Shown here: positions 1 to 64,000 of the stretch, piece by piece | How positions within the stretch are numbered: the stretch's first letter is position 1 | Layout: each line of letters begins with the position of its first letter | From: an uncultured Candidatus Saccharibacteria bacterium | GTDB taxonomy: Bacteria; Patescibacteriota; Minisyncoccia; Phycocordibacterales; UBA2100 | Reading direction: 5' to 3' | Assembly (NCBI GenBank): GCA_964545165.1 | Contig: CAZJEQ010000004.1 | Location: 17,716 to 81,715 of the forward strand | Length of the DNA: 64,000 bases | The notes under the pieces: model-generated | Told to the model about the DNA's origin: nothing | The model's database searches: none | Seen by the model: the letters and a program-made list of their open reading frames with translations, nothing else | Position numbers and translations under genes: made by a program

Positions 1-282
1 CCTATTAATTGGGGAGCGGCCGTTGCCTTTTATCTGGTCTTTACCATCGGTATGTACTACTTTGCCGTCCTTCCTGCGCACGCGAAGCACTCGCTCGCTG
101 CAGCCGCGCTCGCGGGCGCGCTCTACGGATTTTTCACGTATGCGACGTACGATCTGACGAACATGGCGACCTTAAAGGCGTGGCCACTTTCGATAACGCT
201 CATCGATATTGCATGGGGCGTATTCATCGGTGCTGCGCTCGCCTCTGCGGGGTACTTGCTGCTCGCATTTTTCTCTCGCTAG
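1..282 (+). CDS. membrane protein, C-terminal part (5' end lies outside the window)
   Basis: Open frame runs from position 1 with no stop; hydrophobic segments; stop codon at 280-282. Family not identified. Confidence 0.5.
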   Translation, partial: PINWGAAVAFYLVFTIGMYYFAVLPAHAKHSLAAAALAGALYGFFTYATYDLTNMATLKAWPLSITLIDIAWGVFIGAALASAGYLLLAFFSR

Positions 283-301
283 ATCGTGCAAGTAACAAAA
301 C

Positions 302-336
302 AAAAAGCGCCGATAAGGCGCTTTTTGTTTTTGTTC
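302..336. terminator. bidirectional rho-independent terminator
   Basis: AAAAAGCGCC-gataa-GGCGCTTTTT hairpin with flanking A and T runs, lying between convergent genes. Confidence 0.6.
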
Positions 337-341
337 ACTAT

Positions 342-509
342 TTACTGGGCGCCGTTCTCGCCGATGTTGATCTCGAGGCTAGCACCATCATCTTTCGCCA
401 TGCCCGGGCCGTATGTCTTGTACCACCACACGCCACCACCGACGAGGACCAAGAGCACTACGACAAGAAGGATCGTATTCACGTTGCTCGAATTATTATT
501 CATACGCAT
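342..509 (-). CDS. small membrane protein (55 aa)
   Basis: ATG..TAA ORF encoding MRMNNNSSNVNTILLVVVLLVLVGGGVWWYKTYGPGMAKDDGASLEINIGENGAQ with one TM helix; missing from the ORF track because it is under 60 aa; ends next to the terminator. Confidence 0.4.
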   Translation of the reverse strand: MRMNNNSSNVNTILLVVVLLVLVGGGVWWYKTYGPGMAKDDGASLEINIGENGAQ

Positions 510-543
510 TCAAAATTACTGCTATGCCAAAATCGTAGCACGC

Positions 544-1197
544 TTAGGCGCGGGCGAGTGCGATGAGTGAGACGTTCGCGCCAGCGCGGCGAAGCGGTGT
601 CGCGGCGTTGACCAGTGTCGCGCCCGTGGTGGTGACGTCGTCGATGAGAAAGACGTGTGCGTTTTTGAGGAGCGCAGGATCGGGCAAGGCGAACGCACCG
701 GCGACATTTGAGAGGCGCTCGGATCGATGGAGCCGTGTTTGCTGCTTGGTTGCCTTCGTGCGCATGAGTGCGTGCGGCATGAGCGTCGCCGTGGTTCCCG
801 TTTTGAAATCCGCTGGCAGTGCATTGAGGACCATCGCTATTTGATTGAAGCCGCGCTCTTTCTCGCGTGATCGGTGGAGTGGGACAGGGATAATCAGCAC
901 GGTCTTTTGTGAAAAGGCTTTGTGCGAGGCGATTTCTTCGGCCAGGTATTCTTCAAGCAATTTTGCGGCGATAGATGCGGCATGCACCGATCGATCGTAT
1001 TTGAGCGACCGGATGAGATCTTGCACCGACGGCTCGCGATACTCCATGAGTGTCACGATTTTCGCGCCAAGCAGCTCGTGCACGGACGGGGAGAGCGAGA
1101 AATCTACTGCTGTGCGCGATTGTGTGCGTGCGGCACGAGCACGCAGGGGGAGTATCGCATCGAGTACCAGCTCCAGCGCTCGCCAGAGTGCTTTCAT
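544..1197 (-). CDS. comF: ComF-family phosphoribosyltransferase (competence protein ComFC-like)
   Basis: C-terminal PRTase motif VFLIDDVTTTGATL; upstream Cys-rich region. The 355-aa track ORF is an artefact that overlaps the divergent pterin dehydratase gene; start taken at internal Met (MKALWRAL). Confidence 0.7.
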   Translation of the reverse strand: MKALWRALELVLDAILPLRARAARTQSRTAVDFSLSPSVHELLGAKIVTLMEYREPSVQDLIRSLKYDRSVHAASIAAKLLEEYLAEEIASHKAFSQKTVLIIPVPLHRSREKERGFNQIAMVLNALPADFKTGTTATLMPHALMRTKATKQQTRLHRSERLSNVAGAFALPDPALLKNAHVFLIDDVTTTGATLVNAATPLRRAGANVSLIALARA

Positions 1198-1230
1198 ATA
1201 CAGATAATAGTATCGCGCTATAATCCCGTC

Positions 1231-1557
1231 ATGACAGAACTCGCACAAAAGAAATGCGTCGCCTGCGAAGGTGGCACGAGTCCGCTTAATCGCACCGAAG
1301 CAGAAATACTGCTCAAACAGCTCAACGACTGGCGCCTCTCGGGCGATGCGCGCTGGATTTCCAAGGAATTCAAATTCAAGGATTTTGCAGAGGCGATGGC
1401 CTTTACCAACAAAGTCGCCGACATTGCCGAAAGCGAGGGGCACCATCCAGATCTTCAGGTGTCGTGGGGCAAAGTCGTCGTCGAGCTGACGACACACGCC
1501 ATCAAGGGTCTGAGCGAGAATGACTTCATCGTCGCCGCGAAAGTTGACGAGTTGTAA
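1231..1557 (+). CDS. pterin-4-alpha-carbinolamine dehydratase
   Basis: MTELAQKKCVACEG...GHHPDLQVSWGKVVVELTTHA, the PCD/DCoH signature; TATAAT at 1219-1224 lies 6 nt upstream of the ATG (leaderless). Confidence 0.8.
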   Translation: MTELAQKKCVACEGGTSPLNRTEAEILLKQLNDWRLSGDARWISKEFKFKDFAEAMAFTNKVADIAESEGHHPDLQVSWGKVVVELTTHAIKGLSENDFIVAAKVDEL

Positions 1558-1635
1558 GAATGCCCACATAAATACGACAGCTGCGGCAAAAGCTGGATTT
1601 CCCAGATACACCAGCGGCGTGGAAAGGGCTACATC

Positions 1636-2145
1636 ATGGCGCCTCTCTCTACCTCAGCGCAGACCAGTCGTCTGTCGATCCTGAGGCTGATTGGTTCGGT
1701 CACGATCGTTCTCGGCGAGGACCTCGATCCAGAGACCTTCTTTCGTACAAGGGACTTGTTCGTGTCAGATGAATTCCTAAACAGGGTTGTTCCAAAGGCG
1801 CGACGCGTGCCGGCCGGCACGACCTTTACGGTCGACATCGCTGTCATCGGTCGTGAAGCTGCGGATGGGGTGACCGACCAGGAGATCAAAAGCGCGCTGC
1901 CGAGCAACTACCTGTTCGACGAGACGCAGCTTTGCGCGGTCATCGCGGGACTGATTGCGATGCGGTCTTGGGGTGAAGCAGATACCTGGTGGAAGAACAT
2001 GTACAGCAACTTTCTGTACACCGATTCCGGCGTCGCCAGCATCATGTGGGCCGAGGGTCGCGGTCGCAGTCGTCACGTCGACCTGTGGGAATACAACGAT
2101 CGCAAACGGCGCCCTGGTTGTCGGGTACTCAAGCTTGCCGGATGA
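1636..2145 (+). CDS. hypothetical protein
   Basis: 169-aa ORF with genome-typical codon usage; GGAAAGGG Shine-Dalgarno 8 nt upstream; the antisense ORF looks like junk. Confidence 0.5.
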   Translation: MAPLSTSAQTSRLSILRLIGSVTIVLGEDLDPETFFRTRDLFVSDEFLNRVVPKARRVPAGTTFTVDIAVIGREAADGVTDQEIKSALPSNYLFDETQLCAVIAGLIAMRSWGEADTWWKNMYSNFLYTDSGVASIMWAEGRGRSRHVDLWEYNDRKRRPGCRVLKLAG

Positions 2146-2269
2146 TAAAGCGCTGCAACCATGTCGGCCTGCGGCAGACAGGATCCTCGGGCCTCCACCG
2201 CGTGTGCCCGAGGATTTTTTATGACGTTCCATCATCTAGTGATGCGAGCGGGTGGTATAATTTTGCTCA

Positions 2270-3421
2270 ATGGCGTTCTCCTTGAGCAATTTATTGAAAA
2301 ACATCCCCGGTGTCGGGGGCGGCGGAGGAGAAACGAGCGTGCTGGGCATCGATATCGGTGCCTCGAGTGCCAAAATCGTGCAGCTTCGCGCGGCGCGCGG
2401 CGTCGCCGTCTTGGAGACCTATGGCGAAATCGCGCTCGGTCCCTACGCAGAGCAGCCGATCGGCAAGGCAGTGAAGCTCTCCCCCGAGAAACAGGCGGAA
2501 GCACTGAAGGATCTCATGCGCGAAGCCAATGTGACCTCACGTTCTGCGGGCGTCTCCATCCCATTTTCTGCGAGCCTCGTGTCGGTACTTGAGTTGCCAC
2601 CCGCGGATAGCGAGTCGCTCAAGCGCATCGTCCCCATTGAAGCCCGCAAATACATTCCTGTGCCTGTCTCGGAGGTCTCACTCGACTGGTTTGTGATTCC
2701 TCACGAAGAGGGGACGGACTCGGCATTTGATCAGCTACAAGACAAGTCCACGATGCGTGCTCGCGGTCAGGAGATCCTGCTCGTGGCCATTCAAAATGCC
2801 ACGCTCAAGGCGTTTCAATCGATCATGAACGGGCTCGGCGTGAGTGCGAGCTTCTATGAAATGGAAATATTCGGCACGATGCGCTCGTGTCTGTCGCACG
2901 GACTCGCTCCCGTGTGCATCGTTGATCTCGGCGCCTCGACTACCAAGATGTATATCGTCGAGCGCGGTGTTGTGCGCATGACGCACCTTCTCTCGGTGGG
3001 TGGTCAGCAGATGACCGAGACCTTGGCGCGTTCGATGAGCTGGGAATTTGATAAGGCAGAGCGCGAAAAGCGTGAACGCGGGCTGGTGCCGACCGACTCG
3101 TTTAGTCAGGAAGAGAACGATCGCATTCGTGAAGCGCTGTTATCAACACTCACGCGAGTGTGTGGAGAGGTGAATCGAGTACTATTGAGTTACGGGCAGC
3201 GATACAACAAGAATGTCTCGAGCGTCGTTTTGACCGGAGGCGGGTCAGCGCTACCCGGCATCGCAGGAGCCACGAAAAGCCTCTTGAGCGCGGAGGTGAC
3301 CATAGCGGACCCGTTTTCAAAGACCGAAGCACCGGCGTTCCTTGCCAAAGTCCTCTCCGGAATCGGCCCAACCTTTGCGGTAGCCGTCGGACTCGCACTC
3401 AGAAAGCTCAAACAAAACTGA
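2270..3421 (+). CDS. pilM: type IV pilus assembly protein PilM (actin-like ATPase fold)
   Basis: GIDIGASSAKIVQL... and VDLGASTTKMYIVE actin-like motifs; first gene of the pilMNO set; TATAAT 8 nt before the ATG. Confidence 0.85.
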   Translation: MAFSLSNLLKNIPGVGGGGGETSVLGIDIGASSAKIVQLRAARGVAVLETYGEIALGPYAEQPIGKAVKLSPEKQAEALKDLMREANVTSRSAGVSIPFSASLVSVLELPPADSESLKRIVPIEARKYIPVPVSEVSLDWFVIPHEEGTDSAFDQLQDKSTMRARGQEILLVAIQNATLKAFQSIMNGLGVSASFYEMEIFGTMRSCLSHGLAPVCIVDLGASTTKMYIVERGVVRMTHLLSVGGQQMTETLARSMSWEFDKAEREKRERGLVPTDSFSQEENDRIREALLSTLTRVCGEVNRVLLSYGQRYNKNVSSVVLTGGGSALPGIAGATKSLLSAEVTIADPFSKTEAPAFLAKVLSGIGPTFAVAVGLALRKLKQN

Positions 3422-3437
3422 TCTACGCATACTTTTT

Positions 3438-4199
3438 ATGGAAAGCGGCATTCAATCATCATTCATCCCACAAGACGCGGGGAAGGTCACCGTCTCACCC
3501 CGGCAGCCGAAAGGCGGTGGTCTCGGGGATTTAATGTTTTTGATTGCGATTGTGTTGTTTGTGGTCTCGATTGCGCTCGCGGGCGCTGTCTTTCTCTACA
3601 ATCAGTATCTCGGGACGAGCGTGACCTCAAAAGTCGAGCAGTTGAAGAGTGCGCGCGAAGCATTCGAGCCGGCACTCATTCAGCAGCTCACTCGTTTGGA
3701 TGATCGTATGCGCGCAGCGGACAGCGTGCTCTCGGTGCACATGGCACCGACGGCATTCTTTCTCGCACTCTCGCAAGTGACGCTCACCAACGTGTCCTTC
3801 CGAAGCATTGATCTTGATGCGAGCGACCCCAAGAAGATTACCGTCAAGATGCCGGGCGTTGCGCAGAGCGTGAATTCCATTGCGCTTCAAGCGGATCTCA
3901 TGAGCAAAAACGGCGTCGTCACGAATCCTATTTTCTCCAACATCTCACGACAAGCAGATGGGGTGCACTTCGACATGACGGCGCACATCAATCCTGCAGC
4001 AGTTAATTTCGTATCGCTCGTTGGTGCTGCCACTCGTGCACTCGCTCCGCAGCAGACTGAGGTATCAGGACAAGGCGTGTCGCCTTTTGAACAGCAAGCA
4101 GCAACGCCTGATGCAGCGACACAAACGCAGGCGCAAACACCGACACCGACGACCGAGACAGGGGATACTTCGGGTGCGAGCCCCTTCACCAATCAATAA
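3438..4199 (+). CDS. pilN: PilN-like pilus assembly protein (single TM, periplasmic domain, Thr/Pro-rich tail)
   Basis: N-terminal TM helix; position after pilM; coiled region. Confidence 0.7.
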   Translation: MESGIQSSFIPQDAGKVTVSPRQPKGGGLGDLMFLIAIVLFVVSIALAGAVFLYNQYLGTSVTSKVEQLKSAREAFEPALIQQLTRLDDRMRAADSVLSVHMAPTAFFLALSQVTLTNVSFRSIDLDASDPKKITVKMPGVAQSVNSIALQADLMSKNGVVTNPIFSNISRQADGVHFDMTAHINPAAVNFVSLVGAATRALAPQQTEVSGQGVSPFEQQAATPDAATQTQAQTPTPTTETGDTSGASPFTNQ

Positions 4200-4201
4200 C
4201 T

Positions 4202-4777
4202 ATGACGCGCACCATCGTATCGTTCATCGCACTCATCGCCGCAGCGGGTGTGTTCTTTGGGTACACGAAGCCGGCGTATGACTCTTCCAGCGCGGTACGC
4301 GGGCAAATCGCTGAATACGACACGGCGCTCTCGAAGGCGAGCGAATTGCAGGCGCTCAAACAAAACCTCCTCGGGCGATACAACTCGTTTAATCCGGCAG
4401 ATATCGAGCGCCTCCAAAAGCTCTTGCCTGACCATGTCGACAATGTCCGACTCATCCTTGATCTGGACAATCTTGCGGGTCGCCATGGTCTCGCGCTCCA
4501 GAATGTCGCGGTCTCCGCGCCGCAGACGGCGAGCGATTCGCAGACTGCTGCTGGATCAATCTCGTCGTCCAAGCAGCGCTACGATTCACTGACGCTGAAA
4601 TTCACCACCGTCGCGACGTACGACACCTTCCTACAGCTGCTCGCCGATCTCGAATCCTCGCTTCGTATCGTCGATCTCGTGTCGTTGCGCCTCGCGCCCG
4701 CTTCGGGTACGGAGTCGCGCTCCGCGCAGCCGCTCTACACGTACGACATTACTATCCGTACCTATTGGCTCAAATAA
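4202..4777 (+). CDS. pilO: PilO-like pilus assembly protein
   Basis: N-terminal TM helix; position after pilN; typical size. Confidence 0.65.
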   Translation: MTRTIVSFIALIAAAGVFFGYTKPAYDSSSAVRGQIAEYDTALSKASELQALKQNLLGRYNSFNPADIERLQKLLPDHVDNVRLILDLDNLAGRHGLALQNVAVSAPQTASDSQTAAGSISSSKQRYDSLTLKFTTVATYDTFLQLLADLESSLRIVDLVSLRLAPASGTESRSAQPLYTYDITIRTYWLK

Positions 4778-4781
4778 CCAT

Positions 4782-5135
4782 ATGCAGTGGATCAAGACAC
4801 ACCTGCTCCTCTTCATCGGCATCGTCGTCGTGGTGGCGGGTGCCATGTGGTACGGACTTACACAAAACGCAACGCCGACGCCGGTGTTAACGACGGTGAC
4901 GACCTCGGGATCACCGACGCAAGAGAGTGCCGATCAGGAACTTGTCGCGACACTCTTGACGCTTCGCGCCGTGACGCTCTCGGGTACGATTTTTCAAGAT
5001 CCGGCATTCGTAACGTTGCGCGATTTCGGTACGACCATCGTCGCGGAACCGATTGGTCGTCAAAATCCATTCGCACCACTTGGCAGCCGCACTACAGGTA
5101 CCACCGCATCCACGACCGGAGGCACTCAACGCTAA
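4782..5135 (+). CDS. small membrane protein in the pilus operon (PilP-like position)
   Basis: TM helix plus Thr-rich linker; its stop codon abuts the pilB start. Confidence 0.5.
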   Translation: MQWIKTHLLLFIGIVVVVAGAMWYGLTQNATPTPVLTTVTTSGSPTQESADQELVATLLTLRAVTLSGTIFQDPAFVTLRDFGTTIVAEPIGRQNPFAPLGSRTTGTTASTTGGTQR

Positions 5136-5139
5136 GAGT

Positions 5140-6798
5140 ATGGCGGGGGATGACGAAACACAGGTCGAGGTGCCAGTGCGCACTATCGGCGATACAAAGA
5201 TTCCATACGACGTGCTCAAGGTCGTGCCCGAAGAGAGCGCGGCGCACTACGGGCTCGCGCCACTGGGTATCGTCGACGAGTGCCTTGAGATCGGTATGCT
5301 CGATCCCGGCAACATTGAGGCGATAGACGCGCTCAATTTCATTTCGCGCACCTCCGGATTGCCCTACAAGATCTTCAAAATTACCAAAGAGGATTTCGAG
5401 CGCGTGCTGACCATGTATCGCGGTTTGCGCGGCGAGGTGGCGCAGGCGGTCTCGGATCTCGCGACAGAGACGAAGCCCGAGACACCGCAGAAGCCGCAGA
5501 GCGAGACGCCGCGACTCGATATCGACAGTCCGACGCTCTCTGCGGGTGCCGCCATTCAGGAAGATGCACCGGCGATCAAGATTGTGTCTACGATTTTGCG
5601 CTATGCGATCGATGGGAAGGCGTCAGATATTCACATCGAGCCGCTCCCTGCAGGTGTGCGTGTGCGTTATCGCGTCGACGGTGATTTGCATACATCGGTG
5701 GTACTCCCGCTCACTACGCATCGCGCTATCGTCGCTCGTATCAAGGTGCTTTCTTCCATCCGCCTCGACGAGAGCAGAAAGCCACAAGACGGTCGTTTCT
5801 CGGCGACGATCGATAATCGTCAGATCGACTTCCGTGTTTCGACCTTCCCCTCGTATAGCGGCGAGAAAGTCGTGCTCCGTATTCTTGATCGCGAGCAGGG
5901 CTTCATACCCCTCGACCAGATTGGACTCACTCCCGCGCACTTGGCGACGCTGCGCCGTGCGATTAATCGACCGAATGGCCTCATTCTCATCTCCGGTCCA
6001 ACCGGATCGGGTAAATCAACGACACTCTATTCACTGCTCTCGGAGCTTGATCGTGAACACAAAAACGTCCTCTCGCTGGAAGATCCGATCGAGTATTTCA
6101 TCGACGGCATTATTCAATCGCAGGTACACCCGGAAATCGGGTACACCTTTGCCTCGGGTCTGCGCACGACACTTCGTCAGGATCCGGATGTGATCATGGT
6201 CGGCGAAATCCGCGATGGCGAAACAGCGAAGCTTGCGATCCAGGCGGCGCTCACCGGTCACCTCGTACTCTCGACGATTCACACCAACGACGCGATTGGT
6301 ACGATTCCACGCCTCATCGACATGGGTGTCGAGCCGTACCTCATCCCGCCGGTCTTGGTGTGCTCAATTGCTCAGCGCCTCGTGCGTACCTTCTGTCCGG
6401 GTGCCGAAAAAGAAATTGAGCTTTCCGTAAGTGAACAAGAAGAGATCCGTGCAAATATGGAAACATTGCCGGCGAGCGCGCGATTCCCGGTGCCGACGAA
6501 GGCGTGGGAAGCGGTGAAGCTCCCGACCTGTCCGACTGGTATGCGCGGTCGTATGGCGGTATTTGAGATTCTCGAAATGAATCCCGAGATTGAGCGCATC
6601 GTGCTCTCGAATCCGGTGGAGTCCAAGCTCTGGGCCAAGGCGCGATCGCAGGGCATGCTCACCATGCGCGAAGACGCGATTCTCAAAGCGCTCGATAAGA
6701 AGGTGCCGTTTGCGGAAGTGAATACGTTGCGCACCCTGAGTCTGCCCGAAGAAGAAAAAGAAGAAGTGGAGAAGCCTGCTCCTGCACCTGCGGTATGA
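5140..6798 (+). CDS. pilB: type IV pilus assembly ATPase PilB (GspE family)
   Basis: GSPII_E N-terminal domain; Walker A GPTGSGKST; Asp and His boxes; tetracysteine motif. The track ORF is longer; start set at ATG 5140 immediately after the upstream stop. Confidence 0.9.
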   Translation: MAGDDETQVEVPVRTIGDTKIPYDVLKVVPEESAAHYGLAPLGIVDECLEIGMLDPGNIEAIDALNFISRTSGLPYKIFKITKEDFERVLTMYRGLRGEVAQAVSDLATETKPETPQKPQSETPRLDIDSPTLSAGAAIQEDAPAIKIVSTILRYAIDGKASDIHIEPLPAGVRVRYRVDGDLHTSVVLPLTTHRAIVARIKVLSSIRLDESRKPQDGRFSATIDNRQIDFRVSTFPSYSGEKVVLRILDREQGFIPLDQIGLTPAHLATLRRAINRPNGLILISGPTGSGKSTTLYSLLSELDREHKNVLSLEDPIEYFIDGIIQSQVHPEIGYTFASGLRTTLRQDPDVIMVGEIRDGETAKLAIQAALTGHLVLSTIHTNDAIGTIPRLIDMGVEPYLIPPVLVCSIAQRLVRTFCPGAEKEIELSVSEQEEIRANMETLPASARFPVPTKAWEAVKLPTCPTGMRGRMAVFEILEMNPEIERIVLSNPVESKLWAKARSQGMLTMREDAILKALDKKVPFAEVNTLRTLSLPEEEKEEVEKPAPAPAV

Positions 6799-7190
6799 CG
6801 CACACACCACCTACCATACTGCTCGTTGATGACGACAAGTTCCTCCTCGACATGTACGCGATGAAATTCTCGAAAGGCGGCTTTGAGGTGCACGCCTGTC
6901 TGTCCGTCAAAGAGGCGCTCGATGTGCTGAAGCACGGTTTTGATGCTGATGCGATCGTCTTTGATCTCACGATGCCAGAGATGGACGGGTATGCGCTCCT
7001 CCAGGCACTCCGCGATCAGAAACTAGGCGCGGGGGCGAAGAAAATTGTGCTCTCGAACCAGGCGACCGATGCGGAGAAAGCGAAGGCGATGGAGCTTGGC
7101 GCGGAAGAATTTTTGGTGAAAGCAACGATGATCCCGTCAGAAGTGGTTGCCAAGGTGAGCACCATCCTCGGTGTCGCCGTGCCTGCATAA
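6795..7190 (+). CDS. single-domain response regulator (CheY-like receiver, PilH/PilG-like)
   Basis: LLVDDD...D-LTMPEMDG...K receiver motifs; ATGA overlap with the pilB stop codon. Confidence 0.8.
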   Translation: MTHTPPTILLVDDDKFLLDMYAMKFSKGGFEVHACLSVKEALDVLKHGFDADAIVFDLTMPEMDGYALLQALRDQKLGAGAKKIVLSNQATDAEKAKAMELGAEEFLVKATMIPSEVVAKVSTILGVAVPA

Positions 7191-7257
7191 ACTTACACAC
7201 AATCAACGTGCGCTATCGAGGACGTGCACGGTATAATAATGCGACGATAGAGGCTCT

Positions 7258-8319
7258 ATGGATTACGCGGCACAACTCAAAAAGTATCTCAACATCGTCA
7301 TGCACGAAGGTGCGTCTGATTTGCACCTCTCGAGTGGTGCACACCCGACCATACGTGTCGCGGGGCAGTTGACGCCGATGCTTAAGGAAGAGGTCTTGAA
7401 ATCCGAAGATACCAAGGGCTACCTCCATGCGCTCATCTCGCCAGACAAAGAGGCGCGCTTTATGACGACACAGGAGGTTGATTTCTCATACCAGAGTGAA
7501 GACGGACAGCGATTCCGTGGCAATGCGTATTTTGAACGCGGCTCCATCTCCATTGCGCTTCGCGTCATCCCCAAGGTCATCAAGACTGTGCAGGAGCTCA
7601 ACCTGCCGGAAGTGCTCACCTCGTTTGCGCGTCGCAGCCAGGGCTTTTTCCTCGTGGTCGGCCCGGTGGGGCAGGGGAAGACCACGACACTCGCGGCACT
7701 CATCGAGATGATCAACACCGAGCGCATGGAGCATATCGTGACCATCGAAGATCCGATCGAATATCTCTTTGAGCCGAAGCAATCGCTCATCGATCAGCGC
7801 GAGGTCAAAATCGATACCAAGGATTTCCAGACGGCGCTCACCAGTGCCTTCCGTCAAGATATCGACGTGCTTTTGGTCGGGGAGATGCGCGAGCATGAGA
7901 CGATGGCAGCAGCAGTCACTGCCGCTGAGACCGGACACCTCGTCTTCTCCACGATGCACACCAACGACGCGGCACAGACAGTCGAGCGCATTATCGACAC
8001 CTTCCCGGCTGGTCAGCAGGACCAAATTCGCTTACAGCTCTCCGCGTCGCTCGCGGGCATCTTCAGTCAGCGCCTCGTGCCGCGTATTTCGGGTGGGCTC
8101 ATCCCTGCGTGCGAGCTCCTCATCAATACCAAAGCGGTGGCTAACCTCATCCGCGAGAAACGCACCCATGAATTGAACACCGTCATCGAGACGGGCTCAT
8201 CCGAGGGCATGATCGATATGAATCGTTCGCTCGCCGAGCTCGTCAATCGTGGCGAGATTACGCAGGAGACCGCGTATGCGCACAGCCTCAATCCCAACAT
8301 TCTCCAGAAGCTCATCTAA
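7258..8319 (+). CDS. pilT: twitching-motility (pilus retraction) ATPase PilT
   Basis: Walker A GPVGQGKTT; the PilT-specific AIRNLIRE-like motif (AVANLIREK). Confidence 0.9.
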   Translation: MDYAAQLKKYLNIVMHEGASDLHLSSGAHPTIRVAGQLTPMLKEEVLKSEDTKGYLHALISPDKEARFMTTQEVDFSYQSEDGQRFRGNAYFERGSISIALRVIPKVIKTVQELNLPEVLTSFARRSQGFFLVVGPVGQGKTTTLAALIEMINTERMEHIVTIEDPIEYLFEPKQSLIDQREVKIDTKDFQTALTSAFRQDIDVLLVGEMREHETMAAAVTAAETGHLVFSTMHTNDAAQTVERIIDTFPAGQQDQIRLQLSASLAGIFSQRLVPRISGGLIPACELLINTKAVANLIREKRTHELNTVIETGSSEGMIDMNRSLAELVNRGEITQETAYAHSLNPNILQKLI

Positions 8320-8322
8320 TCT

Positions 8323-9534
8323 ATGGCTGTCTTCAACTACACCGCGCTCGACCAGGAGGGCAACAAGCGCGAAGGATCGATCGATGCGATCAACATGGAC
8401 GTGGCCATCGCGGCGCTGCAACGTCGCGGCCTTATCATTTCGCAGATAGACGAGCCCGCAGAAAAGCGCTCAGGACTCTCCAAGCAGATCACTTTTTTCA
8501 GCGGCGTGAAGAACGCCGATGTGGTGATGCTCTCGCGTCAAATCACCACACTCTTCGAGGCGCAGGTCTCAGCGTTGCGCGCCTTCCGCCTCCTCGCTTC
8601 TGAGGCACGCACGCCTGTTCTGGGCGACAAGCTCACCGAAATCGCCAACGACATTCAGAGTGGCTCGCCGATTTCGGTCGCGCTCGGCAAGCAGCCGGAC
8701 ATGTTTAGTCCCTTCTACGTCAACATGGTCCGTGCAGGCGAAGAGTCAGGCAAGCTCGATGAAACCTTTGCCTTCCTGGCCGATTATCTTGATCGCAACT
8801 ACGAAATCACCCAGAAGGCTAAGAATGCTTTGATCTATCCGGCCTTTATCTTCTCGACATTTCTGGTCGTGATGGGCCTCATGCTCACCTTTATTATTCC
8901 AAATCTCGCGGAAATGCTTCAGGGAACAGGGCAGGCAATTCCGATCTACACAAGAATCGTCATCGGACTCTCTGACTTTATTCGTCATTACATACTGCTC
9001 ATTTTGATTGCACTCGTCGGTGGCGGCGTCTTCTTCTACCGCTACGGCAAGACCGCCCCAGGACGTGCGATGCTCTCGCGTGCACGACTCGAGACACCGG
9101 TCATTGGCGGCATCTACCAGAAGATCTTTCTCTCGCGCATCGCCGACAACCTCTCCACCATGCTCAAGAGCGGTATTCAGGTATTGCGTGGCATTGAAAT
9201 CACTGCCACGGTCGTGGAGGATGCGACATACGAACGCATTTTGAAGAGTGCCGCAGAGGACGTGAAGGCGGGCCTACCCGTTTCCGAGGCGCTCCGAAAA
9301 TACCCGGAAATGCCCGGTATTGTCGTCGCGATGATGAAAATCGGTGAAGAGACCGGCAACATGGGAGAGATTCTCGAGACCATGGCGCGCTTTTACCGTC
9401 GCGAAGTAAATAACGCCGTCGACACGATGGTGGATCTCATCGAGCCGGTGATGATCGTCGCGCTTGCTGTCGGCGTCGCCACGCTGCTCGCATCGGTTTT
9501 GGTGCCAATCTACAACATCGCCTCCGGCTTTTGA
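8323..9534 (+). CDS. pilC: type IV pilus platform protein PilC (GspF family)
   Basis: Two T2SS-F domains; three TM helices. Confidence 0.9.
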   Translation: MAVFNYTALDQEGNKREGSIDAINMDVAIAALQRRGLIISQIDEPAEKRSGLSKQITFFSGVKNADVVMLSRQITTLFEAQVSALRAFRLLASEARTPVLGDKLTEIANDIQSGSPISVALGKQPDMFSPFYVNMVRAGEESGKLDETFAFLADYLDRNYEITQKAKNALIYPAFIFSTFLVVMGLMLTFIIPNLAEMLQGTGQAIPIYTRIVIGLSDFIRHYILLILIALVGGGVFFYRYGKTAPGRAMLSRARLETPVIGGIYQKIFLSRIADNLSTMLKSGIQVLRGIEITATVVEDATYERILKSAAEDVKAGLPVSEALRKYPEMPGIVVAMMKIGEETGNMGEILETMARFYRREVNNAVDTMVDLIEPVMIVALAVGVATLLASVLVPIYNIASGF

Positions 9535-9658
9535 CCCCGCCCTAGAGGCTCGCCGCACCGCGGGCCGACGAGCGTTGTTATCCACATGATGGGACGCCGG
9601 AAGAGCGTGAAGCGGTACAATGTCGATACTTATAAACTATTTCATTTTGCCCCTATAT

Positions 9659-10192
9659 ATGCGTAATTATTCTGGCCGTCGCGGCTTCACCCTCATTGAA
9701 TTGCTCGTGGTGATCGCCATTATCGGTATCCTCTCGTCGGTCGTACTTGCATCGCTCAACTCCGCCCGCAAAAAGGGTCGTGATGCGCGCCGCGTTGCCG
9801 ATGTGAAACAGCTCCAGCTCGCGCTCGAACTTTACTACGATGCCAATGGTTCATACCCGGCTACGACATCGGTCGCGACACTCGTGACTCCGGGCTACAT
9901 CGCGACGATTCCGACGGATCCGACGAACGGTGCCACCTATATCTACGTTCCGTATGCAGCTTCCGGCTCGACAGCAATCTGCAACGGCTATCACCTCGGT
10001 ACCTCGCTTGAGACCGCTGATCATGTTGGCCTCGACGCAGACTCTGACGTCGCTGCATTCCCATCAGGCCTCGCACTCTGCACGGCCTCGGGCGTTGCTA
10101 CGGGCCTCGGCTCGAGCGACATGAACGGTGTGGATGACAACAAGTGCGCTTCCACCGACGCTGGTGTGACGTGCTACGACGTCCGCTCGTAA
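9659..10192 (+). CDS. pilA: type IV pilin (major pilin candidate)
   Basis: Class III signal peptide: MRNYSGRRG, then FTLIELLVVIAIIGIL with Glu at +5; C-terminal Cys pair. Start set at the internal ATG. Confidence 0.8.
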   Translation: MRNYSGRRGFTLIELLVVIAIIGILSSVVLASLNSARKKGRDARRVADVKQLQLALELYYDANGSYPATTSVATLVTPGYIATIPTDPTNGATYIYVPYAASGSTAICNGYHLGTSLETADHVGLDADSDVAAFPSGLALCTASGVATGLGSSDMNGVDDNKCASTDAGVTCYDVRS

Positions 10193-10206
10193 ACTGATTC
10201 TCAATC

Positions 10207-10238
10207 ACGAAAAAGCGCCCCTCGCGGGGCGCTTTTTC
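10207..10238 (+). terminator. rho-independent terminator after the pilin gene
   Basis: AAAAAGCGCCCC-tcgc-GGGGCGCTTTTT. Confidence 0.6.
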
Positions 10239-10242
10239 GTGT

Positions 10243-10375
10243 GTACACCCAACGTCCCGTCCCTGCGGGGACGTGTCCGGGTGTAACTCAAGGTTGCACC
10301 CCACGTCACACTCCTGCAGGGGTGTGTCCGGGCGTAACTCTTCAAATTCTCTGGTGAGAATTTGAAGGTTATACT
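10243..10375 (+). repeat. structured intergenic repeat, two tandem units (locus A)
   Basis: Consensus CCACGTC-hairpin-TGTCCGGG-nGTAACTC-hairpin(TTCAAATTCTC/GAGAATTTGAA)-GGTTATA(CT); the second unit ends in TATACT 8 nt before the pilD ATG. Related copies at 17395 and 50491. Confidence 0.6.
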
Positions 10376-10383
10376 TGCCTCTA

Positions 10384-11181
10384 ATGCTTTCCGCCCTGGT
10401 ATTCGCATGCTTCGGGCTCATCATCGGGAGCTTTCTCAACGTGGTCATTGTGCGCCGCTCGATTCGATCGCTTGCCGGTCGAAGCGGCTGCCTCTCTTGT
10501 TGTGCGCAGCTGCGGGCAATTGATCTCGTACCGATCGTCTCGTGGCTCGCGCTTCGTGGTCGCTGTCGCTCCTGCGGCAGTGGGATCTCGATGCAGTACC
10601 CGCTTGTCGAGGGAGCGACGGCGCTCGTCTTTGGGATGATCGGCGGTGCAGGCCTCCCGCTCATCTCGAGTGCGCTCGCCTGCGTTATCGGTGCGCTCCT
10701 GATCGCTATTGCTGCATACGACGCACGTCATACCATCATTCCCGATGAGTGGGTGTACAGCGCGGCGCTGCTCGCGCTGGCTTTTGCGCTGAACGAGCAC
10801 GGATACTCATTAGCACTGCTTCTCGCGGGGCCGATTGCGGCGCTCCCGCTCTTTGCATTGTGGCTGGTCTCGCGTGGTCGTTGGATGGGTTTGGGGGATG
10901 CGAAGCTTGCGCTCGCGATGGGGTGGTTGCTGGGCCCCGTGTATGGCATCTATGCGGTCGGAAGTGCGTTTGTGATCGGTGCGATGCTCTCACTTGCGAT
11001 TCTGGTGCCGCTTCCGCACTATGTGCGCGCGCTTAAAAAAGCGGGGATAGTGCGCGCCCACCGTGCGACGTCATATACAATGAAAAGCGAAGTCCCATTC
11101 GGACCGTTTCTGATACTTTCATGCTTCATCGTATGGTTCGCGCTACTCTTCGCTTTACCGCTTCCCGGCGCTTTCTTCTAG
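10384..11181 (+). CDS. pilD: prepilin peptidase PilD (A24 family)
   Basis: Cys-tetrad N-terminal region CxxC..CxxC; multi-TM; catalytic Asp motifs (DARH, GLGDAKL). Track start 10375 is a TTG; the ATG at 10384 is preferred. Confidence 0.85.
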   Translation: MLSALVFACFGLIIGSFLNVVIVRRSIRSLAGRSGCLSCCAQLRAIDLVPIVSWLALRGRCRSCGSGISMQYPLVEGATALVFGMIGGAGLPLISSALACVIGALLIAIAAYDARHTIIPDEWVYSAALLALAFALNEHGYSLALLLAGPIAALPLFALWLVSRGRWMGLGDAKLALAMGWLLGPVYGIYAVGSAFVIGAMLSLAILVPLPHYVRALKKAGIVRAHRATSYTMKSEVPFGPFLILSCFIVWFALLFALPLPGAFF

Positions 11182-11753
11182 TGCGCGAGCGAGGCTTTAC
11201 GTTGATCGAGCTCCTCGTGGTCACGGCTATCATGATCTTGATCAGCGGCGTCGTGTTTGCCAACAGCAACGCGTTCGGCGGCAAAGTGTTGCTCCAGAAT
11301 CTGGCGTACGATTCAGCGCTCACGGTGCGACAGGCGCAAGTGTACGGCATCTCGGTTCAGCGATTTGCTGATGATATTTTCGCCGATGGGTATGGTGTGC
11401 GCTTCACACGCAATACAAACCCGACGGTGCAGGATCAGTTTGTGCTCTTTGCCGATGTGATCGATAAAAATGGTCTGTATGATTGTAGTTCAGCGCTCGC
11501 GTGTGAGCTGGTTGCCGCAAATCTTTTGCGCAGCGGCTACCACATCGCTGATATCTGTATTCCCGCATCGCAGGTAGAGCCGTGTGGGCACAGTACGCTC
11601 GATGTGACATTCCGCCGCCCTGATCCCGATGCGTATATCCGTGCTGACGGTCTCTCAACGTTGTATGAATCCGCGCGTGTCATATTTATCTCACCCCGCA
11701 GCGAGACACAGTCGGTCGTCGTTGAGCAGAATGGTCAAATTTCCGTGCAATAA
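11181..11753 (+). CDS. pseudopilin / minor pilin
   Basis: GTG at 11181 overlaps the pilD stop and gives a canonical short leader MRERG|FTLIELLVV; alternative ATG at 11133 gives a 21-aa leader. Confidence 0.6.
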   Translation: MRERGFTLIELLVVTAIMILISGVVFANSNAFGGKVLLQNLAYDSALTVRQAQVYGISVQRFADDIFADGYGVRFTRNTNPTVQDQFVLFADVIDKNGLYDCSSALACELVAANLLRSGYHIADICIPASQVEPCGHSTLDVTFRRPDPDAYIRADGLSTLYESARVIFISPRSETQSVVVEQNGQISVQ

Positions 11754-11756
11754 GCT

Positions 11757-12404
11757 ATGAAAAAAATTGAACGCTATATGAAAGTTTTCGCCGGCCCGTG
11801 GTCGGGCCGGCATGAACCGCCTCCTATCGGCAGAAGCCGACAGTCGGCCACTACGGGCGCGCCTTCGCGCGGGTTCACCCTCGTCGAGATGATCGTTGCT
11901 GTCGGCCTCTTTGCTGTCGTGATGCTCGTCTCCATCTCCGCGCTTCTGTCGCTTATCGATGCCAATAGAAAGGCGCAGGCGCTTCAGTCGGTTATGAACA
12001 ATCTCAACATCGCCATCGACGGTATGGTGCGCTCCATACGAGAGGGGAGCAGTTATCGATGTGGTGGGCAGAATCCCGGCAACCCTGATTGTCCGGAGAC
12101 CCCCGGCACGGTCTTCTACTTCCGACCAAGCTGTGCGGATTCGTGCAGCGACTGGATCTACAGTTTCCACGACGGCCGCCTCTGGCGCTCCACCACGGGA
12201 TTTAGCTCAGGGGAGCTTCCGCTCACCGCACCGGAAGTAACCATCGAATCGGTCTCGATGTACGTGATTGGTGCGACGCGCGGTGACAATATTCAACCGA
12301 AGGTCGTCATCATTATCAAAGGCTCTGCAGGTGCGGCGCGGACAAATGCGCGCACGACCTTCCACATTCAGTCGACTGCCGTGCAACGCGTGCTTGATAT
12401 TTAA
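11757..12404 (+). CDS. pseudopilin / minor pilin with a long leader
   Basis: ...SRG|FTLVEMIVAVGLFAVV class III motif preceded by a 38-46-aa leader; Cys-rich C-terminal domain; alternative start at 11778. Confidence 0.65.
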   Translation: MKKIERYMKVFAGPWSGRHEPPPIGRSRQSATTGAPSRGFTLVEMIVAVGLFAVVMLVSISALLSLIDANRKAQALQSVMNNLNIAIDGMVRSIREGSSYRCGGQNPGNPDCPETPGTVFYFRPSCADSCSDWIYSFHDGRLWRSTTGFSSGELPLTAPEVTIESVSMYVIGATRGDNIQPKVVIIIKGSAGAARTNARTTFHIQSTAVQRVLDI

Positions 12405-12406
12405 TA

Positions 12407-13113
12407 TGAAATTTAATATCCCTAAGGTTTTCGTCGGTTCAATTGCGTCGTCGGAACGTGCTCGTTCCGACGTGAATCTTCTCCCATCGGCCATGAGCCG
12501 ACAGTCGAACCGCTTGCAGCGGCGCCTCGCGGCGGATTCAGGCTTCACACTCATCGAAACGCTTGTGGCGATTTCACTTTTGACCGTTGCGATTGTTGCG
12601 CCGATGTCGCTCGTTACGCAATCACTCTCATCAGCGTTTTATGCGCGTGATCAGGTGACCGCATACAATCTTGCGCAGGAAGGTATCGAAGCACTTCGTG
12701 CGGTCCGTGACGGCAATATTCTCGCCAACGCGCTGGAAAGTGCTGGTCGCGGACTTCTCGATGGGATTCCGATAGGCAGTGCCTTCACCATCGATGCACG
12801 CGAATCGACGGCGGAAGACGCGATTGAAGTCTGCGCGGCGAATCCGTGCCCTCCACTGCAGACAGACGGCACGCTCTACGGATATGCAGCAGGTGATCGG
12901 AGTGTCGCTAATCGTGACCCCAATTGGGTCAATACGAACTTCACACGCACGCTCATTGCTGCATACGTTGGCCCTACTGATGTGAATAGTGGACACGATG
13001 CTATACGCATCTCGGTCACGGTCTCGTGGCGCACCGCAAACAATCAGACTCGCTCGTTTACGATTTATGAAAACATGTACCGTTGGGTAGAGGATGGTGC
13101 GGCTGCTGAATAG
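12407..13113 (+). CDS. pseudopilin / minor pilin with a long leader
   Basis: ...DSG|FTLIETLVAISLL motif; the leader is homologous to the previous gene (KVFxG...SRQS); alternative internal ATG gives a 17-aa leader. Confidence 0.65.
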
Positions 13114-13115
13114 CT

Positions 13116-13637
13116 ATGAAAAAGATCTCACAATCACAACGCGGCTTCACGCTCCTGATGGCGGCACTCGTCGCCTCTATCGTGCTCATGCTGGGCTCAT
13201 CGATTTTCTCGATTGCGCAGAAGCAAATCATTCTCTCATCCATCGGGCGTGATTCGCAGTTTGCGTTCTATGCAGCAGATACTGCAGCTGAGTGTGCGCT
13301 CTATCACGATATTCGCTTGCAGGCATTTGGTACGGCGGAAGATCCGACAGTGGCGACGGTGACGTGCGATAAGGCAGCCGATGGTTCGGACCTGACTGCA
13401 GAAACGACCATTATTGATGGCGACACTGCTGCGACCTCAACTTTTTTGATGGAATTATTCGAGCGGAACGTCTTTACGAACGAAGCAGCGGCGAATACGA
13501 ATTGTGTCGAGGTCACTGTCGCCAAGAATCCCAGTACACCCTTTACGGTTATTCACGCAGACGGGTATTCGACACCGTGTGCGGGGATTACCACCAGCGC
13601 GAGAGCCCTACAGAGGTCTATTGAACTGAGATACTAG
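13116..13637 (+). CDS. pseudopilin-like protein (PilX-like, non-canonical FTLLMAAL)
   Basis: MKKISQSQRG|FTLLMAALVASIVL; no Glu at +5; last gene of the pilus cluster. Confidence 0.6.
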   Translation: MKKISQSQRGFTLLMAALVASIVLMLGSSIFSIAQKQIILSSIGRDSQFAFYAADTAAECALYHDIRLQAFGTAEDPTVATVTCDKAADGSDLTAETTIIDGDTAATSTFLMELFERNVFTNEAAANTNCVEVTVAKNPSTPFTVIHADGYSTPCAGITTSARALQRSIELRY

Positions 13638-13663
13638 ACGGCTGTTTTTTCCTGCCACTCTAG

Positions 13664-15975
<2,312 letters not shown>

Positions 15976-15976
15976 T

Positions 15977-17386
15977 ATGGATCTCTCAAAAATCACGCTC
16001 AAGAGCGCACGCGAGTCGCTCGATAAGAAAGAGTTTTCCTCCCGCGAACTAACGGACGCCTATATCGATGCGATTAAGCAGAAAGACGGTGATGTACATG
16101 CGTATCTCGAAGTCTGGGAATCGGAGGCCCGTACTGAAGCAGATGCGGCGGATGCGCGCATTGCCAAAGGCAGTGCGAGTGCGCTCACCGGCATCCCGCT
16201 CGGTATCAAGGACAACATCCTGATTGAAGGCCGTACGGTTTCTGCTGCGTCGAAAATGCTTGAGCATTACCGCGCTTCGTACGATGCGACGGTCACGACG
16301 AAGCTCAAGGCCGAGGGCGCGGTTCTCTTGGGTCGCACCAACATGGATGAATTCGCGATGGGCAGCTCTACGGAGAATTCCGCATTTGGGGTCACGAAAA
16401 ATCCACTCGACCTTACGCGCGTGCCTGGCGGCTCATCTGGCGGCTCTGCTGCTGCGGTCGCAGGGGATATGGCGGTAGCCGCACTGGGGTCGGATACCGG
16501 TGGATCTATTCGTCAGCCTGCCTCTCTCACCGGCCTCGTCGGGCTCAAGACCACCTACGGGGCGGTCTCACGCTTTGGCCTTATCGCGATGGGCTCGAGT
16601 CTCGATCAAATCGGTCCGCTGACAAAAACGGTTGATGATGCACAGATACTGTTCAACGCCATCAAGGGATACGATGCCAACGACAGCACCTCGCTTCCAG
16701 ATGTCGCGATGACTGCAAAGCAGCCGCGCGTGATCGGCGTGCCGCGCGCATTCTTTGCACATGGCGTCGATCCAGATGTGCTCGCAGCATTCGAGAAGAA
16801 GCTCGCGGGTCTTAAGGATGCCGGCTATGAGCTTCGCGATATTGAATTGCCGACAGCCCCATACGGGCTCGCCGTGTACTACATCGTGATGCCGGCAGAA
16901 GTGTCGACCAACCTCTCGCGTCTTGATGGTATCCGCTACGGCCACTCGGTGCAGGCTGAGACGATCGCGGAGGTGTATACCGCATCGCGCGGTGAGGGCT
17001 TTGGCCCCGAGACCCGACGCCGTATTTTGGTCGGCAGCTTTGTGCTCTCGGCGGGCTATGCCGATGCGTACTATCGTCGTGCCAAAGCCGTGCGCGCCGA
17101 AATCACTCGTGAATTCAAAGCGGCATTCGAGAGTGGTATCGATGTGATCGCCACTCCTACCACGCCATCGCCCGCATTCAAGATCGGAGCGAAGTCTGAC
17201 CCTGTTGCGATGTATGCGGAAGACCTTTTCACCGTGCCGATGAATCTCACCGGCAATCCGGCGATATCTCTGCCATCAGGCATGGTTGAGCGAGATGGAA
17301 AAAAACTCCCTGTCGGCATCCAGCTCATTGCGCCACATCGCGGCGAGGAAACTTTGTTTACAATCGGCCGCGATCTTGAGCAGTAG
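15977..17386 (+). CDS. gatA: Asp/Glu-tRNA amidotransferase subunit A (amidase)
   Basis: Amidase signature GGSSGGSAAAVA, with the Ser-cisSer-Lys triad context. Confidence 0.9.
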   Translation: MDLSKITLKSARESLDKKEFSSRELTDAYIDAIKQKDGDVHAYLEVWESEARTEADAADARIAKGSASALTGIPLGIKDNILIEGRTVSAASKMLEHYRASYDATVTTKLKAEGAVLLGRTNMDEFAMGSSTENSAFGVTKNPLDLTRVPGGSSGGSAAAVAGDMAVAALGSDTGGSIRQPASLTGLVGLKTTYGAVSRFGLIAMGSSLDQIGPLTKTVDDAQILFNAIKGYDANDSTSLPDVAMTAKQPRVIGVPRAFFAHGVDPDVLAAFEKKLAGLKDAGYELRDIELPTAPYGLAVYYIVMPAEVSTNLSRLDGIRYGHSVQAETIAEVYTASRGEGFGPETRRRILVGSFVLSAGYADAYYRRAKAVRAEITREFKAAFESGIDVIATPTTPSPAFKIGAKSDPVAMYAEDLFTVPMNLTGNPAISLPSGMVERDGKKLPVGIQLIAPHRGEETLFTIGRDLEQ

Positions 17387-17394
17387 CGCGGTAT

Positions 17395-17545
17395 GCCCCA
17401 CGTCGTATTGCTGCACGAATACGTCCGGGCATAACTCCTGAGATTCTCTGGTGAGCATCCGGGTGACACCCCACGTCACATTCCTGCGGGAATGTGTCCG
17501 GGAGTAACTCTTCAAATTCTCTACTGAGAATTTGAAGGTTATAAT
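17395..17545 (+). repeat. structured intergenic repeat, two tandem units (locus B)
   Basis: Same family as 10243 and 50491. Unit 2 is CCACGTCACATTCCTGCGGGAATGTGTCCGGGAGTAACTCTTCAAATTCTCtactGAGAATTTGAAGGTTATAAT; the TATAAT at 17540-45 lies 6 nt before the ATG at 17552. Confidence 0.6.
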
Positions 17546-17551
17546 CTCCAT

Positions 17552-18250
17552 ATGCAAGGAGATCCTACGGTCGCTCACGGCGTCGGCTGGGCGTTTCAAT
17601 CAGTACTCGAAGTGATGTTTCGCTGGGTGCCGGCGACGCTCCTGACGATGACCAACACCTCGTCGTATCCCAATCCTGATCCCATCAAGACGCCACTGAC
17701 GCAGCCGGTCTCGACGACCGACGTGGTGAACTTCCTCCAAATAGCGTCGCCCGCATCGTTTGATCAGCTCTTCCATCAGTGGGCGCTGTTTGTCGCGATT
17801 TCCATCATGCTCTCATTGCTCCTGGGTGTGGCATGTCTCTACTGCGGTATTCGTATTTGGCAGGTACGACAGAATGAGCGCGCAAAGCGCCTTGCCTTTG
17901 CCCATACGGTGGCTGCCAAGGATGTGCCGAAGACGCAGCTCCGCTGGAATCGCATTCGCGAGCAGATTGCCGCACCGAGCGAAGATCAGTGGCGTCTCGC
18001 GATTCTTGAAGCCGACATCATGCTCAATGAGCTGCTCGATGTGCAGGGTCTGCGTGGAGAAACCATGGCCGACAAGCTCAAGCAGGCGAATCGTTCGCAA
18101 TTCCGTACCATCGATCTCGCATGGGAGGCCCATGCCATGCGTAATCGGATCGCGCACGAGAGCATGCACAAGCCACTCGACGAACACGAAGCGCGTCGCA
18201 CCATCGGAATGTTTGAGCAGGTATTTCGTGAATTCCAATTTGTTGAGTAA
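17552..18250 (+). CDS. hypothetical membrane protein with a C-terminal HEPN-like Rx4H motif
   Basis: One TM helix (ALFVAISIMLSLLLGVACLY); the C-terminal helical region ends ...AWEAHAMRNRIAHE (R-x4-H). Confidence 0.55.
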   Translation: MQGDPTVAHGVGWAFQSVLEVMFRWVPATLLTMTNTSSYPNPDPIKTPLTQPVSTTDVVNFLQIASPASFDQLFHQWALFVAISIMLSLLLGVACLYCGIRIWQVRQNERAKRLAFAHTVAAKDVPKTQLRWNRIREQIAAPSEDQWRLAILEADIMLNELLDVQGLRGETMADKLKQANRSQFRTIDLAWEAHAMRNRIAHESMHKPLDEHEARRTIGMFEQVFREFQFVE

Positions 18251-18263
18251 CTATAAAAAGTCG

Positions 18264-18293
18264 ATCCCGGCAGACTGATGCCTGCCGGGTCGG
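18264..18293. terminator. bidirectional terminator hairpin
   Basis: CCCGGCAG-actgatg-CCTGCCGGG lying between convergent genes. Confidence 0.5.
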
Positions 18294-18302
18294 ATGTACT
18301 GC

Positions 18303-18803
18303 TTAGAGCAGGATGAGCTGGGGCGGCTTGTGTATATCGATCGGCGTCGTGCATTGTTTCGGACGTCGCCGTACGCGTACGCCAGCAGCTCGCTTCTTCG
18401 CATTGGCGCTTCTTCGTATGTTGTTGCGCCGCAGGAAAATCCACATAATGCCCGCGTGGAACCCCTGGAACTTCTTCCTCCTGGGGTAGTCGATCTCAGG
18501 GTAATCCATGCGGACCGTCTGTTGCACATGCAGCTGCAGCTTCTCCGTGGGATGCCACGTTTTGCTTGAGAGATTGAACAAGCGCTGAAGCTCCCCGTAC
18601 TGCAGGTCTTGTCGCCACCACTTCTTCGACGTGGCGACATGCGAAATGGCATCTCGAAGTTCAAGATCGCTGGCGTCTGTGTGCTCGGGACGTTCGTAGG
18701 TCGGCTTCGCGACGGTGCGAATTCCGTACTGGTCGAACATCTCCGCATACGTGTCGGGTGGGGCAAAAGGTGCGTGGACCTCGGCCATGTGCATGCTCCT
18801 CAA
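18303..18803 (-). CDS. hypothetical protein (basic C-terminus)
   Basis: 166-aa ORF with protein-like composition; the overlapping alternative-frame ORF 18251..18766 is Ser/Arg-rich junk. Confidence 0.5.
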   Translation of the reverse strand: MRSMHMAEVHAPFAPPDTYAEMFDQYGIRTVAKPTYERPEHTDASDLELRDAISHVATSKKWWRQDLQYGELQRLFNLSSKTWHPTEKLQLHVQQTVRMDYPEIDYPRRKKFQGFHAGIMWIFLRRNNIRRSANAKKRAAGVRVRRRPKQCTTPIDIHKPPQLILL

Positions 18804-18927
18804 TCACGTGAGAGGGGAACGCTACGCTGGCGTCGTTATACCGCGGTATCGGTGTGCTTTCAATGAGTCTCGTCGGACAGCGATTCATTGCGAGCCCATT
18901 CGCTTTGTAGTAAAGTACTCCGACGAT

Positions 18928-18999
18928 AGCGGGGTGGAGCAGTAGTAGCTCGCCAGGCTCATAACCTGGAGGTCGGGGGTGCAAGTCCCTCCCCCGCAA
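18928..18999 (+). tRNA. tRNA-Met (CAT), initiator-like
   Basis: Cloverleaf AGCGGGG..CTCATAA..; unpaired 1:72 (A:A); close to E. coli tRNA-fMet (CGCGGGGTGGAGCAG...CCCCGCAACCA); CCA not encoded. Confidence 0.8.
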
Positions 19000-19003
19000 C
19001 ATG

Positions 19004-19039
19004 AAGACAAAACACTCGCTTTCGCGAGTGTTTTGTCTT
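19004..19039 (+). terminator. strong terminator hairpin after the tRNA
   Basis: Perfect 16-bp palindrome AAGACAAAACACTCGC-tttc-GCGAGTGTTTTGTCTT. Confidence 0.6.
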
Positions 19040-19049
19040 AGGGCGACTT

Positions 19050-19229
19050 CTAATCGTTGAGAATACTAATGACTACTTGTGCAATGAGTCCGACAAGGAG
19101 AAATACGAGCGCGATCCAAAATGGCTTCCATACCCAAAAGAAGACCGCCTGCATTGCCGTATAGACGAAAAAGATAAAGACGAGGGGAAGCACCACGAAG
19201 GAGTTGAACATGAGAATCTTGTTCCACAT
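19050..19229 (-). CDS. small membrane protein (59 aa)
   Basis: MWNKILMFNSFVVLPLVFIFFVYTAMQAVFFWVWKPFWIALVFLLVGLIAQVVISILND; TATACAAT 6 nt upstream (leaderless). Confidence 0.4.
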   Translation of the reverse strand: MWNKILMFNSFVVLPLVFIFFVYTAMQAVFFWVWKPFWIALVFLLVGLIAQVVISILND

Positions 19230-19306
19230 GGTTGCATTGTATACCTTTTCAGGTGTGCTCTCCCGCTCGCAAAAGAGCAAGATTTGCGATATTCTCTCGG
19301 GTAACG

Positions 19307-19383
19307 TCGGGGTAGCTCAGTCGGTTAGAGCGAGCGTTTCATAAGCGCTAGGTCGTGGGTTCGAATCCCACCCTCGACACCAA
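19307..19383 (+). tRNA. tRNA with CAT anticodon (elongator Met or Ile2-lysidine)
   Basis: GTCGGGGTAGCTCAGTCGGTTAGAGC...TTCATAA...GGTTCGAATCC...CACCA; CCA encoded. Confidence 0.85.
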
Positions 19384-19391
19384 GAAAGAGG

Positions 19392-20771
19392 TCAGCTGAA
19401 GAATCCGATCATGAAGTCGGTAATACCGAAGAAGTCGAGGAGGAGTTTGACGTTCAAGACGACGATGATCGTTGCGACGATCCACGCACAGATCTGGAGC
19501 CAGAGCTTGTTGGCAAACTCGCCCATTTTGACCTTGTCGCTCGTGAAGAGGACGAGCGGAATGACCGCGAAGGGGAGCTGCAAGCTGAGGATGACCTGAC
19601 TCAAAATGAGCAGTTGCGCAGTACCATTCTCACCGTAAAACATCGTGACGATAATGGCTGGCACGATTGCCAAGAGGCGCGTCGCGAGACGGCGCATCCA
19701 CGGGGCGATCGTGATCTTGAGGAAGCCTTCCATGACGATCTGTCCGGCGAGCGTCGCGGTGAGTGTAGAATTTTGTCCCGAGGCAAGCAGTGCGAGTGCG
19801 AAGAGCGTGCTCGCAGCGCCCGCGCCGAGAAGCGGCGTGAGTAGCTGATACGCGTGCTGGATTTCGGCGACATCATTTTGCCCGCGGGTGAAGAAGGATG
19901 CGGCGGCGATGATGAGAATCGCGGCGTTGATGAAGAGCGCAAACATGAGCGCCACGGTCGAATCGATGGTCGCGAATTTGATTGCTTCACGCTTGCCGGC
20001 AACATCGGTTGCGTAGGTACGCGTCTGCACGATGGACGAGTGGAGGTAGAGATTATGCGGCATCACGGTCGCGCCTAGAATGCCGATCGCGATAAAGAGC
20101 ATCGCGGGATTCTGGATGATTTCAGGGCGGGGAATAAAGCCGCTGAGTACTGCCGCGATCTCCGGCTGCGCCATGACGACGACGGTGAAGAGGCAGGCAG
20201 CGACGGTCGCGATGAGCGCGATGACGAGTGCTTCCAGGTAACGGAAGCCCTTATTCTGCAAGAAGAGAATGAGGAGCACATCGAATGCCGTGATACACAC
20301 GCCCCAGATCAGCGGAATGCCGAAGAGGAGATTGAGTGCAATCGCGGTACCGATTACCTCCGCGAGGTCGCACGCGACGATGGCGAGCTCACAGAGCATC
20401 CACAGTGCCAGTGAGACCGGCTTCGAGAAGTGGTCGCGGCAGGCTTGCGCGAGATCGCGACCAGTGACGATGCCGAGCTTGGCGGCAAGTGCCTGCAAGA
20501 GGATCGCCATGATATTGGAAATCAAAATCACCGCGAGGAGGGTATAGCCAAAGGAAGACCCGCCCGCGAGGTCAGTCGCCCAATTACCCGGATCCATGTA
20601 GCCGACAGCCACGAGGTACCCCGGACCAGAGACGGCCAGGAGCTTACGCCAGAAGGTGGCGTTGACGGGGAAGTGAATGCTGCGATTCACTTCGGGCAGA
20701 CTCGGCACCGTATTTTCGAGGCGCCAGGTCTTGCCGCGCAGACGCGCAGAATAGACATCGAGAAAACTCAT
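19392..20771 (-). CDS. mntH: NRAMP-family divalent metal (Mn2+/Fe2+) transporter MntH
   Basis: DPGN motif and MPH motif; 11 TM helices; 459 aa. Confidence 0.85.
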
Positions 20772-20921
20772 AGAAGTACTAGTAGTAGATAGAGAAACGA
20801 ATAATAAGTAATGGAGAAGCTCGCGCTTTGGCGGGCTCTCTTCAATAGGAGTGGGACGAATCCCGAAACAGTTACTCCATTACCATAGCTGAAGCGCGAC
20901 AGGTCGTCAAGGGTATAACGC
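20772..20921 (-). promoter_or_regulatory. structured 5' leader of mntH (candidate Mn2+ riboswitch-like element)
   Basis: Minus-strand TTGACG-17-TATGGT promoter, then GGAGUAACUGUUUC-GGGA-UUCG-UCCC-ACUCC nested hairpin and long-range pairs (GUAAUGGAG/CUCCAUUAC); contains GGAGUAA, resembling the yybP-ykoY GGGAGUAG core. Confidence 0.3.
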
Positions 20922-20946
20922 AAAAATGCCCCGTAGGGCATTTTTG
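20922..20946. terminator. bidirectional terminator (terminates tRNA-Asp on the minus strand)
   Basis: AAAAATGCCC-cgta-GGGCATTTTT. Confidence 0.55.
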
Positions 20947-20952
20947 CTTTTG

Positions 20953-21026
20953 CGCGAGTGACGGGACTCGAACCCGCAGCCTCTCCCGTGACAGGGGAGT
21001 GCTCTAACCAATTGAGCTACACCCGC
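20953..21026 (-). tRNA. tRNA-Asp (GTC)
   Basis: Reverse complement GCGGGTGTAGCTCAATTGGTTAGAGCACTCCCCTGTCACGGGAGAGG..GGTTCGAGTCCCGTCACTCGCG. Confidence 0.85.
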
Positions 21027-21126
21027 ACATTCGGATGCACAGATGTGCGCCCGTAATGACGAGAGAATATACTAAAAAGACCTTTTTTGCGAGCCTTTTA
21101 AACTACTCACAGCTCTTACGGGGCGT

Positions 21127-21681
21127 ATGGGATCGATGCCATACAATGTATCTATGTCTCAGCACATGGGAGGAGGGAAAGAGAAAATACAGCTGAATCA
21201 CGCTCCCGCGAATTTTGAGGTCTCAGATATGCACAAGCTACATCTGAGTGATACGACTGCCGTCGCGGGTCTTAAAAATATGCTCAAGAGACGGACCATA
21301 TTGGACCGATTCCACAAAAAAGAATCCTTGCGTGACAACCTCGACATGTTTGAAGAGGAGAACGGTGGGAAAATGTTTGCGATCCGCGAGGGCGAGACTA
21401 TTAAGGGCTTTCTCGGTCTTACGATTGAGCAGACAGACGCCGGGCGTGTCGCGCATATCAAGAGTCTGCGCACGGCGGAGCGCAATCCGGAGATGATGCA
21501 AGCGCTTATTAAAGAAGCACTTGCGTATCTGGAAGGCAGGGCGGATACCGTGTCACTGGCCTTTTCCGCAGATCAAGCACATATCCTTCACGAAAGTGAG
21601 CATGTACTGACTACCTTAAAGTTTGAAGCACGAGGCCACGATGAGCGGGGGTACGAGATTTTCTCGAAGAGTCTGCACTAA
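21127..21681 (+). CDS. hypothetical protein, possibly a GNAT-fold acetyltransferase
   Basis: Weak GNAT-like motif (IKGFLGL...RVAHIKSL...); start uncertain because several Met codons are available. Confidence 0.45.
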   Translation: MGSMPYNVSMSQHMGGGKEKIQLNHAPANFEVSDMHKLHLSDTTAVAGLKNMLKRRTILDRFHKKESLRDNLDMFEEENGGKMFAIREGETIKGFLGLTIEQTDAGRVAHIKSLRTAERNPEMMQALIKEALAYLEGRADTVSLAFSADQAHILHESEHVLTTLKFEARGHDERGYEIFSKSLH

Positions 21682-22070
21682 GCGCTCGCGCCCGGGAGTG
21701 ATGAATTATCTCTGCTCGGCACGTGCCGAACTTTTTTGAATTCTTCATCGAGCTCGCGGAGTTTGTCCTCGACATCTTCTTCGATATCGATCAGCTCGTT
21801 GCGTGCGGGGTCAGTGGCTTTGATGAGCTCGTCGAGTTTGAGCTGGATGGCATGTGCGTCGCGATTCTGAGTGTTTTGAATCAGGAAGACCATGAGGAAG
21901 GTGAGGATGGTCGTCGTGGTGTTGATGAAAAGCTGCCACGTAGTCGAGAAATTAAAGATAGGCCCCACGACCGCCCAGACGATGACTACCAGTGTGGCGA
22001 CCACAAACGCCCAGCCCGAGCCCATAATCCCGCTCGCTTTGTGTGCGATCCGTCTGAAAAATTCTTGCAT
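21678..22070 (-). CDS. low-affinity iron permease family membrane protein (PF04120-like)
   Basis: WAFVVATLVVIVWAVVGP...LIQNTQNRDAHAIQLKLDELI. The 273-aa track ORF overlaps the HD-domain gene and is an artefact; start set at MQEFF. Confidence 0.55.
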   Translation of the reverse strand: MQEFFRRIAHKASGIMGSGWAFVVATLVVIVWAVVGPIFNFSTTWQLFINTTTTILTFLMVFLIQNTQNRDAHAIQLKLDELIKATDPARNELIDIEEDVEDKLRELDEEFKKVRHVPSRDNSSLPGASA

Positions 22071-22136
22071 GTAATGAGAAGTGTACACCCAAAATCCGAC
22101 CCCCGTCCCGTTTTCTACACATGCTAGAGTTGAGTT

Positions 22137-22784
22137 ATGACCGCAGTAGAGATCTACAAGCAATACAAGATTCCGCCTTTTTTGCAGCTCCATCAGCTCC
22201 GTGTCGCGGCAGTTGGTAAACAGATTGCGGATAATTTTCGCAGTACGCTCGATAGTCGTTCGATCATCCTCGCGTGCTTGTTCCACGATATGGGCAATAT
22301 CATCAAGGTCGATTTCTCGCGATTCCCAGAGACCTTTGAGCCGGAAGGCGTCCCATATTGGCAGCATGTGCAGGAAGATTTTAAGCGTCGCTTCGGACCC
22401 GACGAACACCATGCGACGATTGCCATCGTCCACGAGATGCACCTGCCGCTCCAAGCGGTGAAATATATTGATGGCGTCGGATTCTCGAAGCTCAAGCATA
22501 CGAGCGCGACACCTTCGTACGAGCAGAAGATTGTCGAATATGCGGATCTACGTGTCGCGCCGTTTGGCGTGACGAGTATGCGCGACCGTCTTGAAGAGGC
22601 CCGTATTCGCTACGCGGCGCGTGAGAGCGACATGCCAAAAGACGCCGATCGTTATAGCGAGCTCCACGCAGCTGCCGAAGCAGTCGAGCGCCAGATTTTC
22701 TCCAGTGCGAGTATTGAACCAGACGATATTACCGATGCTTCAGTACAATCAATCGTCGAAGAGCTGCGCTCGTATTCGATCTAA
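22137..22784 (+). CDS. HD-domain phosphohydrolase
   Basis: H...HD motif (LFHDMGN) plus downstream His/Asp residues. Confidence 0.75.
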   Translation: MTAVEIYKQYKIPPFLQLHQLRVAAVGKQIADNFRSTLDSRSIILACLFHDMGNIIKVDFSRFPETFEPEGVPYWQHVQEDFKRRFGPDEHHATIAIVHEMHLPLQAVKYIDGVGFSKLKHTSATPSYEQKIVEYADLRVAPFGVTSMRDRLEEARIRYAARESDMPKDADRYSELHAAAEAVERQIFSSASIEPDDITDASVQSIVEELRSYSI

Positions 22785-22795
22785 GACGATGTTTT

Positions 22796-22871
22796 TGGAG
22801 CCGCCTCGCAGATTTGAACTGCGGACCCCCGCTTTACGAAAGCGGTGCTCTACCAACTGAGCTAAGGCGGC
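22796..22871 (-). tRNA. tRNA-Thr (CGT)
   Basis: Reverse complement GCCGCCTTAGCTCAGTTGGTAGAGCACCGCTTTCGTAAAGCGGGGGTCCGCAGTTCAAATCTGCGAGGCGGCTCCA; CCA encoded. Confidence 0.85.
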
Positions 22872-22951
22872 GAACCTGCACATCCTACGGTATTACACTT
22901 GGTTTTTCAATCAAACTCGGCTATTCTCACTTTGTTCCATCAAAATAGTAA

Positions 22952-23024
22952 GCCGATGTAGCTCAGTTGGTAGAGCACGTCATTGGTAATGACGAGGTCT
23001 CCGGTTCAATCCCGGACATCGGCT
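22952..23024 (+). tRNA. tRNA-Thr (GGT)
   Basis: GCCGATGTAGCTCAGTTGGTAGAGCACGTCATTGGTAATGACGAGGTCTCCGGTTCAATCCCGGACATCGGCT. Confidence 0.85.
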
Positions 23025-23074
23025 CAAAGAAGTGTGCTCTCGCGCGGCGCAGTCGTGCACCTTATACTGCTCGC

Positions 23075-23956
23075 ATGTCCCGCAAGGAAGAAGTCGAGGC
23101 AAAGATCGCAGCGATAGAGCTCGCCATGGGTGCGGCGGATTTTTGGAGTGACAAAGACAAGGCACAGACGACGCTCAAGGAATACCAAGATCTCAAGACG
23201 CAGCTCGCGAGTGGTACCGGGTACGACAAGAGCGATGCCATTCTTACCATTATTTCGGGCGCCGGGGGTGATGATGCCGAGGATTTCTCGCGCATTCTCT
23301 ACGAGATGTACCGCAAGTACGTCGCATCGAAGGGATGGAGTGCGAGCGATATTGATGAAAACAAAAACTCCATGGGCGGGTACCGCTCCGTCTCGTTTGA
23401 AATCAAGGGAAGCGGCGCCTATGGCACGCTCCGCCGTGAAGCAGGTGTGCATCGGCTCGTACGCATGTCACCGTTTAATGCTGCGGGCAAGCGCCAGACC
23501 TCGTTCTCGCTCGTCGAAGTGTTGCCCAAGGTACCGGATCAAGGAGATCTCCACATTCCCGATAGCGAACTCGATGTTGCAGTCGCGCGCTCGGGTGGTC
23601 CTGGCGGCCAAAACGTCAACAAGCGCGACACAGCGGTGCGCATGACGCACCTTCCGACCGGCATCGCCGTGCAGGTCACCTCGGAGCGCTCGCAGCTTTC
23701 CAACAAAGAGAAGGCGCTCGAGATGATTCGCGGCAAGCTCTTCAAGCTGCGTGAAGATGCTGCAGCGAACGAGGCGCGTGGTCTTTCTGCTGGTACGACC
23801 ACCAAGATCGAGTGGGGTAGTCAGATTCGCTCGTATGTCCTGCATCCCTATCAATTGGTGAAGGATCACCGCACTGAGCATGAGCGCCGCGATGTGGAGC
23901 GTGTCCTTGAGGGTGATATCCAGAGCTTTGTCGACGCAGAAAAGTCACTTGAATAG
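23075..23956 (+). CDS. prfB: peptide chain release factor 2, N-terminally short (293 aa)
   Basis: SPF tripeptide (RMSPFNAAG) and GGQ (SGGPGGQNVNK); aligns to E. coli RF2 from about residue 33 onward. Only 50 nt separate it from the upstream tRNA, so there is no room for the usual frameshift cassette. Confidence 0.8.
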   Translation: MSRKEEVEAKIAAIELAMGAADFWSDKDKAQTTLKEYQDLKTQLASGTGYDKSDAILTIISGAGGDDAEDFSRILYEMYRKYVASKGWSASDIDENKNSMGGYRSVSFEIKGSGAYGTLRREAGVHRLVRMSPFNAAGKRQTSFSLVEVLPKVPDQGDLHIPDSELDVAVARSGGPGGQNVNKRDTAVRMTHLPTGIAVQVTSERSQLSNKEKALEMIRGKLFKLREDAAANEARGLSAGTTTKIEWGSQIRSYVLHPYQLVKDHRTEHERRDVERVLEGDIQSFVDAEKSLE

Positions 23957-24086
23957 GGAGTTTTCCGGAATAATGAAGTCTGCGATTGAGCCGCTCGTGA
24001 GACGCGGTATACTAATAACTCCCGCACGAATGCGTAATATGCGTCGCGCATAGGACGTCTCATTCAGAGAGCTATACTTCATTCCC

Positions 24087-24770
24087 ATGATCTATTTTGA
24101 GAAAGTAACCAAAATTTACGCAGATGGAGGACCTGCGGCCGTAGCCGATGTCACGCTCGGCATTGATCCGGGCGAGTTCGTTTCGCTCGTGGGTCACTCG
24201 GGTGCCGGCAAGACCACGCTGCTCAAAATGCTCTTCGCTGAGACGTATCCGACCGAAGGCTCGGTCTTTTTCGGGTCACGGGATATTGCCGCACTCTCAC
24301 AAAAGGATCTGCTGCACATGCGCCGCAACATCGGTACCGTCTTCCAGGATTTCCGACTCTTGCCGACAAAAAATGTGTACGAAAATATTGCCTTTGCCCT
24401 TGAGGTAGCAGGGAAGAGCGATGAGGATATCCAGGCAGATGTGCCGCATGTGCTCGAGCTGGTGGGGCTCGCCGACAAAATCTGGAGTTTCCCGCGGCAG
24501 CTCTCCGGTGGTGAGCAGCAGCGCGTGGCGATTGCACGTGCCATCGTCAATCAGCCAGAGGTGCTCATTGCCGATGAGCCGACAGGCAATCTCGATCCCA
24601 TCAATGCGCACGACATCGTAGAGATTCTCAAGAAGATCAATGACCTCGGCACCACGGTGCTCCTGACTACACACAATAAGTCCGTCGTAGATTCTGTAGG
24701 ACGTCGTGTGGTGACGATGGATCAGGGGCGTGTGATTCGCGACGACAAGCAAGGTAAATACGTGCTCTAA
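24087..24770 (+). CDS. ftsE: cell division ABC ATPase FtsE
   Basis: Walker A GHSGAGKTT; LSGGEQQR signature; ~227 aa; followed by ftsX. Confidence 0.85.
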   Translation: MIYFEKVTKIYADGGPAAVADVTLGIDPGEFVSLVGHSGAGKTTLLKMLFAETYPTEGSVFFGSRDIAALSQKDLLHMRRNIGTVFQDFRLLPTKNVYENIAFALEVAGKSDEDIQADVPHVLELVGLADKIWSFPRQLSGGEQQRVAIARAIVNQPEVLIADEPTGNLDPINAHDIVEILKKINDLGTTVLLTTHNKSVVDSVGRRVVTMDQGRVIRDDKQGKYVL

Positions 24771-24799
24771 ATAACTACCAACACATAACTTTCAACACC

Positions 24800-25729
24800 A
24801 TGGACTTCTGGACCACAAGCAAGCGAGTGATGCGATACGGTGTTGCCGGATTCGTGCGCAACGGCTTCGTCTCGCTGGCGGCGATTCTCATCATGACGAT
24901 CACACTCTTCGTGCTCGCCGGACTCACGATCGGGGGCGCTGCCCTCAATGCGACGCTGACGACGCTCACGCAGAAGGTAGATGTGAGCGTGTATTTCACC
25001 ACCACCGCATCAGAAAATAATATTCGCGAGATCGAGAGCCAGCTGAAGGCCTTGCCAGAAGTCGCGAGTGTGAATTACATCTCGCGCGAGGAAGCGCTGA
25101 CGGCGTTTCGTGAGCGACACAAGAACGATCAGCTGACGCTCCAGGCGCTCGATGAGCTTGGTGAGAATCCGCTGGGTGCCTCGCTCGAAATCCGTGCGAA
25201 AGAAACAAGCCAGTACGAATCAATCGCAACCTATCTCAACAATAAACAATCCGCTGGCGAAGGCGCTGGTGCCTCGATTGATAAGGTGAACTTCTTCCAG
25301 AACAAGACCGCGATTGATCGTCTGACCAATATCATCCAGACGTCGCAACGCCTCGGTATCGCGATCGCGGCGTTTATGATCCTCGCGTCGGTACTCATTT
25401 CATTCAACACTATTCGTCTCGCGATCTACACTTCACGTGATGAGATCGGAGTCATGAATCTCGTCGGTGCAGGGCACTGGTATGTGCGCGGACCCTTTAT
25501 GATCGCAGGTGTTCTCTACGGTGCGGTAGCAGGTGTCGTGGTCCTCCTGCTCCTCTACCCGGTCACGATCTGGTTGGGCCCTGGCTCTGAGCGATTTATC
25601 GGCTCGTTCAATGTCTTCAACTACTTCACGAGCTCGTTCCCGATGATGTTTTTGATTGTGATGGGATCGGGCATCGCCCTGGGGGCCCTGTCGAGCTATT
25701 TAGCTGTCCGCCGCTACCTCCGAATGTAG
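24800..25729 (+). CDS. ftsX: cell division permease FtsX
   Basis: FtsX topology: TM helix, periplasmic loop, three C-terminal TM helices; position after ftsE. Confidence 0.85.
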   Translation: MDFWTTSKRVMRYGVAGFVRNGFVSLAAILIMTITLFVLAGLTIGGAALNATLTTLTQKVDVSVYFTTTASENNIREIESQLKALPEVASVNYISREEALTAFRERHKNDQLTLQALDELGENPLGASLEIRAKETSQYESIATYLNNKQSAGEGAGASIDKVNFFQNKTAIDRLTNIIQTSQRLGIAIAAFMILASVLISFNTIRLAIYTSRDEIGVMNLVGAGHWYVRGPFMIAGVLYGAVAGVVVLLLLYPVTIWLGPGSERFIGSFNVFNYFTSSFPMMFLIVMGSGIALGALSSYLAVRRYLRM

Positions 25730-25732
25730 CGA

Positions 25733-25850
25733 ACCGCAGAAACGCAGGCATTTCGTCGTTGTGGGGCCCATCTCGGGCCTCACCGTACGCTTAGTACGGC
25801 TCAGCCCTCGATTTCCCCACGCCTAGAACTGCCTACGTTTCTGTGGCTCG
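25733..25850 (+). other. structured intergenic element (candidate ncRNA or cis-regulatory RNA) between ftsX and pyrG
   Basis: 15-bp long-range helix GCAGAAACGCAGGCA (25736-50) / TGCCTACGTTTCTGT (25830-44) encloses inner helix GTGGGG/CCCCAC and two hairpins (GGCCC-atctc-GGGCC; CCGTAC-gctta-GTACGG). Confidence 0.4.
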
Positions 25851-25868
25851 TGTTACAGTGCAGCCTAT

Positions 25869-27527
25869 ATGACGCGTGCGCAGTCATCTGGCCATAAATA
25901 TATTTTCGTCGTGGGCGGCGTAATGTCTGGCGTCGGCAAAGGCATCACTACCGCATCTATCGGTAAGATTCTTGCAGCCCGTGGCCTCAAGGTGAATTTG
26001 ATGAAGGTAGATCCGTATCTCAATGTCGATGCGGGCACCATGAATCCGACGGAGCATGGCGAAGTCTTCGTCCTCGACTCGGGTCTTGAGACCGATCAGG
26101 ACATGGGCAACTACGAGCGCTTCTTGGGCCGCGATCTGGGTCCGGAGGATTACATGACGAGCGGTATGGTCTACGCCGAGGTCATTCGTCGCGAGAGAAA
26201 TCTCGAATACGGCGGTAAGTGTGTGGAAGCGGTCCCGCATGTGCGCGATGAAATCGTGCAGCGTTTCCAAAAATCCGCTGAGCTCGCGCAGTCTGATGTG
26301 ACGGTTGTTGAAATCGGCGGCACCATCGGAGATTTCTCCAACGCGCTCTTCATCGACGCCGCTCGCGTGATGCACCTGCAGCATCCACAAGATTCGATTT
26401 TTGTGATGGTCTCGTACTTGCCGGTACCTGGCACCATCGGTGAGATGAAAACGAAGCCCACGCAAAACGCCATGCGCGATTTGAATGCCTACGGGGTACA
26501 GGCCGATATCTTGATTGCACGATCCACCCACCCGCTCGATCAGAAGCGCAAAGAGAAGCTCTCTGTCTCGTGCAATGTCCTGCCGGAGCGCATCATCTCA
26601 GCGCCGGATGTGGATTCGATCTACGATGTGCCCTTGAATTTCGAGCGCGACAAGCTTTCAGAGATAATACTCGATGCGCTCTCGATGGATGCGAACCGCA
26701 CCGCAGATCTCGGTGAGTGGAAACAGTTCGCCGAAAAAGCACACAACGGCTCAAAGGAGGTGAAAATCGGCATCGTCGGCAAATATTTTGATACGGGCGA
26801 TTTCGTCCTCTCCGATGCGTACATTTCCGTCATCGAAGCGATCAAATTCTCTGCGGCCGCACTCGGGGTCAAGGCAAAGATCGAGTGGCTCAACGCCAAG
26901 ACCTACCAGCAGGAGCCCGAGAAGGTGCATGAGCTCACCGGCTACGACGGCATTCTTGTTCCGGGCGGCTTTGGCGAAACCGGTATTGAAGGCAAGATTG
27001 CAGCGATCAAATTCGCTCGCGAGAACAAAATCCCATACTTCGGCCTCTGCTACGGCATGCAGCTGATGACGGTAGAGTATGCCCGCAATGTCGTGGGGCT
27101 ACAGGATGCCAACACCACCGAGATCAATCCCGAGACGCCGCATCCGATCATCGCGATTTTGCCGGAGCAGATCGAGAAGCTGAAAAACAAAGACTACGGC
27201 GGCACCATGCGTCTCGGTGCGTATCTGCACGACATCGAGCGCGACACCATCGCGTATGAGGCCTATGGCGGCAAGCTCCAGGTCTCTGAGCGTCACCGCC
27301 ATCGCTTTGAGGTAAATCCCGAATACATCGCGCAGCTCGAAGGTGCAGGGCTCGTCTTCTCAGGCAAATCTCCCGACAAGCATTTGATGGAAATTGCCGA
27401 GCTTCCAAAATCAGTGCATCCCTTTATGCTCGGCACCCAAGCACATCCGGAATTGAAGGCACGCCCGCTCGATCCACACCCGCTCTTCACTGCGTTCCTC
27501 AAAGCGGCGATTGAGCGCAACGGGTAG
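25869..27527 (+). CDS. pyrG: CTP synthase
   Basis: Full synthetase domain plus glutamine amidotransferase domain (GLCYGMQ, HRHRFEVN). Confidence 0.95.
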   Translation: MTRAQSSGHKYIFVVGGVMSGVGKGITTASIGKILAARGLKVNLMKVDPYLNVDAGTMNPTEHGEVFVLDSGLETDQDMGNYERFLGRDLGPEDYMTSGMVYAEVIRRERNLEYGGKCVEAVPHVRDEIVQRFQKSAELAQSDVTVVEIGGTIGDFSNALFIDAARVMHLQHPQDSIFVMVSYLPVPGTIGEMKTKPTQNAMRDLNAYGVQADILIARSTHPLDQKRKEKLSVSCNVLPERIISAPDVDSIYDVPLNFERDKLSEIILDALSMDANRTADLGEWKQFAEKAHNGSKEVKIGIVGKYFDTGDFVLSDAYISVIEAIKFSAAALGVKAKIEWLNAKTYQQEPEKVHELTGYDGILVPGGFGETGIEGKIAAIKFARENKIPYFGLCYGMQLMTVEYARNVVGLQDANTTEINPETPHPIIAILPEQIEKLKNKDYGGTMRLGAYLHDIERDTIAYEAYGGKLQVSERHRHRFEVNPEYIAQLEGAGLVFSGKSPDKHLMEIAELPKSVHPFMLGTQAHPELKARPLDPHPLFTAFLKAAIERNG

Positions 27528-27530
27528 GCC

Positions 27531-28262
27531 ATGCCGTTCAAGCTCATCTCGATTAATATCGAGTGTTCAAAGCATCTTGAGCGCGTCATCCCATTTCTGC
27601 AGCGTGAACAAGCGGATATAGTGTGTATCCAGGAATTAATGGAACGGGACGTTGCACAATTTGAATCGGCGCTCGGCACCCAGGCGTACTTCGAGCCCAA
27701 GACACAGATGCATGCAGGGGTAGAGGGCATGGGAATCTTTACAAAACATCGTGTTCTGTCTCGCGGGGCGCTCCTCTATGCGGGCGAGAGCGCACTGCGC
27801 AATTTTGATGAGACGAGTGCCACAACGAAGCATGCGACCCAGAGGCACCCGATACTTTTTTGTGATATCGAAGTCGATGGAAGGATCGTGCGCATATGCA
27901 CGACACATTTCACGTGGACACCAGATGGCCTGCCTGATGATTTGCAGCGCGCAGACATCGTGCGATTCTTGAGGGAGCTTTCTGCATTTCCCGAATTCAT
28001 ACTCTGTGGCGACTTCAACGCGCCACGCGGAGGAGAGATCTTCGCGCAGCTCGCGCGTGCGTATACAGACAACATTCCTCCACACTACCTGACCTCTATC
28101 GATGTAGCGCTTCATCGGGCGGGGAAAGAGCGCCCGCACGAGCTCGCCGACAAGATGGTGGATGGACTCTTTACGACGCCGGGGTACCGAGCATCGGATG
28201 TCGTCCTCGTCGACGGAGTAAGCGATCATATGGCGATTGTAGCTACTATCGACCAGGCTTGA
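27531..28262 (+). CDS. endonuclease/exonuclease/phosphatase (EEP) family protein
   Basis: EEP catalytic motifs (IVCIQE ... CGDFN ... SDH). Confidence 0.7.
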   Translation: MPFKLISINIECSKHLERVIPFLQREQADIVCIQELMERDVAQFESALGTQAYFEPKTQMHAGVEGMGIFTKHRVLSRGALLYAGESALRNFDETSATTKHATQRHPILFCDIEVDGRIVRICTTHFTWTPDGLPDDLQRADIVRFLRELSAFPEFILCGDFNAPRGGEIFAQLARAYTDNIPPHYLTSIDVALHRAGKERPHELADKMVDGLFTTPGYRASDVVLVDGVSDHMAIVATIDQA

Positions 28263-28290
28263 CGTATAGGAAGAAATGATAGAATAGGCC

Positions 28291-29334
28291 ATGGCAGTGA
28301 AGATTACTGAAGGATTTACATTTGATGACGTACTCATCCGACCCGCGGCCTCTGCCATGGAGCCATCGGAAGCGTCGCTGAAAACAGTGGTAGCAGGTAT
28401 CGAGCTCTCGGTGCCTTTTTTGAGTGCTGCAATGGATCGCGTGACGGAAGCTGAGATGGCCATCGAGCTCGGGAAGCTCGGCGGCTTGGGTGTTTTGCAT
28501 CGCAATTGCTCTATCGAGGAGCAGGTGGCGATGGTGAGAGAGGCGAAGAAGGCGGGCGTCAACGTCGCGGCGGCATGCGGCCCGTTTGCGGTGGATCGCG
28601 CGAAGGCGCTCGACGAGGCGAAGTGTGATGCGATCGTCATCGACTGTGCCCACGGCCACAACATGAACGTCGTCGCGAGCGCCAAGAAAATCAAACAATC
28701 GCTCAGGCACGCCAAAATGATTTACGGCAATATCGCGACCGGGGAAGCGGCTGCGGCGGTGTGCGGATTCGTCGACGCGGTGAAAGTCGGCGTGGGTCCC
28801 GGCTCTATTTGCACGACGCGTATTATCTCCGGCGTCGGTGCGCCGCAGCTCTCGGCGGTTATGGAGGTCGCCGATGTGGCACGCAAGAAAAAAGTCCCCG
28901 TCATCGCCGATGGCGGCATCCGCACCTCGGGTGATATCGCCAAAGCTCTCGCCGCGGGAGCCTCGGCAGTGATGTGCGGCAACATGTTTGCCGGCACGGA
29001 TGAGACACCGGGCAAAATCGTCACCAAAGCCGGCACCAAATTTAAAGAATATCGCGGCATGGGATCAGAAGCCGTGATCCGCAGCGCCTCCGGCAATGAG
29101 CGCTACTTTACCCACGGCCGCAAAGCCGTTGCCGAGGGTGTGGAAGCACTCGTGCCGTACAAAGGGCCGGTGAGCGAGATCGTCGCGAGCCTCGCCTCAG
29201 GTGTGCAAGTGGGCATGGGCTACGTGGGAGCAAAAACCATTGCCGAATTTTGGAAGAAAGTGCAATTCATCAAGATCACTCACGCTTCCATCGCGGAGGG
29301 TAAGCCGCATTCGCTCTCGCAGATTACGCGCTAG
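28291..29334 (+). CDS. IMP dehydrogenase family enzyme lacking the CBS subdomain (IMPDH or GMP reductase)
   Basis: Catalytic loop GIGPGSICTTR; 347 aa; no CBS pair. Confidence 0.8.
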   Translation: MAVKITEGFTFDDVLIRPAASAMEPSEASLKTVVAGIELSVPFLSAAMDRVTEAEMAIELGKLGGLGVLHRNCSIEEQVAMVREAKKAGVNVAAACGPFAVDRAKALDEAKCDAIVIDCAHGHNMNVVASAKKIKQSLRHAKMIYGNIATGEAAAAVCGFVDAVKVGVGPGSICTTRIISGVGAPQLSAVMEVADVARKKKVPVIADGGIRTSGDIAKALAAGASAVMCGNMFAGTDETPGKIVTKAGTKFKEYRGMGSEAVIRSASGNERYFTHGRKAVAEGVEALVPYKGPVSEIVASLASGVQVGMGYVGAKTIAEFWKKVQFIKITHASIAEGKPHSLSQITR

Positions 29335-29353
29335 GCTGGTTTTTTTCTTCGTG

Positions 29354-30298
29354 ATGTGGGAGCGTGTCGCTATGGATACCTTTTTCTCTTTCGTCATTTC
29401 GCTCGCGACGATGATCGCCGGCCTCTTTGGGAGCAGCTCACACGAGACCGTGTTTCTCGCACAGCCGCTGGTGCCAAAGCCGCCTGAGGCCGCCCTCCTT
29501 TTCGGCGGTGACATGATGTTTGACCGCTCGATTCGCCTCGCTGCAGAGCGAGAAGGGGAAGACTTTATTCTCTCGTGCCTCGATCCGATCTTGGCAGAGG
29601 CGGACCTGGTCGTCGCGAATCTCGAGGGGCCGATCACGGGAGAGCCTTCAGTGAGTGCGAGCTCTGCCATCGAGAGCCCCGAGAATTACACGTTTACCTT
29701 TCCGCTCTCAACGGGCGAGGTGCTCGCGCGGCACAATATTCGCATGGTGAATATTGGCAACAATCACATTGAGAATTTTAAAATAGAAGGTGTCCGATCG
29801 ACCATGCGCGTGCTCGAGAGCGCGGGTGTCGCGTATTTCGGAGATCCGCTTGAACAGCGTGTCGCATATACGGAGATCAATCGAGTGCGCATCGCGGTAG
29901 TGAACTTTAACCAATTCGCCCGGAGCTCTACCAAAGAGAAAACAATTGAGCAGATCCGCGCGGCGAAAGCAGATGGACGAGTGGTGATCGTGTACGCGCA
30001 CTGGGGCGAAGAGTATCTGCCCGCCACGGACTATGAGAAGGAGCTCGCACATGCATTTATCGATGCGGGCGCAGAGATCGTCATCGGCTCTCATCCGCAT
30101 GTCATCCAAGAGCATGAAGTGTATGCAGGCAAACACATTTACTATTCGCTCGGGAATTTGGTATTTGACCAGTACTGGGAAGAGGCGGTGCGCAGCGGCC
30201 TCCTGCTCTCGGTTCGCATCACTTCGCGGGGCGTCGTGGGCGTAGATGAGGTTCCGGTCACCCTTGAGCGTAACCGGCAGACGTGCCCTAGTGCGTAG
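29354..30298 (+). CDS. CapA-like metallophosphatase (poly-gamma-glutamate capsule synthesis family)
   Basis: N-terminal signal anchor; CapA/PGA_cap motifs (ANLEGP, NHIEN, GSHPH); alternative start at 29372. Confidence 0.75.
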   Translation: MWERVAMDTFFSFVISLATMIAGLFGSSSHETVFLAQPLVPKPPEAALLFGGDMMFDRSIRLAAEREGEDFILSCLDPILAEADLVVANLEGPITGEPSVSASSAIESPENYTFTFPLSTGEVLARHNIRMVNIGNNHIENFKIEGVRSTMRVLESAGVAYFGDPLEQRVAYTEINRVRIAVVNFNQFARSSTKEKTIEQIRAAKADGRVVIVYAHWGEEYLPATDYEKELAHAFIDAGAEIVIGSHPHVIQEHEVYAGKHIYYSLGNLVFDQYWEEAVRSGLLLSVRITSRGVVGVDEVPVTLERNRQTCPSA

Positions 30299-30340
30299 TG
30301 CACATTGTCTTTTCATCTGCGCCGAGTACCATCGTGCGAT

Positions 30341-30820
30341 ATGGTAAAACAAACGACGTATCGCTGGGTCACGGCTGGCATTCTCGCGCTGATTCTCATC
30401 CTTATCGGCACCGTCTTGTATATGAACGACGGTTTTGGGATCAATCCGTCTTCTTCCGCCCGCTCTGCGGTTGAGGAATTTGGCACGCATCTCCAGAATG
30501 TCTCACTCCTCGCACCCGACGCCACGAGCACGATGGCGACGACGTACGGACCGTTTGTGACTCCCGAGCTGCTCCAATCGTGGGAGGCCAATCCCCAGGA
30601 TGCTCCGGGCCGCCTCACCTCCAGCCCATACCCGGATCGCATCGAGATCACGCGGATCGACAAACAGGGAAGCGGGTACATCGTAAATGGAACGGTGGTC
30701 TACCTCACCTCGACGGGCGAAGCAGGGCGCGCACCGGTCGTGATTCAAATCATCCCGCAGGACGGCAAGTGGCTCATCGCCGCATACGAAGAGCAGGCGC
30801 CCGAGAATACCGGTGCCTAA
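30341..30820 (+). CDS. hypothetical membrane-anchored protein
   Basis: Start at MVKQTTYRW; one N-terminal TM helix, then a soluble domain; no recognizable family. Confidence 0.5.
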   Translation: MVKQTTYRWVTAGILALILILIGTVLYMNDGFGINPSSSARSAVEEFGTHLQNVSLLAPDATSTMATTYGPFVTPELLQSWEANPQDAPGRLTSSPYPDRIEITRIDKQGSGYIVNGTVVYLTSTGEAGRAPVVIQIIPQDGKWLIAAYEEQAPENTGA

Positions 30821-30877
30821 TTGAATACGGACCGTTTATCGGTTAATCTTCACCGCATTGCGGCGCGAGCTGCATAT

Positions 30878-30948
30878 TGCGGGATCGTCTAATGGTAGGA
30901 CTACTGCCTCTGGAGCAGTGTATCTTGGTTCGAATCCAAGTCCCGCAG
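30878..30948 (+). tRNA. tRNA-Gln (CTG)
   Basis: TGCGGGATCGTCTAATGGTAGGACTACTGCCTCTGGAGCAGTGTATCTTGGTTCGAATCCAAGTCCCGCAG; U1-A72, G73 as in bacterial tRNA-Gln; CCA not encoded. Confidence 0.85.
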
Positions 30949-31118
30949 CAAAATGAGCTTCGCGAATTTTGCGAAGGGATTTGGATTCGAACGGGAAAGG
31001 GGTCGGGAAAACACCTTGTTTTCCCGTGGAGGAAGGTATGGGAAAACCGTGGGCGCCCCGAAGAAAGTACCCTTGGGGTGTTTCCCAGGGGTTCGCAGTC
31101 CAAGTCCCGCAGCAAAGT
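30949..31118 (+). other. structured 170-bp element ending in a partial direct repeat of the tRNA-Gln 3' end
   Basis: 31090-31118 GGTTCGCAGTCCAAGTCCCGCAGCAAAG versus the tRNA 3' end GGTTCGAATCCAAGTCCCGCAGCAAAA (18/18 identical core); internal helices GGGAAAACACC/GGTGTTTCCC, TTTTCCC/GGGAAAA, CTTCGC/GCGAAG. Confidence 0.4.
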
Positions 31119-31157
31119 TGAAATCGAGGTGTTTGGTCGGCACAGTATACTTATCGT

Positions 31158-31493
31158 ATGTTCGGCGTGAACAAACATCTTTTGATCGGGATACTTTTCG
31201 CGCTCCCGTTTTTTGCCTTGAATGCACTGGTGGTATCGGGAGCAGCAATAGGGGTGGCGTTTCGCACCGCGGTCAACTCGACGGGGTATGGGCAACCATT
31301 CATTCTCGGCCTTCTCGCGTTGGTATTTGTCGGTGGGGTAGTCGCATTGTATCCGGTGATCAAGACTCGCCGCCTGATGCTGTTGAATATTGTCGCGGGG
31401 GTACTTCTCGTCGGTTTCTCGATTATGGCGGGGTACGGTCTGGGAGTCGATGTATATCACTGCGATGTACTGAAGATCCCCAATTGCGACTAG
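31158..31493 (+). CDS. small integral membrane protein (3 TM helices)
   Basis: 111 aa, hydrophobic; TATACT 6 nt upstream of the ATG (leaderless). Confidence 0.5.
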   Translation: MFGVNKHLLIGILFALPFFALNALVVSGAAIGVAFRTAVNSTGYGQPFILGLLALVFVGGVVALYPVIKTRRLMLLNIVAGVLLVGFSIMAGYGLGVDVYHCDVLKIPNCD

Positions 31494-31525
31494 TGAATCT
31501 TCCGGCACAATCAGGCTCGTCGCGC

Positions 31526-32095
31526 ATGAAAATTATTCTTGGCTCAGCATCGGCAGGCAGGAAGCTCATCATGGAAGAGCTGGGATATGATTTCGTCGTC
31601 ATGCCCGCTGATATCGATGAGAAGGCGATCAGGCGAGACGAGCCGAAGGAGCTCGTGATGGCTATAGCGCAAGCAAAGGCGGACGCACTCCTCCCGAAAA
31701 TTCACGAACCCGCACTGCTCGTCACCGCCGATCAGGTCGTGCTTTTCAAGGGTGTCGTGCATGAGAAGCCGGTTGATGCAGCTGAGGCAAAGCGATTTCT
31801 CGCGAGCTACGTCGATGCGCCCGTTGAGGTCTGCGGTGCGATCGTGGTGGTGAATACCGGCACAGGCACGCGTGTGCAGGCATTGCAGTCGGCCAAGGTG
31901 TACCTCAAGCCGCTCCCAGAAGATTTTATTGAGCAGTATGTGCAATCGGGTGAGGCGCTGAAGGGCGCGGGAGGATTTATGATTCAAAATCCCATCTTCG
32001 CGCCGTATATCGAGCGCGTTGAGGGATCCTTCGATGCGCTCGTCGGTCTTTCAAAAGACGTATTGCAGCAATTGATGCACGAAGCATCGCAGTAG
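31526..32095 (+). CDS. maf: Maf-like nucleoside triphosphate pyrophosphatase
   Basis: ILGSAS...R and ADQVV motifs; 189 aa. The 380-aa track ORF is an upstream read-through artefact. Confidence 0.8.
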   Translation: MKIILGSASAGRKLIMEELGYDFVVMPADIDEKAIRRDEPKELVMAIAQAKADALLPKIHEPALLVTADQVVLFKGVVHEKPVDAAEAKRFLASYVDAPVEVCGAIVVVNTGTGTRVQALQSAKVYLKPLPEDFIEQYVQSGEALKGAGGFMIQNPIFAPYIERVEGSFDALVGLSKDVLQQLMHEASQ

Positions 32096-32102
32096 CCAGG
32101 CC

Positions 32103-32501
32103 CTACTGTGCGAGGTGCGTTTTGATTTCTGGAGCAAGATGCGCGAGCGCCGCAAGAATTGCCGCGCCGGTTTTGGGCGGGAGGCGGCCGCCTGTCGTGA
32201 AGATGCGCCGCGCGTGATTGCGTAGCCGCACCGGGATGATGAGCGGCATCTCGAGCCACTGCAGAGGTCGCTTGAGGCGCTGCACCGAAGAGAGCGTGAT
32301 ACGGCCACGAGAGATGTGACCTGATGCCACGTGGGTGAATTCATTCTTGCGAAGGATGAGCACGATCTCGTGCTGCACTTTTTTAAAAGATGAGGTCACT
32401 GGCTCAGTGAGCGAGCCATTTCTCTCGAGCAGTACGAGCCGCTCATCGCTGAGAGGGAGCACGTAGGCCACGCATCTATTATAACGCGTGGGTTCATGCA
32501 C
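32103..32501 (-). CDS. hypothetical protein
   Basis: 132-aa ORF with no recognizable family; start uncertain. Confidence 0.4.
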   Translation of the reverse strand: MHEPTRYNRCVAYVLPLSDERLVLLERNGSLTEPVTSSFKKVQHEIVLILRKNEFTHVASGHISRGRITLSSVQRLKRPLQWLEMPLIIPVRLRNHARRIFTTGGRLPPKTGAAILAALAHLAPEIKTHLAQ

Positions 32502-32530
32502 CGGTCATATACACGCGGTATAATTCATGC

Positions 32531-32986
32531 ATGCAAACACTACACACGGAGATTTTTATTCAGGCACCACGCGACAAGGTGTGGGATGTCATGCTCGGTG
32601 ATGCGACCTATCGCGAATGGACCAACGCATTTCATCCCGGCTCGTACTACGTGGGCGACTGGAGCGAAGGGTCCAAGATGCTTTTCTTGGGACCCGACGC
32701 AGAGGCCGGGAAGGAAGGAGGCATGGTGAGTCGGATTAAAGAAAATAGGCGACCGGAATTTATCTCGATCGAACATATTGGCATGGTGAAAGACGGTGTC
32801 GAAGATACGACAGGGGAAGAGGTGAAGAAGTGGGTTCCCGCATTCGAAAACTACACCTTTACCGAACAAGATGGCGGGACCCTGCTCGCCGTCGACATGC
32901 AGGCCGAAGCCAGTGAGTACAAAGAAATGTTTGAGCAGATGTGGCCAAAGGCACTGCAGGCGCTCAAAGAAATTGCAGAGAAGTAG
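32531..32986 (+). CDS. SRPBCC-fold protein (AHSA1 / polyketide-cyclase-like)
   Basis: EIFIQAPRDKVWDVM...YREWT, typical of Activator-of-Hsp90-ATPase-homolog-like bacterial proteins. Confidence 0.7.
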   Translation: MQTLHTEIFIQAPRDKVWDVMLGDATYREWTNAFHPGSYYVGDWSEGSKMLFLGPDAEAGKEGGMVSRIKENRRPEFISIEHIGMVKDGVEDTTGEEVKKWVPAFENYTFTEQDGGTLLAVDMQAEASEYKEMFEQMWPKALQALKEIAEK

Positions 32987-32994
32987 GTTTGGAT

Positions 32995-33351
32995 ATGACT
33001 CTCTTTGAAGAGCGCCCGCTCACTCATAAGGTGGCGAAGAAGACGTTTAGTGAGCGAGTTGTCGCGCTCGCGCTCGCAGTGCCTGCCGGCAAGGTGACGA
33101 CGTATGGTGCACTCGCCAAAGCGGCGGGCGGTGGTGGTATGGCCGCGCGCAGCGTGAGCGGCCTTCTCGGGAAGGCGTGGGATGCGGGCGAGCACGGCAT
33201 CCCGTGGCATCGTATCGTGTACTCGGATGGTCGCGTGTGGGTGAGCAGCGACACGCGCAAGAAGCGTATGGCCCTCTATAAAAAAGAGAAGATACAGCTC
33301 GATAAGAGCGACCGCGTCGTCGATTTTCAAGACAAACTGTACGAATTTTAA
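32995..33351 (+). CDS. alkyltransferase-like protein (ATL; MGMT DNA-binding domain with Cys->Trp)
   Basis: VPAGKVTTYGALA...GIPWHRIV: PWHRIV replaces the PCHRV active site, as in ATL proteins. The track GTG start is ignored; ATG 32995 used. Confidence 0.65.
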   Translation: MTLFEERPLTHKVAKKTFSERVVALALAVPAGKVTTYGALAKAAGGGGMAARSVSGLLGKAWDAGEHGIPWHRIVYSDGRVWVSSDTRKKRMALYKKEKIQLDKSDRVVDFQDKLYEF

Positions 33352-33397
33352 AGCGATCAGATTTTGATATTGCACGGAGATGCGGTAGCTTCTCTCC

Positions 33398-34858
33398 ATG
33401 AGTGCTGATTCGACCATCGTTCGCTTTGAAGACGTCTCCTACGAGTACGGCCCGAAAAAGCCGATTCTCGACGACGTGTCTTTTCCTATTCGCCGCAATG
33501 CCAAGCTCACGCTCATGGGCCAGAACGGTGCGGGCAAGAGTACGATATTTGGGCTCATCACCGGTGCCATCGCACAGGACAGTGGTGTGATCCATATCGA
33601 AAAGGGACTCACGATCGCCGTTGCTCGCCAGGTGATCCCGCGCGACGAGCTCGATCTCACGGTGCGCGATTTCTTCCAGAAAGTCTTTCCAAAAAAGGTC
33701 TACGACATTGATGTGCGCATCGATGCGGTCTTGGAGATCGTGAATCTACAAGGCCACGAGAAGGTGCATGATCGAATCGTGCGGTCATTTTCTGGTGGCC
33801 AGCAGGCGCGCCTCCTCCTTGCACTCGCTCTTATCCAAGAGCCGGACATGCTCCTCCTTGATGAGCCGACCAACAATCTGGATAAGGCGGGCATCGCACA
33901 TCTGACGCAATTTCTCATTGCGTATCCGAAGACCTGTATCGTCATTTCGCACGATGCGGACTTTCTCAACGCATTCACGCACGGTGTCTTGTATCTCGAT
34001 GTGCATACGCACAAGGTGGAGCAGTACGTCGGTAACTACTACGATGTGCTCAAAGAAGTCTCCGCACGCGTCGAGAAGGAGGAGATGAAAAACGCGCGCT
34101 TGCAGAAAATCATCAGCGCCAAGAAAGATCAGGCCAATGTCTTCGCGCACAAAGGTGGTGGGCTGCGCCTCGTGGCCAAGCGCATGCGTGCGGCAGCAGC
34201 GGAAGCGGAGGAGTCGATGGTGGAGGTGCGCAAAGAAGATAAGACCATTCGGGATTTCAAAATTCCCGCGCAGGAAGGGCTTTCTGCCGAAGTGATGAAC
34301 ATTTCATTCTTCAAGGTCATCAAGAATTACAAACCGGTCGTCAAAAAGAAGGCGATCGCGCTGCGTAAAAATCAGCACCTCCTGCTCCAGGGACCCAACG
34401 GTATCGGCAAATCGACGCTGCTCGAGGCGCTCGCGAGCGGAGAGGCAGAAGGCGCCACCATCGCGAAGGGGGTGCGCGTCGGATACTACCGCCAGGATTT
34501 TTCCAACCTCGATTTTAGTGCAACTGTTCGCGATGAATTATTTGCCGCGATGGACCGACCTGTCGAAGAGACTATGCGAGCGGTCGCGGCGAGCTTTCTG
34601 CTCACCGGTGATGTAGTAAACACGACGATTGGACACCTCTCTGAAGGCCAAAAGGGCCTCGTCGCATTTGCACGGCTCGTGCTCCTGCGCCCCGGCCTCC
34701 TCATCCTCGATGAGCCGACCAACCATATCAACTTCCGCCATATCCCGGTCATCGCCAAAGCGCTTGATGCCTACGAGGGTGCAATGATCCTCGTCTCACA
34801 CGTGCCAGAATTCGTCGCCTCGATTCGTATCGACGAGACACTCGACCTCGCGAAGTAA
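33398..34858 (+). CDS. ABC-F family ATPase (two ABC domains, no TM domain)
   Basis: Two Walker A motifs (GQNGAGKST, GPNGIGKST) and two signature motifs (SGGQQAR, SEGQKG) separated by a linker. Confidence 0.85.
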   Translation: MSADSTIVRFEDVSYEYGPKKPILDDVSFPIRRNAKLTLMGQNGAGKSTIFGLITGAIAQDSGVIHIEKGLTIAVARQVIPRDELDLTVRDFFQKVFPKKVYDIDVRIDAVLEIVNLQGHEKVHDRIVRSFSGGQQARLLLALALIQEPDMLLLDEPTNNLDKAGIAHLTQFLIAYPKTCIVISHDADFLNAFTHGVLYLDVHTHKVEQYVGNYYDVLKEVSARVEKEEMKNARLQKIISAKKDQANVFAHKGGGLRLVAKRMRAAAAEAEESMVEVRKEDKTIRDFKIPAQEGLSAEVMNISFFKVIKNYKPVVKKKAIALRKNQHLLLQGPNGIGKSTLLEALASGEAEGATIAKGVRVGYYRQDFSNLDFSATVRDELFAAMDRPVEETMRAVAASFLLTGDVVNTTIGHLSEGQKGLVAFARLVLLRPGLLILDEPTNHINFRHIPVIAKALDAYEGAMILVSHVPEFVASIRIDETLDLAK

Positions 34859-34939
34859 TCGATCGTAAGGGTTTGCGGCGTATACGTGCTACAGTTGCGC
34901 CTCGCTGTCCCTTTACTCGCCACACTAATCATCATTCTC

Positions 34940-35059
34940 ATGAACGATACAACTCCGGAAACGATGGCTCCCGACGCTCCTGCAATGGAACCGGTTGTCA
35001 CCGAGACCCCTGCCCCTGAGGCAGAGACGCCTGCAGCCGACGAAACCGCCACTGCATAG
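34940..35059 (+). CDS. small acidic Pro/Glu/Thr-rich peptide (39 aa), speculative
   Basis: MNDTTPETMAPDAPAMEPVVTETPAPEAETPAADETATA, ending 4 nt before a strong terminator. No family support. Confidence 0.25.
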   Translation: MNDTTPETMAPDAPAMEPVVTETPAPEAETPAADETATA

Positions 35060-35062
35060 TCA

Positions 35063-35098
35063 TAAAAAAACCGCTGCGACACGTAGCGGTTTTTTTAT
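35063..35098 (+). terminator. rho-independent terminator
   Basis: AAAAAAACCGCTGCG-acac-GTAGCGGTTTTTTTAT. Confidence 0.6.
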
Positions 35099-35135
35099 TT
35101 GGGACACTACGCTACGCCTTGCGCAAAGTGATAGG

Positions 35136-35729
35136 ATGTCACGCATGACGGATATGCTCATGACGAAGGAATTTGTCGCGCTGATTGCAGCACTGCTCGC
35201 CATTGTCGGCAATGTACCGTACGTACGCGATGTGGTGCGCGGTCGCGTGAAGCCACATCCCTATACGTGGTTTGTGTGGACCATCGTCTCGGCGGTCGTC
35301 TTTTTCGGACAACTCGCGAAGGGCGCGGGCATCGGCGCGCTGCCGACCGCAGCCTCGGAAATATTCACGCTGATCATTTTCCTCCTCTCACTCAAATACG
35401 GTTTCAAACACATTCGTCGTATCGATACAGTATTTCTCTGCATCGCGCTCCTCGGCCTTATCCCATGGTGGCTCACCAAAGACCCGACCGTCTCGGTGAT
35501 CATTGTCGTCACGATAGACGTGATCGGATTTATCCCGACGCTCCAAAAGACCTGGCGTGAGCCGGAGACCGAGGTGCCGCTCCTTTTCGGCACCAATGTC
35601 GTGCGTCACATTCTCATGCTTTTCTCGCTCCAGGCGTACAACGTCGCGACCACGCTGCATTCCATCGCGATGATTACCACCAACAGCCTCATGACCCTTT
35701 TCATTCTGTTTCGACGGTCGGCAAAGTAG
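35136..35729 (+). CDS. hypothetical polytopic membrane protein
   Basis: Start at MSRMTDMLMT; about six hydrophobic helices. Confidence 0.55.
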   Translation: MSRMTDMLMTKEFVALIAALLAIVGNVPYVRDVVRGRVKPHPYTWFVWTIVSAVVFFGQLAKGAGIGALPTAASEIFTLIIFLLSLKYGFKHIRRIDTVFLCIALLGLIPWWLTKDPTVSVIIVVTIDVIGFIPTLQKTWREPETEVPLLFGTNVVRHILMLFSLQAYNVATTLHSIAMITTNSLMTLFILFRRSAK

Positions 35730-35819
35730 TACGCAATTGACCCGCTCTTCTCTTCTGATACGGTGGTGGCAGTTTTGCGTTCCCGCGAGTGATGCTCGCA
35801 TCAGCAAGGAGAGTGAGCG

Positions 35820-36257
35820 ATGCAACGTGCTAAATTCGACTTTTCGACGCACATCCTGTGCTTCGGCGTTGACCCGAAGACCGCGCAAGAGATCGAGGCC
35901 CGGCTCAAAGAGAGCCTGTCCGATGATCCGCAGAGGTGGTCCGTCGAAGGTGCTGACGTCCAGACCCTCGCGCAAGCGATCGCCTACATCGAGGCCAATC
36001 CGGGCCTCGAGGTCTTGGTGATCCCGCGCCAGGCGTTTCGAGGTGCCCGTACGTATCCGGACATGCTCGCCGATATGGAGCAACTCGCTGTGGCGCTCGC
36101 AGCTCATCCGCACAAGCCGTGGGTCGCTCTGAACACCGACTACTGTGAAGACGTGGAGCCGATCTTTGAGAAAACCGGTGTCGACGTCTGCACCGGCTAT
36201 CTAAGCAACATCGTGCGGCAGAGATGGCGCTCGCAGATCGTCTCCATCGCGGCTTAG
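35820..36257 (+). CDS. hypothetical protein
   Basis: 145-aa ORF; the antisense 241-aa ORF has junk composition. Confidence 0.45.
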   Translation: MQRAKFDFSTHILCFGVDPKTAQEIEARLKESLSDDPQRWSVEGADVQTLAQAIAYIEANPGLEVLVIPRQAFRGARTYPDMLADMEQLAVALAAHPHKPWVALNTDYCEDVEPIFEKTGVDVCTGYLSNIVRQRWRSQIVSIAA

Positions 36258-36267
36258 GCGATGAAAA

Positions 36268-36310
36268 GGGAGGGGGCAGCGAATGTCGCGCCTCCTCCCA
36301 TGTGTTTTTT
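36268..36310 (+). terminator. rho-independent terminator
   Basis: GGGAGGGGGC-agcgaatgtcgc-GCCTCCTCCC followed by TGTGTTTTTTAT. Confidence 0.5.
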
Positions 36311-36335
36311 ATAAAACTGCGGTATGATATCGCGC

Positions 36336-36449
36336 ATGGGAAGAATACCTGATATTCAGCAGAAGAAGTCTCGCTCACGCAAGACAGGTAAGCGCCTCGC
36401 CGCCAAGGCTGCGATGCTCGCCGCTCGATCTGCCAAGAAGCGCCGCTAA
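36336..36449 (+). CDS. small highly basic protein (37 aa), ribosomal-protein-like composition
   Basis: [37 protein letters not shown]; TATGAT 7 nt upstream (leaderless); its stop is 1 nt before the cyclophilin ATG (coupled). Confidence 0.45.
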
Positions 36450-36450
36450 C

Positions 36451-36927
36451 ATGAAAGCGACGTTGCATACGACGAAGGGCGACATCACGCTTGAGTTGTT
36501 TGAAGCGGATGCGCCGAATACTGTTGCCAATTTCGTAAAGCTCGCGGGGAGCGGCTTTTATGACGGGACCAAATTCCACCGCGTCATCCAGAGCTTTATG
36601 ATCCAGGGCGGCGATCCGCTCACCAAGGACGATAGTGAGGTCAATTTCTGGGGCACGGGAGGCCCGGGTTACAAATTCGCCGATGAGATCCACGCGCACA
36701 ATCAGAATGATGTCGGCACGATCTCAATGGCAAATGCCGGACCCAATACCAATGGCAGCCAATTCTTCATCAACACCGCGGACAACAATTTCCTTGATAC
36801 TAAGCACACCGTCTTCGGCAAAGTGACTGCCGGTATGGATGCGGTCACTGCTATCGAGACCACGCCCGTCGGTCCCTCAGATCGCCCGGTTGAGCCGGTC
36901 GTGATCAATTCCATTACACTCGCGTAG
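36451..36927 (+). CDS. ppiB: peptidyl-prolyl cis-trans isomerase (cyclophilin type)
   Basis: [14 protein letters not shown]...GSQFFI cyclophilin signatures. Confidence 0.9.
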
Positions 36928-38179
36928 CTGCGGCGGCAGTGCCCGCTACGAATCCGCTCGTCCAACACAGCTGCAAGCTGTAGCCGCCCGATGGACGATT
37001 CACATCAAGCAGGTCGCCGATGATGTAGAGATTGTCGTATTTGAGCGAGCGCATATCCTTGGTATCGATCTCGGTGAGTGGCACGCCGCCCGAGGTGACG
37101 ACCGCCTTTTCGAGCCCAAGCAGATGCGATACCTCGACGGCGAAATGCTTGAGTGTTTTCATCAAGCGTACGCGCTCATCGCGTGTCACGCTGTTGCACA
37201 TTTTTTCGCCATGAATCTCGGCGCGCTCCAAGACGACTGCCACCAGCGCGGGTGGCACGACACTGCCGAGTGAATTGCGCACCATTTTATTCGCATGCGC
37301 CTTTAGTGTCGTCTGCAGGAGTGTGTCTATTTTCTCGTACCCTTCGGCAGGGAAGAGGTCGATTTCGATGATCACCGGGCCGTGGATCAAGAGCTGTCCG
37401 ATTTCGCGACTGAGGTTGAGGGTCGCAGGGCCCGAGAGGCCGACATGAGTAAAGAGAATTTTGCCCGTGTGCGTGCCTTGCTTTTCGTTGTCTTGAAAGA
37501 GTGTGAGTTTGGCGCGTGCACTCACGCCCGCAGCGCGCGTCGTCGATGTGCCCTTGAGCGCAACGGGTACGAGTGCACCGCCGCTTTCATCAATGGTGTG
37601 CCCGATGTCTCGCAGCATGCGGAAGCCATCTCCCGACGAGCCAGTCTCTGGTCGCGAGAGGCCGCCGGTCGCTAGAATAAAGGACCGTCCACGAATGGTA
37701 TTACCGCCGGAGATTTTCGCCGCGACAATCGTGCCATGATCGACGACGAGCGATGCGACCGGTGCATTCGACACAATCGTCACGCCGTGACCGCCGAGAT
37801 AGCTCACGAGTGCGTCGTAGACACTTCGTGCAGTATTCGAGGTAGGAAATGCACGATTGTCCGCCTCGATCTTGATCGGCATACCGCGTCCTTCGAAAAA
37901 ATCGATCGTGCTCTTCGAATCCCATACCGAAAAGGGTGACGCCAGAAATTTGCCCGCGTCTTTGTAGTAGGAGAGCAGTTTTTTTACATCGGACTCCGCA
38001 TTGGTTACGTTGCAGCGGCCGCCGCCAGTGATGAGGAGCTTCTTGCCGGGCGCAAGATTCTTCTCGAGCAGTACGACTTGCGCACCGCACTCAGCTGCGC
38101 GACCCGCCGCCATCATCCCTGCCGGCCCGGCGCCGATCACGACGACGTCCCAGATTTTATCGAGAGGAGTTGGCTTCAC
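36914..38179 (-). CDS. NAD(P)/FAD-dependent oxidoreductase, HI0933/BaiN-like flavoprotein
   Basis: N-terminal GAGPAG dinucleotide-binding fold; ~420 aa HI0933-like architecture. Confidence 0.8.
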
Positions 38180-38208
38180 CGCGTCATGCTAGCATCGAAG
38201 AGACGCCC

Positions 38209-38475
38209 ATGCATTACGTATATATATTGAAGTGTGCGGATAGCACCTTCTACATCGGCTATACCAACAATATTGCGAAGCGTCTCGCGATGCACAATGG
38301 CGGCAAAGCGGGAGCGAAGTACACGAGAGCGCGTCGTCCTGTCACACTTCTCTATAAACAAGGATTTCGGACGCTCTCAAAGGCACTCAAGCGGGAATAT
38401 GAAATGAAACAATGGTCCCGCGCAGAGAAATTGGCTTTTTTGCGAAAGAAACGCCAACTCTTGCAATCTTCATGA
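38209..38475 (+). CDS. GIY-YIG nuclease family protein (UPF0213 / YhbQ-like)
   Basis: YVYILKC...FYIGYTNN..RL..HN GIY-YIG motif. Track start is a TTG; internal ATG used. Confidence 0.7.
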   Translation: MHYVYILKCADSTFYIGYTNNIAKRLAMHNGGKAGAKYTRARRPVTLLYKQGFRTLSKALKREYEMKQWSRAEKLAFLRKKRQLLQSS

Positions 38476-38542
38476 TTTAGTTGCATAGTGCGGATATTAC
38501 ACGCCGTGTGCCACTAATTATCAAGGTTTTAAGCCATATTTT

Positions 38543-40225
38543 ATGACTAAAGTGATTGTTTCTGTGATCTCTGGAGCCCTGCTCCTCACCGCCTCCGCTG
38601 CATCGGCGCAGGCCTATTACCCGTCGACGAGTGCGAATTGTGCAGGCATCAGCCGCGATCTCTCGGTCGGGAGCCGTGGCGCTGATGTGACGACACTCCA
38701 GCGTCTCCTTGTCGCGCAGAACTATCCGGGTGGCGGTAACTGGATGGTGACCGGCTACTACGGTGCAGCAACCGCAGCAGCGGTGCGCAACTACCAGACC
38801 CAACATGGCATCCCAACCACGGGCGTCGTCGACAGCGCGACGCGCGCATCAATGAGCGGTTGCGGCTCTTACAATCCGGTGATGCCGTCATATCCGTCAT
38901 ACCCGACCTATCCGACGACGCCGGTGTACCCAACCACTCCCTCGTATCCGACATATCCTACGTATCCGACGGGCAACGCGCCGTACCTCACGTCGCTCTC
39001 AATGACCTCGGCGACACAGTCGACGAGTGTCACGGTATACGGCACCAACTTCCAGTATGGCAACACCGTGGTGCGCATCGGTTCGACCAACGTCGCACTC
39101 ACCAATGTCAGCAACACGGCGGCAACCTTCACGGTGCCTGCTATGAATCCAGGCACGTATCAGATTTACGTCGTTACGAATTACGGTACCTCTAATCCGC
39201 TTTCGTTTACGGTCTCGCCGTCGATTCCGTGCAACACGTATCCGTACGGTAATTGCGGTACCTGCATCACGTACCCAGGCTATGGCTACGGAGTTATGGG
39301 AGCGAACTTCGGCACACAGAATTGCTCCGGCGGTCCTATCTCGCTTTCGTACCTCTCGCCATCTGAAGGCGCGATCAGCTCGCAAGTCACGATCTACGGC
39401 AGCGGCTTCTCCTCAACCGGCAACACCGTGCGATTCGGTCAGGGTGTTATCGCGAATCTCAATTCGTTTGACGGCACGAGCCTGACCTTCACGGTCCCGA
39501 ATCAGCTCACGGGCTACGGCTCAAGCCAGGTGTATCTTGGTATGTACTACGTGTCGGTCACCAATGCGACCGGCAACACGTCGAATGCATTGCCGTTTAC
39601 CGTGACCTCGCTCACGCCGGCAGGCACGCCGACGATCACCGGTATCTCGGGCCCGACGACGCTCGCGACGAATTCCACCGGCACGTGGACGCTTGCGACG
39701 AATAACCCGTCTGGCTCATACGCAACGCTCTCGATCAATTGGGGCGATGCGACGGGCGCGTATTCACAGCAGCTCGGCACGTCAATTGGCGCGCAGGGCT
39801 ACACCTTCTCGCATGTGTACGCACAAAGTGGCACCTACACCATTATCTTCACGATCACCAATGCTGCCGGACAGTCCAATGCAGCTTCGGCAACGGTCAA
39901 CGTCTCAGGTAGCGCGTCGGGCACGGCCACGCTCTCGTACGTGACGCCGCAGTCTGGTCGCGTGGGTACGCAGGTGCTCCTCGTCGGCGGCGGATTCTCG
40001 CCGCTCGAGAACACCGTCCATTTCGGCATCGGCGGTACGCAGCATCTCGTGAGCAACAACGGCACGACGATGTACTACACGATCCCGTCGTACGTCTCGA
40101 CCTGCGATCTCTCGAGCTACGGCTGCGGCGCTCCCGCACAGCTCGTAACTCCGGGCTCCTATCCGATCTACGTAACGAATCAAAATGGCGTGACGAGCGT
40201 GGTCAATTTCACGGTCACCCAGTAA
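38543..40225 (+). CDS. secreted surface protein with a peptidoglycan-binding domain
   Basis: Signal peptide; PG_binding_1-like helical bundle (LQRLLVAQNYPGG...GYYGAATAAAVRNYQ); (S/T)YP(T/S)YP Pro/Tyr linker; then four to five IPT/TIG-like repeats and a PKD-like domain. Confidence 0.75.
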   Translation: MTKVIVSVISGALLLTASAASAQAYYPSTSANCAGISRDLSVGSRGADVTTLQRLLVAQNYPGGGNWMVTGYYGAATAAAVRNYQTQHGIPTTGVVDSATRASMSGCGSYNPVMPSYPSYPTYPTTPVYPTTPSYPTYPTYPTGNAPYLTSLSMTSATQSTSVTVYGTNFQYGNTVVRIGSTNVALTNVSNTAATFTVPAMNPGTYQIYVVTNYGTSNPLSFTVSPSIPCNTYPYGNCGTCITYPGYGYGVMGANFGTQNCSGGPISLSYLSPSEGAISSQVTIYGSGFSSTGNTVRFGQGVIANLNSFDGTSLTFTVPNQLTGYGSSQVYLGMYYVSVTNATGNTSNALPFTVTSLTPAGTPTITGISGPTTLATNSTGTWTLATNNPSGSYATLSINWGDATGAYSQQLGTSIGAQGYTFSHVYAQSGTYTIIFTITNAAGQSNAASATVNVSGSASGTATLSYVTPQSGRVGTQVLLVGGGFSPLENTVHFGIGGTQHLVSNNGTTMYYTIPSYVSTCDLSSYGCGAPAQLVTPGSYPIYVTNQNGVTSVVNFTVTQ

Positions 40226-40240
40226 TCGCGCAAGCGAACC

Positions 40241-40272
40241 AAAACGCCCCGGCTCATGCCGGGGCGTTTTGG
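40241..40272 (+). terminator. rho-independent terminator
   Basis: AAAACGCCCCGGC-tcat-GCCGGGGCGTTTTGG. Confidence 0.6.
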
Positions 40273-40289
40273 TGATGCATAATAGGCGG

Positions 40290-40940
40290 ATGAGTCGCAC
40301 CTGGCGGGTTCTCAATGTCGGCATCGTGCTCGCGCTCCTTGGGGCGTCGCTCATCATGTTTGTCCCGCTCGGCATGCGATATACGGAAGCTCGATATATG
40401 TACGACGAGGTCCGTGATATTCCGAGTACGGAAGCAGCGCTTGTGCTCGGTGCGTCGGTGAGTGGCGGGAAGCCATCACCGATTCTGGAAGAGCGCGCAC
40501 ATGCGGCGGTGCAGCTCTACCTCGAAGGCAAGGTCAGCAAGATTTTGGTCACGGGGGACAATAGCGCACTCTCACACGATGAGGTGACACCGGTGCGCAA
40601 ATACCTCATCGATGCAGGCATCCCAGCAGGAGATATTTTCCTCGATCATGCGGGCTTCGATACGTACTCGAGTATGTATCGTGCACGCGATGTGTTCGAT
40701 GCCTCATCGGTCACGATCGTGACACAGGATTTCCACCTACCGCGTGCGCTCTTTATTGCACGGACACTCGGGCTGACGGCGTACGGACTGCATACGCGCG
40801 GTGGTGGCTCAGGCCATGATTACTTACGTGAAGTCCCGGCGTCGATAAAAGCGCTCCTCGATGTAGTGATTGATCGTGCACCGAAATACCTTGGAGAGAA
40901 AATCCCGCTCTCTGGCGATGGTTCTACGACATGGTATTAA
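40290..40940 (+). CDS. SanA/YdcF (DUF218) family protein
   Basis: N-terminal TM helix; DUF218-like core (KILVTGDNS...D..GFDTY). Start ambiguous between 40269 and 40290. Confidence 0.65.
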   Translation: MSRTWRVLNVGIVLALLGASLIMFVPLGMRYTEARYMYDEVRDIPSTEAALVLGASVSGGKPSPILEERAHAAVQLYLEGKVSKILVTGDNSALSHDEVTPVRKYLIDAGIPAGDIFLDHAGFDTYSSMYRARDVFDASSVTIVTQDFHLPRALFIARTLGLTAYGLHTRGGGSGHDYLREVPASIKALLDVVIDRAPKYLGEKIPLSGDGSTTWY

Positions 40941-40946
40941 TAGGGC

Positions 40947-41240
40947 ATGAAAATTTCACTACCGCATCGCGGCACTGAGGCAGAGGGTATTGCCCAAATA
41001 AAAAAGATGCTCGAAGAGCACCGCCAGAAAATCGCAGAGAATGCTACTGAGGTAAAGACTGATTGGCAGGATAACGTCATGACCTTCGGCTTCACAGCCC
41101 AGGGTTCCCATATCGAAGGCACCGTCACGGTGGTCGACAAGGAATTTCAGGTGTATGCGAAGCTTCCGCTTGCGCTCCGGCTCTTCGAGGGCACGATTGA
41201 GCGCATGGTCTCCGCCGAGATTCAGAAATTGAAGCTATAA
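40947..41240 (+). CDS. hypothetical small protein (possible PHA-granule-region family)
   Basis: 97 aa; family assignment from memory only. Confidence 0.45.
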   Translation: MKISLPHRGTEAEGIAQIKKMLEEHRQKIAENATEVKTDWQDNVMTFGFTAQGSHIEGTVTVVDKEFQVYAKLPLALRLFEGTIERMVSAEIQKLKL

Positions 41241-41247
41241 TATCTGC

Positions 41248-41385
41248 ATGCGTCAGTTGATACGTATTCTCGTGCCGCTCGCGTTTCTCCTTGCGATTGT
41301 CTATCTCGGATGGGTCGCGTACGCACGCCCCACTGAGGCCGATAAGGCATGTCCGCAGGGTGAGTGCGATTTTGCCCGCTACTAG
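41248..41385 (+). CDS. small membrane protein (45 aa) with a C-terminal Cys pair
   Basis: MRQLIRILVPLAFLLAIVYLGWVAYARPTEADKACPQGECDFARY; TATAAT 6 nt upstream (leaderless). Confidence 0.4.
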   Translation: MRQLIRILVPLAFLLAIVYLGWVAYARPTEADKACPQGECDFARY

Positions 41386-42146
41386 CGGCTGAGCGAATCG
41401 AGTCCACTCATGTCGCTCTCGTCGAGCGAGAAGTCGAATATGGCGAGGTTCTCTCGCATACGCGCTTCCTCGGCCGACTTCGGGATGGTCACCATGCCGT
41501 GCTCGATATTCCAGCGGAGCATGATCTGTGCCGGCGTGCGCAGGTGTTTGTGAGCGATCGCGAGAATGGTCTCATGAGAAAAATACGCACCGCGGCCGAG
41601 CGGCGAGTACGCCTCGAAGACGATGCCTGTTTGTGCACAGTAATCGAAGAGCGTTCGATCAAAATCAAACGGCGTGCATTTGAGCTGATTAACCATCGGC
41701 GGAATCTTCGCCTCCATGAGCGGCTGTAACTCGTCGATGCCAAAGTTTGAGACTCCGATTGCCCGCGCGGTCTCGTCTTTGTAGATACTTTCCATCGCGC
41801 GCCATATATCAGGAGGCATTTCTGGAGATGGCCTATGGATCAGATAGAGGTCCACGTAGTCGAGTCCAAGCCGCTCCAAACTTTGCGAGAGGGCCGCTTT
41901 CGGATTGCCGAAATCCGTGGGCCAGAGTTTGGTGGTCACGAATATTTCTTCGCGCGGTATCGATGATGCACGGATAGCCCGCCCGACCCCCACTTCGTTG
42001 CCGTACATCATCGCGGTATCGATATGCCGATATCCCATTGCAAAGGCGAGGGGAAGGACGGATTCCGCGATCTCGTCATCCATTTTCCAGGTGCCCAGTC
42101 CGAGCATCGGGATCTTCGTGCCATTGGGCAATTCGACATCCTGCAT
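41382..42146 (-). CDS. aldo/keto reductase
   Basis: AKR signatures (GLGTW, IDTA..YGNE, LYLIHRP, IPKS..R..EN). Start set at MQDVELPNG; the track ORF extends to 42188. Confidence 0.8.
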   Translation of the reverse strand: MQDVELPNGTKIPMLGLGTWKMDDEIAESVLPLAFAMGYRHIDTAMMYGNEVGVGRAIRASSIPREEIFVTTKLWPTDFGNPKAALSQSLERLGLDYVDLYLIHRPSPEMPPDIWRAMESIYKDETARAIGVSNFGIDELQPLMEAKIPPMVNQLKCTPFDFDRTLFDYCAQTGIVFEAYSPLGRGAYFSHETILAIAHKHLRTPAQIMLRWNIEHGMVTIPKSAEEARMRENLAIFDFSLDESDMSGLDSLSR

Positions 42147-42194
42147 AGCCCCAGTATACGCCGTACACATGAAGAGAAGTGGTACCATACGCGC

Positions 42195-43106
42195 ATGTCG
42201 AGGGTGCTGGAGGTCACAGATTTGCGTAAAGCGTACGCCGACCAGGTTGCGGTCGCTGGTATTTCATTCGCGCTCAAGCGCGGAGAAATTGTCGGATTCC
42301 TTGGTCCCAATGGGGCAGGCAAGACCACAACCATTCAGATGCTGCTGGGTATCACGACGGCGACGAGCGGCACCATCAGCTATTTCGGCAAAGATTTCTC
42401 GCAGCACCGCGAGCAGTGTCTGCAGCGTATTAATACGACCTCCGCTTTCAATACGCTCATGGGGCGTATTTCGGTGTGGGAGAATCTCGTCGTCTTCGCC
42501 GAGCTGTACGAGGTCAAAGATGCTCGCGCGAAAATCATATCGCTCCTCAAGGAACTCGAAGCGGAAGAGATCACGCATCGCCTTTACAAGGATCTGTCGT
42601 CGGGGCAGAAGACGCGCGTCAATCTCGTGAAGTCGCTCCTCAACGATCCCGAGATTCTGCTTATGGATGAGCCGACCGCCTCGCTCGACCCCGATATCGC
42701 TGACAAGACGCTGACTCTGATTGAACGACTGCGCGTTGAGCGTAATCTCTCGATCCTCTACACGAGTCACAATATGAGCGAGATCGATCGCATCTGCGAT
42801 CGTGTGATTTTCCTCGATCATGGGAAAGTCGTCGCTGAGGATACGCCGAAGAATCTCACCAAACTCGTCTCGGGCGCAACACTGCGCGTTGTATTTGATC
42901 AGAGGACCGAAGCGTTGGAGAAATATCTTGCAGAGAAAGCGCTTGATCATTCGTTCCCCGAGCATGCGACCATCGAGGTGCGCGCTAGTGAGCGGGAGAT
43001 TCCGGGTATTCTCTTTGAGCTCAGCAACACCGGTATCTGGATCGAGGATATCGAAGTGGTAAAGCCGACGCTCGAAGATGTCTTCCTTCAATTTGCACGA
43101 AAATAA
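42195..43106 (+). CDS. ABC transporter ATP-binding protein
   Basis: Walker A GPNGAGKTT; signature LSSGQKTR; Walker B LLMDEP. Track ORF is longer; ATG 42195 used. Confidence 0.85.
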   Translation: MSRVLEVTDLRKAYADQVAVAGISFALKRGEIVGFLGPNGAGKTTTIQMLLGITTATSGTISYFGKDFSQHREQCLQRINTTSAFNTLMGRISVWENLVVFAELYEVKDARAKIISLLKELEAEEITHRLYKDLSSGQKTRVNLVKSLLNDPEILLMDEPTASLDPDIADKTLTLIERLRVERNLSILYTSHNMSEIDRICDRVIFLDHGKVVAEDTPKNLTKLVSGATLRVVFDQRTEALEKYLAEKALDHSFPEHATIEVRASEREIPGILFELSNTGIWIEDIEVVKPTLEDVFLQFARK

Positions 43107-43107
43107 T

Positions 43108-43896
43108 ATGAACCTTCGACGCATCAAGGCAATATTGTGGCAGGAGCTGTACGTGACGTACCGCTCGGGGGAGGTCTTCGCGGATATCTTCGTCTTTCCG
43201 TTTGCCAACATTTTGGCGTTCGGCTACATCTCGCTGTATCTGAGCCGAGAGAACCCGGCTGCCGGCGAGCTGGTACTGCTCGGTATGCTTCTTTGGCAGG
43301 TGATATGGATTGTGCAGTATTCCGTGACGCTCGGGAGCCTGTGGAATATCTGGTCGCGCAATCTGACCAATATTTTCATCGCGCCCATTCGCGTGAGTGA
43401 ATACATCTTTGCCCACACGCTCTCGGGCACGATCAAATCACTGGTCGTGGTGGGCTTCGCTGCGGTGCTCTCGTATTTCGCCTTCGACTTCAATCTCCTT
43501 AAGATCGGCATCGCACCGCTTGCGCTGATATTTCTCAACTTCGTGCTTTTCGCCTACGCGCTCGGTATCGTGCTCCTGGGGCTCATCTTCCGTTACGGGA
43601 CGCGCATCCAGGCGGCGGCGTGGGCGGTGGTGTCTTTCTTCCTGCCGCTCTCGGCTGCCCTCTACCCAGTCGAGGTTTTGCCACTTGCGTTGCAATATTT
43701 CTCGAAGCTTTTCCCCGCCACATACGTCTTTGAGGCAGCACGTCACGCGCTCGCGACGGGCGGGGGAATAGCGTGGCCACTGTTCTCCATCGCGACCGGA
43801 CTCAACATTATCTACTGTCTCGTCTGCTCTCGCTTTTTCCTCTACCTCTTCGCAAAATCACTCGAAACAGGGCAATTCTCACGCAACGAGTCGTAA
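43108..43896 (+). CDS. ABC-2 type transporter permease
   Basis: Six TM helices; immediately follows the ATPase. Confidence 0.75.
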   Translation: MNLRRIKAILWQELYVTYRSGEVFADIFVFPFANILAFGYISLYLSRENPAAGELVLLGMLLWQVIWIVQYSVTLGSLWNIWSRNLTNIFIAPIRVSEYIFAHTLSGTIKSLVVVGFAAVLSYFAFDFNLLKIGIAPLALIFLNFVLFAYALGIVLLGLIFRYGTRIQAAAWAVVSFFLPLSAALYPVEVLPLALQYFSKLFPATYVFEAARHALATGGGIAWPLFSIATGLNIIYCLVCSRFFLYLFAKSLETGQFSRNES

Positions 43897-43931
43897 TTCA
43901 TCGCAGGTACACAGAAAGAATTGTTATACTG

Positions 43932-45449
43932 ATGCGTCTGATCAGTATGAGATATACCCACGCTTTTTTTGGATTGCTCCTTTTTACCGCACTTGTCGCA
44001 CCGAGTTCGACCTCGGCACTTGAGATCTCGGGATGGGTGCCGTATTGGCGTACCGCCACGGGGACCGCGGATACCATCGCGCACCTGAAGGATGTGACCG
44101 AGGTGAACCCCTTTGTCTATACGATCAAGAGCGACGGCACGCTGCTCGACAATGGTGCGATGAATCAGGATCCGTGGCAGTCGTTTGTCGTGGCGGCGCA
44201 TGCTCAAAACGTGCGCGTGATCCCCACGGTCATGACCTCCAATGGCACGCTTGTGCACGAACTCTTGAGTGACCCGCTCAAGCGTGAGCTGCTCGCTACA
44301 CGCATTTCATTGATGGTGATTGCTGGAAATTACGACGGTGTCGATATCGACTTCGAGGGCAAAAAGGCAGAGACGCGTGACGGCTTCTCGGCATTCCTAA
44401 AGAGTCTCTCTGAAAAGCTGCCAAACAAGTGGCTCTCATGCACCATCGAGACGCGCATTCCCGCAGAGGATCGCTACTACGGCACGACGATTCCGCCAGA
44501 TTACGGACAGTTTTCGAATGATCTCGTGCAGATCAATAAATACTGCGATCAGGTCAAGATCATGACCTACGATCAGCAGCGCATCGACCTCAAGCTCGCG
44601 GCAGATGTGGAATCGACAGGGGAATTGCATGCGCCGGTCGCGGACCCACGCTGGGTGGAGAAGGTCGTCAATCTGATGTCGAAAGACATCGATAAATCCA
44701 AGATCATGATTGGTGTCCCGACCTATGGATACGAATATGCGGTCACGGCGTATGCGGGACCGCAATACGTGTATGACATTCTTTGGACCTTTAATCCGGG
44801 GTACGCAACGCCGATTGCGCAGCAGCAGGGCATCACGCCGACGAGGAATTCCTCGGGTGAGCTGTTCTTTACCTATATCACCAATGTCACCACACCACCG
44901 CTCTCAGGGGGCACGAGTGCCATGCTTGCCGCCGCTGCCGCGAGCACCTTTGCGCAACAGAATAATTCCAACACGACCTTCCGCATGCTCACCTGGCCGG
45001 ATGCGCAATCGCTCCAGCAAAAGATCGATCTTGCGAAGCGTCTCGGCGTGCGCGGTGTCGCGATATTCAAATGGGATGGCGGTCAGGATCCTGCGATGTG
45101 GAACGTGATCGCGAATGCTGGTGCGACGAAACAAGTGGCGGCACCAACGAGCGCCACCGTGCCTGCGACTCCTGCCGCTGGCGCGATTACGCGGGCGCTT
45201 GCCGTCGGGTCTACTGGTGCGGATGTGAAGACACTGCAGCGTATCCTCAATCTTGCGACCGACACACGAGTCGCCGCGAGCGGGGTCGGATCTTCGGGTA
45301 GGGAATCGACGACCTTCGGTCCGGCGACACTCGTCGCACTCAAGAAATTCCAAGTGAAATACGGCATCGCGAAAGCGGGCGTTGTCGGCTATGGCTCCGT
45401 CGGCCCCAAAACCCGCGCCAAATTGAACGAACTCCTTACGAGTCTCTAG
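43932..45449 (+). CDS. GH18 family glycoside hydrolase with a C-terminal peptidoglycan-binding domain
   Basis: Signal peptide; GH18 catalytic motif DGVDIDFE; C-terminal PG_binding_1-like domain (TLQRILNL...LKKFQVKYGI). Confidence 0.75.
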   Translation: MRLISMRYTHAFFGLLLFTALVAPSSTSALEISGWVPYWRTATGTADTIAHLKDVTEVNPFVYTIKSDGTLLDNGAMNQDPWQSFVVAAHAQNVRVIPTVMTSNGTLVHELLSDPLKRELLATRISLMVIAGNYDGVDIDFEGKKAETRDGFSAFLKSLSEKLPNKWLSCTIETRIPAEDRYYGTTIPPDYGQFSNDLVQINKYCDQVKIMTYDQQRIDLKLAADVESTGELHAPVADPRWVEKVVNLMSKDIDKSKIMIGVPTYGYEYAVTAYAGPQYVYDILWTFNPGYATPIAQQQGITPTRNSSGELFFTYITNVTTPPLSGGTSAMLAAAAASTFAQQNNSNTTFRMLTWPDAQSLQQKIDLAKRLGVRGVAIFKWDGGQDPAMWNVIANAGATKQVAAPTSATVPATPAAGAITRALAVGSTGADVKTLQRILNLATDTRVAASGVGSSGRESTTFGPATLVALKKFQVKYGIAKAGVVGYGSVGPKTRAKLNELLTSL

Positions 45450-45463
45450 ATAAAAATTAACAA

Positions 45464-45486
45464 GGGCCGCCTCTCTCAGGCGGCCC
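45464..45486. terminator. bidirectional terminator hairpin
   Basis: GGGCCGCCT-ctctc-AGGCGGCCC lying between convergent genes; a second 9-bp hairpin at 45496-45519. Confidence 0.5.
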
Positions 45487-45505
45487 TCTCCATTTCACTG
45501 TCACA

Positions 45506-46174
45506 CTACCGTGACAGTGGTTGTACATCAGGAATCATTGATCCCTGCGGCTGGTCGAACGGCGTTTCCGCTCGCGTGATACGGGTGCGGCATATCCAGT
45601 CGGCGATAGGAAGCACTACATTGAAGTTCCTGCCACGCATATCGTAGTGGTGGAGCAGGTGACGGGCATTGATCCTCTTGAACCAGTCGGTCTTTTCGAT
45701 CCGACTCGCAAGCGGCTTGAACATCATCTGGTACCAGGGCGTGCCCTCGATCCAGAGCACTACCGGCTTGTGCATCACCCAGTGTGTCGACTCGTAAGCC
45801 CCGTAGTACAGCAGGATGATGATGGCCTCGGTGCCGCAGCATGTGAGCACGATACGCCACGGTACCCAGTCCATCAGCGCGAGCGGAAACGATATGAGCG
45901 CGAAGGGGATGGTACCGAGTACGACGAGCAGTGGTCCGTTCCACCACGCCATGGGAATCGTCTCCTCATCCGCGGGATTGTGCAGATGGTAGCTCGCGTC
46001 CGAGCCAAAGATGCCGTGATGCGTCTCGGCGTGCGCCTTGTACGGGTAATCAAATACCCATCCGAAGATCCGGAGCGGCTGGTGCATAACGAATCGATGC
46101 AGCCAGTACTCAGCGAACGAGGTATACGGTATCCCAAGTGGCAGCGTGAAGAGGATTGTCAAAAAGATATCCAT
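45506..46174 (-). CDS. fatty acid hydroxylase / sterol desaturase superfamily membrane protein
   Basis: Histidine boxes HRFVMH, HAETHH, HHYDM; multiple TM helices. Confidence 0.75.
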   Translation of the reverse strand: MDIFLTILFTLPLGIPYTSFAEYWLHRFVMHQPLRIFGWVFDYPYKAHAETHHGIFGSDASYHLHNPADEETIPMAWWNGPLLVVLGTIPFALISFPLALMDWVPWRIVLTCCGTEAIIILLYYGAYESTHWVMHKPVVLWIEGTPWYQMMFKPLASRIEKTDWFKRINARHLLHHYDMRGRNFNVVLPIADWICRTRITRAETPFDQPQGSMIPDVQPLSR

Positions 46175-46242
46175 TGCCTACCCCCAGCGTTGTCTCGTTG
46201 GAGTATACGTGCAAATGTGCACCTCGAAAGAGTGGTGTAACT

Positions 46243-46317
46243 TTGCCTTGCGAAGTTCCTGGCTCCGTCGGCCCCAAGTCCCGCACCAAGCTCAACGAAG
46301 CCCTCGCAGCTCTCTAG
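46243..46317 (+). pseudogene. remnant duplicate of the 3' end of the GH18 gene (PG-binding domain C-terminus)
   Basis: GGCTCCGTCGGCCCCAAGTCCCGCACCAAGCTCAACGAAGCCCTCGCAGCTCTCTAG encodes GSVGPKSRTKLNEALAAL*, about 75% identical in nucleotides to 45392-45449 (GSVGPKTRAKLNELLTSL*). Confidence 0.4.
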
Positions 46318-46371
46318 TTGCTCAAACATAAAATCGTTGTAGAATATTTTCTCGTTCTTTGATACGAGATG

Positions 46372-46421
46372 GTTGCCATAGCAGAAAGCGGCTCGATAGG
46401 GCAATTCTCTGCTGTGGCAAC
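46372..46421 (+). promoter_or_regulatory. hairpin in an AT-rich 5' leader upstream of 46490
   Basis: 13-bp stem GTTGCCATAGCAG / CTGCTGTGGCAAC with a 24-nt loop; AAGGGGAAAGGA Shine-Dalgarno follows. Confidence 0.3.
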
Positions 46422-46489
46422 GTCAGGTGACGATGCCCTAAGTGCCCTAGAGGCAGCAGCTACGCCCCAGAAGGGGAAAGGATAGCGTC

Positions 46490-47143
46490 ATGACTCGCTT
46501 ACAGAAAGACGGTCTCGGCCCACTCGCTCGCGCTGCAGCAAGTGTTCCCCAGGCGCGCTTCGATCTGCTTACCAAAGTGGTGTCGAGCGTGGACAATAAT
46601 CGCGAGGGTCGTGGGCACGCGTGGTACGCGTTGCTCGACGACTGGCGTCGACGGACGATGCCATCCATTTTGAACGAAGAGCCCGTCTGCGTCGATCTTG
46701 GAGGCTTTGTCGTCGATTTCGACCAACCGTTGACGGACAAGTTCTTCATGTGCTCGATCCACAAGACGTTGCGGGACGCTGCCGCATCGCAGATCAACGA
46801 GTGGTTCGCGGAGCCGCGCACAGGTCGTCATACGGTCAACGTGCGTGCCATCAACTTCGCGGTGGCTACCTCGGACCTCGACTTTATGAAATGGTGTATC
46901 CCGACTGACCATATGCCGGCGACACCCAAGATCGGCTGCGACGTAATTCCCATTCTGCACCAGCAGGGCAGGGTCGGCGTATTCTCGAACCTTATCGCTA
47001 CGGGAATTCGCTCCAGACACGATGGCTCTGCGCTTGCGTGGACATACGATGAATCCTCAGCGACGACGGTGGTCTGGAAGATGAGCCCACCGAGTGACGG
47101 ACTCTGGCCCGCCGATCACTGGCACCTCGTCGTCAAGCAGTAG
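46490..47143 (+). CDS. hypothetical protein
   Basis: 217-aa ORF with genome-typical GC3; strong Shine-Dalgarno; the antisense ORF 46499..47020 is rejected. Confidence 0.5.
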   Translation: MTRLQKDGLGPLARAAASVPQARFDLLTKVVSSVDNNREGRGHAWYALLDDWRRRTMPSILNEEPVCVDLGGFVVDFDQPLTDKFFMCSIHKTLRDAAASQINEWFAEPRTGRHTVNVRAINFAVATSDLDFMKWCIPTDHMPATPKIGCDVIPILHQQGRVGVFSNLIATGIRSRHDGSALAWTYDESSATTVVWKMSPPSDGLWPADHWHLVVKQ

Positions 47144-47166
47144 AGAGCCTTTCTACGGCAGATCTT

Positions 47167-47210
47167 CGATCAGCCTCCGCCATGTCGACGCGGAGGCTGA
47201 TTCTGTTTAT
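47167..47210 (+). terminator. rho-independent terminator
   Basis: GATCAGCCTCCGCG-...-CGCGGAGGCTGATTC followed by TGTTTATT. Confidence 0.55.
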
Positions 47211-47243
47211 TGCGCGACTTTTCGATAGTGTAGAATGTTCTCC

Positions 47244-47972
47244 ATGACCGAACACCATTCACGCGGAATCAATCCCGCTCTGTATATTCCGGGAGCCATC
47301 GTGCTTGCGGGCCTCATTATCGGCGTATGTCTTATCGTCGCGCTCAAGCCTGCGGGCGGCGTCGGCACCGCGACCGGCGGCGCGCAGGTTGCCGTCAATA
47401 TCAAAGACGTAAAGATCAAAGGCGATCCGTATATCGGCAAAGACAATGCGCCCGTCGTACTCGCGTACTGGTCAGACTATCAGTGTCCATTCTGCAAAGC
47501 AGTTGAAATGGGTCACGATCAGATTCCGCAGATCCAACCCTCGCTCCCAGCGCTCATCAAAGACTATGTCGACACCGGCAAGCTGAAAATTGTGTTCAAA
47601 GACTATCCATTCTTGAGCGAAGACAGTATGACAGCTGCGCTCTATGGTCGTGCGGTCTGGGAGCTCTATCCCGCCAAGTACTGGGAGTGGCGCGAGGCGA
47701 TGTTTGTCGCGCAGGATGAGGAGCACGGCGGATTCGGCAACGAGTCATCGATCATCGAGCTCAGCGGCAAGATTGCTGGTATTGATGCGCAGGCACTCAA
47801 GGCGAAAGTCACGCAAAAACTGGATGCTTACACAGCAGATATCGAAGCAGACAAGACGGAGGGCGCAGGATTTGGCATCAATGGCACGCCGGGATTCATC
47901 ACGGGCAAGACCTTGATTCCGGGTGCGGATTCGCTCGCGAATTTTAAGAAAGCGATCGACGAGCAGCTCTAA
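47244..47972 (+). CDS. DsbA-family thiol:disulfide oxidoreductase, membrane-anchored
   Basis: N-terminal TM helix; thioredoxin fold with CPFC active site. The track start 47235 overlaps the TAGAAT -10 hexamer; ATG 47244 gives a leaderless 7-nt spacing. Confidence 0.75.
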   Translation: MTEHHSRGINPALYIPGAIVLAGLIIGVCLIVALKPAGGVGTATGGAQVAVNIKDVKIKGDPYIGKDNAPVVLAYWSDYQCPFCKAVEMGHDQIPQIQPSLPALIKDYVDTGKLKIVFKDYPFLSEDSMTAALYGRAVWELYPAKYWEWREAMFVAQDEEHGGFGNESSIIELSGKIAGIDAQALKAKVTQKLDAYTADIEADKTEGAGFGINGTPGFITGKTLIPGADSLANFKKAIDEQL

Positions 47973-48045
47973 TTGCTAAAAGTAAGAAAATAGGGCATAT
48001 TATTGCCAACGGGGTGCCCCGAAAGGGGCACTTTCCTTTGTAACC

Positions 48046-49845
48046 ATGGAAATCAGAAACATCGCCATCATCGCTCACGTCGACCACGGTAAGACGACTC
48101 TTACCGATGCGCTTTTGACGCAAACCGGCGCTGCGGAAGCGGGCGTTTCTATGGACTCAAACCAGCTCGAACGTGAGCGCGGCATCACCATTTACTCCAA
48201 AAATGCTGCCGTCATGTACAAGGGCACCAAGATCAACATCGTCGACACGCCCGGTCACGCCGACTTCGGCTCCGAAGTCGAGCGCGTGTTGCGCTCCATC
48301 GACTCGGTCTTGCTCGTCGTCGACGCCCAGGAGGGCCCGATGCCGCAGACACGCTTTGTATTGAAAAAGTCACTCGAACTCGGCATCAAACCGATTGTGG
48401 TCATCAACAAAATTGATAAGCCCGCCGCTGACCCGGCACGCTGCGAAGAGCAGGTCCTGGAACTCTTCCTCGAGCTCGGCGCTTCCGACGAACAGGCCGA
48501 TTTCCCAGTCATCTACGCGATCGGTCGTCAGGGCCTCGCAAAGATGAAACTCACCGATGATTCAAAAGATCTCACACCACTCCTTGATCTCATTCTCGCC
48601 AAGGTGCCACCAGCGGCGACCCCTGAGGCACTGCAGAAGCCTGCCCGACTCCAGACCTTCAACCTCGGCTATGACAACTTCCTCGGTAGACTCGCCATCG
48701 TGCGCGTCTACGATGGTACGTTGAAGACGGGCGACAATGTCTTCGTCAAAAAGCCGGACGGCGAGACGCGGTCGGGCAAAATCACGAAGATGTACACCTT
48801 CCTCGGGCTCGGCAAAGTCGAGGCGACCGAGGTGGGCGCCGGCGACATCGCCATGATCGCAGGGCTTCCGGACATTTTCATCGGCGAAACAGTCTCGACA
48901 GATAAAGACGCAGTCCCGCTGCCAGCGATCGCCATCGATGAGCCGACCATTTCGGTGAATTTCCTCGTGAACAACTCGCCATTCGCCGGCAAGGAAGGGA
49001 AGTTCGTCACCTCACGCCAGATTCGTGATCGCTTGGAGCGCGAACTCGAGATCAACGTCGGCCTCAAGGTCGACTTCACCGCGGTCGCAAGCGATGGCCC
49101 GGAGTCCGTCAAAGTCTCGGGTCGCGGCGAATTGCATATCGCCATCCTCATCGAGAATATGCGTCGTGAAGGGTACGAGCTCCAGGTCTCGCAGCCGCAG
49201 GTCATCTTCCATGAAGAGGGCGGCCACAAGCTCGAGCCATATGAGGAGGTCATTATCGACACCCCGCAGACCTACCAGGGTGCGATCATCGAGCGTCTCG
49301 GTACGCGCAAATTTGTTATGAAAGACCTCAAGGTGCATGAGAACCAGGTGCGCCTGACCTTCGAAGGTCCGACCCGCGGCCTCTTGGGCTACCGCTCGCA
49401 ATTCGTGCTCGACACCAAAGGCGAGGGCATTCTCTCGTCGCGCGTTGTCGGCTTCCGTGAGTACGCCGGTGAGATCAAGAAGCGCCAGGTAGGCTCGATG
49501 ATCTCGATGGCAAGCGGCAAGGCGCTTGGCTTCTCGCTGTGGAATTTGCAGGAGCGTGGCGTTGTCTATATCGGCCCAGCAGTGGAAGTCTACGAAGGCA
49601 TGGTTATCGGCAACACTTCGAAGGGCGAAGAGATGACGGTGAATCCGACCAAGGGTAAGCAACTCACCAACATGCGCTCGAAATCATCCGATGAAGCAAT
49701 GAATCTCGTGCCGCCGTATGAGCTCTCGATTGAGCGCGGCCTCGAGGTCATGGCCGAAGACGAGTATCTCGAGATCACACCGATCTCCGTGCGCCTCCGC
49801 AAGCAAGTCCTCGGCGAAGTCGACCGCACCAAATCGCGCCGCTAA
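48046..49845 (+). CDS. typA: translational GTPase TypA/BipA
   Basis: G-domain motifs [18 protein letters not shown]; 599 aa with the BipA-specific C-terminal domain. Confidence 0.9.
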
Positions 49846-49901
49846 GCACTTTTTCTCAGAAAAAGTATTGACGCACGCGCTCAGTATCGTATTCTCTCTC
49901 T

Positions 49902-49926
49902 AGGCCAATTCCGGCCTTTTTCTTTT
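49902..49926 (+). terminator. terminator hairpin
   Basis: AGGCCAATTCCGGCCTTTTTCTTTTC; followed by GGAGGGGAAG Shine-Dalgarno for the next gene. Confidence 0.5.
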
Positions 49927-49939
49927 CGGAGGGGAAGAA

Positions 49940-50422
49940 ATGACGGAAGTACTGATTACCTCAGTTGGGAGGCAAGTTCCCCGGGCGATCGAACAGCACT
50001 TCGCAAAATACGGAGTGGGTTCGGATCACTTGAGTGAGCCGTTCCGCGTCACACAGGATGAAGTGAGCGCGTTCACCCGCCTCTTCAACGACACGAATCC
50101 CATTCACACGTCCGAGAGCGGGCTCGGGGCTTCGGTTGTTCCGGCGCTTATGATTCCGCCGCTCATCACCAAGCATCGGCCAGTGCCGACGCCGTATGAG
50201 CTGGCCGGTCGGCAGCTCGGAATCAAGGAGACGGGCAAAACCGAATACCGCAAGCCGATGTTCGTCGAGGTCGACGAGGCCCGGGTGAAATATCGATTGC
50301 TCGAGGTGCCGCGGGCAACGGCGCTCGGGGTCATGATTCCGGTCGCGTATGCGATCGTCGTCGATGACAAGGACATTGTGCGCGGATCGCTCACGCTGAC
50401 CTACTTCGAACTTCGCAACTGA
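49940..50422 (+). CDS. MaoC-like (hotdog-fold) dehydratase family protein
   Basis: FTRLFNDTNPIHT motif of MaoC/hotdog proteins. Confidence 0.65.
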   Translation: MTEVLITSVGRQVPRAIEQHFAKYGVGSDHLSEPFRVTQDEVSAFTRLFNDTNPIHTSESGLGASVVPALMIPPLITKHRPVPTPYELAGRQLGIKETGKTEYRKPMFVEVDEARVKYRLLEVPRATALGVMIPVAYAIVVDDKDIVRGSLTLTYFELRN

Positions 50423-50490
50423 GAGAGCTCTATATCGAGCGCGGGACCCGATTGGTCACGCGCTCGAACTGCATAAGGGCAATTTGATAT

Positions 50491-50566
50491 GCTCCACGTC
50501 ACATCTCTACAGAGATGTGTCCGGGCATAACTCCTGAGATTCCCTGCTGAGAATCTCAGGGTTACA
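50491..50566 (+). repeat. structured intergenic repeat (locus C)
   Basis: CCACGTCACATCTCTacagAGAGATGTGTCCGGGCATAACTCCTGAGATTCcctgctgaGAATCTCAGGGTTACA, then ATG; both stems are complementary but differ in sequence from the loci A and B copies. Confidence 0.6.
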
Positions 50567-50968
50567 ATGACAAGTATGAAAAAGCCACTACCCGAAAACG
50601 AAGAGGGATTTAAGGAGATGCTTACGCCGGAAGAATATAAAGTGCTGCGTGAGAAGGGGACGGAAGCGCCATTTAGCGGCGAATATGTCCACGAAAAGGC
50701 CGACGGCACCTACGAGTGTAAGGTCTGCGGTAATCCGCTTTTTGATTCGACCTCCAAATTTGATAGTGGCACGGGCTGGCCGTCATTTGATTCTGCGCTC
50801 CCCGGCGCGGTCGAGACGCACGCTGATACCGAGCACGGTATGGTGCGCACCGAAATCACCTGCGCGCGCTGTGGCTCCCACCTCGGTCACGTCTTCGACG
50901 ACGGCCCCACTGCTACAGGTAAGAGGTACTGTATAAACTCGGTTTGTCTTGATTTAGAAGAGAAGTAG
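50567..50968 (+). CDS. msrB: peptide methionine sulfoxide reductase MsrB
   Basis: CxxC..CxxC zinc ligands; GWPSF and [10 protein letters not shown] catalytic motif. Confidence 0.85.
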
Positions 50969-50978
50969 CTCAAAATAA

Positions 50979-51018
50979 CTTGCAGATATAAAAGTGCGAT
51001 CGCACTTTTATATCTGCA
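50979..51018. terminator. perfect 40-nt palindrome acting as a bidirectional terminator
   Basis: CTGCAGATATAAAAGTGCGA|TCGCACTTTTATATCTGCAG lying between convergent msrB and the ICMT gene. Confidence 0.6.
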
Positions 51019-51058
51019 GCAGTGTTAGAGCCCGTGCTATGCACCAGCACCAGGGAGG

Positions 51059-52738
51059 CTAGTAAATACCGGGGATGAATTTCCAGGGCGTCTTTTTTTG
51101 ATAGAGAGCGTAGTCGGGATTGGACCACTGCATGAAATTGTCTTCACGCTCCGAGCGAATCCAGTAGAGGAAGAGGTACATACTCAGTCCCAGCCACTGC
51201 ACGCCGGCGGCGAGGCCGACGAGCTCGGTCACAAAAAACATGCACGCCTCCAGGGTGTAATTCGGGTGGCGCATCACGCTGTAGAAGCCGCTTGTGCGCA
51301 CACCCTTATCGGTCATGAGGTCAAAGAGAATGCCGAGATTAAAAATCGAAAGCATATAGAGGAGGTTGAGTACGAGTCCGAGGATGAGCATGAGGTAGAG
51401 CAATGGGCCTGCCGTGATGATGGGATCGATGCCGGTGAAGGCGGGGCTCATCTGCCAGATCACGATGCCGAAGAGCGGGTAGCAGAAGCCATTGGTGAGC
51501 CAGCCGGTCACCGTGAAGTCGAGGTTGCGGATGTACTTGCCCCAGAGGATGGAGAGGACTGAGTAGCCGTAGCCGATGAGGACTCCGACGACCGTGAGCG
51601 CCCAAATGAGGAATTTTGCTTGTTCAAACCATGTCTCGATCGTCGGCGCGGGGAAGCCAATCGCGAGCGCGGCCTGGATGTCGCCACGCAGAAAGCCGAG
51701 GAGTGTCGACGCAAAGGCGTACACGATAATGAGGTGCAGCGCCCAGAGGATGATGCCGCGCTGGAATGAGACGCGTTGTACGCCACTGGTGCCCTGGTAC
51801 GAAATCCATCGCCACAGCGTGAGGATCGGTGAGCGTTGTCGATAGGCCAGGTAGCCGTAATAGAGCGCGCCAATGAGCGCGTACGCGTAGGGCAGTATCC
51901 GCGTCACATCGTCGTACAGATACACGGAGGGTAGCGACAAGCGGCGTGAGATTTCAAAGGAGAGATACGCGAGAAAATATAACGGCATCTTTACCACAAA
52001 CCACGTAAAGGGAATGCCCGCGATGAGATGCGTGATCCAAAAAAAGGCCTGGCGTGAAAGCGGGATGCGACGCAGCGCCTCGCCAAGGACTATGAACGGC
52101 GAGCGTCTCGTACGTAGATAGGTGAGCGCGTATCCGAGTAGTGTGAGTGCCATCACGGCGATTTCCAGAGCAGTGAGCAGGCCATTATCGAAGAGCGTCA
52201 CCTGCGTCGCATATTGGTATTCACTCGCAAAGAGCGGTGCATCCGTCTGGCTCACGCCAATGGGTAATGCAATTTCTGAGCGCGATGCGTCCGCACGAAT
52301 AATCGACACTTGCCCGAGACTCTCTCGATCGCGAAAGATGTGGAGTGCGTCTCCCTCGTGGAGACCACTCGTCGTTCCGAGAGATACGTAGGTCCGACCA
52401 TCTTCTTCGAAGACGAGCCCATGACGACCAATGGGCCATGACATGTCGCGCGGATCAATGCGAAGTGTTGCGCGATCATTGGCGACGCTTTCTACAACGC
52501 CGGTACCAATCGGCGCCTTCCAGGTGCTGTTGAAGCGATAGAGCGTGAGGCGCTGACCGCGCTCGATGGTGGACTCTTGTGGGTCATACGTAATCGCCAC
52601 GAGCGTCTCCTCGAGCGTCTGTGTCACCGCGAAGTGCTGTGTCGCTCGTCCGTGGAAGGGGGCGAGGATGAGCAGGACGACAAAGAGGGCCAGCGTGACC
52701 TCGACCGCAATGGAGACTCCTCGGTTAATGAAGGTCAT
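51059..52738 (-). CDS. large membrane protein with a C-terminal isoprenylcysteine carboxyl methyltransferase (ICMT/PEMT) domain
   Basis: C-terminus RTSGFYSVMRHPNYTLE...E (ICMT motif); N-terminal TM helix plus soluble beta-rich domain plus polytopic region; 559 aa. Confidence 0.7.
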   Translation of the reverse strand: MTFINRGVSIAVEVTLALFVVLLILAPFHGRATQHFAVTQTLEETLVAITYDPQESTIERGQRLTLYRFNSTWKAPIGTGVVESVANDRATLRIDPRDMSWPIGRHGLVFEEDGRTYVSLGTTSGLHEGDALHIFRDRESLGQVSIIRADASRSEIALPIGVSQTDAPLFASEYQYATQVTLFDNGLLTALEIAVMALTLLGYALTYLRTRRSPFIVLGEALRRIPLSRQAFFWITHLIAGIPFTWFVVKMPLYFLAYLSFEISRRLSLPSVYLYDDVTRILPYAYALIGALYYGYLAYRQRSPILTLWRWISYQGTSGVQRVSFQRGIILWALHLIIVYAFASTLLGFLRGDIQAALAIGFPAPTIETWFEQAKFLIWALTVVGVLIGYGYSVLSILWGKYIRNLDFTVTGWLTNGFCYPLFGIVIWQMSPAFTGIDPIITAGPLLYLMLILGLVLNLLYMLSIFNLGILFDLMTDKGVRTSGFYSVMRHPNYTLEACMFFVTELVGLAAGVQWLGLSMYLFLYWIRSEREDNFMQWSNPDYALYQKKTPWKFIPGIY

Positions 52739-52808
52739 GGAAGCGCATCATAGCAAAAACCACTCTTTTTGGGGGTGCTTGCAGGCCCCTATATACGTGG
52801 CAGTATGC

Positions 52809-53435
52809 ATGCATATGGGTACATACAAATATTACATAGTCGGTGTCATGGCGCTTATTTTAGTAGCAGCAGGTGCGTTTTATCTTCTCAAGGGCGACAC
52901 GCTCACCCCGGCCTCTCAAGAGGAGACCCCGCAGGGACCAGCGATGGTCGCGACGAGCACATATGCCACCACGACCTATTCGATCGTTTACCCGAATGAC
53001 TTCACCGTTGATCCGCAGTATTCAAATACGTCAGTCAACCCGCAGAAGCCGATTGCTGGCGTAAAATTTACTATTCCGCTCGCGATGGCGACGGGCACGA
53101 ATCTCTCGAGCGATACCTATATGAGCGTCGAGCAGCTTCCGCGCGCCAAAAACTGCACGGGCGATATTTATCTGTCGGCCAATGTCACTGCCATCGATGA
53201 GACGGTCAATGGCATTTCGTACTCAGTCGCCCAATCAAGTGATGCCGGGGCGGGGAATCTCTACGAGGAAATGGTCTACGCGCGCGCGAGCTCGAATCCG
53301 TGCACGGCGGTACGCTATGTCATCCACTCGACGCAGATTGCCAACTATCCAGAAGGCACCGTGCGAGCATTTGATCGCGCCGCACTTCTCGCTTCCTTCG
53401 ATCAGATCCGTGATTCGCTGATGCTCATCCAGTAG
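52809..53435 (+). CDS. hypothetical membrane-anchored extracytoplasmic protein
   Basis: Start at MHMGTYKYY; one TM helix, then a Thr/Ser-rich soluble domain with two Cys residues. Confidence 0.5.
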   Translation: MHMGTYKYYIVGVMALILVAAGAFYLLKGDTLTPASQEETPQGPAMVATSTYATTTYSIVYPNDFTVDPQYSNTSVNPQKPIAGVKFTIPLAMATGTNLSSDTYMSVEQLPRAKNCTGDIYLSANVTAIDETVNGISYSVAQSSDAGAGNLYEEMVYARASSNPCTAVRYVIHSTQIANYPEGTVRAFDRAALLASFDQIRDSLMLIQ

Positions 53436-53446
53436 CACTAGGGGTT

Positions 53447-53482
53447 CAAAAAAAGGCACGCTCGGAAGGGCGTGCCTTTTTA
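53447..53482 (+). terminator. rho-independent terminator
   Basis: AAAAAAAGGCACGC-tcggaag-GGCGTGCCTTTTTAAT. Confidence 0.6.
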
Positions 53483-53500
53483 ATGATACGATTTCGTGAC

Positions 53501-54058
53501 ATGACTCGTAAGCAGGTCTTCATCGTCCTTGTTCTCATCGGCGCGCAATTGCTCGTCTTGCTGGCATTCGGACAGCCGCTTATCAGCGACAGCGGTGTTG
53601 TGAAATTCTGGGAGGGCAACATTCACTCAAGTGGCATGTCGCAGCATCTCACCGATTGGTACACCTTCTCGCATATCATCCATGGCATCCTCTTTTTCTA
53701 TCTGCTCAAGTACCTTTTCCCGGCGAAGCCGCTCATGTGGCGACTCGCGATTGCCGTCGGCATCGAGGCGGCGTGGGAAATCGCAGAGAACTCCACGATG
53801 GTGATTGAGCACTATCGGCAGCAGGCACTCGCGGCAGGATATACGGGCGATAGTATCTTGAATTCGATATCTGATACCGCCGCGATGATGCTCGGATTTT
53901 TCTTTGCGTCGCGCACCCGTGCCACGATCGTCATAGCTGCCGCGGTTGCGGCAGAGCTGTTTACGCTCTATATGATTCGCGACAACCTCACCCTCAACGT
54001 CATCAATCTTATACACGTGGTACCGGCGATCGACGCGTGGCAGGCAGGAGTACGGTAA
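53501..54058 (+). CDS. polytopic membrane protein (DUF2585-like)
   Basis: Four to five TM helices; WYTFSHIIHG motif. The track start 53483 overlaps the terminator stem, so 53501 is used. Confidence 0.5.
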   Translation: MTRKQVFIVLVLIGAQLLVLLAFGQPLISDSGVVKFWEGNIHSSGMSQHLTDWYTFSHIIHGILFFYLLKYLFPAKPLMWRLAIAVGIEAAWEIAENSTMVIEHYRQQALAAGYTGDSILNSISDTAAMMLGFFFASRTRATIVIAAAVAAELFTLYMIRDNLTLNVINLIHVVPAIDAWQAGVR

Positions 54059-54062
54059 GCAC

Positions 54063-54593
54063 ATGCCACCGGTCGATATTCGGATAAGTGAGCGTGCGCG
54101 GGCGATGCGCGTCGCCGTGCATCCAGGCGGGGAGGTGGTCCTCACGGTTCCGCGACGCGCCTCGCAAATGGCCATCGACCGATTCCTTGCGCGGTACGCC
54201 GTGTGGATCGAGCGTGCGCGCGCCACGTCTGCGCACGTGCGCGTCATCTCTGCGGAGCGACGGTTGCTCGCTATGTACAAGCGAGAGGCCCAGGCGCTCG
54301 CGGCACGATGGTGTGCACACTATGCAGCGAGATACAGGGTGCGATATCGCAAGATCACGATACGCGCTCAAAAACGTCGCTGGGGAAGCTGCTCGCGCGA
54401 AGGCAACCTCAGCTTCAATTACAAGATTGCGCTGTTGCCCGAGGAGGTGATGCGGTATGTCATCGTGCATGAGATTTGTCATCTGCGGCAGTTTGATCAC
54501 TCCAAAAAGTTTTGGGATCTTGTCGCGCATGAGGTGCCTAATCATCGTGCCCTGCGTGCACAGCTCAGGAACCTGGTCGTGCGCTTCTCATAA
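54063..54593 (+). CDS. DUF45 / YgjP-like zinc metallopeptidase (M48 / SprT-like fold)
   Basis: HEICHLRQFDHS (HExxH) near the C-terminus; WGSC motif. Confidence 0.7.
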   Translation: MPPVDIRISERARAMRVAVHPGGEVVLTVPRRASQMAIDRFLARYAVWIERARATSAHVRVISAERRLLAMYKREAQALAARWCAHYAARYRVRYRKITIRAQKRRWGSCSREGNLSFNYKIALLPEEVMRYVIVHEICHLRQFDHSKKFWDLVAHEVPNHRALRAQLRNLVVRFS

Positions 54594-54674
54594 GATCTAG
54601 CAGTCCGTATGGTATAGTTTCGACGCAGCAAACGGTCACGTTCACGCTCGCCTCATCATACTTTTAGGACTCTT

Positions 54675-54956
54675 ATGACAGATTTCACCCAAATGTACGT
54701 GTTCTTTATTATTACTTCACTCGCGGTCGTGGTCGTTACCCTCTTGGTGAGTCTTGCGTTGTACTATGTGGTGCGAATTCTTCGCACGGTGGATCGTTTG
54801 TCGACTGCTGCGCTGGATGAGGCAACGTTGTTGCGCGAAGACATTGCAGAGCTTCGTACGAATGTTCGCACTGAGGGTATGAAAGTGAAGTCGTTCGTGA
54901 AATTTGGGAGGAAGTTCGTGGAGCGTTTCTTCGAAGGTACACCTATTAAAAAGTAA
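54675..54956 (+). CDS. small membrane protein (DUF948-like)
   Basis: N-terminal TM helix plus amphipathic helix; 93 aa. Confidence 0.45.
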   Translation: MTDFTQMYVFFIITSLAVVVVTLLVSLALYYVVRILRTVDRLSTAALDEATLLREDIAELRTNVRTEGMKVKSFVKFGRKFVERFFEGTPIKK

Positions 54957-54965
54957 TTAATTTCT

Positions 54966-55361
54966 ATGGTGAATAAAAAACAGGTCAGTATTGGTGCAGG
55001 TGCGGTCGCCGCAGCCGCCGCTGCAGCAGCTGCTGGGTATTACTTTTATGCGAGCAAAGATGCCAAGCAGCATCGCAAAGTGGCCGCGAAATGGGCTGGT
55101 GGCCTGAAGCGCGAAGTTATCCGCGAGGCTAAGAAGCTCAAGACCGTGGATCGCGCCAAGATCGCCGCCGCAATCGACACTGCGGTCTCCGCGTACGAGA
55201 ACGTTCGTTCAGTCGATTCTAAAGAGCTCGTGCGTGCTGCAAAAGAATTGAAAAACAACTGGCGCGAAGTCGTTGCTGAGGTAGGGGTCGGCACAGCAAA
55301 GCGTGCTACCAAACGCGTGGTGAAGCGCGCAGTCAAGAAGGCTGCAAAGCGTGCACGATAG
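54966..55361 (+). CDS. Lys/Ala-rich hypothetical protein
   Basis: Poly-Ala segment and a lysine-rich tail (KRATKRVVKRAVKKAAKRAR). Confidence 0.45.
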   Translation: MVNKKQVSIGAGAVAAAAAAAAAGYYFYASKDAKQHRKVAAKWAGGLKREVIREAKKLKTVDRAKIAAAIDTAVSAYENVRSVDSKELVRAAKELKNNWREVVAEVGVGTAKRATKRVVKRAVKKAAKRAR

Positions 55362-55364
55362 CGC

Positions 55365-56303
55365 ATGCGACGACTCCTCCCGACGCTCGTAGTCCTGGCT
55401 GGCATCGGCGCGGCGGGGTACGTGTATCGAGAGCCACTCAGCGTATTTGCGAGCCAGGTGTACGGACAGGTCTTGCCCTGTACGAAGCCGATTACCTATT
55501 CGATCGGCACGATTGATCCGCGCTTCAATATCACGGAGTCCGATGTGGCTGCTGTTCTTGCTGAGGCATCGAGCGTATGGGGCGCAGCGCTCGACCGTAC
55601 GCTCTTTGTGTATCGTGAGAGTGGCGGCGCGCTGACGGTCAATTTTATGTACGATGCGCGGCAAGAGACGACGAGCGCGCTTCGCTCGCTTGATGCGGCA
55701 ATTACCGATGATAAAGATGCGTATGATGCCGTGAACGCGGAGTATCAGCGATTGCTCGCCGCCTACAAGACGGCGCAGGCTCGCTTTGAGGCTGACGCTC
55801 AGGCCCTCGGACGTGACACGGCCGCATACCAGGCGGAGGTGACACGCATCAATGCTCGCGGCGGTGCCAAGCCGGGCGAGTACGAGCGTTTACAAAAAGA
55901 AAAAGCGGTACTCGATGCACGCCAGGATGCACTCGAAACGCGCCGCGCCGCGCTCAATACGCAGGCGAGCGCGGTCAATGCCAAGGTCCAAGAACTTAAC
56001 CACCTTGCTGGCGAAGTGAATACGGGTGCCTCAACATACAACGCCGTCGCCGAAGGGCATGACGAAGAATTTGAAGAAGCGCTCTATCAGAGCGCACCGG
56101 GTACGCAAGAGATTGACGTATTTGAATATGATTCACGTGCGCGGCTAGTGCGTGTGCTCTCGCATGAATTTGGTCATGCCCTCGGGCTCGAGCATGTCGC
56201 GGATCCGGAAGCGATCATGTACCGACTCAATCAAGGTACCAAGAGTGAGCTCGTCGGAGCAGACGTTGCGGAATTGCATGCCGCATGTCGCATCGCACCG
56301 TAG
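55365..56303 (+). CDS. membrane-anchored zinc metalloprotease (matrixin/metzincin-like) with a coiled-coil insert
   Basis: HEFGHALGLEH = HExxHxxGxxH zinc-binding motif; N-terminal TM helix; long Ala/Gln/Glu coiled-coil region. Confidence 0.65.
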   Translation: MRRLLPTLVVLAGIGAAGYVYREPLSVFASQVYGQVLPCTKPITYSIGTIDPRFNITESDVAAVLAEASSVWGAALDRTLFVYRESGGALTVNFMYDARQETTSALRSLDAAITDDKDAYDAVNAEYQRLLAAYKTAQARFEADAQALGRDTAAYQAEVTRINARGGAKPGEYERLQKEKAVLDARQDALETRRAALNTQASAVNAKVQELNHLAGEVNTGASTYNAVAEGHDEEFEEALYQSAPGTQEIDVFEYDSRARLVRVLSHEFGHALGLEHVADPEAIMYRLNQGTKSELVGADVAELHAACRIAP

Positions 56304-56421
56304 TTCAGCAGCTTTTCATGGTGCATTGCATATAGTGCATCTCTCGCGGCCACGCCCTCCGGGCAGGGGAGATCCCCATCGCCGTCGTTTCCATTATCAT
56401 TATTCGTCTCATAACGTATCT

Positions 56422-56553
56422 ATGAATCAGAAACACAACGATAATCGCGATAACAAGAATGAACTCAACACCTCTCAGGTCTCTGGCCAGGGCGGCTCAC
56501 AGAGTCAGGGCGCATCGAAGGACAGTAAGGATGCGATGGAGGACACTGAATAG
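56422..56553 (+). CDS. small hydrophilic peptide (43 aa), speculative
   Basis: MNQKHNDNRDNKNELNTSQVSGQGGSQSQGASKDSKDAMEDTE, followed by a hairpin; stress-protein-like composition with no family support. Confidence 0.25.
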   Translation: MNQKHNDNRDNKNELNTSQVSGQGGSQSQGASKDSKDAMEDTE

Positions 56554-56655
56554 TTTGCTTAGCCTCGCCGTCTCGCACGAGGCGGCGAGGCATTTCTCAT
56601 GCGGTCAGCTTAAAAATCCTAAAGGCCGTGCGGAGCACGGCCTTTGGAACGAACA

Positions 56656-57060
56656 TTATTTGCGCGAAGCTTTCAGCTCGTTCGCGTAAGCCAAACAGAG
56701 GTGCACCTCGTCCCAGTAGTATTCGATGTCCTCTGCGGCCATACCCTTCCAGGGCTGCGTTTCGCGCTCGCGCTCGAGGTCATCGCGGTAGATTGTGCAG
56801 TGATGCACGAGTTTGCTCAGGGCGATATGCTTCTGAGCCTCCGGCGTGCTGCACGCGACCGAGGCGCGCTCCCCAGGCCGTAGGTACACCGGGCACTGGA
56901 AGTGCTGAGGATGGTTCGGTGCGATTCTGCTCTCCATCGTGCTCACGGCGTCTTGCAAGAGTGGCAGGACGGCGGCCTTTTCGGTATCGGCGGTGATCGG
57001 TTGTGCGCAGATTGGCGTGCTCACCGTGAGCAGCGCGAAAGCGAGAAGGAGGTGCTTCAT
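56656..57060 (-). CDS. secreted hypothetical protein (signal peptide, 4 Cys)
   Basis: MKHLLLAFALLTVSTPICAQP signal peptide; a terminator hairpin GGCCGTGC-gga-GCACGGCC followed by a U-run lies downstream. Confidence 0.55.
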   Translation of the reverse strand: MKHLLLAFALLTVSTPICAQPITADTEKAAVLPLLQDAVSTMESRIAPNHPQHFQCPVYLRPGERASVACSTPEAQKHIALSKLVHHCTIYRDDLERERETQPWKGMAAEDIEYYWDEVHLCLAYANELKASRK

Positions 57061-57259
57061 TGTGATCCCCGAATCGTGTGGCGTTGCTGGGTTATCCCAG
57101 CAAAACTATGCCCGGAGGGTGACACGCTGTCAACTGCGTGCAGGTATCGACTCATAAAGCGGTTCATCGGTGCTTCACTGCATGTGGTGTTTACTCATAT
57201 ACAGGTGGTCACTCACTAGAGTATGCTGATAGCGGCTCCTTGCGGAGCCGCTATCACAC

Positions 57260-57865
57260 GTGAATAAAATGAAACGCACCACGCGCATTATCCTTATCTT
57301 CGTTATCATCGCGGCACTCATCGTGTTTGCCGCGACCCTCGTGCATGCTGTGTGGTATGCGCCCGCTGATAATCTCCAGGTCCCGGCGACGACCACCACC
57401 GCGCGCCTCGTGCCGCCAGAAGAGCAGCCCGCACGACTCATCATTCCTGCCATCGAGGTGGATGCTGCTGTGCAGTATGTCGGGGTGACGGCTCAGGGTG
57501 CTATGGGAGTACCCAATAACTTTTCAGATGTCGCGTGGTACAAATACGGCACCGTGCCGGGTGAGCGCGGGAGCGCCGTTATCGATGGTCACGTTGACAA
57601 CGGCCTCTCGCTCGCGGGTGTTTTCAAACGTCTCGGCGAACTCAAACCTGGTGATGATGTGTATATTGAGCGTAAAAATGGTGAGCGCACGCACTTCCGC
57701 GTAGAAGCAATGGAGACATACCCGTATCAAGAAGTGCCGCTGGAGCGCGTCTTCAACAAAGATACTGATGCGTACCTCAATCTCATCACCTGCGGTGGTT
57801 CGTGGATCAAAACTGCCAAGACCTATGATCAGCGGCTCGTCGTGTATACGCGATTGGTTCGGTAA
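57260..57865 (+). CDS. sortase (class E/F-like transpeptidase)
   Basis: N-terminal TM anchor; catalytic His (VIDGHVD), Cys (LNLITCGG) and Arg (LVVYTRL). Confidence 0.8.
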   Translation: MNKMKRTTRIILIFVIIAALIVFAATLVHAVWYAPADNLQVPATTTTARLVPPEEQPARLIIPAIEVDAAVQYVGVTAQGAMGVPNNFSDVAWYKYGTVPGERGSAVIDGHVDNGLSLAGVFKRLGELKPGDDVYIERKNGERTHFRVEAMETYPYQEVPLERVFNKDTDAYLNLITCGGSWIKTAKTYDQRLVVYTRLVR

Positions 57866-57899
57866 TTCACCGCAAACCGAGACGTGATATATTGCCCAC

Positions 57900-58979
57900 A
57901 TGATCCGAACACCATTTTTCGACCCTCTCAAGAGTTATGAAGAAAATTACGATACGGGTCCGTTCGGTGCCTTCGCCGATAGTACGCGTGCCGAGTCGGT
58001 AGGCGAGCCGATGCACGAGTTTCTCGGGCAGCCTGTATATCTCCCGCTCGGTATTCCTGCAGGGCCGCTCCTCAACAGCGCGTACTGTGCTGCCGCCTTC
58101 GCCAAAGGGTTCGATATAGCGGTCTATAAGACCGTGCGCAGTGGTATCTTCCCGTGCCATCCATTTCCCAATGTCTTGGCCATTCATCCCGACGGCGATC
58201 TTACGATGGACAAACTGAAATCACCGCTGGTTGCGGATACGACGTATAGCGATCCACTCTCAATCACGAATTCTTTTGGTGTACCGTCGAAAGATCCAAG
58301 TGTGTGGCAGGAGGATGTAAAAAAAGCCATCGCCGCTGCAGGCAAGGGGCAGGTGCTGGTTCTGAGCTTCATGGGTACGGTACGACCCGACCAGTCGCAG
58401 GATGAATTCGTACAAGATTATGTCGACGCCGCTAAGCTCGCTTATGAGACGGGTGCGAAAATTCTTGAGACCAACCTCTCGTGCCCGAATATCGGCAATG
58501 AGGGACTCGTCTGCTACAACCTCGATGTCACCGAAAAGGTCGCCAAAGGGATTCGCAGCGTGATCGGATCAACGCCACTCGTCTTGAAGGTGGGGTATTA
58601 CGCACAAGATGCCGACATGGAGCGTCTCGGTGAAATCGCGAATGCGTATGCCGACGGCGTCTCAGGTATCAACACACTGCAGGCCGAAGTGCGCAACGCA
58701 GCCGGCGAGCAGGCGCTTCCCGGATCTCCCGCGAGACTGCGCTCCGGAGTCTGTGGCGCGGGCATCAAATGGGCAGGGCTCGACTTTGCACGTCGCATGA
58801 AAGCCATCAAAGACAAACGCAGCTTCAGCTTTGCAATCGAAGGTGTGGGCGGTGTGCTCAATGCCGCTGACTATCAGGAATATCGCGCCGCTGGGGCGGA
58901 CAGTGTGATGTCTGCTACCGGCGCCATGTGGAATCCCATGCTTGCTACAGAGATCAAAGCAGAAGTTTTGAATGGATAA
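57900..58979 (+). CDS. dihydroorotate dehydrogenase family protein (class 1-like)
   Basis: TIM-barrel DHODH motifs (NLSCPN, GVGGV). Confidence 0.7.
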   Translation: MIRTPFFDPLKSYEENYDTGPFGAFADSTRAESVGEPMHEFLGQPVYLPLGIPAGPLLNSAYCAAAFAKGFDIAVYKTVRSGIFPCHPFPNVLAIHPDGDLTMDKLKSPLVADTTYSDPLSITNSFGVPSKDPSVWQEDVKKAIAAAGKGQVLVLSFMGTVRPDQSQDEFVQDYVDAAKLAYETGAKILETNLSCPNIGNEGLVCYNLDVTEKVAKGIRSVIGSTPLVLKVGYYAQDADMERLGEIANAYADGVSGINTLQAEVRNAAGEQALPGSPARLRSGVCGAGIKWAGLDFARRMKAIKDKRSFSFAIEGVGGVLNAADYQEYRAAGADSVMSATGAMWNPMLATEIKAEVLNG

Positions 58980-59910
58980 ACTCGACGAACGCATCCGGCG
59001 GGCGATTGATGAGAAAGTATTTCCTGGCTGCGTGATCGGATTGTTGCGCGACGGCGAGCGCAACGTGCGCACATACGGTGAATCATATCCCGTGTATGAT
59101 GTCGCCTCGATTACAAAATCCATTCCACTGGCGTCACTCGCGGCGCTTTTTATAGACGCAGGAAAGATTGCACTCAGTGATGTGGTGGTACGTTTCGTCC
59201 CCGAGCTGCAGCACGACTACGAGGCGACCATCGAAGATCTTTTGCGATACCGTGTACACGGTACGCAGATGTCGACACTTCGTTTCGAGACGTTTGAAGA
59301 AATCCGCTCACATGCGCTCGAGCGTGGCTTCGCGGCAGCTCCCGGTGAGTCGCATTATTCCAATTTGCCCGCCTTTGTCCTCGGCATTGGGATAGAGCGC
59401 GTCGGTGGGGCATCGATTGAGACACTCGCGCATGGACATGTCTTCGAGCCGCTTGGTATGACCGAGACGACATTTTTCCCCGCGAAAGATTTGTGCGCCC
59501 CGACGGAAGTTGTCGACGGTGAAGTCATACAGGGCATACCGCACGATGAGAGTGCGCGCGTCTTTGCTCGCGCGCGACGAAGTGTTGGCCATGCGGGACT
59601 GTTCTCCACGGCGGATGATCTTCTTACCTTCGCTTGGCATCTCATCCGTGATTCTGACGGGCCCGTGGCACGGGCGGCTGAGGCGGGTCTTGGATGGCAG
59701 ATTCATGACCCCAGCTTTATGGGCACAGAGGTCAGCGGGCGGACATTTGGTAAAACGGGTTTTACCGGCACGAGCATTCTTGTGGACCCGGAGGGACGAG
59801 CCGCACTCGTGATATTGAGCAACAGGACCTACCCCACGCGTCCGGCCGAAGCATCAGCTGTGAATGCGCTGCGCCGAGATGTTGCTGATATCCTATTCCA
59901 CACGGGGTAG
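58972..59910 (+). CDS. serine hydrolase, beta-lactamase/PBP-fold
   Basis: SxxK motif (ASITKS), a YSN-like motif (HYSN) and a KTG-like motif (GKTGFTGT). Confidence 0.8.
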   Translation: MDKLDERIRRAIDEKVFPGCVIGLLRDGERNVRTYGESYPVYDVASITKSIPLASLAALFIDAGKIALSDVVVRFVPELQHDYEATIEDLLRYRVHGTQMSTLRFETFEEIRSHALERGFAAAPGESHYSNLPAFVLGIGIERVGGASIETLAHGHVFEPLGMTETTFFPAKDLCAPTEVVDGEVIQGIPHDESARVFARARRSVGHAGLFSTADDLLTFAWHLIRDSDGPVARAAEAGLGWQIHDPSFMGTEVSGRTFGKTGFTGTSILVDPEGRAALVILSNRTYPTRPAEASAVNALRRDVADILFHTG

Positions 59911-59953
59911 GTAGAAACTTGGCTTTTTACCGTTTGCGCCGTACTCTACCTAG

Positions 59954-61774
59954 ATGTGCGGCATTTTTGCGTATACGGGCAAGAAAAACGCAGGCGAGGT
60001 CCTGCTCGACGGACTCGTCTCTCTTGAATATCGCGGCTACGACTCGGCTGGTATCCATGTGCCCGAGAGCGGCTTGATTCGTGCCGTAGGTCCTGTGGCA
60101 CACCTGCGTCGCAAAGTGCCTGCCGGATACTTTGGGCTCAGCGGTATCGCGCACCTGCGCTGGGCTACGCACGGTGAGCCGAATGAAGTGAATGCACATC
60201 CGCACTCGGATTGTGATGGCGAAATCTGGATTGTGCACAATGGCATCATCGAAAATTTTCGCGAGCTCAAAGCTGAGCTTGCTGCGAAGGGACACACCTT
60301 TAAATCTGAGTCTGATACGGAAGTGCTCGCACACCTCATCGAGGATGAAATGAAAAGCGATGCGGATTTTGAGAAAGCCTCGCTCCGCGCATTGAACCGT
60401 GTGCGTGGCACCTACGGGATCGCGATGCAGTACAAGAAAGAGCCGGAGCGCCTCATTGCGGCGCGCATGGGCTCTCCCATTGTGCTCGGTCTCGGCGATG
60501 GTGAGCACTTCATCGCGTCCGATGCCTCGCCGATTTTGCCGCACACCAACAAGGTGGTCTTTCTCGAAGACGGGGAGGTGGCGGTCCTGACGCCCGGTGA
60601 ACATCGCATCTTCAAGCTCGACGCGTCGCAGGTAAAGCGCGATGCCACCGAAATTGAGTGGAGTCCTGAAGAAGCACAGCGCGGCGGCTACGAGCACTTT
60701 ATGCTTAAGGAAATTATGGAGGGTCCCGAGGTGGTAGAAAATTCGGTACGTGGACGCCTGCTTGTCGAAGCGGGCAACGTGAAGCTCGGAGGACTCGAGA
60801 GTGTGGCAGAGCAGCTCGCAAAAATCGATCGCATCATCATTGTCGCGTGCGGGACCGCCTACTATGCGGGGCTGATCGGCGAGTACATGATCGAAGAGCA
60901 CGCGGGAATTCCCGTCGAGGTAGAACTCGGCTCTGAATTCCGGTACCGAAAGCCCGTTATCAATGCACGAACTGCCGTCCTCGCGATTTCGCAGAGCGGT
61001 GAGACGCTCGATACGCTCGAAGCAGTACGTGAAGGGAAGCGCAATGGTGCGCTCGCCCTCGGTATCGTAAACACGGTGGGTTCGACCATTGCGCGCGAGA
61101 CCGAAGCCGGCGTCTATAACCATGCGGGGCCGGAAATCAGCGTGGTCTCCACCAAAGCATTCCTCTCACAGCTCACCGTGCTCTCGCTCCTCACTATTTT
61201 CCTCGGTCGCCAGCGCGGCATGTCGGAGGAGACCGGAAAGAAGCTCGCGGAAGAGCTCAAGCACTTGCCGGAGAAACTCCGCAGTATTCTTGCGCAGGAG
61301 CCCGAGATTAGAGCGCTCGCAGAAAAATACAAAGACAGTCGCGACTTTATGTTTATCGGTCGCAAGTATAATCTCCCGATTGCGTACGAAGGTGCACTCA
61401 AACTCAAAGAATGCTCCTATGTGCATGCCGAAGGGTGCGGTGCAGGGGAGTTGAAGCACGGACACCTCGCCATGATCGATGAGAATTTCCCGATTGTCGC
61501 GATTGCGACCAACGACAGCGTCTATGGCAAGGTCTTCTCTGCTATCCAGCAGGTGAAAGCCCGCAAAGGGCCCGTCATCGCGATTGCGACAGAAGGTAAT
61601 AAAGAGATGGCGGAAGTTGCGGATGACGTGATCTATGTGCCGAAGACGATCGAGATGCTCTCACCGATTCTCAACGTCGTGCCGCTCCAGCTCTTCGCGT
61701 ATCACTTCTCGCGCCAGCGTGGCCTCAATGTCGATCGTCCAAGAAACCTTGCTAAGTCTGTAACTGTTGAGTGA
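59954..61774 (+). CDS. glmS: glutamine--fructose-6-phosphate aminotransferase
   Basis: N-terminal MCGIFAY (Cys2 nucleophile); two SIS domains; C-terminal ...LAKSVTVE. Confidence 0.95.
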   Translation: MCGIFAYTGKKNAGEVLLDGLVSLEYRGYDSAGIHVPESGLIRAVGPVAHLRRKVPAGYFGLSGIAHLRWATHGEPNEVNAHPHSDCDGEIWIVHNGIIENFRELKAELAAKGHTFKSESDTEVLAHLIEDEMKSDADFEKASLRALNRVRGTYGIAMQYKKEPERLIAARMGSPIVLGLGDGEHFIASDASPILPHTNKVVFLEDGEVAVLTPGEHRIFKLDASQVKRDATEIEWSPEEAQRGGYEHFMLKEIMEGPEVVENSVRGRLLVEAGNVKLGGLESVAEQLAKIDRIIIVACGTAYYAGLIGEYMIEEHAGIPVEVELGSEFRYRKPVINARTAVLAISQSGETLDTLEAVREGKRNGALALGIVNTVGSTIARETEAGVYNHAGPEISVVSTKAFLSQLTVLSLLTIFLGRQRGMSEETGKKLAEELKHLPEKLRSILAQEPEIRALAEKYKDSRDFMFIGRKYNLPIAYEGALKLKECSYVHAEGCGAGELKHGHLAMIDENFPIVAIATNDSVYGKVFSAIQQVKARKGPVIAIATEGNKEMAEVADDVIYVPKTIEMLSPILNVVPLQLFAYHFSRQRGLNVDRPRNLAKSVTVE

Positions 61775-61836
61775 GTTGCGCTCCGCCAGCAGGCGGACTC
61801 GCCAAGTCGGTGACGGTGGAGTAAATATCACCAAAA

Positions 61837-61865
61837 CAAAACGCCGCACTACGTGCGGCGTTTTG
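61837..61865. terminator. bidirectional rho-independent terminator
   Basis: AAAACGCCGCAC-tacg-TGCGGCGTTTTGG. Confidence 0.6.
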
Positions 61866-61880
61866 GTATCGGTTACGAGA

Positions 61881-62642
61881 TTACTCGCGAATGCCGACTC
61901 GAATTTGTCGAGCGGTGAGTGAGCCATCTGCCTGAGGCGCGCCTTCTGCCTTGATCATCTTGCCGACCGTGAGATCAGCGATGGTGCCGAGCGATGGTCC
62001 TGCTCCGGTAGACGGATAGACCTGGATGCTCGTTGATGCCACCACATTCACGATGCGCGTGTTGCCATCTTTCATCTGCACGGTAATGCTCGAGTTGGCG
62101 CTCGCCGAAATGGTGCCCGCAACTTCTGCCCGATGCATATCCATGATCTGATTGCCGAGTCCCATACCGCAGGCGCGCTCAAAGAAGCCGCGGGTCATCG
62201 GACCTACAGTACCCTCGGTTGTGGAAGCGATACCCATGCGCATCTGGAATTTAGCCATGGCGTTCGCTGTGAGCGGTCCGTAAAATCCCGTGGCCTGGCC
62301 GCGGAAGCCGACTGCCGGATCCTGCGCGAGCAGCTCCTGGAGCTGCTTCACATCCTCACCCTGCGAGCCGGTGCGGAGATCGCGCTTGAGCATGATGCAC
62401 ATCTCTTTGCCCATCTGACCTGGTGGCATCATCGGCCGCTCGGCTTTTTTATCGGTCATGTATTCCGCCTTGACCATCGGCGTTGTCGAGGCGAGCAGTG
62501 TCTTGAGCTGCATCTGCAGCGCCTGGATTTGCGAGAGGATCGACTTCACCTGCACTTCGACTGATGCCGATTGTGCGGAAGCCGCTACGGGCAACATGAG
62601 TGCTGCGGCAGCGATCCCTGTAATAATGTGCTTTGTTTGCAT
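61881..62642 (-). CDS. secreted protein with a peptidoglycan-binding-like domain
   Basis: Signal peptide MQTKHIITGIAAAALMLPVAASAQSA; PG_binding_1-like region (LQELLAQDPAV...GFYGPLTANAMAKFQMRMGI); start taken at an internal Met of the track ORF. Confidence 0.6.
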   Translation of the reverse strand: MQTKHIITGIAAAALMLPVAASAQSASVEVQVKSILSQIQALQMQLKTLLASTTPMVKAEYMTDKKAERPMMPPGQMGKEMCIMLKRDLRTGSQGEDVKQLQELLAQDPAVGFRGQATGFYGPLTANAMAKFQMRMGIASTTEGTVGPMTRGFFERACGMGLGNQIMDMHRAEVAGTISASANSSITVQMKDGNTRIVNVVASTSIQVYPSTGAGPSLGTIADLTVGKMIKAEGAPQADGSLTARQIRVGIRE

Positions 62643-62721
62643 AACATCTCTAGCTATTAATAAACGTACGTATAAGTATACTGCTGACTTTCTGGTGGAG
62701 ACGCAGGTCATTGCATAAGAA

Positions 62722-62744
62722 AACGGGCGCCCGAAGGCGCCCGT
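62722..62744 (-). terminator. terminator for the minus-strand gene
   Basis: AAACGGGCGCC-cgaa-GGCGCCCGTT; on the minus strand it is followed by UUUUCUUAUG. Confidence 0.5.
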
Positions 62745-62762
62745 TGAATTTTGACGGTCGGC

Positions 62763-63677
62763 TCAGAGAGCGAGCGGACCGTGTACAGAATTGTCGTTGA
62801 TGATCTGTTTTGCGCTGTACTGCACGTAGCCGGTGACCGGCTCGTCGCCGATGGCCAGAATTACGATCTGCGTGTTGTCGCCATAATCGACAAAAGGCGG
62901 CACGAATGTCTGTGCAATGAGCGATCCTTGCTCGTAGCAGCCGCGGAGAAATTTTGCTTTTCCCTGCGGCTTCCCGATGATGACACTCTGCCGTGCTTGT
63001 CGCGCCTCGGGCCCATCCTTGTTGCAGAACTTCAGCACCACATCGCTCGGCACTGCTTCCCAAGGCGTCGTGGAGGCCATGTAGTGCCGAGGAATGCGCA
63101 CACGCTTCCCACCGAGGGCATCCAGACGCTCTTGTTCGAAGCGAGCAAGGTTGCGCTTGTCATCGAGACGCAGGCCGTCGCGCGGCAAGACGCCGAGCGT
63201 CTCGTCGTACGGGACACGCCCGTACACGTAGATCTCATCATCTGCCCACGCCCAGTCCCGGAAGTTGCAGATGTCAGACCGTTCGCCGCGATGACCTTCA
63301 AGTTCGCGCACGAAGAGCTCGAGCTCAGGCAAGTACGCTTCTTCGACCGTGGCGAAGCTGAAGGGGAATCGCAATTTGTTGGGATCGATGGGGATGTTGC
63401 TCGCCCGCGCGAGATTGAGCGCGGTGCCCCAGCCATCAACGAACGCAGCGTTGATCTCGAGGATGGAGAGCGAGTCCTGGTCGAAGTACGCATCGATCCG
63501 GTAGTAGGGCTCCCTCACCTTGAGGAATTTATTGTATGCCCGCAGCATGCGGCGCAATTCCTCGACGAGCGGTGAGGCGAGCGAGACGCCGCGCTCTGAA
63601 ACGCGGTGCCTCGCACCTTCGTAAATACAAGGGGCGACGACGCTTCGATCCATATCGAATGCTTGCAACGTGATCAT
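62763..63677 (-). CDS. hypothetical protein, possible ATP-grasp-like fold
   Basis: 304 aa from MITLQAFDM; motif SILEINAAFVDGWG. An alternative longer start at 63779 would place a GC hairpin inside the CDS. Confidence 0.45.
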   Translation of the reverse strand: MITLQAFDMDRSVVAPCIYEGARHRVSERGVSLASPLVEELRRMLRAYNKFLKVREPYYRIDAYFDQDSLSILEINAAFVDGWGTALNLARASNIPIDPNKLRFPFSFATVEEAYLPELELFVRELEGHRGERSDICNFRDWAWADDEIYVYGRVPYDETLGVLPRDGLRLDDKRNLARFEQERLDALGGKRVRIPRHYMASTTPWEAVPSDVVLKFCNKDGPEARQARQSVIIGKPQGKAKFLRGCYEQGSLIAQTFVPPFVDYGDNTQIVILAIGDEPVTGYVQYSAKQIINDNSVHGPLAL

Positions 63678-63734
63678 TTTGACCTCAAAGAACGAGTGAC
63701 TCTTTTCGGCGAGAGCCGAGGCACATAGAGAAAA

Positions 63735-63756
63735 GCCCCCTCCTTGCAGAGGGGGC
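63735..63756 (-). terminator. hairpin plus U-tract (terminator or attenuator) between metK and the downstream gene
   Basis: Minus strand GCCCCCUCUGCAAGGAGGGGGC followed by UUUUCUCUAU. Confidence 0.4.
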
Positions 63757-63851
63757 TGATCTGAAATATTGGCGCGCATCAAATCAATCCTCTCTGCATG
63801 AGGGGTGCTGATGCGGGGTCGGGAGTGACCAATACTTGCTCATATATTCCG

Positions 63852-63879
63852 AGTATACGTATCTCGCGAAGTGCGTCAA
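63852..63879 (-). promoter_or_regulatory. sigma70-like promoter downstream of metK (TTGACG-16-TATACT)
   Basis: Minus strand TTGACGcacttcgcgagatacgTATACT; 8 nt later an ATG opens a 19-aa uORF (MSKYWSLPTPHQHPSCRED). Confidence 0.4.
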
Positions 63880-63883
63880 TAAT

Positions 63884-64000
63884 TTAGATTTTCACGACCT
63901 CTTCCCACGGACGACCGGCGACGCCGAAGTGGCCGTAGGCGGCGGTCTCCTTGAAGATCGGGCGGGTGAGGCCGAGGCGCTCGATGATGGCCCGTGGGCG
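63884..64000 (-). CDS. metK: S-adenosylmethionine synthetase, C-terminal fragment (continues beyond the window)
   Basis: Reverse translation ...[38 protein letters not shown] matches the conserved MetK C-terminus. Confidence 0.8.

Follow-up and report, generated by a model that had tools for sequence, protein, structure and literature searches.

The ends of the Correia repeat-enclosed elements (CREE) of Neisseria form, together with the target, -10-type promoter sequences (PMC2649163; PMC10969869). Like other promoter-bearing MITEs, CREE are small, non-coding and dispersed, lie mostly just upstream of genes, and are present or absent according to the strain; they have long terminal inverted repeats (TIRs), an IHF site and promoters possible at either end. 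In the REP/BIME/RAYT and IS200/IS605 systems, which are compared here by their general features, recognition is thought to be of folded single-stranded DNA. Integron attC sites, some of which are isolated and have no integrase, carry the R''/R' consensus RYYYAAC/GTTRRRY, and their known lengths are 57–141 nt. Hairpin or cruciform promoters include the phage N4 virion RNA polymerase promoters and supercoil-driven cruciform switches.

The window (the whole stretch of 64 kb analysed here) contains five repeat units at three loci (A, B and C), all on the + strand; the places and shared architecture given for them by a sequence-only reading of this DNA were borne out. The core of the unit, TCCGGGNRTAACTC, occurs exactly five times in the window, and nine matches are found when up to two mismatches are allowed, against a shuffle mean of 1.78 (none of 100 shuffles reached 9). 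A covariance model of 85 positions detected no copy over the 64 kb beyond these five. The 5' part of a unit consists of TAYRCC-CC(A/C)ACGT followed by hairpin 1 (an 8-bp stem and a 4-nt loop, always 20 nt), and the 3' part of TCCGGG-NR-TAAC-TC, hairpin 2 (an 11-bp stem and a 4-nt loop) and G-GTTA-TAMT. The element is about 73–75 bp long and has no ORF. The two hairpins are mutually unrelated: hairpin 1 is GC-rich and variable, whereas hairpin 2 is AT-rich, with a conserved tip (ATTCTC-N4-GAGAAT) that is almost invariant among copies. The conserved flanks also pair, CC-CG with CG-GG for hairpin 1 and TAAC with GTTA for hairpin 2, so that either half of the unit forms a single extended, imperfect palindrome; in hairpin 2, the TAAC/GTTA base takes in the first two bases of the -10 hexamer. 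The left junction is 9 nt away from hairpin 1, and the right junction 6 nt away from hairpin 2. The consensus has no TIRs: the left end and the reverse complement of the right end match at 10 of 27 positions at best, with a longest run of 4.

Both hairpins had been attributed to every unit, which needs correction for the two distal ones. At locus A, the distal unit A1 (10244–10299, + strand) is a short form, with a left half-box TACACC (10244–10249), hairpin 1 at 10256–10275 and the core TCCGGGTGTAACTC at 10276–10289; its hairpin 2 is deleted, 24 nt being gone between CTC repeats, and the junction reads AAGGTTGCAC. The gene-proximal unit A2 (10300–10375, + strand, 102 bits with the covariance model) is full, with hairpin 1 at 10307–10326, the core at 10327–10340, hairpin 2 at 10341–10366, then GGT and the -10 box TATACT (10370–10375); its DNA fold has an energy of -19.2 kcal/mol (z = -6.4). 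At locus B, the distal unit B1 (17392–17469, + strand) begins 4–5 nt past the gatA stop codon and comprises a left half-box TATGCC (17392–17397), hairpin 1 at 17404–17423 (six pairs), the core at 17424–17437 and a hairpin 2 with a degenerate 3' arm (GAGCATCCGGG) that is 2 nt short, followed by the junction GGTGACAC; as a whole, B1 folds no better than shuffles (z = -0.01). The gene-proximal unit B2 (17470–17545, + strand, 99 bits) is full, with hairpin 1 at 17477–17496, the core at 17497–17510, hairpin 2 at 17511–17536 and the -10 box TATAAT at 17540–17545 (DNA fold -21.8 kcal/mol, z = -8.4, the minus strand being equally stable). The single unit of locus C, C1 (50488–50568, + strand, 101 bits, DNA fold z = -5.6), is also full: left half-box TATGCT at 50488–50493, hairpin 1 at 50500–50519, core at 50520–50533, hairpin 2 at 50534–50559 and -10 box TACAAT at 50563–50568.

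Upstream of the element at locus A lies the intrinsic terminator of the pilin gene (10210–10237, + strand, evident from the sequence itself), a GC stem followed by a T run that is conserved in three relatives (L023, L027 and L028). The downstream gene, pilD (prepilin peptidase; 10384–11181, + strand; Pfam A24_N_bact and Peptidase_A24), has its ATG 8 nt past the -10 box and no Shine-Dalgarno sequence. Locus B precedes a gene for a 232-aa protein with no assigned function (17552–18250, + strand, ATG 6 nt past the -10 box), whose start codon and N-terminus are kept in all relatives, with or without the element. Locus C precedes msrB (50576–50968, + strand; Pfam SelR, E = 7e-52; ATG 7 nt past the -10 box). 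The hexamer-to-ATG spacing of 0 nt reported before was counted to an extra in-frame ATG at 50567; this ATG is absent from relatives, whose MsrB starts at ATGaaaaag, so the true start is at 50576. Pfam confirmed the identities of the pilin, PilD, GatA and MsrB; the label "HEPN-like" for the 232-aa protein was left without support, as no Pfam match was found, and the 160-aa protein called "maoC-like" had no Pfam match in the window but a weak MaoC match in its L151 orthologue. The element was also said to follow the upstream stop codon directly, as it does at locus B (4 nt), but not at locus A, where the terminator intervenes, or at locus C, where 65 nt with a conserved hairpin separate the two.

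Including related genomes, the family amounts to 25 units at 17 locus instances. Every gene-proximal unit (17/17) ends in a TANNNT hexamer 6–9 nt before the true start codon (8, 6 and 7 nt for loci A, B and C of the window), in agreement with the -10-type hexamer at leaderless distance that had been noticed; the left hexamer fits TANNNT in 1/17 cases. A TANNNT box 5–9 nt before a start codon with no Shine-Dalgarno sequence is the signature of a leaderless sigma-70-type promoter, and all 17 genes behind proximal units are predicted to be of this kind. The same arrangement is found at about 19 of the 64 genes in the window, just three of which carry the element. No -35 box was found in the element by a consensus scan; the TTGAGA of the 5' arm in hairpin 2 was considered for this role and rejected, being 23 bp from the -10 box and not conserved.

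Comparison with relatives provides three independent pairs of filled and empty sites. Between gatA and the gene for the 232-aa protein, L024, L027 and L028 are empty (cgcggggTATAATtctccccATG in L024), and the filled site of the window reads cgcggTATGCC-CCACGT...GGT-TATAATctccatATG; between the pilin gene and pilD, L027 and L028 are empty; before msrB, L150 and L151 are empty (caatttgaTATACTgattttATG in L151), and the filled site of the window reads caatttgaTATGCT-CCACGT...GGGT-TACAATgacaagtATG. The empty orthologous sites already contain TATAAT, TATACT or TACAAT 6–8 nt before the same ATG. The element is, therefore, not the source of the promoter, contrary to the proposal that it supplies the -10 box of the downstream gene. 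Its insertion point lies between the TAT and the AMT of an existing -10 box; the 3' end of the element, GGT-TAT, rebuilds the box, and the left half-box has decayed to TATGCC. The orientation relative to the downstream gene is identical in 17/17 cases. TAT (up to TATRC) is found on both sides of the element and once in empty sites, the right copy lying within the selected -10 box; the left flank ends in TAT for most first units, and in L026 an 8-nt direct repeat, GGGTATAC, is present at both junctions.

One locus has 0, 1, 1.5 or 2 copies, depending on the relative. Hairpin 2 is intact in 17/17 proximal units and deleted or degenerate in 7/8 distal units. Locus B and the locus in L010, although unrelated, have the same dimer junction (a 3' arm 2 nt short, then GGTGACAC). 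A2 and B2 of the window are nearly identical (55/59 plus 14/18 positions), and hairpin 1 of A1 matches that of the gene-proximal unit of L023 at 19/20 positions; a recent event can thus be reconstructed, in which the lineage of the window gained a B2-like unit on the gene side of locus A. At locus B, units B1 and B2 are identical at 56–58 of 59 positions (about 97%) outside hairpin 1 among three genomes in which four-fold sites are only 43–51% identical and synonymous changes have nearly reached saturation. Copies at loci A and C resemble their same-locus counterparts in other genomes no more closely than paralogues in a single genome resemble each other. With orthologous loci found empty, single or double, a MITE-like mobile cassette fits best of the three options proposed earlier, the others being a regulator-binding site and a 3'-UTR RNA element.

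The family is restricted to a narrow clade of Kaiserbacteria-like bacteria of the Candidate Phyla Radiation (CPR); the clade DNA inspected amounts to only about 230 kb, part of which was retrieved because it bears the element. The units come from at least five assemblies, related CPR metagenomes among them, and the repeat is not unique to the window. The downstream genes are unrelated (pilD, msrB, HIT, ruvX-like, PBP2, exonuclease, HPF and others). Scans by exact patterns, which may miss diverged relatives, found real copies in a single MAG among genome contigs, the other eight matches being due to chance, and one further real copy, from Hainich groundwater, among metagenomes. No phage or plasmid match to the element was found by blastn in INPHARED and PLSDB, and the hairpin-2 motif had 0 matches in IMG/VR; 120 IMG/VR stretches recovered with a looser left-end pattern were chance matches with neither palindrome nor core. 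A search for inverted repeats in the more distant relatives L026, L151 and L027 revealed no second, diverged family, and a hairpin in the spacer downstream of gatA in L026, considered as a possible member, gave no convincing alignment with the element.

The compensatory changes noticed in the stems of both hairpins proved to be part of a strong pattern of covariation. Hairpin 1 is 97.7% paired, with six of its eight pairs changed on both sides, and hairpin 2 is 92% paired, with four of 11 pairs changed on both sides; in 500 shuffles the score was never as high as the one observed, and slid controls are 27–49% paired. Hairpin 1 has 150 Watson-Crick, three G·T and one A·C pairs, and hairpin 2 has 176, six and seven, respectively, such that G·T is no commoner than A·C over the two stems (9 versus 8). 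Both strands of the element fold equally well, and the wobble pairs show no strand bias that would point to an active strand. All copies in the window are on the G-rich strand, as are most genes, which makes replication-strand bias uninformative. In L001, L010 and L019, the copies are preceded by an opposite-strand gene or a tRNA, with no TANNNT box in front, and no sense transcript is therefore expected there. Near-pure Watson-Crick pairing and copies beyond the reach of upstream transcripts point to a structure that acts as DNA, not RNA. Consistent with the view that the family was undescribed, Rfam at the gathering threshold detected tRNAs only over the window and, at E values up to 10 on locus B, no family (the best match to the element was a plant miRNA model, E = 0.72). 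A riboswitch or leader was rejected, given the unrelated downstream genes, the leaderless spacing and the copies beyond upstream transcription; a hammerhead-like CUGAGA in hairpin 2 is not conserved among copies. HAIR, CIRCE, parS and dif-like operators were set aside as well, their likeness having the wrong spacing or falling on variable positions.

On balance, the units are probably a small, non-autonomous mobile element of MITE or REP-like type, without TIRs, that targets the -10 boxes of leaderless genes, and this element may have been co-opted by the host. It shares with classical (DDE-derived) MITEs a small size, non-coding content, multiple copies and presence/absence (73–75 bp; three filled/empty loci), but not the TIRs. 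It resembles CREE in its dispersal, its position mostly just upstream of genes and the insertion of copies into one another or in clusters, and a TA or TAT duplication would be compatible with the data; it differs from CREE in having two unlike internal hairpins, no TIRs and a single orientation, and in restoring rather than creating a promoter. The likeness to REP/BIME and IS200/IS605-derived elements lies in extragenic imperfect palindromes without TIRs, conservation of structure over sequence, and tandem or clustered units. Insertion beside a short fixed sequence (the TAT of the left flank) with no clear target duplication, subterminal hairpins at both ends and one orientation in 17/17 cases are all as in IS200/IS605, in which, however, the end hairpins are similar, whereas here they are unrelated. 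The GTAG-type tetranucleotide of REP/BIME is absent, with CC(C/A)ACGT 5' of hairpin 1 and TAACTC 5' of hairpin 2 instead, and copies number tens rather than hundreds per genome and lie at -10 boxes rather than gene 3' ends.

From the filled and empty sites, we infer a mechanism in which the element, two adjacent imperfect palindromes with sequence-conserved bases (with bulge and internal loop) and stems free to vary if complementary, would enter the -10 hexamer of a leaderless promoter between TAT and AMT, in one fixed orientation. Because the 3' end of the element is GGT-TAT, the hexamer would be rebuilt beside the gene and expression preserved, and the orphaned left half-box would become TATGCC-like and lose its promoter role. 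The rebuilt box would be a target again, so further units would insert on the gene side and form tandem dimers, and the older, distal units would then lose hairpin 2 by palindrome deletion. The hairpins may serve as recognition structures for a trans-acting enzyme on folded single-stranded or cruciform DNA, candidates being an HUH/Y1 transposase (IS200/IS605 or RAYT type) and a tyrosine recombinase that works as on the attC sites of integrons; the conserved bases and covarying stems could then result from selection for transposition competence. Some observations sit less well with a mobile element. No transposase or recombinase (including tyrosine recombinases and RAYT/Y1) was detected with Pfam in about 50 ORFs of the window, and about 232 kb contained neither a longer version with an ORF between the hairpins nor an orphan left or right end beside an ORF. 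A repeat as short as TAT does not distinguish a target duplication of 2–3 bp from site-specific recombination or from insertion 3' of a fixed target; genomes share more occupied loci than random insertion predicts, which calls for inheritance or hot spots; and the fixed orientation could also come from selection on promoter function. A neutral, fixed selfish copy would hardly account for the near-identity at locus B, which suggests host-level constraint or very recent spread.

A more specific and rather doubtful version of the mobile element is one that homes to promoters, a TIR-less, two-hairpin element with the -10 hexamer itself as target, acting strand-specifically through a folded single strand and regenerating the promoter. 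The single-stranded target could be the non-template strand of the open complex or the lagging-strand template, and the element could then spread at no cost from one leaderless promoter to the next in a minimal CPR genome; its palindromes may, secondarily, tie these promoters to supercoiling or to a hairpin-binding protein.

A cis-regulatory promoter module of the host, perhaps mobile in origin but now maintained by the host, is possible, albeit unlikely. Its conserved sequences (CCCCACGT, TCCGGG-NR-TAACTC and ATTCTC-N4-GAGAAT, the last near -28) would be putative sites for a regulator or nucleoid protein, or cruciform extrusion of the palindromes might let supercoiling influence the neighbouring promoter, which is leaderless and has no -35 box. 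The locus B units, about 97% identical among three genomes despite near-saturated synonymous sites, argue for such a module, as do the retention of hairpin 2 only beside a functional -10 box, the inclusion of the first two hexamer bases in its TAAC/GTTA base and its near-invariant, operator-like tip; purely Watson-Crick stems would suit a role as double-stranded or cruciform DNA. A possible resemblance to hairpin or cruciform promoters lies in a palindrome that adjoins the melted region on its upstream side and overlaps it, and in a structure better conserved than the sequence, although here the promoter of relatives works without the palindrome, the -10 box is of the normal sigma-70 type and there is no sign of a dedicated polymerase. 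The element is, however, dispensable, as close relatives use the same -10 box for the same genes without it, and the downstream genes have no common function. The stem of hairpin 1 varies freely, unlike the site of a sequence-specific dimeric regulator, and its flanks are asymmetric (CCCACGT versus TCCGGG), which does not make a simple dyad operator. No candidate regulator was found, and same-locus copies at A and C are no closer than paralogues within a genome.

It is improbable that the units are ORF-less cassettes moved by conservative site-specific recombination of the integron attC or Xer type, in which hairpin 2 would be the folded attC-like site and the cassette, as a circle, would recombine with the -10 region through a G(T)TAT core. 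G(G/T)TAT at both junctions, the 8-nt direct repeat of L026 and the occurrence of tandem arrays are consistent with such a cassette. The base of hairpin 2, (G/A)(C/T)NTAAC ... GTTATAC, matches the attC R''/R' consensus at 5–6 of 7 positions, and the likeness extends to a folded hairpin in which the paired bases are conserved (xxxTAAC/GTTAxxx) and the middle is variable, to unpaired bases conserved at the foot of the hairpins and to a GTTA core at the junctions. Unlike attC, however, the site spans only about 43 nt from R'' to R', below the known range of 57–141 nt, and is accompanied by a second, unrelated hairpin; units are single or paired at scattered housekeeping promoters rather than in a cassette array next to an integrase, and the scanned ORFs of the window yielded no tyrosine recombinase. 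A transcribed RNA element (a 3'-UTR structure, a terminator or insulator before the leaderless promoter, or, with a transcription start farther upstream, a structured 5' UTR) is very improbable: it would account for two stable covarying hairpins, for the position of most copies behind a co-oriented gene (B1 is 4 nt after the gatA stop) and for the terminator-like call made by a simple scan on hairpin 2 and the following TTATACTT, and an insulator against read-through would help leaderless genes, but it is opposed by the divergent gene or tRNA upstream of the L001, L010 and L019 copies, the canonical terminator already preceding locus A, the sequences after hairpin 1 (TCCGGG) and hairpin 2 (GGTTATAMT), neither of which is the U tract of an intrinsic terminator, the rarity of G·T pairs, unlike selected RNA helices, the absence of an Rfam match up to E 10, and a spacing of 6–9 nt between hexamer and ATG that has no Shine-Dalgarno sequence and is the one expected when transcription begins at the ATG.

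The genomes of CPR bacteria are tiny, with very short intergenic regions, and few mobile elements or regulators have been recognised in them. The family described here would be a small element that persists in such a genome by entering and rebuilding the -10 box of leaderless genes, a concrete case of promoters that can be invaded and duplicated, and perhaps rewired, while expression is kept. In Kaiserbacteria-like MAGs, its units mark places where the copy number changes and where rearrangement or mis-assembly may occur, and the comparison of empty and filled sites documents, at the level of sequence, putative -35-less, leaderless promoters in this lineage. If the hairpins are substrates of a hairpin-specific enzyme, they could open the way to a transposase or recombinase system that is new and has a short, defined target; should a host factor bind them instead, the units would be among the first cis-regulatory modules defined in CPR. 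Homing to promoters, if true, would represent a new target logic for transposition, and the first such repeat family described in the Candidate Phyla Radiation.

The window carries five units of the repeat at three loci, every one on the + strand, as the sequence-only reading had described. Units A1 (about 10244–10299) and A2 (10300–10375) lie between the pilin gene and pilD (locus A), units B1 (17392–17469) and B2 (17470–17545) between gatA and a gene for a 232-aa protein (locus B), and unit C1 (50488–50568) precedes msrB (locus C). A 14-nt core, TCCGGGNRTAACTC, occurs exactly five times; allowing up to two mismatches raises this to nine, whereas shuffled sequences average 1.78 and 0 of 100 reached nine. 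A covariance model run over the 64 kb found no copy beyond the five units. These align without gaps, and ACGTC and GTCCGGG are 18 nt apart throughout the window. In correction of the earlier description, A1 has no hairpin 2 and the 3' arm of hairpin 2 is degenerate in B1. The element follows directly on the upstream stop codon at locus B only, the copies at locus A sitting behind a canonical terminator (10210–10237). A GC-rich hairpin without a T run (gagcgcg...cgcgctc, 50441–50469), which may terminate the upstream gene despite lacking a U tract, lies between the gene for a 160-aa protein (49940–50422) and C1; its position is kept in the related metagenome contigs L149, L150 and L151. The name "HEPN-like" given to the 232-aa protein (17552–18250) is not borne out, as Pfam gives no match at E-values up to 0.01. 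The 160-aa protein, called "maoC-like", has no Pfam match itself (E up to 0.001), although its longer L151 orthologue, alone, matches MaoC_dehydratas weakly.

Elsewhere in the window, six tRNA genes lie on both strands between 18928 and 31000 (at 18928, 19306, 20953, 22799, 22952 and 30878). The minus-strand tRNA gene at 20953–21026 is followed by a bidirectional terminator hairpin (20921–20946), which produced a weak, false match to the hairpin-2 part of the covariance model. Two direct repeats (38 nt at 79% identity and 58 nt at 78%, both copies of the latter ending in TAG) recur about 870–980 nt apart at 45035–45449 and 46018–46317, which suggests the ends of two paralogous + strand genes; the second overlaps the chosen minus-strand ORF 45506–46174, and gene calls there are doubtful.

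Each full unit consists of two extended imperfect palindromes (folding with DNA parameters, z = -5.5 to -8.4), and its minus strand folds equally well. In hairpin 1 the base does not vary (CC-A-CG-T / TC-CG-GG) and contains a bulged A as well as a small internal loop; above it come a C-G closing pair, likewise invariant, and seven pairs that vary, capped by a loop reading mostly TGCA. The base of hairpin 2 (TAAC-TC / G-GTTA) is also invariant, its next four pairs vary, and its tip (ATTCTC-N4-GAGAAT) is almost invariant. The compensatory stem changes noted earlier were confirmed and extend to more genomes: in 16 gene-proximal units, those next to the downstream gene, hairpin 1 is 97.7% paired, with both sides changed in six of its eight pairs, and hairpin 2 is 92% paired, with both sides changed in four of eleven. 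This covariation was reached in 0 of 500 shuffles, slid controls were paired at 27–49%, and a 12-unit set gave the same result. No terminal inverted repeats were found in the element.

A TANNNT hexamer stands 6–8 nt before the start codon in 19 of the 64 window genes (a few of these starts having been picked with the hexamer in mind); each of the remaining positions between 0 and 40 nt has 0–3 such hexamers. A Shine-Dalgarno-like 4-mer precedes only seven of the 64. In this lineage, first genes thus appear to be transcribed, as a rule, without a leader and from promoters lacking a -35 box. The window hexamers (e.g., 2256–2272, 13657–13675, 24073–24089, 57886–57902 and 59940–59956) have no evident -35 box, and the leaderless pattern recurs at the empty orthologous sites of relatives. 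The element had been thought to supply the -10 box of the genes behind it, at 0–8 nt from the ATG. The true starts lie 8, 6 and 7 nt after the hexamers; the 0-nt case at msrB arises from an additional ATG absent from relatives. The supply of the box does not stand. Sixteen of the 19 hexamer-bearing genes have no element, and where an orthologous site lacks it, a hexamer is present all the same and in an unchanged position. At locus B, the empty sites of the related contigs L024 (cgcggggTATAATtctccccATG), L027 (caggaTATACTtcatgcATG) and L028 (gtagTATACTttgacgaATG) may be compared with the filled window site, cgcggTATGCC-CCACGT…GAAGGT-TATAATctccatATG; at locus A, L027 and L028 are empty and the window reads gtgTACACC-CAACGT…GGT-TATACTtgcctctaATG; at locus C, L151 (caatttgaTATACTgattttATG) and L150 (cattgaTACAATgaacctATG) are empty and the window reads caatttgaTATGCT-CCACGT…CAGGGT-TACAATgacaagtATG. 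In these comparisons a -10 box already in place is interrupted after TAT and before AMT, and is restored by the element's own 3' end, GGT-TAT. The left remnant is TATGCC, TATACC or TACACC, and TANNNT is matched by the right hexamer in 17 of 17 cases and by the left in one of 17. On these alignments, the element is therefore judged to split an existing promoter and then rebuild it, rather than to donate one.

Occupancy at orthologous loci is patchy among close relatives. At locus B the window, L021 and L023 have two units and L022 has one, and no unit could be recognised in L024, L026, L027 or L028; locus A holds 1.5 in the window, two in L023, one in L026 and none in L027 and L028; locus C holds one in the window and L149 and none in L150 and L151. 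L021 and L022 encode an identical 471-aa GatA, followed in L021 (2285–2480) by two units and the usual 232-aa gene and in L022 (1425–1550) by one hybrid unit and an unrelated 270-aa gene, owing either to rearrangement at the repeat or to a chimeric join in short-read assembly. Window A2 is nearly identical to window B2 (55/59 outside hairpin 1, 14/18 inside), and A1 hairpin 1 matches that of the L023 gene-proximal unit (19/20), so the window lineage gained a B2-like unit at locus A, on the side of the gene. Same-locus copies at loci A and C are no closer across genomes than paralogues (45–48/59), which favours copy turnover there. Locus B and the L010 locus are unrelated, yet their dimers have the same junction (a 3' arm shortened by 2 nt, with GGTGACAC), so the dimer has probably also moved as a unit. 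Exactly 24 nt are missing between two CTC repeats in A1 and L001, a classic palindrome deletion. L026 also carries, at 8182–9611 (logan:ERR1422701_47), a diversity-generating retroelement (reverse transcriptase RVT_1 and a bAvd-like accessory gene) between ligA and gatC, which is absent from the syntenic window position (13673–15975).

The MITE-like mobile nature suggested by the sequence-only reading agrees with the patchy occupancy and covarying hairpins, and we lean, at little better than even confidence, towards a non-autonomous mobile element that inserts into -10 hexamers in a fixed orientation. Its two palindromes would be recognised, in folded DNA, by an enzyme acting in trans, candidates being HUH/Y1 transposases (IS200/IS605, RAYT) or tyrosine recombinases acting on attC-type sites. 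Hairpin-recognising enzymes of these kinds would select conserved paired bases, fixed unpaired residues and covarying distal stems. A Pfam scan of about 50 window ORFs found no such transposase or recombinase, and no long version with an internal ORF occurs in 232 kb. A host promoter module (operator or cruciform) is a rather unlikely but weightier rival. It draws on hairpin 2, intact in all 17 gene-proximal units, beside the -10 box, and deleted or degenerate in seven of eight distal units (the upstream members of dimers), all of which keep hairpin 1. It also draws on locus B, where B1 and B2 of the window, L021 and L023 agree at 56–58 of 59 positions when hairpin 1 is set aside, and differences in the B1 hairpin 1 stem are compensated, in genomes whose flanking genes are only 43–51% identical at four-fold degenerate sites. 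This conservation reflects purifying selection at the level of the host, selection to remain able to transpose, or a recent replacement. An integron-like cassette without an ORF, itself a variant of the mobile model, is improbable: the TAAC/GTTA base of hairpin 2 is like attC, but the element is too short and lies outside arrays. The TAT repeat is short enough to fit duplication of a 2–3 bp target, insertion 3' to a fixed target or site-specific recombination equally well.

A transcribed RNA element, such as the 3'-UTR structure proposed earlier, is the least credible of these readings, given the Watson-Crick stems, the upstream contexts and the locus A terminator. A selected RNA helix normally tolerates G·U and not A·C. 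The stems lack the corresponding asymmetry, with 150 Watson-Crick, three G·T and one A·C pairs in hairpin 1 and 176, six and seven, respectively, in hairpin 2. Upstream of the copies in L001, L010 and L019 lies a tRNA or a gene on the opposite strand, and no TANNNT box faces the element; with the terminator at locus A, a sense transcript across it is not expected at several loci. From both observations we infer that what is constrained is DNA, in the form of cruciforms or of folded single strands.

An exact-pattern scan of 185,579 species genomes found real copies in a single MAG, GCA_964349145.1 (contigs CAYGFN01), with seven matches of complete architecture, the remaining matches being due to chance; metagenomes scanned with exact patterns yielded one further copy, from Hainich groundwater. 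Syntenic contigs of further relatives, reached through close homologues of the window GatA and BipA, carry more copies at 81–92% protein identity, and none occur in L027 and L028 (77–78% GatA identity; 34 kb). The catalogue totals 25 units in 17 locus instances, from about 230 kb of the clade, partly chosen for carrying the element. The MAG (L001–L015, L024) is titled "Candidatus Saccharibacteria"; this label looks doubtful, because the MAG and the window are syntenic around GatA, and the nearest homologues of window GatA and BipA that carry a name come from Candidatus Kaiserbacteria/Paceibacterota (CPR/Patescibacteria). Nothing similar was found in Rfam, phage and plasmid collections or IMG/VR, and the CPR/Patescibacteria/Saccharibacteria literature searched does not describe the family. 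It is real, it is confined to its lineage, and the libraries searched contain no description of it.

In function, the closest systems are Correia elements and other promoter-bearing bacterial MITEs, which are small elements upstream of genes whose ends form -10 boxes (PMC2649163; PMC10969869). They differ from this element, which lacks their defining terminal inverted repeats and restores an existing promoter but creates none. REP/BIME and IS200/IS605-derived palindromic elements come nearest in form, but the present repeat has no GTAG motif, and its own two hairpins are dissimilar. It belongs to no Rfam family and, unlike attC, to no array; it is therefore a small dispersed palindromic or MITE-like repeat outside any named family. 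Promoter-associated small repeats are already well known as a general phenomenon, and the mechanism here is one that we infer. What is new is a lineage-restricted element whose target is both unusual and precise, namely the -10 boxes of leaderless genes, in a host group whose mobile and regulatory DNA is barely characterised.

Follow-up and report, generated by a model that had tools for sequence, protein, structure and literature searches.

In these episymbionts, the type IV pilus is an organelle for host attachment and DNA uptake. The window analysed here, a stretch of 64,000 nucleotides from an uncultured Candidatus Saccharibacteria bacterium, carries a type IV pilus operon that was recognised from the gene map and Pfam and that includes the genes for PilT (start 7258), PilC (start 8323) and the major pilin (start 9620). 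The gene for the prepilin peptidase PilD (10375..11181, plus strand; Pfam A24_N_bact, 1.8e-25, and Peptidase_A24, 6e-12), whose expected job is leader removal, directly precedes four tightly packed minor-pilin genes, and LigA and then GatCA lie downstream of these. The outer two of the four, an H-like pseudopilin (start 11181) and an X-like pseudopilin (start 13116), possess leaders that an earlier note on this DNA had rightly called short, VRERG|FTLIE and MKKISQSQRG|FTLLM. Between them lie minor pilin A, a GspJ/PilW-like protein (11757-12404, plus strand), and minor pilin B, a PilV/GspI-like protein (12406-13113, plus strand). The earlier note had placed the start of gene A correctly, and its start for gene B, 12407, was one base off the real one at 12406. 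Its recognition of a class III cleavage motif in both proteins was borne out: the G|F-T-L-[IV]-E motif and the hydrophobic helix match Pfam N_methyl and TIGR02532 in A (37-59) and in B (44-65).

Both inner genes encode long leaders. In gene A, the ATG lies 4 nt past the upstream stop, and the leader to G|FTLVE spans 39 codons (11757..11873, plus strand; MKKIERYMKVFAGPWSGRHEPPPIGRSRQSATTGAPSRG), or 32 aa if the second ATG at 11778 is used; the mature protein (11874..12404, plus strand) begins with FTLVEMIVAVG. In gene B, the ATG lies 1 nt past the upstream stop, and the leader to G|FTLIE spans 46 codons (12406..12543, plus strand; MKFNIPKVFVGSIASSERARSDVNLLPSAMSRQSNRLQRRLAADSG), or 17 aa if the internal ATG at 12493 is used; the mature protein (12544..13113, plus strand) begins with FTLIETLVAISL. 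The leaders of well-studied pilins reach about 30 aa and are shorter than the 39-46 aa encoded here. Homologue searches returned 898 proteins for A and 1220 for B, with the best matches in Candidatus Kaiserbacteria and Paceibacterota, i.e., in CPR bacteria. The mature part is conserved in both families, whereas the leaders of A homologues are not conserved and those of B homologues are variable. The pilus operon context (PilT, PilC, pilin, PilD and four pseudopilins) is syntenic in five of the loci compared (L001, L003, L005, L058 and L060). Furthermore, a second public assembly (L061) matches the sequence at 100% identity over 2117 nt, and this speaks against an artefact of assembly.

Both long leaders are copies of one uncatalogued, folded repeat of ~95 nt, composed of a hairpin and a four-way junction. 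The element occupies nearly the entire leader in each gene (11787-11881 in A and 12447-12544 in B, neither copy being assigned a strand). Its architecture consists of a hairpin of 9-10 bp (HP1), followed directly by four helices that meet without unpaired junction bases: P1, with the consensus TGAAYC/GRTTCA; P2, which forms the long arm; and P3 and P4, which close the junction. The earlier note had reported three features shared by the leaders, and all three were recovered. A perfect palindrome is present in each gene, GCCGGCCCG-TGGT-CGGGCCGGC at 11790-11811 in A and CGTCGGAACG-TGCT-CGTTCCGACG at 12449-12472 in B, as verified by reading the sequence and by script; the K-V-F-x-G start is present in both leaders; and the 12-mer AGCCGACAGTCG underlying the SRQS segment is found at 11835-11846 and 12496-12507 and nowhere else in the region. 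That note had also proposed an RNA or DNA element embedded in the 5' coding region, its structure conserved and its sequence divergent. This was supported for both genes, with the structure kept through compensatory changes, although the element is no plain hairpin: K-V-F-x-G corresponds to its T-rich 5' flank, the palindrome to HP1, and SRQS to the 3' strand of P2, all pieces of the one hairpin and junction.

Copy B belongs to the main subfamily, and its helices (HP1, 12449-12458/12463-12472; P1, 12473-12478/12535-12540; P2, 12479-12481/12507-12509 plus 12484-12492/12496-12504; P3, 12510-12514/12518-12522; P4, 12523-12526/12531-12534) were derived from alignment, pair counts, RNAalifold, RNAfold and cmsearch. 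It abuts GGC TTC ACA, the G|F-T codons. Copy A belongs to a variant subfamily; its HP1 (11790-11798/11803-11811), P1 (TGAACC at 11813-11818 and GGTTCA at 11872-11877), P2 base (11819-11821/11846-11848) and P4 (11858-11862/11867-11871) are retained, its P3 is degenerate, and P1 overlaps the Gly-1/Phe+1 codons. In this gene, the 3' end of the element, GGGTTCACC, doubles as the Gly-Phe-Thr codons and is identical to the codons usually employed at that site in these pilins. RNAfold returns the same fold for copy A, at -51 kcal/mol (z -3.3) for the sense strand and -60.5 kcal/mol (z -5.1) for the antisense strand.

Covariation was examined across 39 distinct copies. Main-type copies align gap-free across 98 columns, and pairing holds in 98.2% of cells. 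Thirteen pairs were changed on both sides, a count matched by 0 of 500 shuffles and to be compared with 1-2 in slid controls, and RNAalifold independently predicts the identical fold. A covariance model built with copy A left out recovered this copy at full length (63.8 bits, E = 2.7e-11, or 3e-11 rounded) together with copy B at 106 bits. No other place in the 64-kb window scored above 20 bits. Among the fetched loci, divergent copies at 50-76 bits differ in the sequence of P1, P2, P4 and HP1, and further compensatory changes keep all helices paired. The nearest variants of copy A include the copies in the pilin-to-PilD spacer of L005 and L016 and a variant copy in L038. Since A belongs to the variant subfamily and B to the main one, they look like two separate acquisitions at an equivalent position. 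The palindromes exceed what chance would give: the window as a whole has ~20 distinct perfect hairpins of at least 9 bp, where Markov shuffles predict 2.3, and terminators account for most of the remaining ones.

The distribution of the element was established with a degenerate pattern taken from its least structured core (CTCCYATCGGC N2-4 RGCCGACAGTCG). This pattern located 13 loci in about seven CPR genomes and 38 metagenome loci, and further divergent copies were found with the covariance model. Ten of the 42 distinct copies are linked to pilin genes, and about 30 (about three quarters) are intergenic, in Kaiserbacteria/Paceibacteria-type genomes and metagenomes. The intergenic copies lie, for example, in the PilC-to-major-pilin and major-pilin-to-PilD spacers, after GroEL, after GatA, and near RecG or YebC; they occur in both orientations, some in tandem with degenerate or variant copies, and several of their positions recur between genomes (after GatA and in the PilC-to-pilin spacer). 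Copy number looks low: the 64-kb window has two copies, and the strict pattern yields 2-3 per genome, on different contigs of single MAGs (JBBUAA01, MFLH01, CALRHH01, CAMTYD01 and JACRFK01). The pilin-linked copies share a single orientation, and all of them abut the G|F-T codons.

When the flanks of the 42 copies are aligned, neither terminal inverted repeats nor target-site duplications can be seen, and visual inspection of the ORFs listed next to the first 11 non-pilin copies showed no transposase; mobility is therefore inferred from distribution alone. A target-site duplication around GGNTTCA was considered, as window copy B has GGTTCA 8 nt 5' of the hairpin, and was rejected because other copies lack it. 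Searches against known RNA families returned only tRNAs in the window at the Rfam 15 gathering score, nothing credible on either strand at E up to 10 over 11650-12650 or over one intergenic copy, and nothing on the element in scans of 20 loci. ARAGORN made no call at the element, and mimicry of a tRNA or tmRNA was rejected on this ground. An intrinsic terminator was likewise dismissed, as a T run is missing after both hairpins and a promoter/terminator scan of 9400-13800 called nothing at the elements. Searches of phage, plasmid and IMG/VR sequences gave no match to the element, and no description of it emerged from literature searches on structured RNA motifs of Patescibacteria and on CPR minor-pilin leaders.

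Comparison with orthologues indicates when the long leaders arose. Short leaders such as MRRSPQAG|FTLVE prevail among gene A orthologues. About ten of these proteins, however, have SSERARSDVNLLPSAAGRQSNRLGRRLTADSG|FTLVE, almost the same leader as gene B in the window, and another (P0036) has a leader resembling that of window A. That a leader should be better conserved than its protein and shared by different genes hinted at a DNA element, which the DNA of the orthologue loci confirmed. The close relatives differ in what they carry at this site. In L058, where gene A is 88% identical, the leaders are MHTQSSTQHRIRAHERG (17 aa) and MKYTSHRG (8 aa), and the element is missing. L059 (91%) has an unrelated element of 7-nt repeats (containing CCATACC) in both A and B. 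In L063 (81%), the B copy is decaying and gene A retains a mere stump, VFSGPY..AASRG; gene B of L060 holds a degenerate, scrambled remnant; and the B copy is kept in L062 and L064. Among the best 120 matches per search, a recognisable cleavage motif was present in 113 (A) and 119 (B). The leaders of these proteins range from 3 to about 69 aa, with 45/113 (A) and 58/119 (B), or 40-49%, at 12 aa or fewer, and called leaders exceed 25 aa in 27% of either set, many of them looking like translated palindromes. As a case of other mobile DNA at this site, the B orthologue of L001 (Kaiserbacteria) has a complete GIY-YIG domain in frame ahead of G|FTLIE, as a 95-aa 'leader'. A wider link of the element to GIY-YIG genes was rejected, given that the fusion occurs in one genome only and none lies near other copies, and a likeness of the leader to the GIY-YIG motif NxLxxRL was judged coincidental. 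With leaders of 8-17 aa, a remnant or a different repeat in the closest relatives, the comparison identifies the insertion as the derived state and the long leaders as recent, unstable insertions. The earlier note had also named, as a case adverse to an embedded element, orthologues that lack the palindrome and keep the same protein leader; this case does not apply here, as the palindrome-less orthologues have none of that leader.

The fold is better preserved on one strand than on the other. Scored over one identical set of 37 pairs, the antisense strand pairs in 99.4% of cells and the pilin-sense strand in 95.2%. Most of the non-Watson-Crick cells on the sense strand are C·A, and almost all such pairs read as G·U when the strand opposite the pilin mRNA is taken. 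Read in antisense, P2 is a continuous helix with an invariant G·U, an internal loop of tandem GA/GA is formed, and the P4 loop reads GCGA or GUGA (GNRA). The antisense strand folds better in 60 of 61 copies (means, -55.4 vs -48.8 kcal/mol), and the z-scores of window copies A and B are -5.1 and -5.1 antisense vs -3.3 and -2.1 sense. The decaying copy of L063 shows the opposite preference. Selection for the fold, whether exerted on RNA or on single-stranded DNA, operates on the complement of the pilin mRNA.

This asymmetry is one argument for a functional antisense or small RNA: the intergenic copies would make an RNA, and the pilin-leader copies would serve as its complementary targets or would themselves yield an antisense transcript locally, so that minor-pilin expression would be coupled to the element. 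The repeat is frequent in loci for type IV pili, and in about two thirds of the intergenic copies the antisense strand is co-directional with the flanking genes, often starting from the upstream stop codon. Against this stand the failure to identify a conserved promoter or terminator around the copies, the presence of both orientations at one locus type (L019 and L003 vs L010, L016, L027 and L033), and the gain or loss of the element among close relatives whose pilin genes stay; moreover, the G·T preference fits single-stranded DNA equally well. Such an RNA is therefore regarded as rather unlikely, if still the foremost of the alternatives. A similarly modest chance is given to a new class of CPR structured RNA (a ribozyme, or a protein-binding or guide-like RNA) that is antisense to the pilin genes. 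Its four-way junction, GNRA loop, tandem G·A and invariant G·U would then serve a specific molecular task, and the copies in minor-pilin leaders and pilus-operon spacers would make up a sense/antisense regulatory circuit for the type IV pilus. Known four-way-junction RNAs, such as the hairpin and twister-sister ribozymes, share with the element a compact junction, a GNRA loop, tandem G·A pairs and a conserved G·U on one strand; the element differs in having neither an Rfam match nor a recognisable catalytic core, and the resemblance is architectural only.

A structure acting in cis on the pilin mRNA, which would throttle or time minor-pilin translation or else stabilise or process the polycistronic transcript, is improbable. 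The sense strand is also stable (-42 to -51 kcal/mol), the element lies 30-40 nt past the start codon in two adjacent genes, and many orthologues have some hairpin-forming repeat at the same position, so that convergent selection is conceivable. Yet the concentration of G·U pairs on the opposite strand argues against a translational-control hairpin, as the non-Watson-Crick pairs on the mRNA strand are C·A and not tolerated wobbles. The closest relatives manage with leaders of 8-17 aa that lack the element, and the flanking minor pilins of the same operon have no element either. The pilin-specific translational control suggested in the earlier note is accordingly disfavoured on two grounds: the majority of copies lie outside pilin genes, in both orientations and beside GroEL, GatA, RecG, YebC or PilC, and the fold is preserved on the strand antisense to the pilin mRNA. 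Membership in a general class of cis-regulatory mRNA leader, be it an attenuator, a riboswitch or a translational operator, was rejected on the same basis of mixed neighbours, both orientations and the strand preference.

Whether the element is translated depends on the start codons. No gene of the pilus operon has a Shine-Dalgarno sequence or an intergenic spacer, and each pseudopilin ATG lies 1-4 nt past the preceding stop. Translation therefore most likely begins at this coupled ATG and proceeds through the element; reinitiation there would be the natural mechanism. All pilin-linked copies are open and in frame from an ATG that lies at most 4 nt past the upstream stop or overlaps it; this holds for all 10 copies found by pattern, for the variant in gene A of L003 and for the copies of L062-L064. 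As judged from these sequences, the reading frame is kept through the element, despite differing pre-element lengths and indels. It would follow that leaders of 39 and 46 aa are translated and then cleaved off. One candidate disturbance of the frame in gene A was rejected: the out-of-frame ATG at 11812 yields MNRLLSA, similar to VNLLPSA of B, and this is merely element homology in another frame, the ORF (followed by hand) ending 81 nt after that ATG with a TGA that lies 5 nt beyond the G-F-T codons.

The opposite reading takes the elements to be untranslated spacers and the long leaders to be artefacts of ORF extension, with initiation further downstream (ATG 12493 in B and a non-canonical codon, e.g., ATC 11826, in A); it is again given little credence. 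The NCBI call of B (P0121, 206 aa) starts from the internal ATG and yields a plausible 17-aa leader, MSRQSNRLQRRLAADSG, whereas the same gene is called at 235 aa elsewhere, and the element consensus is stop-free in two of the three sense frames. Gene A, however, has no in-frame ATG, GTG or TTG between 11778 and G|F. The internal ATG of B sits in the variable P2 loop and is missing from every other pilin-linked copy, which read TTC, GAA, GCG, GCA, TAT or GGA at this place, and relatives L062-L064 also lack it. An element confined to the 5' UTR, which the earlier note had offered as an alternative, is thus made unlikely by element-bearing relatives that have no in-frame start downstream of it, and the coupled starts of the operon and the conserved open frame described above speak against it as well.

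The constraint acts on the nucleic acid. An alignment of seven pilin-linked copies has 15 variable columns, of which 7, 4 and 4 are first, second and third codon positions, respectively, and 8 of the 15 lie within the 23 unpaired columns. From the hairpin to SRQS, the DNA of A is homologous to that of B, but the two are read in different frames until a one-base indel restores the register. The missing third-position bias and this frame difference indicate a constraint on the nucleic acid, with the peptide as a by-product. Compensatory changes inside pilin-linked copies (in P1 of L013 and in P3 of window B) further indicate that the fold is still maintained there. A genuine long leader under protein-level selection, type IVb-like or with a function of its own, is very improbable on these grounds: the leaders are basic, like class III leaders, and the peptide SSERARSDVNLLPSA.GRQSNRL.RRL..DSG recurs between genomes, but this recurrence tracks a DNA element that is also present outside genes, variation lies in the loops with no third-position bias, A and B are read in different frames, and the mature N-terminus is Phe in a family whose orthologues have short leaders.

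Type IVb leaders are about 13-30 aa long and family-conserved, and the first mature residue is not Phe. Those of TcpA, BfpA and CofA resemble the present ones in being long and basic and in preceding a class III cleavage site. The leaders described here differ in their first residue (Phe), in their length (39-46 aa), in their absence from the closest orthologues and in the presence of the repeat outside genes as well. The earlier suggestion of an unusually long type IVb-like leader could thus not be upheld; the mature F-T-L-[IV]-E start is ordinary, and orthologues at 81-91% identity have a short leader, a remnant or an unrelated repeat.

The explanation considered probable is that a dispersed structured repeat is tolerated in frame inside the cleaved leader, in analogy to the Rickettsia palindromic elements. 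Two members of different subfamilies would have entered adjacent minor-pilin genes in like orientation, each downstream of the start codon and ahead of the G|F-T-L codons. Translation would start at the coupled ATG, the element would be read through, and the prepilin peptidase would remove the leaders of 39 and 46 aa. In so packed an operon, the cleaved leader may be the sole spot where ~100 nt of foreign, in-frame and stop-free sequence is harmless: the repeat would be tolerated because it is in frame within a leader that is cut off. Survival would be limited to insertions that are in frame and free of stops, and repeats would accumulate at the leader and turn over quickly. The coincidence of GGGTTCACC with the Gly-Phe-Thr codons in gene A suggests that the element may have been captured by microhomology through this shared end.

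The repeat would accordingly be a passenger in the pilin genes. Against a purely selfish reading stand the low copy number, the recurring positions, the continuing compensatory changes and the fact that a transposase, terminal inverted repeats or target-site duplications were not seen. Retention of a functional element would explain the recurring intergenic positions no less well than a selfish element would, and the uniform orientation of the pilin-linked copies and their abutment to G|F-T could stem either from one ancestral event that recombination then spread or from a function at the site.

Several known systems help to place the tolerated repeat. Rickettsia palindromic elements are structured repeats of ~100-150 bp in a reduced genome, many of which lie in frame within ORFs and are translated (PMC10969869). 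Both they and the present element are short, structured, dispersed repeats carried in frame in protein-coding genes. No sequence relationship connects the two, and the present element differs in combining a hairpin with a four-way junction instead of a simple palindrome, in its CPR host and in its apparently low copy number; in addition, its in-gene copies all lie in a cleaved leader and not in the mature protein. REP/BIME sequences and MITEs (ERIC, Correia/NEMIS, BOX and RUP) are similar in their intergenic location, their occurrence in either orientation and their tandem or mosaic arrays that include degenerate copies, in having a fold conserved by compensatory change, and in often lying right after stop codons. 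In contrast to these, no terminal inverted repeat, target-site duplication or RAYT/IS200-type transposase was seen in the DNA examined. Compared with MITEs, sequence conservation between distant genomes is much higher, and several positions are syntenic. A structured repeat that can be carried in frame is thus of a known kind; what is new is the fold, the group of hosts, the signature of strand preference and the niche in a leader peptide.

These findings bear on annotation, evolution and RNA biology. Pilin starts and leader lengths in CPR genomes are called inconsistently, as seen in the 206 and 235 aa given for the same gene, because the repeat sits in the leader. From the perspective of RNA biology, the element offers an uncatalogued, strongly covarying fold of ~95 nt that has a clear strand preference, is conserved across CPR lineages and can now be searched for. 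From the perspective of evolution, the cleaved class III leader appears to be a place where repeats, and even an entire GIY-YIG gene, can settle safely in genomes whose intergenic space is scarce, which extends the Rickettsia idea of 'selfish DNA in coding genes' to the signal peptide.

Besides the four-way-junction element (a dispersed repeat of about 95 nt that folds into a hairpin and a four-way junction, with its structural strand antisense to the pilin mRNA), two further recurrent types of long leader were found in the homologous minor pilins of related genomes. A 7-nt tandem-repeat element, with units CCATACC/CCATACG translated as HTPYxIRHT, occupies the leaders of two or three of the four minor pilins per genome (compared loci L059, 2551-2660 and 3177-3290, and L005, genes at 2323, 3704, and 4329), and its repeats are opposed by an inverted copy (GTATGGAG...). 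Because A·C mismatches occur on the sense strand, there is a hint that pairing would take place on the opposite strand, as with the four-way-junction element. The third recurrent type, ..SSLKLVA....LPATSYKLQAG|F, is seen in the N-termini of orthologs of gene B, the second minor pilin gene with an element copy in its leader (window 12406-13113; proteins P0126, P0129, P0132, P0143, P0144, P0154, P0181, P0199, P0227, P0229, and P0235); at the protein level, these N-termini resemble the translation of a long inverted repeat.

The start codons of these pilins are annotated inconsistently. In the NCBI record (P0121), gene B encodes 206 aa from an ATG at 12493, inside a variable loop of the four-way-junction element; other pipelines give 235 aa. 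In the Kaiserbacteria RIFCSPHIGHO2_01_FULL_54 type (L001, 3639-4487; likewise L002, L008, L050, and L055), the gene B ortholog as called has an entire GIY-YIG nuclease domain fused to it in frame before G|FTLIE, and its called "leader" is about 95 aa, or 19 aa if counted from an internal Met. A distant GIY-YIG homolog is encoded at 38203-38412 of the window.

At cleavage-site position -1, alanine is unusual among prepilin peptidase substrates. It replaces glycine (..RA|FTLIE) in L060 (3573-3680) and in several gene B orthologs (P0129, P0130, P0143, P0144, P0181, P0207, P0210, P0212, P0223, P0226, and P0234). The fourth pseudopilin of the window (13116-13637), which had no match in Pfam or NCBIfam, reads FTLLM in place of FTL[IV]E and thus lacks Glu5, as do GspK/PilX-type tip subunits.

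Where the structural strand of the four-way-junction element runs in the same direction as the gene upstream, the element starts within -28 to +10 nt of that gene's stop codon (L016, L033, L011, L043, L018, L022, L013, L050, and L047); in L016, the element's TGAACC end itself supplies the TGA stop codon of PilC (...ASSF*). DnaA-box-like motifs that are perfect or nearly so, TTATCCACA / TGTGGATAA, adjoin several copies, in some cases three in succession (upstream flanks of L010, L027, and L033; downstream flanks of L019, L025, L015, L023, and L040). In the PilC-to-pilin spacer, such motifs occur together with a GGTRTACAATG -10-like box upstream of the major pilin gene, and they could belong to a promoter or a regulator site instead of an origin.

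An unrelated second repeat family has copies in the window at 10238-10373, 17396-17543, and 50488-50568. Its hairpin, CTTCAAATTCTC-NNNN-GAGAATTTGAAG, is preceded by the modules CACCCCACGTCAC..GTGTCCGGG..TAACTC, and the repeat ends in GGTTATA(A)T. Copies lie immediately upstream of the PilD start (TTG 10375) and of ATG 17552; these two sites, the pilin-to-PilD spacer and the post-GatA position, are occupied by the four-way-junction element in other genomes. Since just a few bases separate the TATAAT-like end from the start codon, the arrangement suggests that the second-family repeat is a portable promoter that would give rise to leaderless or near-leaderless mRNAs.

Follow-up and report, generated by a model that had tools for sequence, protein, structure and literature searches.

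The mntH gene of a Kaiserbacteria genome carries a conserved 29-nt element at the predicted 5' end of its mRNA. Sequence comparison makes this element a genuine lead to a metal-gene cis-regulatory element in CPR bacteria, and it is not the known Mn2+ riboswitch. Alignment of the four known Kaiserbacteria-type mntH loci that have no adjoining mntR gene places the element under purifying selection; in each locus it begins where transcription is predicted to start and keeps a constant spacing to a conserved sigma-70-type promoter. The element takes the promoter position that a palindromic MntR-type operator occupies in sister lineages. We regard it as probably a novel regulatory site, which may act as RNA or as DNA.

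The element was analyzed within a 64-kb stretch of DNA (64,000 nucleotides in full, referred to here as the window) whose TypA protein has its best named relatives in Candidatus Kaiserbacteria, Paceibacterota and Patescibacteria, at 82–88% identity, which assigns the window to a CPR bacterium. The mntH gene lies on the minus strand at 19392–20771, with its ATG at 20771, and encodes a 459-aa NRAMP divalent-metal importer (PF01566, E 2e-135); homologues of this protein carry the source names manganese transport protein or Nramp family transporter. The same-strand neighbor upstream of mntH is a tRNA-Asp (GTC) gene at 20952–21026 of the minus strand, which was identified with ARAGORN and by the Rfam tRNA model (71.3 bits). 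A first-pass annotation of this DNA had placed a terminator hairpin behind the tRNA on the minus strand, in agreement with an inverted repeat found at 20950–20917, AAAGCAAAAATGCCC-TACG-GGGCATTTTTGCGTT, which has 15-nt arms that are 93% complementary, a TACG loop and a subsequent T-run. The repeat reads as the intrinsic terminator of tRNA-Asp. On the other side of mntH, positions 18928–19382 hold two plus-strand tRNA-Met (CAT) genes that stand on either side of a 76-aa hydrophobic ORF (19050–19280, minus strand) with no Pfam match.

The promoter TTGACG-17-TATGGT that had been proposed ahead of mntH is present. Its -35 hexamer TTGACG lies at 20905–20910 and its -10 hexamer TATGGT at 20882–20887 of the minus strand, 17 nt past the -35 box, and the promoter scan scores the pair as sigma-70-type with 9 of 12 consensus matches. 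One such site per 900 nt is not above chance by itself (the shuffle mean is 0.6), and the form recurs in the three related loci: across the four-locus alignment TTGACG does not vary and the spacer stays at 17 nt, and the -10 boxes of the relatives (TATGGT, TATTAT and TAGTCT) all fit TAnnnT. The predicted transcription start is G20875, 7 nt after the -10 box, which gives mntH a 5' UTR of 104 nt; the earlier description of a leader with its own promoter thus stands as to the conserved promoter, but not as to the length of about 115 nt. Leaders of the four mntR-less loci are 100–158 nt long with C/G ratios of 1.4–2.5. The part of the window leader that follows the element (20772–20846, minus strand) is poorly conserved, has more C than G and contains no Shine-Dalgarno sequence and no terminator. 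Across the four loci, neither the leader beyond the element nor the sequence ahead of the -35 box can be aligned in any meaningful way. The terminator scan found no terminator-like site in the mntH leader (20772–20875), and its folds contain no stem followed by a U-run.

The leader is also unusual for its genome. Shine-Dalgarno sequences are absent at mntH and at almost all genes of the window (for example those at 2270, 13673, 17552, 28291 and 57900). TAnnnT boxes are enriched about six-fold at 4–10 nt before start codons and occur there in 13 of the 32 window genes; because these boxes sit just before the start codons, many of the mRNAs are suggested to be leaderless, and the Kaiserbacteria genome of the window appears to use mostly leaderless mRNAs. 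It is against this suggested background that a 104-nt mntH leader stands out.

The conserved element, GTAACTGTTTCGGGATTCGTCCCACTCCT, spans 20847–20875 of the minus strand and was delimited by four-locus alignments and a covariance model of the element, termed R1. The comparison comprises four loci, namely the window and the related loci L161, L162 and L171, and the element lies 7 nt past the -10 box in all of them. The arrangement common to the four is TTGACG, 17 nt, the -10 box, 7 variable nt and G-TAAYTGTTY-N-GGGN-NNNN-NCCC-W-CTCCT, and invariance begins at the base that is expected to be +1. Between 20875 and 20848, 19 of 28 columns are invariant, as is the next base, T20847. The proteins encoded by the four mntH genes are 78–93% identical, with three of them at 92–93%, and the four-fold degenerate sites of the genes are saturated, with 33–50% pairwise identity and 15% of sites invariant in all four. 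Relative to this 15% rate, the invariance of the element has a binomial P of about 2e-10.

The upstream neighbors of mntH differ between the loci, being a same-strand tRNA-Asp, a multicopper oxidase, no called gene and, in L171, an opposite-strand tRNA-Asp. The element therefore belongs to mntH and not to a tRNA, and the orientation of the gene in L171 means that tRNA-Asp is not part of it. R1 scores 44–51 bits in the four loci, and nothing reached 21 bits in 172 loci (about 1 Mb) of other mntH neighborhoods or in the rest of the window; the element is confined to the lineage that has no adjoining mntR. A 20-bit match in L163, within a histidine-kinase gene, is regarded as chance. A second copy of GTAACTGTT at 61760–61768, located within the 3' end of glmS and lacking a hairpin, is likewise attributed to chance. 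A pattern scan of viral contigs for the element gave 0 matches, and a profile search with the MntH N-terminus for further instances returned unrelated fragments only. NRAMP motifs are so widespread that they saturated the genome and metagenome scans with MntH, in which the best identity was 73%.

Protein searches place the window's mntH among nine clusters with the clade-specific N-terminus M-x-F-[RKL]-D-[IV]-Y. In five of these (P0004, P0005, P0006, P0010 and P0012; 8 loci examined), which are the closest mntH clusters outside the mntR-less group, an mntR gene (Fe_dep_repress) lies directly upstream of mntH. The mntR promoter of three clusters (six loci) consists of TTGACG, 17 nt, TAnnnT, 2 nt and the perfect palindrome TGTTCGTANNTACGAACA. 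The palindrome itself, TGTTCGTATATACGAACA, is perfect over 18 bp and can be written TGTTCGTA(TA/TG)TACGAACA. It is found 2 nt past the -10 box of the mntR-mntH operon promoter at L166 2489–2506, L170 2549–2566 and L172 158–175, and also in L167–L169, and is likely the MntR operator and autoregulation site. The loci L164 and L165 have split half-sites of the palindrome, TACATACGAACC ... TTGTTCGTATATG. A distant mntH clade (P0007 and P0011) has another conserved upstream block, AAGTAAGGGTGTAYTAATAAAGTTAGTATAWCCTAACATTT (L173 1–104; L174 2940–3000), which is probably a DtxR-type box unrelated to the 29-nt element; L174 has a divergently transcribed mntR.

The loci L161, L162 and L171 are like the window in having no adjoining mntR, and they are the only such close relatives found. 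No regulator gene of any kind lies next to mntH in the four loci. A tblastn search of the 64-kb window found no mntR homologue (best E 0.58), and the MntR-type palindrome does not occur in it either, even when 3 mismatches are allowed. The element shows no dyad symmetry beyond GGGN/NCCC, and its conservation is strand-asymmetric: the two blocks that flank the hairpin are neither inverted nor direct repeats of each other.

Other features of these neighborhoods were recorded alongside. L171 is syntenic with the window and shares its iron-permease gene, HD-domain gene, tRNA-Asp and tRNA-Met. The iron permease, which neighbors mntH in both genomes, is called in the window as a 273-aa ORF (21678–22499, minus strand) with a low-affinity iron permease domain (PF04120) at residues 148–264. 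This ORF overlaps an opposite-strand HD-domain ORF (22137–22784, plus strand) by about 360 nt, and since the L171 permease has only 129 aa, the true start of the window permease is probably internal. A tRNA-Met gene follows just downstream of mntH in L161 and L171 also. L171 further matches the group I intron model (RF00028, 60.3 bits, E 1.8e-13) at 4934–5169 of the minus strand, a position downstream of both mntH and tRNA-Met. A multicopper oxidase gene stands beside mntH in L161 (229–1065) and cupredoxin and HMA-DsbD_2 genes do so in L162 (2093–3525), which suggests a small metal-homeostasis neighborhood around mntH in these two loci.

Secondary structure was evaluated by folding against shuffled sequences and by covariation across the four loci. 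The minimum free energy (MFE) of the leader equals that of dinucleotide shuffles (z -0.07 and -0.70). A 32-nt motif folded alone yields -4.7 to -5.7 kcal/mol in the window, L161 and L162, and -8.6 kcal/mol in L171, where the MFE structure is a different fold; relative to shuffles, the motif has z-scores of -0.5 to +0.1 in all four loci. What is shared is the inner hairpin GGGA-UUCG-UCCC (20853–20864, minus strand), for which the relatives carry GGGA-UCCG-UCCC, GGGA-UUCG-UCCC and GGGC-ACCU-GCCC. It is paired in 16 of 16 cells, with one compensatory change, A-U to C-G, in L171; in that locus 5 of the 6 central bases have changed and the closing pair is still complementary. Three of the four loci have loops of the UNCG type (UUCG, UCCG and UUCG), and the fourth has ACCU. 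The energy of the hairpin is weak, at about -5 kcal/mol. With four sequences and one compensatory pair, its covariation score is reached by 109 of 500 shuffles and is for this reason not significant. RNAalifold, applied to the region from the start to the ATG of the four leaders, keeps only this 4-bp hairpin and a weak 3-bp hairpin.

These results qualify the structured leader that the first-pass annotation had described. A conserved 5' element that includes the GGGA-UUCG-UCCC hairpin exists, but the leader folds at chance energy. The larger arrangement GGAGU-AACUGUUUC-(GGGA-UUCG-UCCC)-ACUCC is found in the sequence and in the MFE fold, but this fold does not exceed shuffles. Its outer GGAGU/ACUCC helix is broken in 4 of 20 cells, and 3 of the 5 bases of its 5' arm are upstream of the predicted start. 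The proposed long-range pair GUAAUGGAG/CUCCAUUAC also exists, but it was rejected as a helix: its 5' arm (20883–20875) consists of the end of the -10 box and the untranscribed discriminator, and its 3' arm is conserved in no relative. Complements between the 5' segment and the start-codon region occur as AUUAC in L161 and L162 and as AGACGGU in L171. Pairing of the conserved 5' segment or of the CUCCU tail with the start-codon region was rejected as well, as it is not above shuffles (p 0.1–0.4).

The first-pass annotation had read the leader as a candidate yybP-ykoY-like Mn2+ riboswitch, with GGAGUAA resembling the conserved core of that family. The likeness of this heptamer to the L1 core is the only one, together with a gene that concerns manganese. 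At the gathering score, Rfam 15 matches nothing but tRNAs in the whole 64-kb window. With cmsearch, the check that had been suggested for this reading, neither RF00080 nor any other riboswitch model gives a match at the gathering score in the window, or at E<=10 with permissive filters over 20700–21000. The three orthologous leaders (L161, L162 and L171) have no riboswitch match, RF00080 included, at E<=5. A Thr_leader match at E 0.098, along with a Leu leader model, is a chance match driven by the tRNA terminator. The element is therefore no member of any Rfam family as represented by these models. The absence of an Rfam hit combined with a lack of covariation-supported structure in orthologous leaders had been named as evidence against the riboswitch; the first was found, and covariation came to the single compensatory pair, a score reached by 109 of 500 shuffles.

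Architecture and gene context argue in the same direction. The nucleotides of the L1 and L3 loops of yybP-ykoY RNAs are conserved and form the metal pocket. The aptamers of this family are built as three- or four-helix junctions, with coaxial legs P1/P2 and P3/P4 and docked L1/L3 loops (PMC6649816). No three- or four-helix junction is present in the MFE fold of the window or in the consensus fold of the four leaders, and the four-locus alignment and consensus fold hold no L3-like conserved block. The G residues of GGAGUAA are variable, with GGAG, GAAG, CGAG and UGGG at this place in the four loci, and they precede the predicted start. Genes switched on by yybP-ykoY mostly serve Mn export or tolerance (PMC8632737), whereas mntH encodes an importer. 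The yybP-ykoY reading is thus effectively refuted by sequence-based criteria and next to nothing speaks for it, which removes a tempting but wrong annotation.

The reading preferred here, tentative and somewhat short of probable, is that the element is a lineage-specific cis-regulatory element at +1 to +29 which acts as an RNA 5' module. We infer that, in this lineage, metal status controls mntH expression through this element in cis. The 5'-terminal module would consist of the invariant and mostly unpaired GUAAYUGUUY, the 4-bp hairpin with a free loop and the invariant CUCCU tail. This module would be recognized by a putative trans-acting factor with sequence specificity or, with lower likelihood, by the metal itself, and recognition would lower the output of a long, C-rich leader that has no Shine-Dalgarno sequence. 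The mRNA could become less stable, its transcription could end prematurely (Rho-type), or ribosomes could be kept from loading. A slight lean toward RNA comes from the strand-asymmetric conservation with flanking blocks that are not inverted or direct repeats, from the onset of invariance at the predicted +1, from a hairpin center that changes freely yet stays complementary, and from the retention of a C-rich leader of at least 100 nt in a largely leaderless genome. Weighing on the other side, the comparison has four members, three of them close, and one compensatory pair that is not significant; the hairpin is weak, no fold rises above shuffles and the MFE fold of L171 differs. No expression platform is seen among terminators, Shine-Dalgarno sequences or significant pairings with the start region, the transcription start is itself a prediction, and a GGG-N6-CCC core at the position of the sister repressor operator suits a DNA site about as well.

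That DNA site would be an operator, at which a metal-responsive repressor encoded elsewhere, other than the sister MntR, binds the +1 to +29 duplex and blocks initiation or promoter escape, the hairpin being incidental. This reading is rather unlikely but has real points in its favor: the element keeps a fixed register to the -10 box, as does the sister palindromic operator that starts 2 nt past the -10 box of a like promoter; the symmetric half-site change in the central GGGN-N4-NCCC dyad also suits a dimeric protein; and neither a fold above chance stability nor conservation in the remaining leader calls for RNA. It is less easily squared with GTAAYTGTT and CTCCT, which outside the 4+4 dyad are asymmetric and not repeated, an unusual pattern for dimeric metalloregulators. 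There is no likeness to the MntR-type palindrome at 3 mismatches and no regulator gene adjoining mntH in the four loci, and an operator leaves a leader of at least 100 nt in a largely leaderless genome unexplained. A by-eye comparison with Fur, Zur, PerR, LexA and CsoR-type boxes revealed no convincing match and serves as a lead only. Returning to RNA, the whole leader of about 100 nt could be nucleated by the 5' module as a new and very small Mn2+ riboswitch class that binds the ion and shuts off the importer; with no known family matching, a riboswitch here would have to be new. Such a class is improbable, even with the element conserved, mntR absent from these loci and a precedent in the Mn2+-responsive OFF element, outside yybP-ykoY, of enterobacterial mntH leaders (Shi et al., 2014, as cited in PMC8632737). 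Metal aptamers described so far form dense phosphate pockets within junctions of several helices (PMC6649816), while the leaders studied here share only a 4-bp hairpin, have no consensus structure in their remainder, fold at chance energy and offer no terminator or Shine-Dalgarno-sequestering platform. It is equally doubtful that the 29-nt module, perhaps with fast-evolving downstream structure, is the aptamer core of a new, unusually small metal-responsive riboswitch that is confined to CPR/Patescibacteria and replaces MntR.

Two further explanations were considered. A constitutive 5' mRNA stabilizer, or a part of the promoter and initial transcribed region, could set the level of mntH without a metal response, and this has little probability. 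The extreme 5' position is in keeping with it, as are the UNCG-type loops of three of the four loci and the 5'-terminal stem of 3–4 bp that could form if transcription started 1–2 nt upstream of G20875. The best-conserved part is the unpaired GUAAYUGUU, however, which a stabilizer hairpin does not need, and two of the four sequences have an interrupted outer stem. Some metal control is also to be expected of an element that replaces the metal-repressor operator of sister lineages, and this counts against a stabilizer. The idea that the block is coding, as a leader peptide (uORF) or as an N-terminal extension of MntH, draws on a CUG or UUG codon 4 nt into the motif and on a frame in L161 that is open into the mntH ATG. 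The corresponding frame ends after 9–10 codons in the window and L162 and is out of register with mntH in the window, the differences are mostly non-synonymous (R/W/G, D/A, S/P, S/A and H/L), and the MSFRDIY N-terminus of MntH is conserved across the wider clade. Coding is rejected as very improbable on account of the inconsistent frame ends and the non-synonymous changes.

To our knowledge, almost nothing is known about gene regulation in Patescibacteria (CPR), which are uncultured and have reduced genomes. The loci compared here indicate that two closely related lineages control one Mn importer differently, with an adjoining MntR and a palindromic operator in one and an unrelated 29-nt element and a long leader in the other. 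These two types of mntH control amount to a natural experiment, and a clean one, in how one regulatory system replaces another. Should the element work at the RNA level, it would join the small number of candidate cis-regulatory RNAs that are specific to CPR bacteria; as an operator, it would point to a further metalloregulator.

Among known systems, yybP-ykoY (RF00080) is comparable in that it acts in cis from the 5' leader of a gene for manganese homeostasis, and the window has the heptamer GGAGUAA. It differs from the window leader, which has neither a covariance-model match nor a docked L1/L3 junction and of which just 29 nt are conserved, and it is an ON switch mainly for exporters (PMC8632737) rather than a site ahead of an importer. 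[quoted passage not shown] The terminator-like structure reported there has no counterpart in the window leader, which contains no terminator-like site, and the 150-nt region gave no match at E<=1 to 5,426 E. coli genomes with blastn in its 'distant' setting. In position, the element resembles the sister MntR/DtxR operator (L166–L170 and L172), which has the same TTGACG-17-TAnnnT promoter and likewise follows closely on the -10 box. That operator adjoins an mntR gene and is a perfect palindrome of 18 bp, in contrast to the window element, which is asymmetric, unrelated in sequence, without an adjoining regulator and followed by a leader of about 100 nt. The iron-responsive element is a small 5'-UTR hairpin that is bound by the protein aconitase/IRP. 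The element described here differs from it in having no CAGUGN loop or bulged C and a loop that is free to vary. The likeness is a functional analogy only: in both, a short hairpin with conserved unpaired bases stands near the 5' end of a metal-homeostasis mRNA, where the mntH element would be read by a trans-acting protein.

Follow-up and report, generated by a model that had tools for sequence, protein, structure and literature searches.

In the present study, we describe a conserved hairpin of 121 nt at positions 25730-25850 of a 64,000-nt stretch of DNA (the window; G+C ~55%), where it lies on the minus strand within the 139-nt spacer between ftsX and pyrG. The feature is real, conserved and structured. 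As judged from our homology searches, it belongs to a previously undescribed family of rod elements of ~120 nt (R1) that is confined to Kaiserbacteria-like bacteria of the candidate phyla radiation (CPR), and comparison of the members indicates that the structure is held by selection on one strand, which is antisense to ftsX and pyrG. The flanking genes themselves are on the plus strand: ftsX (24800-25729, 309 aa, Pfam FtsX_ECD and FtsX) and pyrG, which encodes a CTP synthase of 552 aa (25869-27527, Pfam CTP_synth_N and GATase). In addition, prfB (22967-23956) and ftsE (24087-24770) lie on the same strand, as do an endonuclease/exonuclease/phosphatase (EEP)-family gene and an IMPDH-family gene beyond pyrG.

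The MFE, centroid and comparative structures all showed one single rod of ~45 pairs (helices P1-P6) without branches, so that the four-way-junction-like fold proposed in the earlier note had to be given up. The folding energy of the spacer was -78.9 kcal/mol on the minus strand (z -9.2) and -63.7 kcal/mol on the plus strand (z -6.6), and none of 200 dinucleotide shuffles was equally stable. Several pairings described earlier were confirmed, namely GTGGGG with CCCCAC (25761-66 and 25815-20) and CCGTAC with GTACGG (25783-88 and 25794-99). The long-range helix 25736-50/25830-44 is likewise present, with one C.A mismatch and one G.T wobble on the plus strand, and extends to 25730 and 25850. The proposed helix GGCCC..GGGCC exists, but it lies outside the rod, is not conserved in relatives and competes with the covarying helix P5.

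Read in the folding sense (minus strand), the outer helix P1 of ~16 bp is formed by a 5' arm at 25835-25850 and a 3' arm at 25730-25745, the latter beginning right behind the ftsX stop codon TAG (25727-25729); its sequence is free between genomes. It is followed by the conserved 5' core AGGCAGUUCUAGGC (25821-25834), which holds the 5' strand of P2 (25830-25833), the G of a G.A 1x1 loop (25829), the UUC of P3 (25826-25828) and the 5' side of the central loop. The 3' side of this loop belongs to the conserved 3' core AACGACGAAAUGCCU (25746-25760), together with GAA and UGCC as the 3' strands of P3 and P2, respectively. The largest internal loop of the element, of 5x6 nt, is found between P3 and P4. 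In P4, the 5' strand GUGGGG (25815-25820) pairs with CCCCAC (25761-25766), and four of the six pairs covary. P5 is a variable helix whose 5' strand (25803-25811) has its partner at 25772-25779. The apical module (25780-25802) consists of GA, GCCGUAC, a 5-nt loop (25789-25793), GUACGGU and GA, which together make P6 and a symmetric GA/GA loop.

Conservation is distributed very unevenly over these parts. The pattern GCA.UUC.AGGC of the 5' core is invariant in all 12 members, and P6 is nearly invariant, with a conserved G.U as closing pair in 9 of 12, while its apical loop varies in sequence and measures 4-8 nt across members. P2 carries a U.G wobble in 9 of 12 members and a G.C pair in the copy of the window. 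The sequences of P1 (~16 bp) and P5 (8-11 bp) are unconstrained among members. The resulting consensus is GCA-R-UUC-N-AGGC ... AACGANGAA-R-UGC, plus GA-GCCGUAC-loop-GUACGGU-GA; by this pattern of conservation, P2, P3, P6 and the internal loops mark the functional core.

To define the range of the family, we compared 80 loci with FtsX homologues (one genome per GTDB species), which showed 54-84% identity and came from MAGs labelled Kaiserbacteria, Paceibacterota, Parcubacteria or 'Saccharibacteria'. From these labels, the host is taken as a Kaiserbacteria-like member of the CPR. pyrG follows ftsX in 76 of the 80 loci, and the length of the spacer between them is bimodal, with 0-22 nt in 36 of the 76 and 42-399 nt in the remainder. 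A clearly homologous rod was present at the same site in four GTDB loci (L007, L008, L036 and L055). An exact-pattern scan of JGI metagenomes returned eight loci, seven of which were genuine, namely L081 (the same as L055), L083, L084, L087 (the same as L088), L085 and L086; L082 was a chance match. The covariance model R1, built from nine sequences, recovered all copies found by pattern and added L044, in which the element is inverted and the pyrG AUG falls in the 3' core, buried in P2. Altogether there are twelve homologous copies, ten of them in the ftsX-pyrG spacer (one inverted), and the others adjoin rpoD.

In cmsearch, the window element scored 107.7 bits (E 6e-23) with R1 on the minus strand and 37.1 bits on the plus strand. 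With the filters off, R1 found exactly one copy in the window, and the next matches (up to 16 bits) were ordinary terminator hairpins. Pattern search, inverted-repeat scan and R1 with and without filters agreed on one copy in the 64-kb window, where the other inverted repeats are not rods. In 618 kb of Kaiserbacteria DNA, R1 gave no copies beyond those known plus L044, and viral control loci amounting to 727 kb were free of matches. The flanks of 11 member loci yielded no additional copy, nor did ~140 kb from element-bearing genomes contain a further one. A phage origin was also considered: among viral contigs scanned with a loose pattern, 93 chance matches came up, of which 80 were screened and none fitted R1. 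The Rfam scan that had been proposed as a check gave no family match on either strand: with Rfam 15 (cmscan, E up to 10), the element, 800 nt around it and 8 member loci yielded only sub-threshold hairpins of the miRNA-precursor type. In the literature on hairpins, sRNAs, 6S RNA and leaderless mRNAs of CPR bacteria and Kaiserbacteria, we found no description of such an element.

The strongest evidence for the structure comes from compensatory evolution. In the 12-sequence alignment, 94.4% of the pair cells were standard pairs, compared with 74.9% in shuffles, and both-side changes occurred in 28 of 45 pairs (110 cells); none of 500 shuffles reached any of the observed measures. When the partner columns were slid by 1-3, pairing dropped to 33-41%. 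RNAalifold on an independent, unfitted MAFFT alignment likewise gave 25 compensatory pairs out of 45. Across the 12 sequences, both-side changes were seen in 16 of the 20 pairs of helix 1 (P1+P2), and in P5 all eight pairs vary, seven of them with both-side changes and several as G.U pairs. No variation is seen in P2, P3 and P6, whose pairing is therefore unproven. Taken over the element, covariation supports a conserved secondary structure, which is the generic criterion for a structured non-coding RNA. Conservation of the spacer in relatives, on which the earlier note had made its reading depend, was found in a part of them, in the form of homologous rods with compensatory changes in their alignment.

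The same alignment points to the strand under selection. The minus sense was the more stable one in nine of ten members, with a difference of up to 26 kcal/mol, and in this sense 45 G.U cells were counted as opposed to 7 A.C cells (p 7e-8). The ratio was 27:7 when the two conserved wobble pairs were left out, 13:3 in the ftsX-pyrG copies alone and 14:2 in the rpoD-locus copies. Furthermore, nine of the 12 members have G.A and three have A.G in the 1x1 loop that separates P2 from P3, a purine-purine covariation which the other strand would read as C.U or U.C. Spacers at this site that are unrelated to the element showed a slight preference for folding on the plus strand (23 of 33), as the positive GC skew would predict; since the background favours the plus strand, the bias of the element to the minus strand is specific. 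The minus strand, which the earlier note had not considered, is both the better-folding and the selected one. Folded single-stranded DNA would give an identical G.T/A.C asymmetry, and the selected strand is the same for RNA or single-stranded DNA.

A second locus was found beside rpoD. In L085 and L086 the element lies between rpoD and a convergent ORF, and a look-up of close RpoD homologues added L186, L187 and L188 with this arrangement. The order at this locus is rpoD, a canonical bidirectional terminator, the element and the stop codon of the convergent gene. L186 and L008 are both in assembly CAYQQI, so that one genome carries at least two copies (at rpoD and at ftsX-pyrG). The P1 helices of these two are unrelated, which makes them old paralogues, while the copies of L085 and L186 share P1 and are therefore orthologues. 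The element of L186 lies, in its folding sense, 3' of an ORF bearing the typical promoter motif of its neighbours and 5' of a U-tract terminator. From this arrangement, the structured strand at the rpoD locus is very probably transcribed as a 3' UTR. The element was absent from the other rpoD loci examined. A link of the element to the ORF that reads into it was rejected, as L085 and L186 have ORFs that lack both homology to each other and any Pfam domain. An integron-like array downstream of rpoD was also discarded, because its spacers are ordinary terminators with a shared promoter motif and no attC-like rods.

At the ftsX-pyrG locus, the element meets the promoter of pyrG. The hexamer TACAGT (25854-25859) reported in the earlier note is present, but it ends 9 nt, and not 12 nt, before the ATG at 25869. 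As it is preceded by TGT, it forms an extended -10, TGTTACAGT (TGT TACAGT, 25851-25859, plus strand), a motif conserved in relatives. The pattern TGnTAnnnT was found 5-10 nt ahead of the pyrG ATG in 25 of 66 loci, compared with 0.7 in shuffles. In 'empty' relatives the junction reads TGA-TACAGT-N7-ATG, the ftsX stop codon TGA giving the TG of the extended -10, and the ATG comes 6-10 nt past the -10; the window reads TGT-TACAGT-N9-ATG. In five lineages (the window, L055, L083, L084 and L087) the rod exactly fills the interval from the stop codon to the TGN of the promoter, starting 0-4 nt past the ftsX stop and ending 3 nt short of the pyrG -10, and in L007, L008 and L036 it is 65 nt away from this -10. 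The predicted top-strand start of pyrG is near 25866, and the mRNA would be leaderless or near-leaderless. With the promoter between hairpin and ATG, the pyrG mRNA made from it excludes the hairpin, which removes the basis for a nucleotide-sensing leader.

The divergent start sites of bidirectional bacterial promoters are related by an 18-bp rule (PMC10268837). Applied to the TACAGT of pyrG, this rule predicts a bottom-strand start at ~25848, with T at top-strand -18, which coincides with the first bases at the foot of P1. For an RNA from the minus strand, neither a promoter nor a terminator of its own could be recognised at the ftsX-pyrG locus. Absence of a U-tract had been noted before and holds, and the view that the element is not a simple terminator stands as well: a terminator scan of 25730-25868 was empty, while the genuine terminators of the window carry A/T tracts.

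The distribution of the element among relatives is patchy. On a neighbour-joining tree of FtsX and PyrG it occurs in at least five separate places, beside relatives with empty or differently filled sites, and filled, empty and rearranged sites are found among relatives such as L087, L065 and L068. The nearest relatives of the window by FtsX (L194, 93% identical; L195/L196, 89%; L197, 85%; L001, 84%) are all without the element and share a different spacer of 60-75 nt; hence the lineage of the window acquired it after the split from L194. The old spacer was replaced cleanly in this lineage, from the stop codon to the TGN, and the identity of ftsX to L194 falls from ~85% to 74% over the last 180 nt. 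We rejected the import of flanking DNA together with the element, since the end of ftsX has no better match to any element-bearing lineage. The gain probably occurred via short-patch recombination or insertion. A reading of the L001 spacer as a remnant of the element was dropped because the alignment was unconvincing.

Partial copies were found as well. L012 retains only the foot of P1, and L011 only a downstream half-copy, which also trails the full element in L007, L008 and L036; L039 and L068 have a rearranged version. Similarity between elements is uncorrelated with similarity between hosts (rho 0.25). Long palindromes are deletion-prone, which would explain frequent loss. Judged by its distribution, the element is dispensable and undergoes quick turnover.

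How the element works can be proposed from these data. We hold, with about even confidence, that it is a strand-specific structured RNA module and no leader of pyrG; its specific function is proposed with far lower confidence. The small-RNA option of the earlier note is compatible with the evidence and gives the best current reading, with the RNA itself as a putative product. The active form would most probably be an RNA. In the window, the near-symmetric -10 of the leaderless pyrG promoter may give rise to it as a short transcript, divergent or antisense, with its start at ~25848. At the rpoD locus, it would correspond to the 3' UTR of a convergent mRNA with the canonical terminator at its end. 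The self-contained module would then show its invariant internal loops and apical hairpin to a putative protein partner, with P1 and P5 serving as mere struts or spacers. The near-perfect duplex of ~23 bp from P1 to P3 would be a substrate of RNase III, which is among the few RNases that CPR genomes have kept (PMC12641178). Such a module could be gained by short-patch recombination after DNA uptake, or by some insertion mechanism, and its palindromic DNA would be readily deleted. The inverted copy of L044 and the rods of L007, L008 and L036, with their distance of 65 nt from the pyrG -10, count against an RNA module. Patchiness, remnants (L012, L068), half-copies and a recent gain with clean stop-codon/TGN junctions are equally typical of mobile DNA.

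A wider reading, which we offer tentatively and consider possible, is that the element forms the RNA or folded-strand part of an undescribed CPR-specific system, either as the scaffold of an RNP or as a structure-recognised hairpin that spreads between Kaiserbacteria. As a scaffold, its T-loop-like central loop (GUUCNAGGC) and its GA-flanked apical hairpin would bind a dedicated protein. As a spreading hairpin, it would home to sites at which a stop codon and a leaderless promoter overlap.

The main rival, which we estimate as rather unlikely, sees in the element a palindromic DNA of the MITE, REPIN or attC kind, non-autonomous and either mobile or spread by recombination, in which the folded single strand is recognised in trans, insertion takes place at stop-codon/promoter junctions and any RNA is a by-product. 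The patchy occurrence on the FtsX+PyrG tree, with a gain in the lineage of the window and four nearest relatives without the element, is in agreement with this explanation, as are the inverted copy (L044), the second locus at rpoD, the internally deleted remnants and extra half-copies, and the lack of correlation between element and host similarity (rho 0.25). Preference for one strand would also suit single-stranded DNA hairpins, and the change from TGA at empty sites to stop-element-TGN at filled sites fits a 3-bp duplication, or selection alone. However, mobile DNA hardly accords with a single copy in 64 kb and none extra in ~140 kb from element-bearing genomes, nor with the finding that the two copies of one genome carry unrelated P1 helices and are old paralogues. 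Conservation is lowest at the termini (P1), contrary to what is seen in transposon inverted repeats, and no copy is adjoined by a transposase, integrase or reverse transcriptase. In addition, the folded strand differs from the lagging-strand template implied by the GC skew of the window, and short-patch homologous recombination, which requires no mobility of the element, would be in keeping with the clean replacement of the spacer, although no donor flank was detected.

We regard as improbable a plus-sense role of the element at the 3' end of the ftsEX transcript, be it as a terminator without U-tract, an RNase III processing site or an insulator from the pyrG promoter. Transcription in the plus sense is certain, because no terminator precedes the element; the rod spans the interval from the stop codon to the pyrG -10 in five lineages, it still folds in the plus sense (-63 kcal/mol), and other relatives have unrelated small hairpins at the same place. 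However, the 45 G.U against 7 A.C cells and the purine-purine loops indicate the other strand, termination needs no invariant internal loops, and the terminators of this genome have clear U-tracts. Furthermore, 36 of 76 relatives leave no room for a hairpin, and the element at the rpoD locus follows a canonical terminator, where a second one is unneeded.

A protein site on duplex DNA upstream of the pyrG promoter, in the form of an operator or cruciform, is a very improbable explanation. It would draw on the invariant inverted repeat CCGTAC-N5-GTACGG and on the motif TTTCCCCACG ~31 nt upstream of the -10, of which a similar version occurs at equal distance in L011, L012 and L007 outside any hairpin. 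However, recognition of a duplex would have no use for compensatory changes in P1 and P5 or for a G.U bias on one strand, and the rpoD copies lie away from any promoter; the protein-binding DNA element suggested earlier is disfavoured on the same ground, the variable helices being kept by compensatory changes with a strand-specific G.U bias. Least credible of all is a nucleotide-sensing leader (riboswitch or attenuator) of pyrG, an idea that the earlier note had raised among its options, for although the element adjoins pyrG, and in L044 its folding sense lies in the pyrG 5' region with P2 sequestering the start codon, a conserved promoter stands between element and ATG, the folding strand is antisense in 9 of 10 ftsX-pyrG copies, the element is absent from most relatives (the four nearest included) and also present at rpoD, and it shows no terminator or expression platform and no Rfam match to PyrR or pyrG-type leaders.

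To our knowledge, very few CPR-specific RNA families are known, and we know of no experimental sRNA biology in Kaiserbacteria. A motif that is supported by covariation, defined as to strand and equipped with invariant non-Watson-Crick features gives a handle for metatranscriptome mining and for the search for an RNA-binding partner. The locus also illustrates extreme genome compaction, as leaderless pyrG takes the TG of its extended -10 from the ftsX stop codon, and a palindrome of 121 nt can enter or leave this junction without breaking either signal. For annotation, some caution is advisable, because a hairpin upstream of pyrG need not mean a nucleotide-sensing leader.

Among known systems, the extragenic palindromes (REP/REPIN, ERIC, Correia/NEMIS, RUP and BOX) resemble the element in being imperfect palindromes of ~100-150 nt in short gaps by gene ends. 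They are likewise patchy, occur in either orientation, leave remnants, may adjoin or carry promoters and form RNase III-type duplexes if transcribed. However, they are present in tens to hundreds of near-identical copies per genome, whereas the element has one or two old, diverged copies per genome in the DNA searched. They have conserved ends or REP units, while in the element the outer helix is the most variable part and the loops and apical hairpin are invariant. In contrast to them, the element also shows a clear one-strand G.U bias and has no RAYT or transposase nearby. The attC sites share with it the conservation of structure over sequence, an imperfect palindrome (57-141 nt), a single folded strand and a position right behind ORFs. 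Their R''/R' core sites (RYYYAAC / GTTRRRY) are at the outer ends and their inside is variable, which is the reverse of the pattern found here, and the ftsX-pyrG site has neither an integrase nor a cassette array.

The leader attenuators of pyrG, of the Bacillus/Lactococcus reiterative-transcription type or the PyrR-binding type, have in common with the element a position immediately upstream of the CTP synthase gene. Unlike them, the element lies upstream of the promoter and on the antisense strand, has no U-tract terminator and occurs also away from pyrG. A likeness by eye to 5S rRNA, 16S rRNA, group II intron domain V and loop A of the hairpin ribozyme was followed up and discarded, as no model matched.

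The structured RNAs 6S, SRP 4.5S and Y RNA are similar to the element in their single long hairpin, variable and covarying closing and distal helices, conservation centred on internal loops towards the middle and on the apex, and one or two paralogues per genome. 6S RNA, however, has ~180 nt and a large central bubble that mimics an open promoter, whereas the element has 121 nt, a loop of 5x6 nt at most and no match to a 6S model. SRP RNA has a GNRA apical tetraloop and the loops of domain IV; the element is without them, its loop varies, and Rfam gave no SRP match. The bulged Ro-binding helix of Y RNA is absent from the element. In contrast to all three, the element is dispensable as judged by its absence from the nearest relatives. 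Finally, Warman et al. reportedly described in 2021 bidirectional bacterial promoters that give divergent RNAs from symmetric -10 elements. Divergent non-coding RNAs of this origin are normally unstructured by-products, whereas the would-be transcript described here is a conserved, covarying rod.

In many Kaiserbacteria, the TG of the extended -10 motif (TGA-TAnAnT) belongs to the ftsX stop codon TGA, and the pyrG ATG lies 6-10 nt 3' of this motif. The junctions considered for this overlap of stop codon and promoter are that of the window (25727-25871) and those of the homologous loci L003, L010, L031, L033, L042, L065 and others. Where the ftsX stop codon and the extended -10 overlap, the pyrG mRNA is leaderless. 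At the related locus L044, a copy of the rod-shaped element (3963-4082, with the pyrG ATG at 4062) is inverted, in the orientation opposite to every other copy at the ftsX-pyrG junction. In this copy, the AUG within the conserved GAAAUGCG of helix P2 is the pyrG start codon, and the 3' arm of P1 provides the six pyrG codons that follow it. The usual pyrG promoter, TGnTAnAnT, is absent at the L044 junction, and a TAGTAT hexamer is found 26 nt upstream of the rod.

The spacers of two further relatives, L039 (252 nt) and L068 (138 nt), contain a rearranged version of the element: the half that is 5' in the folding sense (GUGCAAUUUGAAGUAUGGGGAGAGC) has been retained, and the 3' half substituted. 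The covariance model of the element did not detect the rearranged form in these two spacers. In other lineages (L022, L024, L029, L030, L078, L079 and L028), the ftsX-pyrG spacer is filled by long hairpins unrelated to the element; the spacers of the first four are about 160-170 nt. One of the unrelated hairpins has a 22-bp stem, AATCCCTCCCCAATTTAGTATCC, and another is composed of repeated ATTTGAATCC modules. Palindromic inserts are apparently tolerated at this junction, which looks like a hotspot for them. In the window, the element's conserved AUG is the first codon of a 41-codon ORF on the minus strand (25626-25751), antisense to the 3' end of ftsX. This ORF is unlikely to be a gene, because it is not kept in other members; its equivalent in the ftsX-pyrG copy L055 has 10 codons and starts from GUG.

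Downstream of rpoD, arrays of small hypothetical genes on the same strand were found at L186 (6240-9022), which carries a copy of the element, and also at L182, L189 and L190. Every one of the small genes comes with an intrinsic terminator of its own, and a promoter-like motif, TGGCGAATC-N14-15-GCGTAGGAT, recurs 6-8 nt before each start codon. The region adjoining rpoD is a variable island, since gene content differs between close relatives.

Elsewhere the window and its nearest relative, L194, share 80-90% nucleotide identity, but identity falls to 30-65% over 26900-28262, which covers the last ~600 nt of pyrG and the entire EEP-family gene (27531-28262). This drop suggests that the segment was replaced or diverged rapidly.

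The tRNA-Gln gene (30878-30949) is followed, 11 nt downstream, by an inverted duplicate of its own 3' end (27 nt; 30928-30954 and 30966-30992), which could be a hairpin with the tRNA 3' half or an integration scar. Just upstream of prfB, two divergent tRNA-Thr genes (22796-22871, minus strand, anticodon CGT; 22952-23025, plus strand, anticodon GGT) form an 80-nt inverted repeat with 70% complementarity. At 297-331, 10206-10241, 19004-19039, 35062-35098, 40238-40273 and 50981-51018, runs of A and T flank palindromes that are perfect or nearly so; the last palindrome, the only one inspected, stands between convergent ORFs. These palindromes are typical bidirectional intrinsic terminators, and U-tract terminators are therefore in use in this genome.
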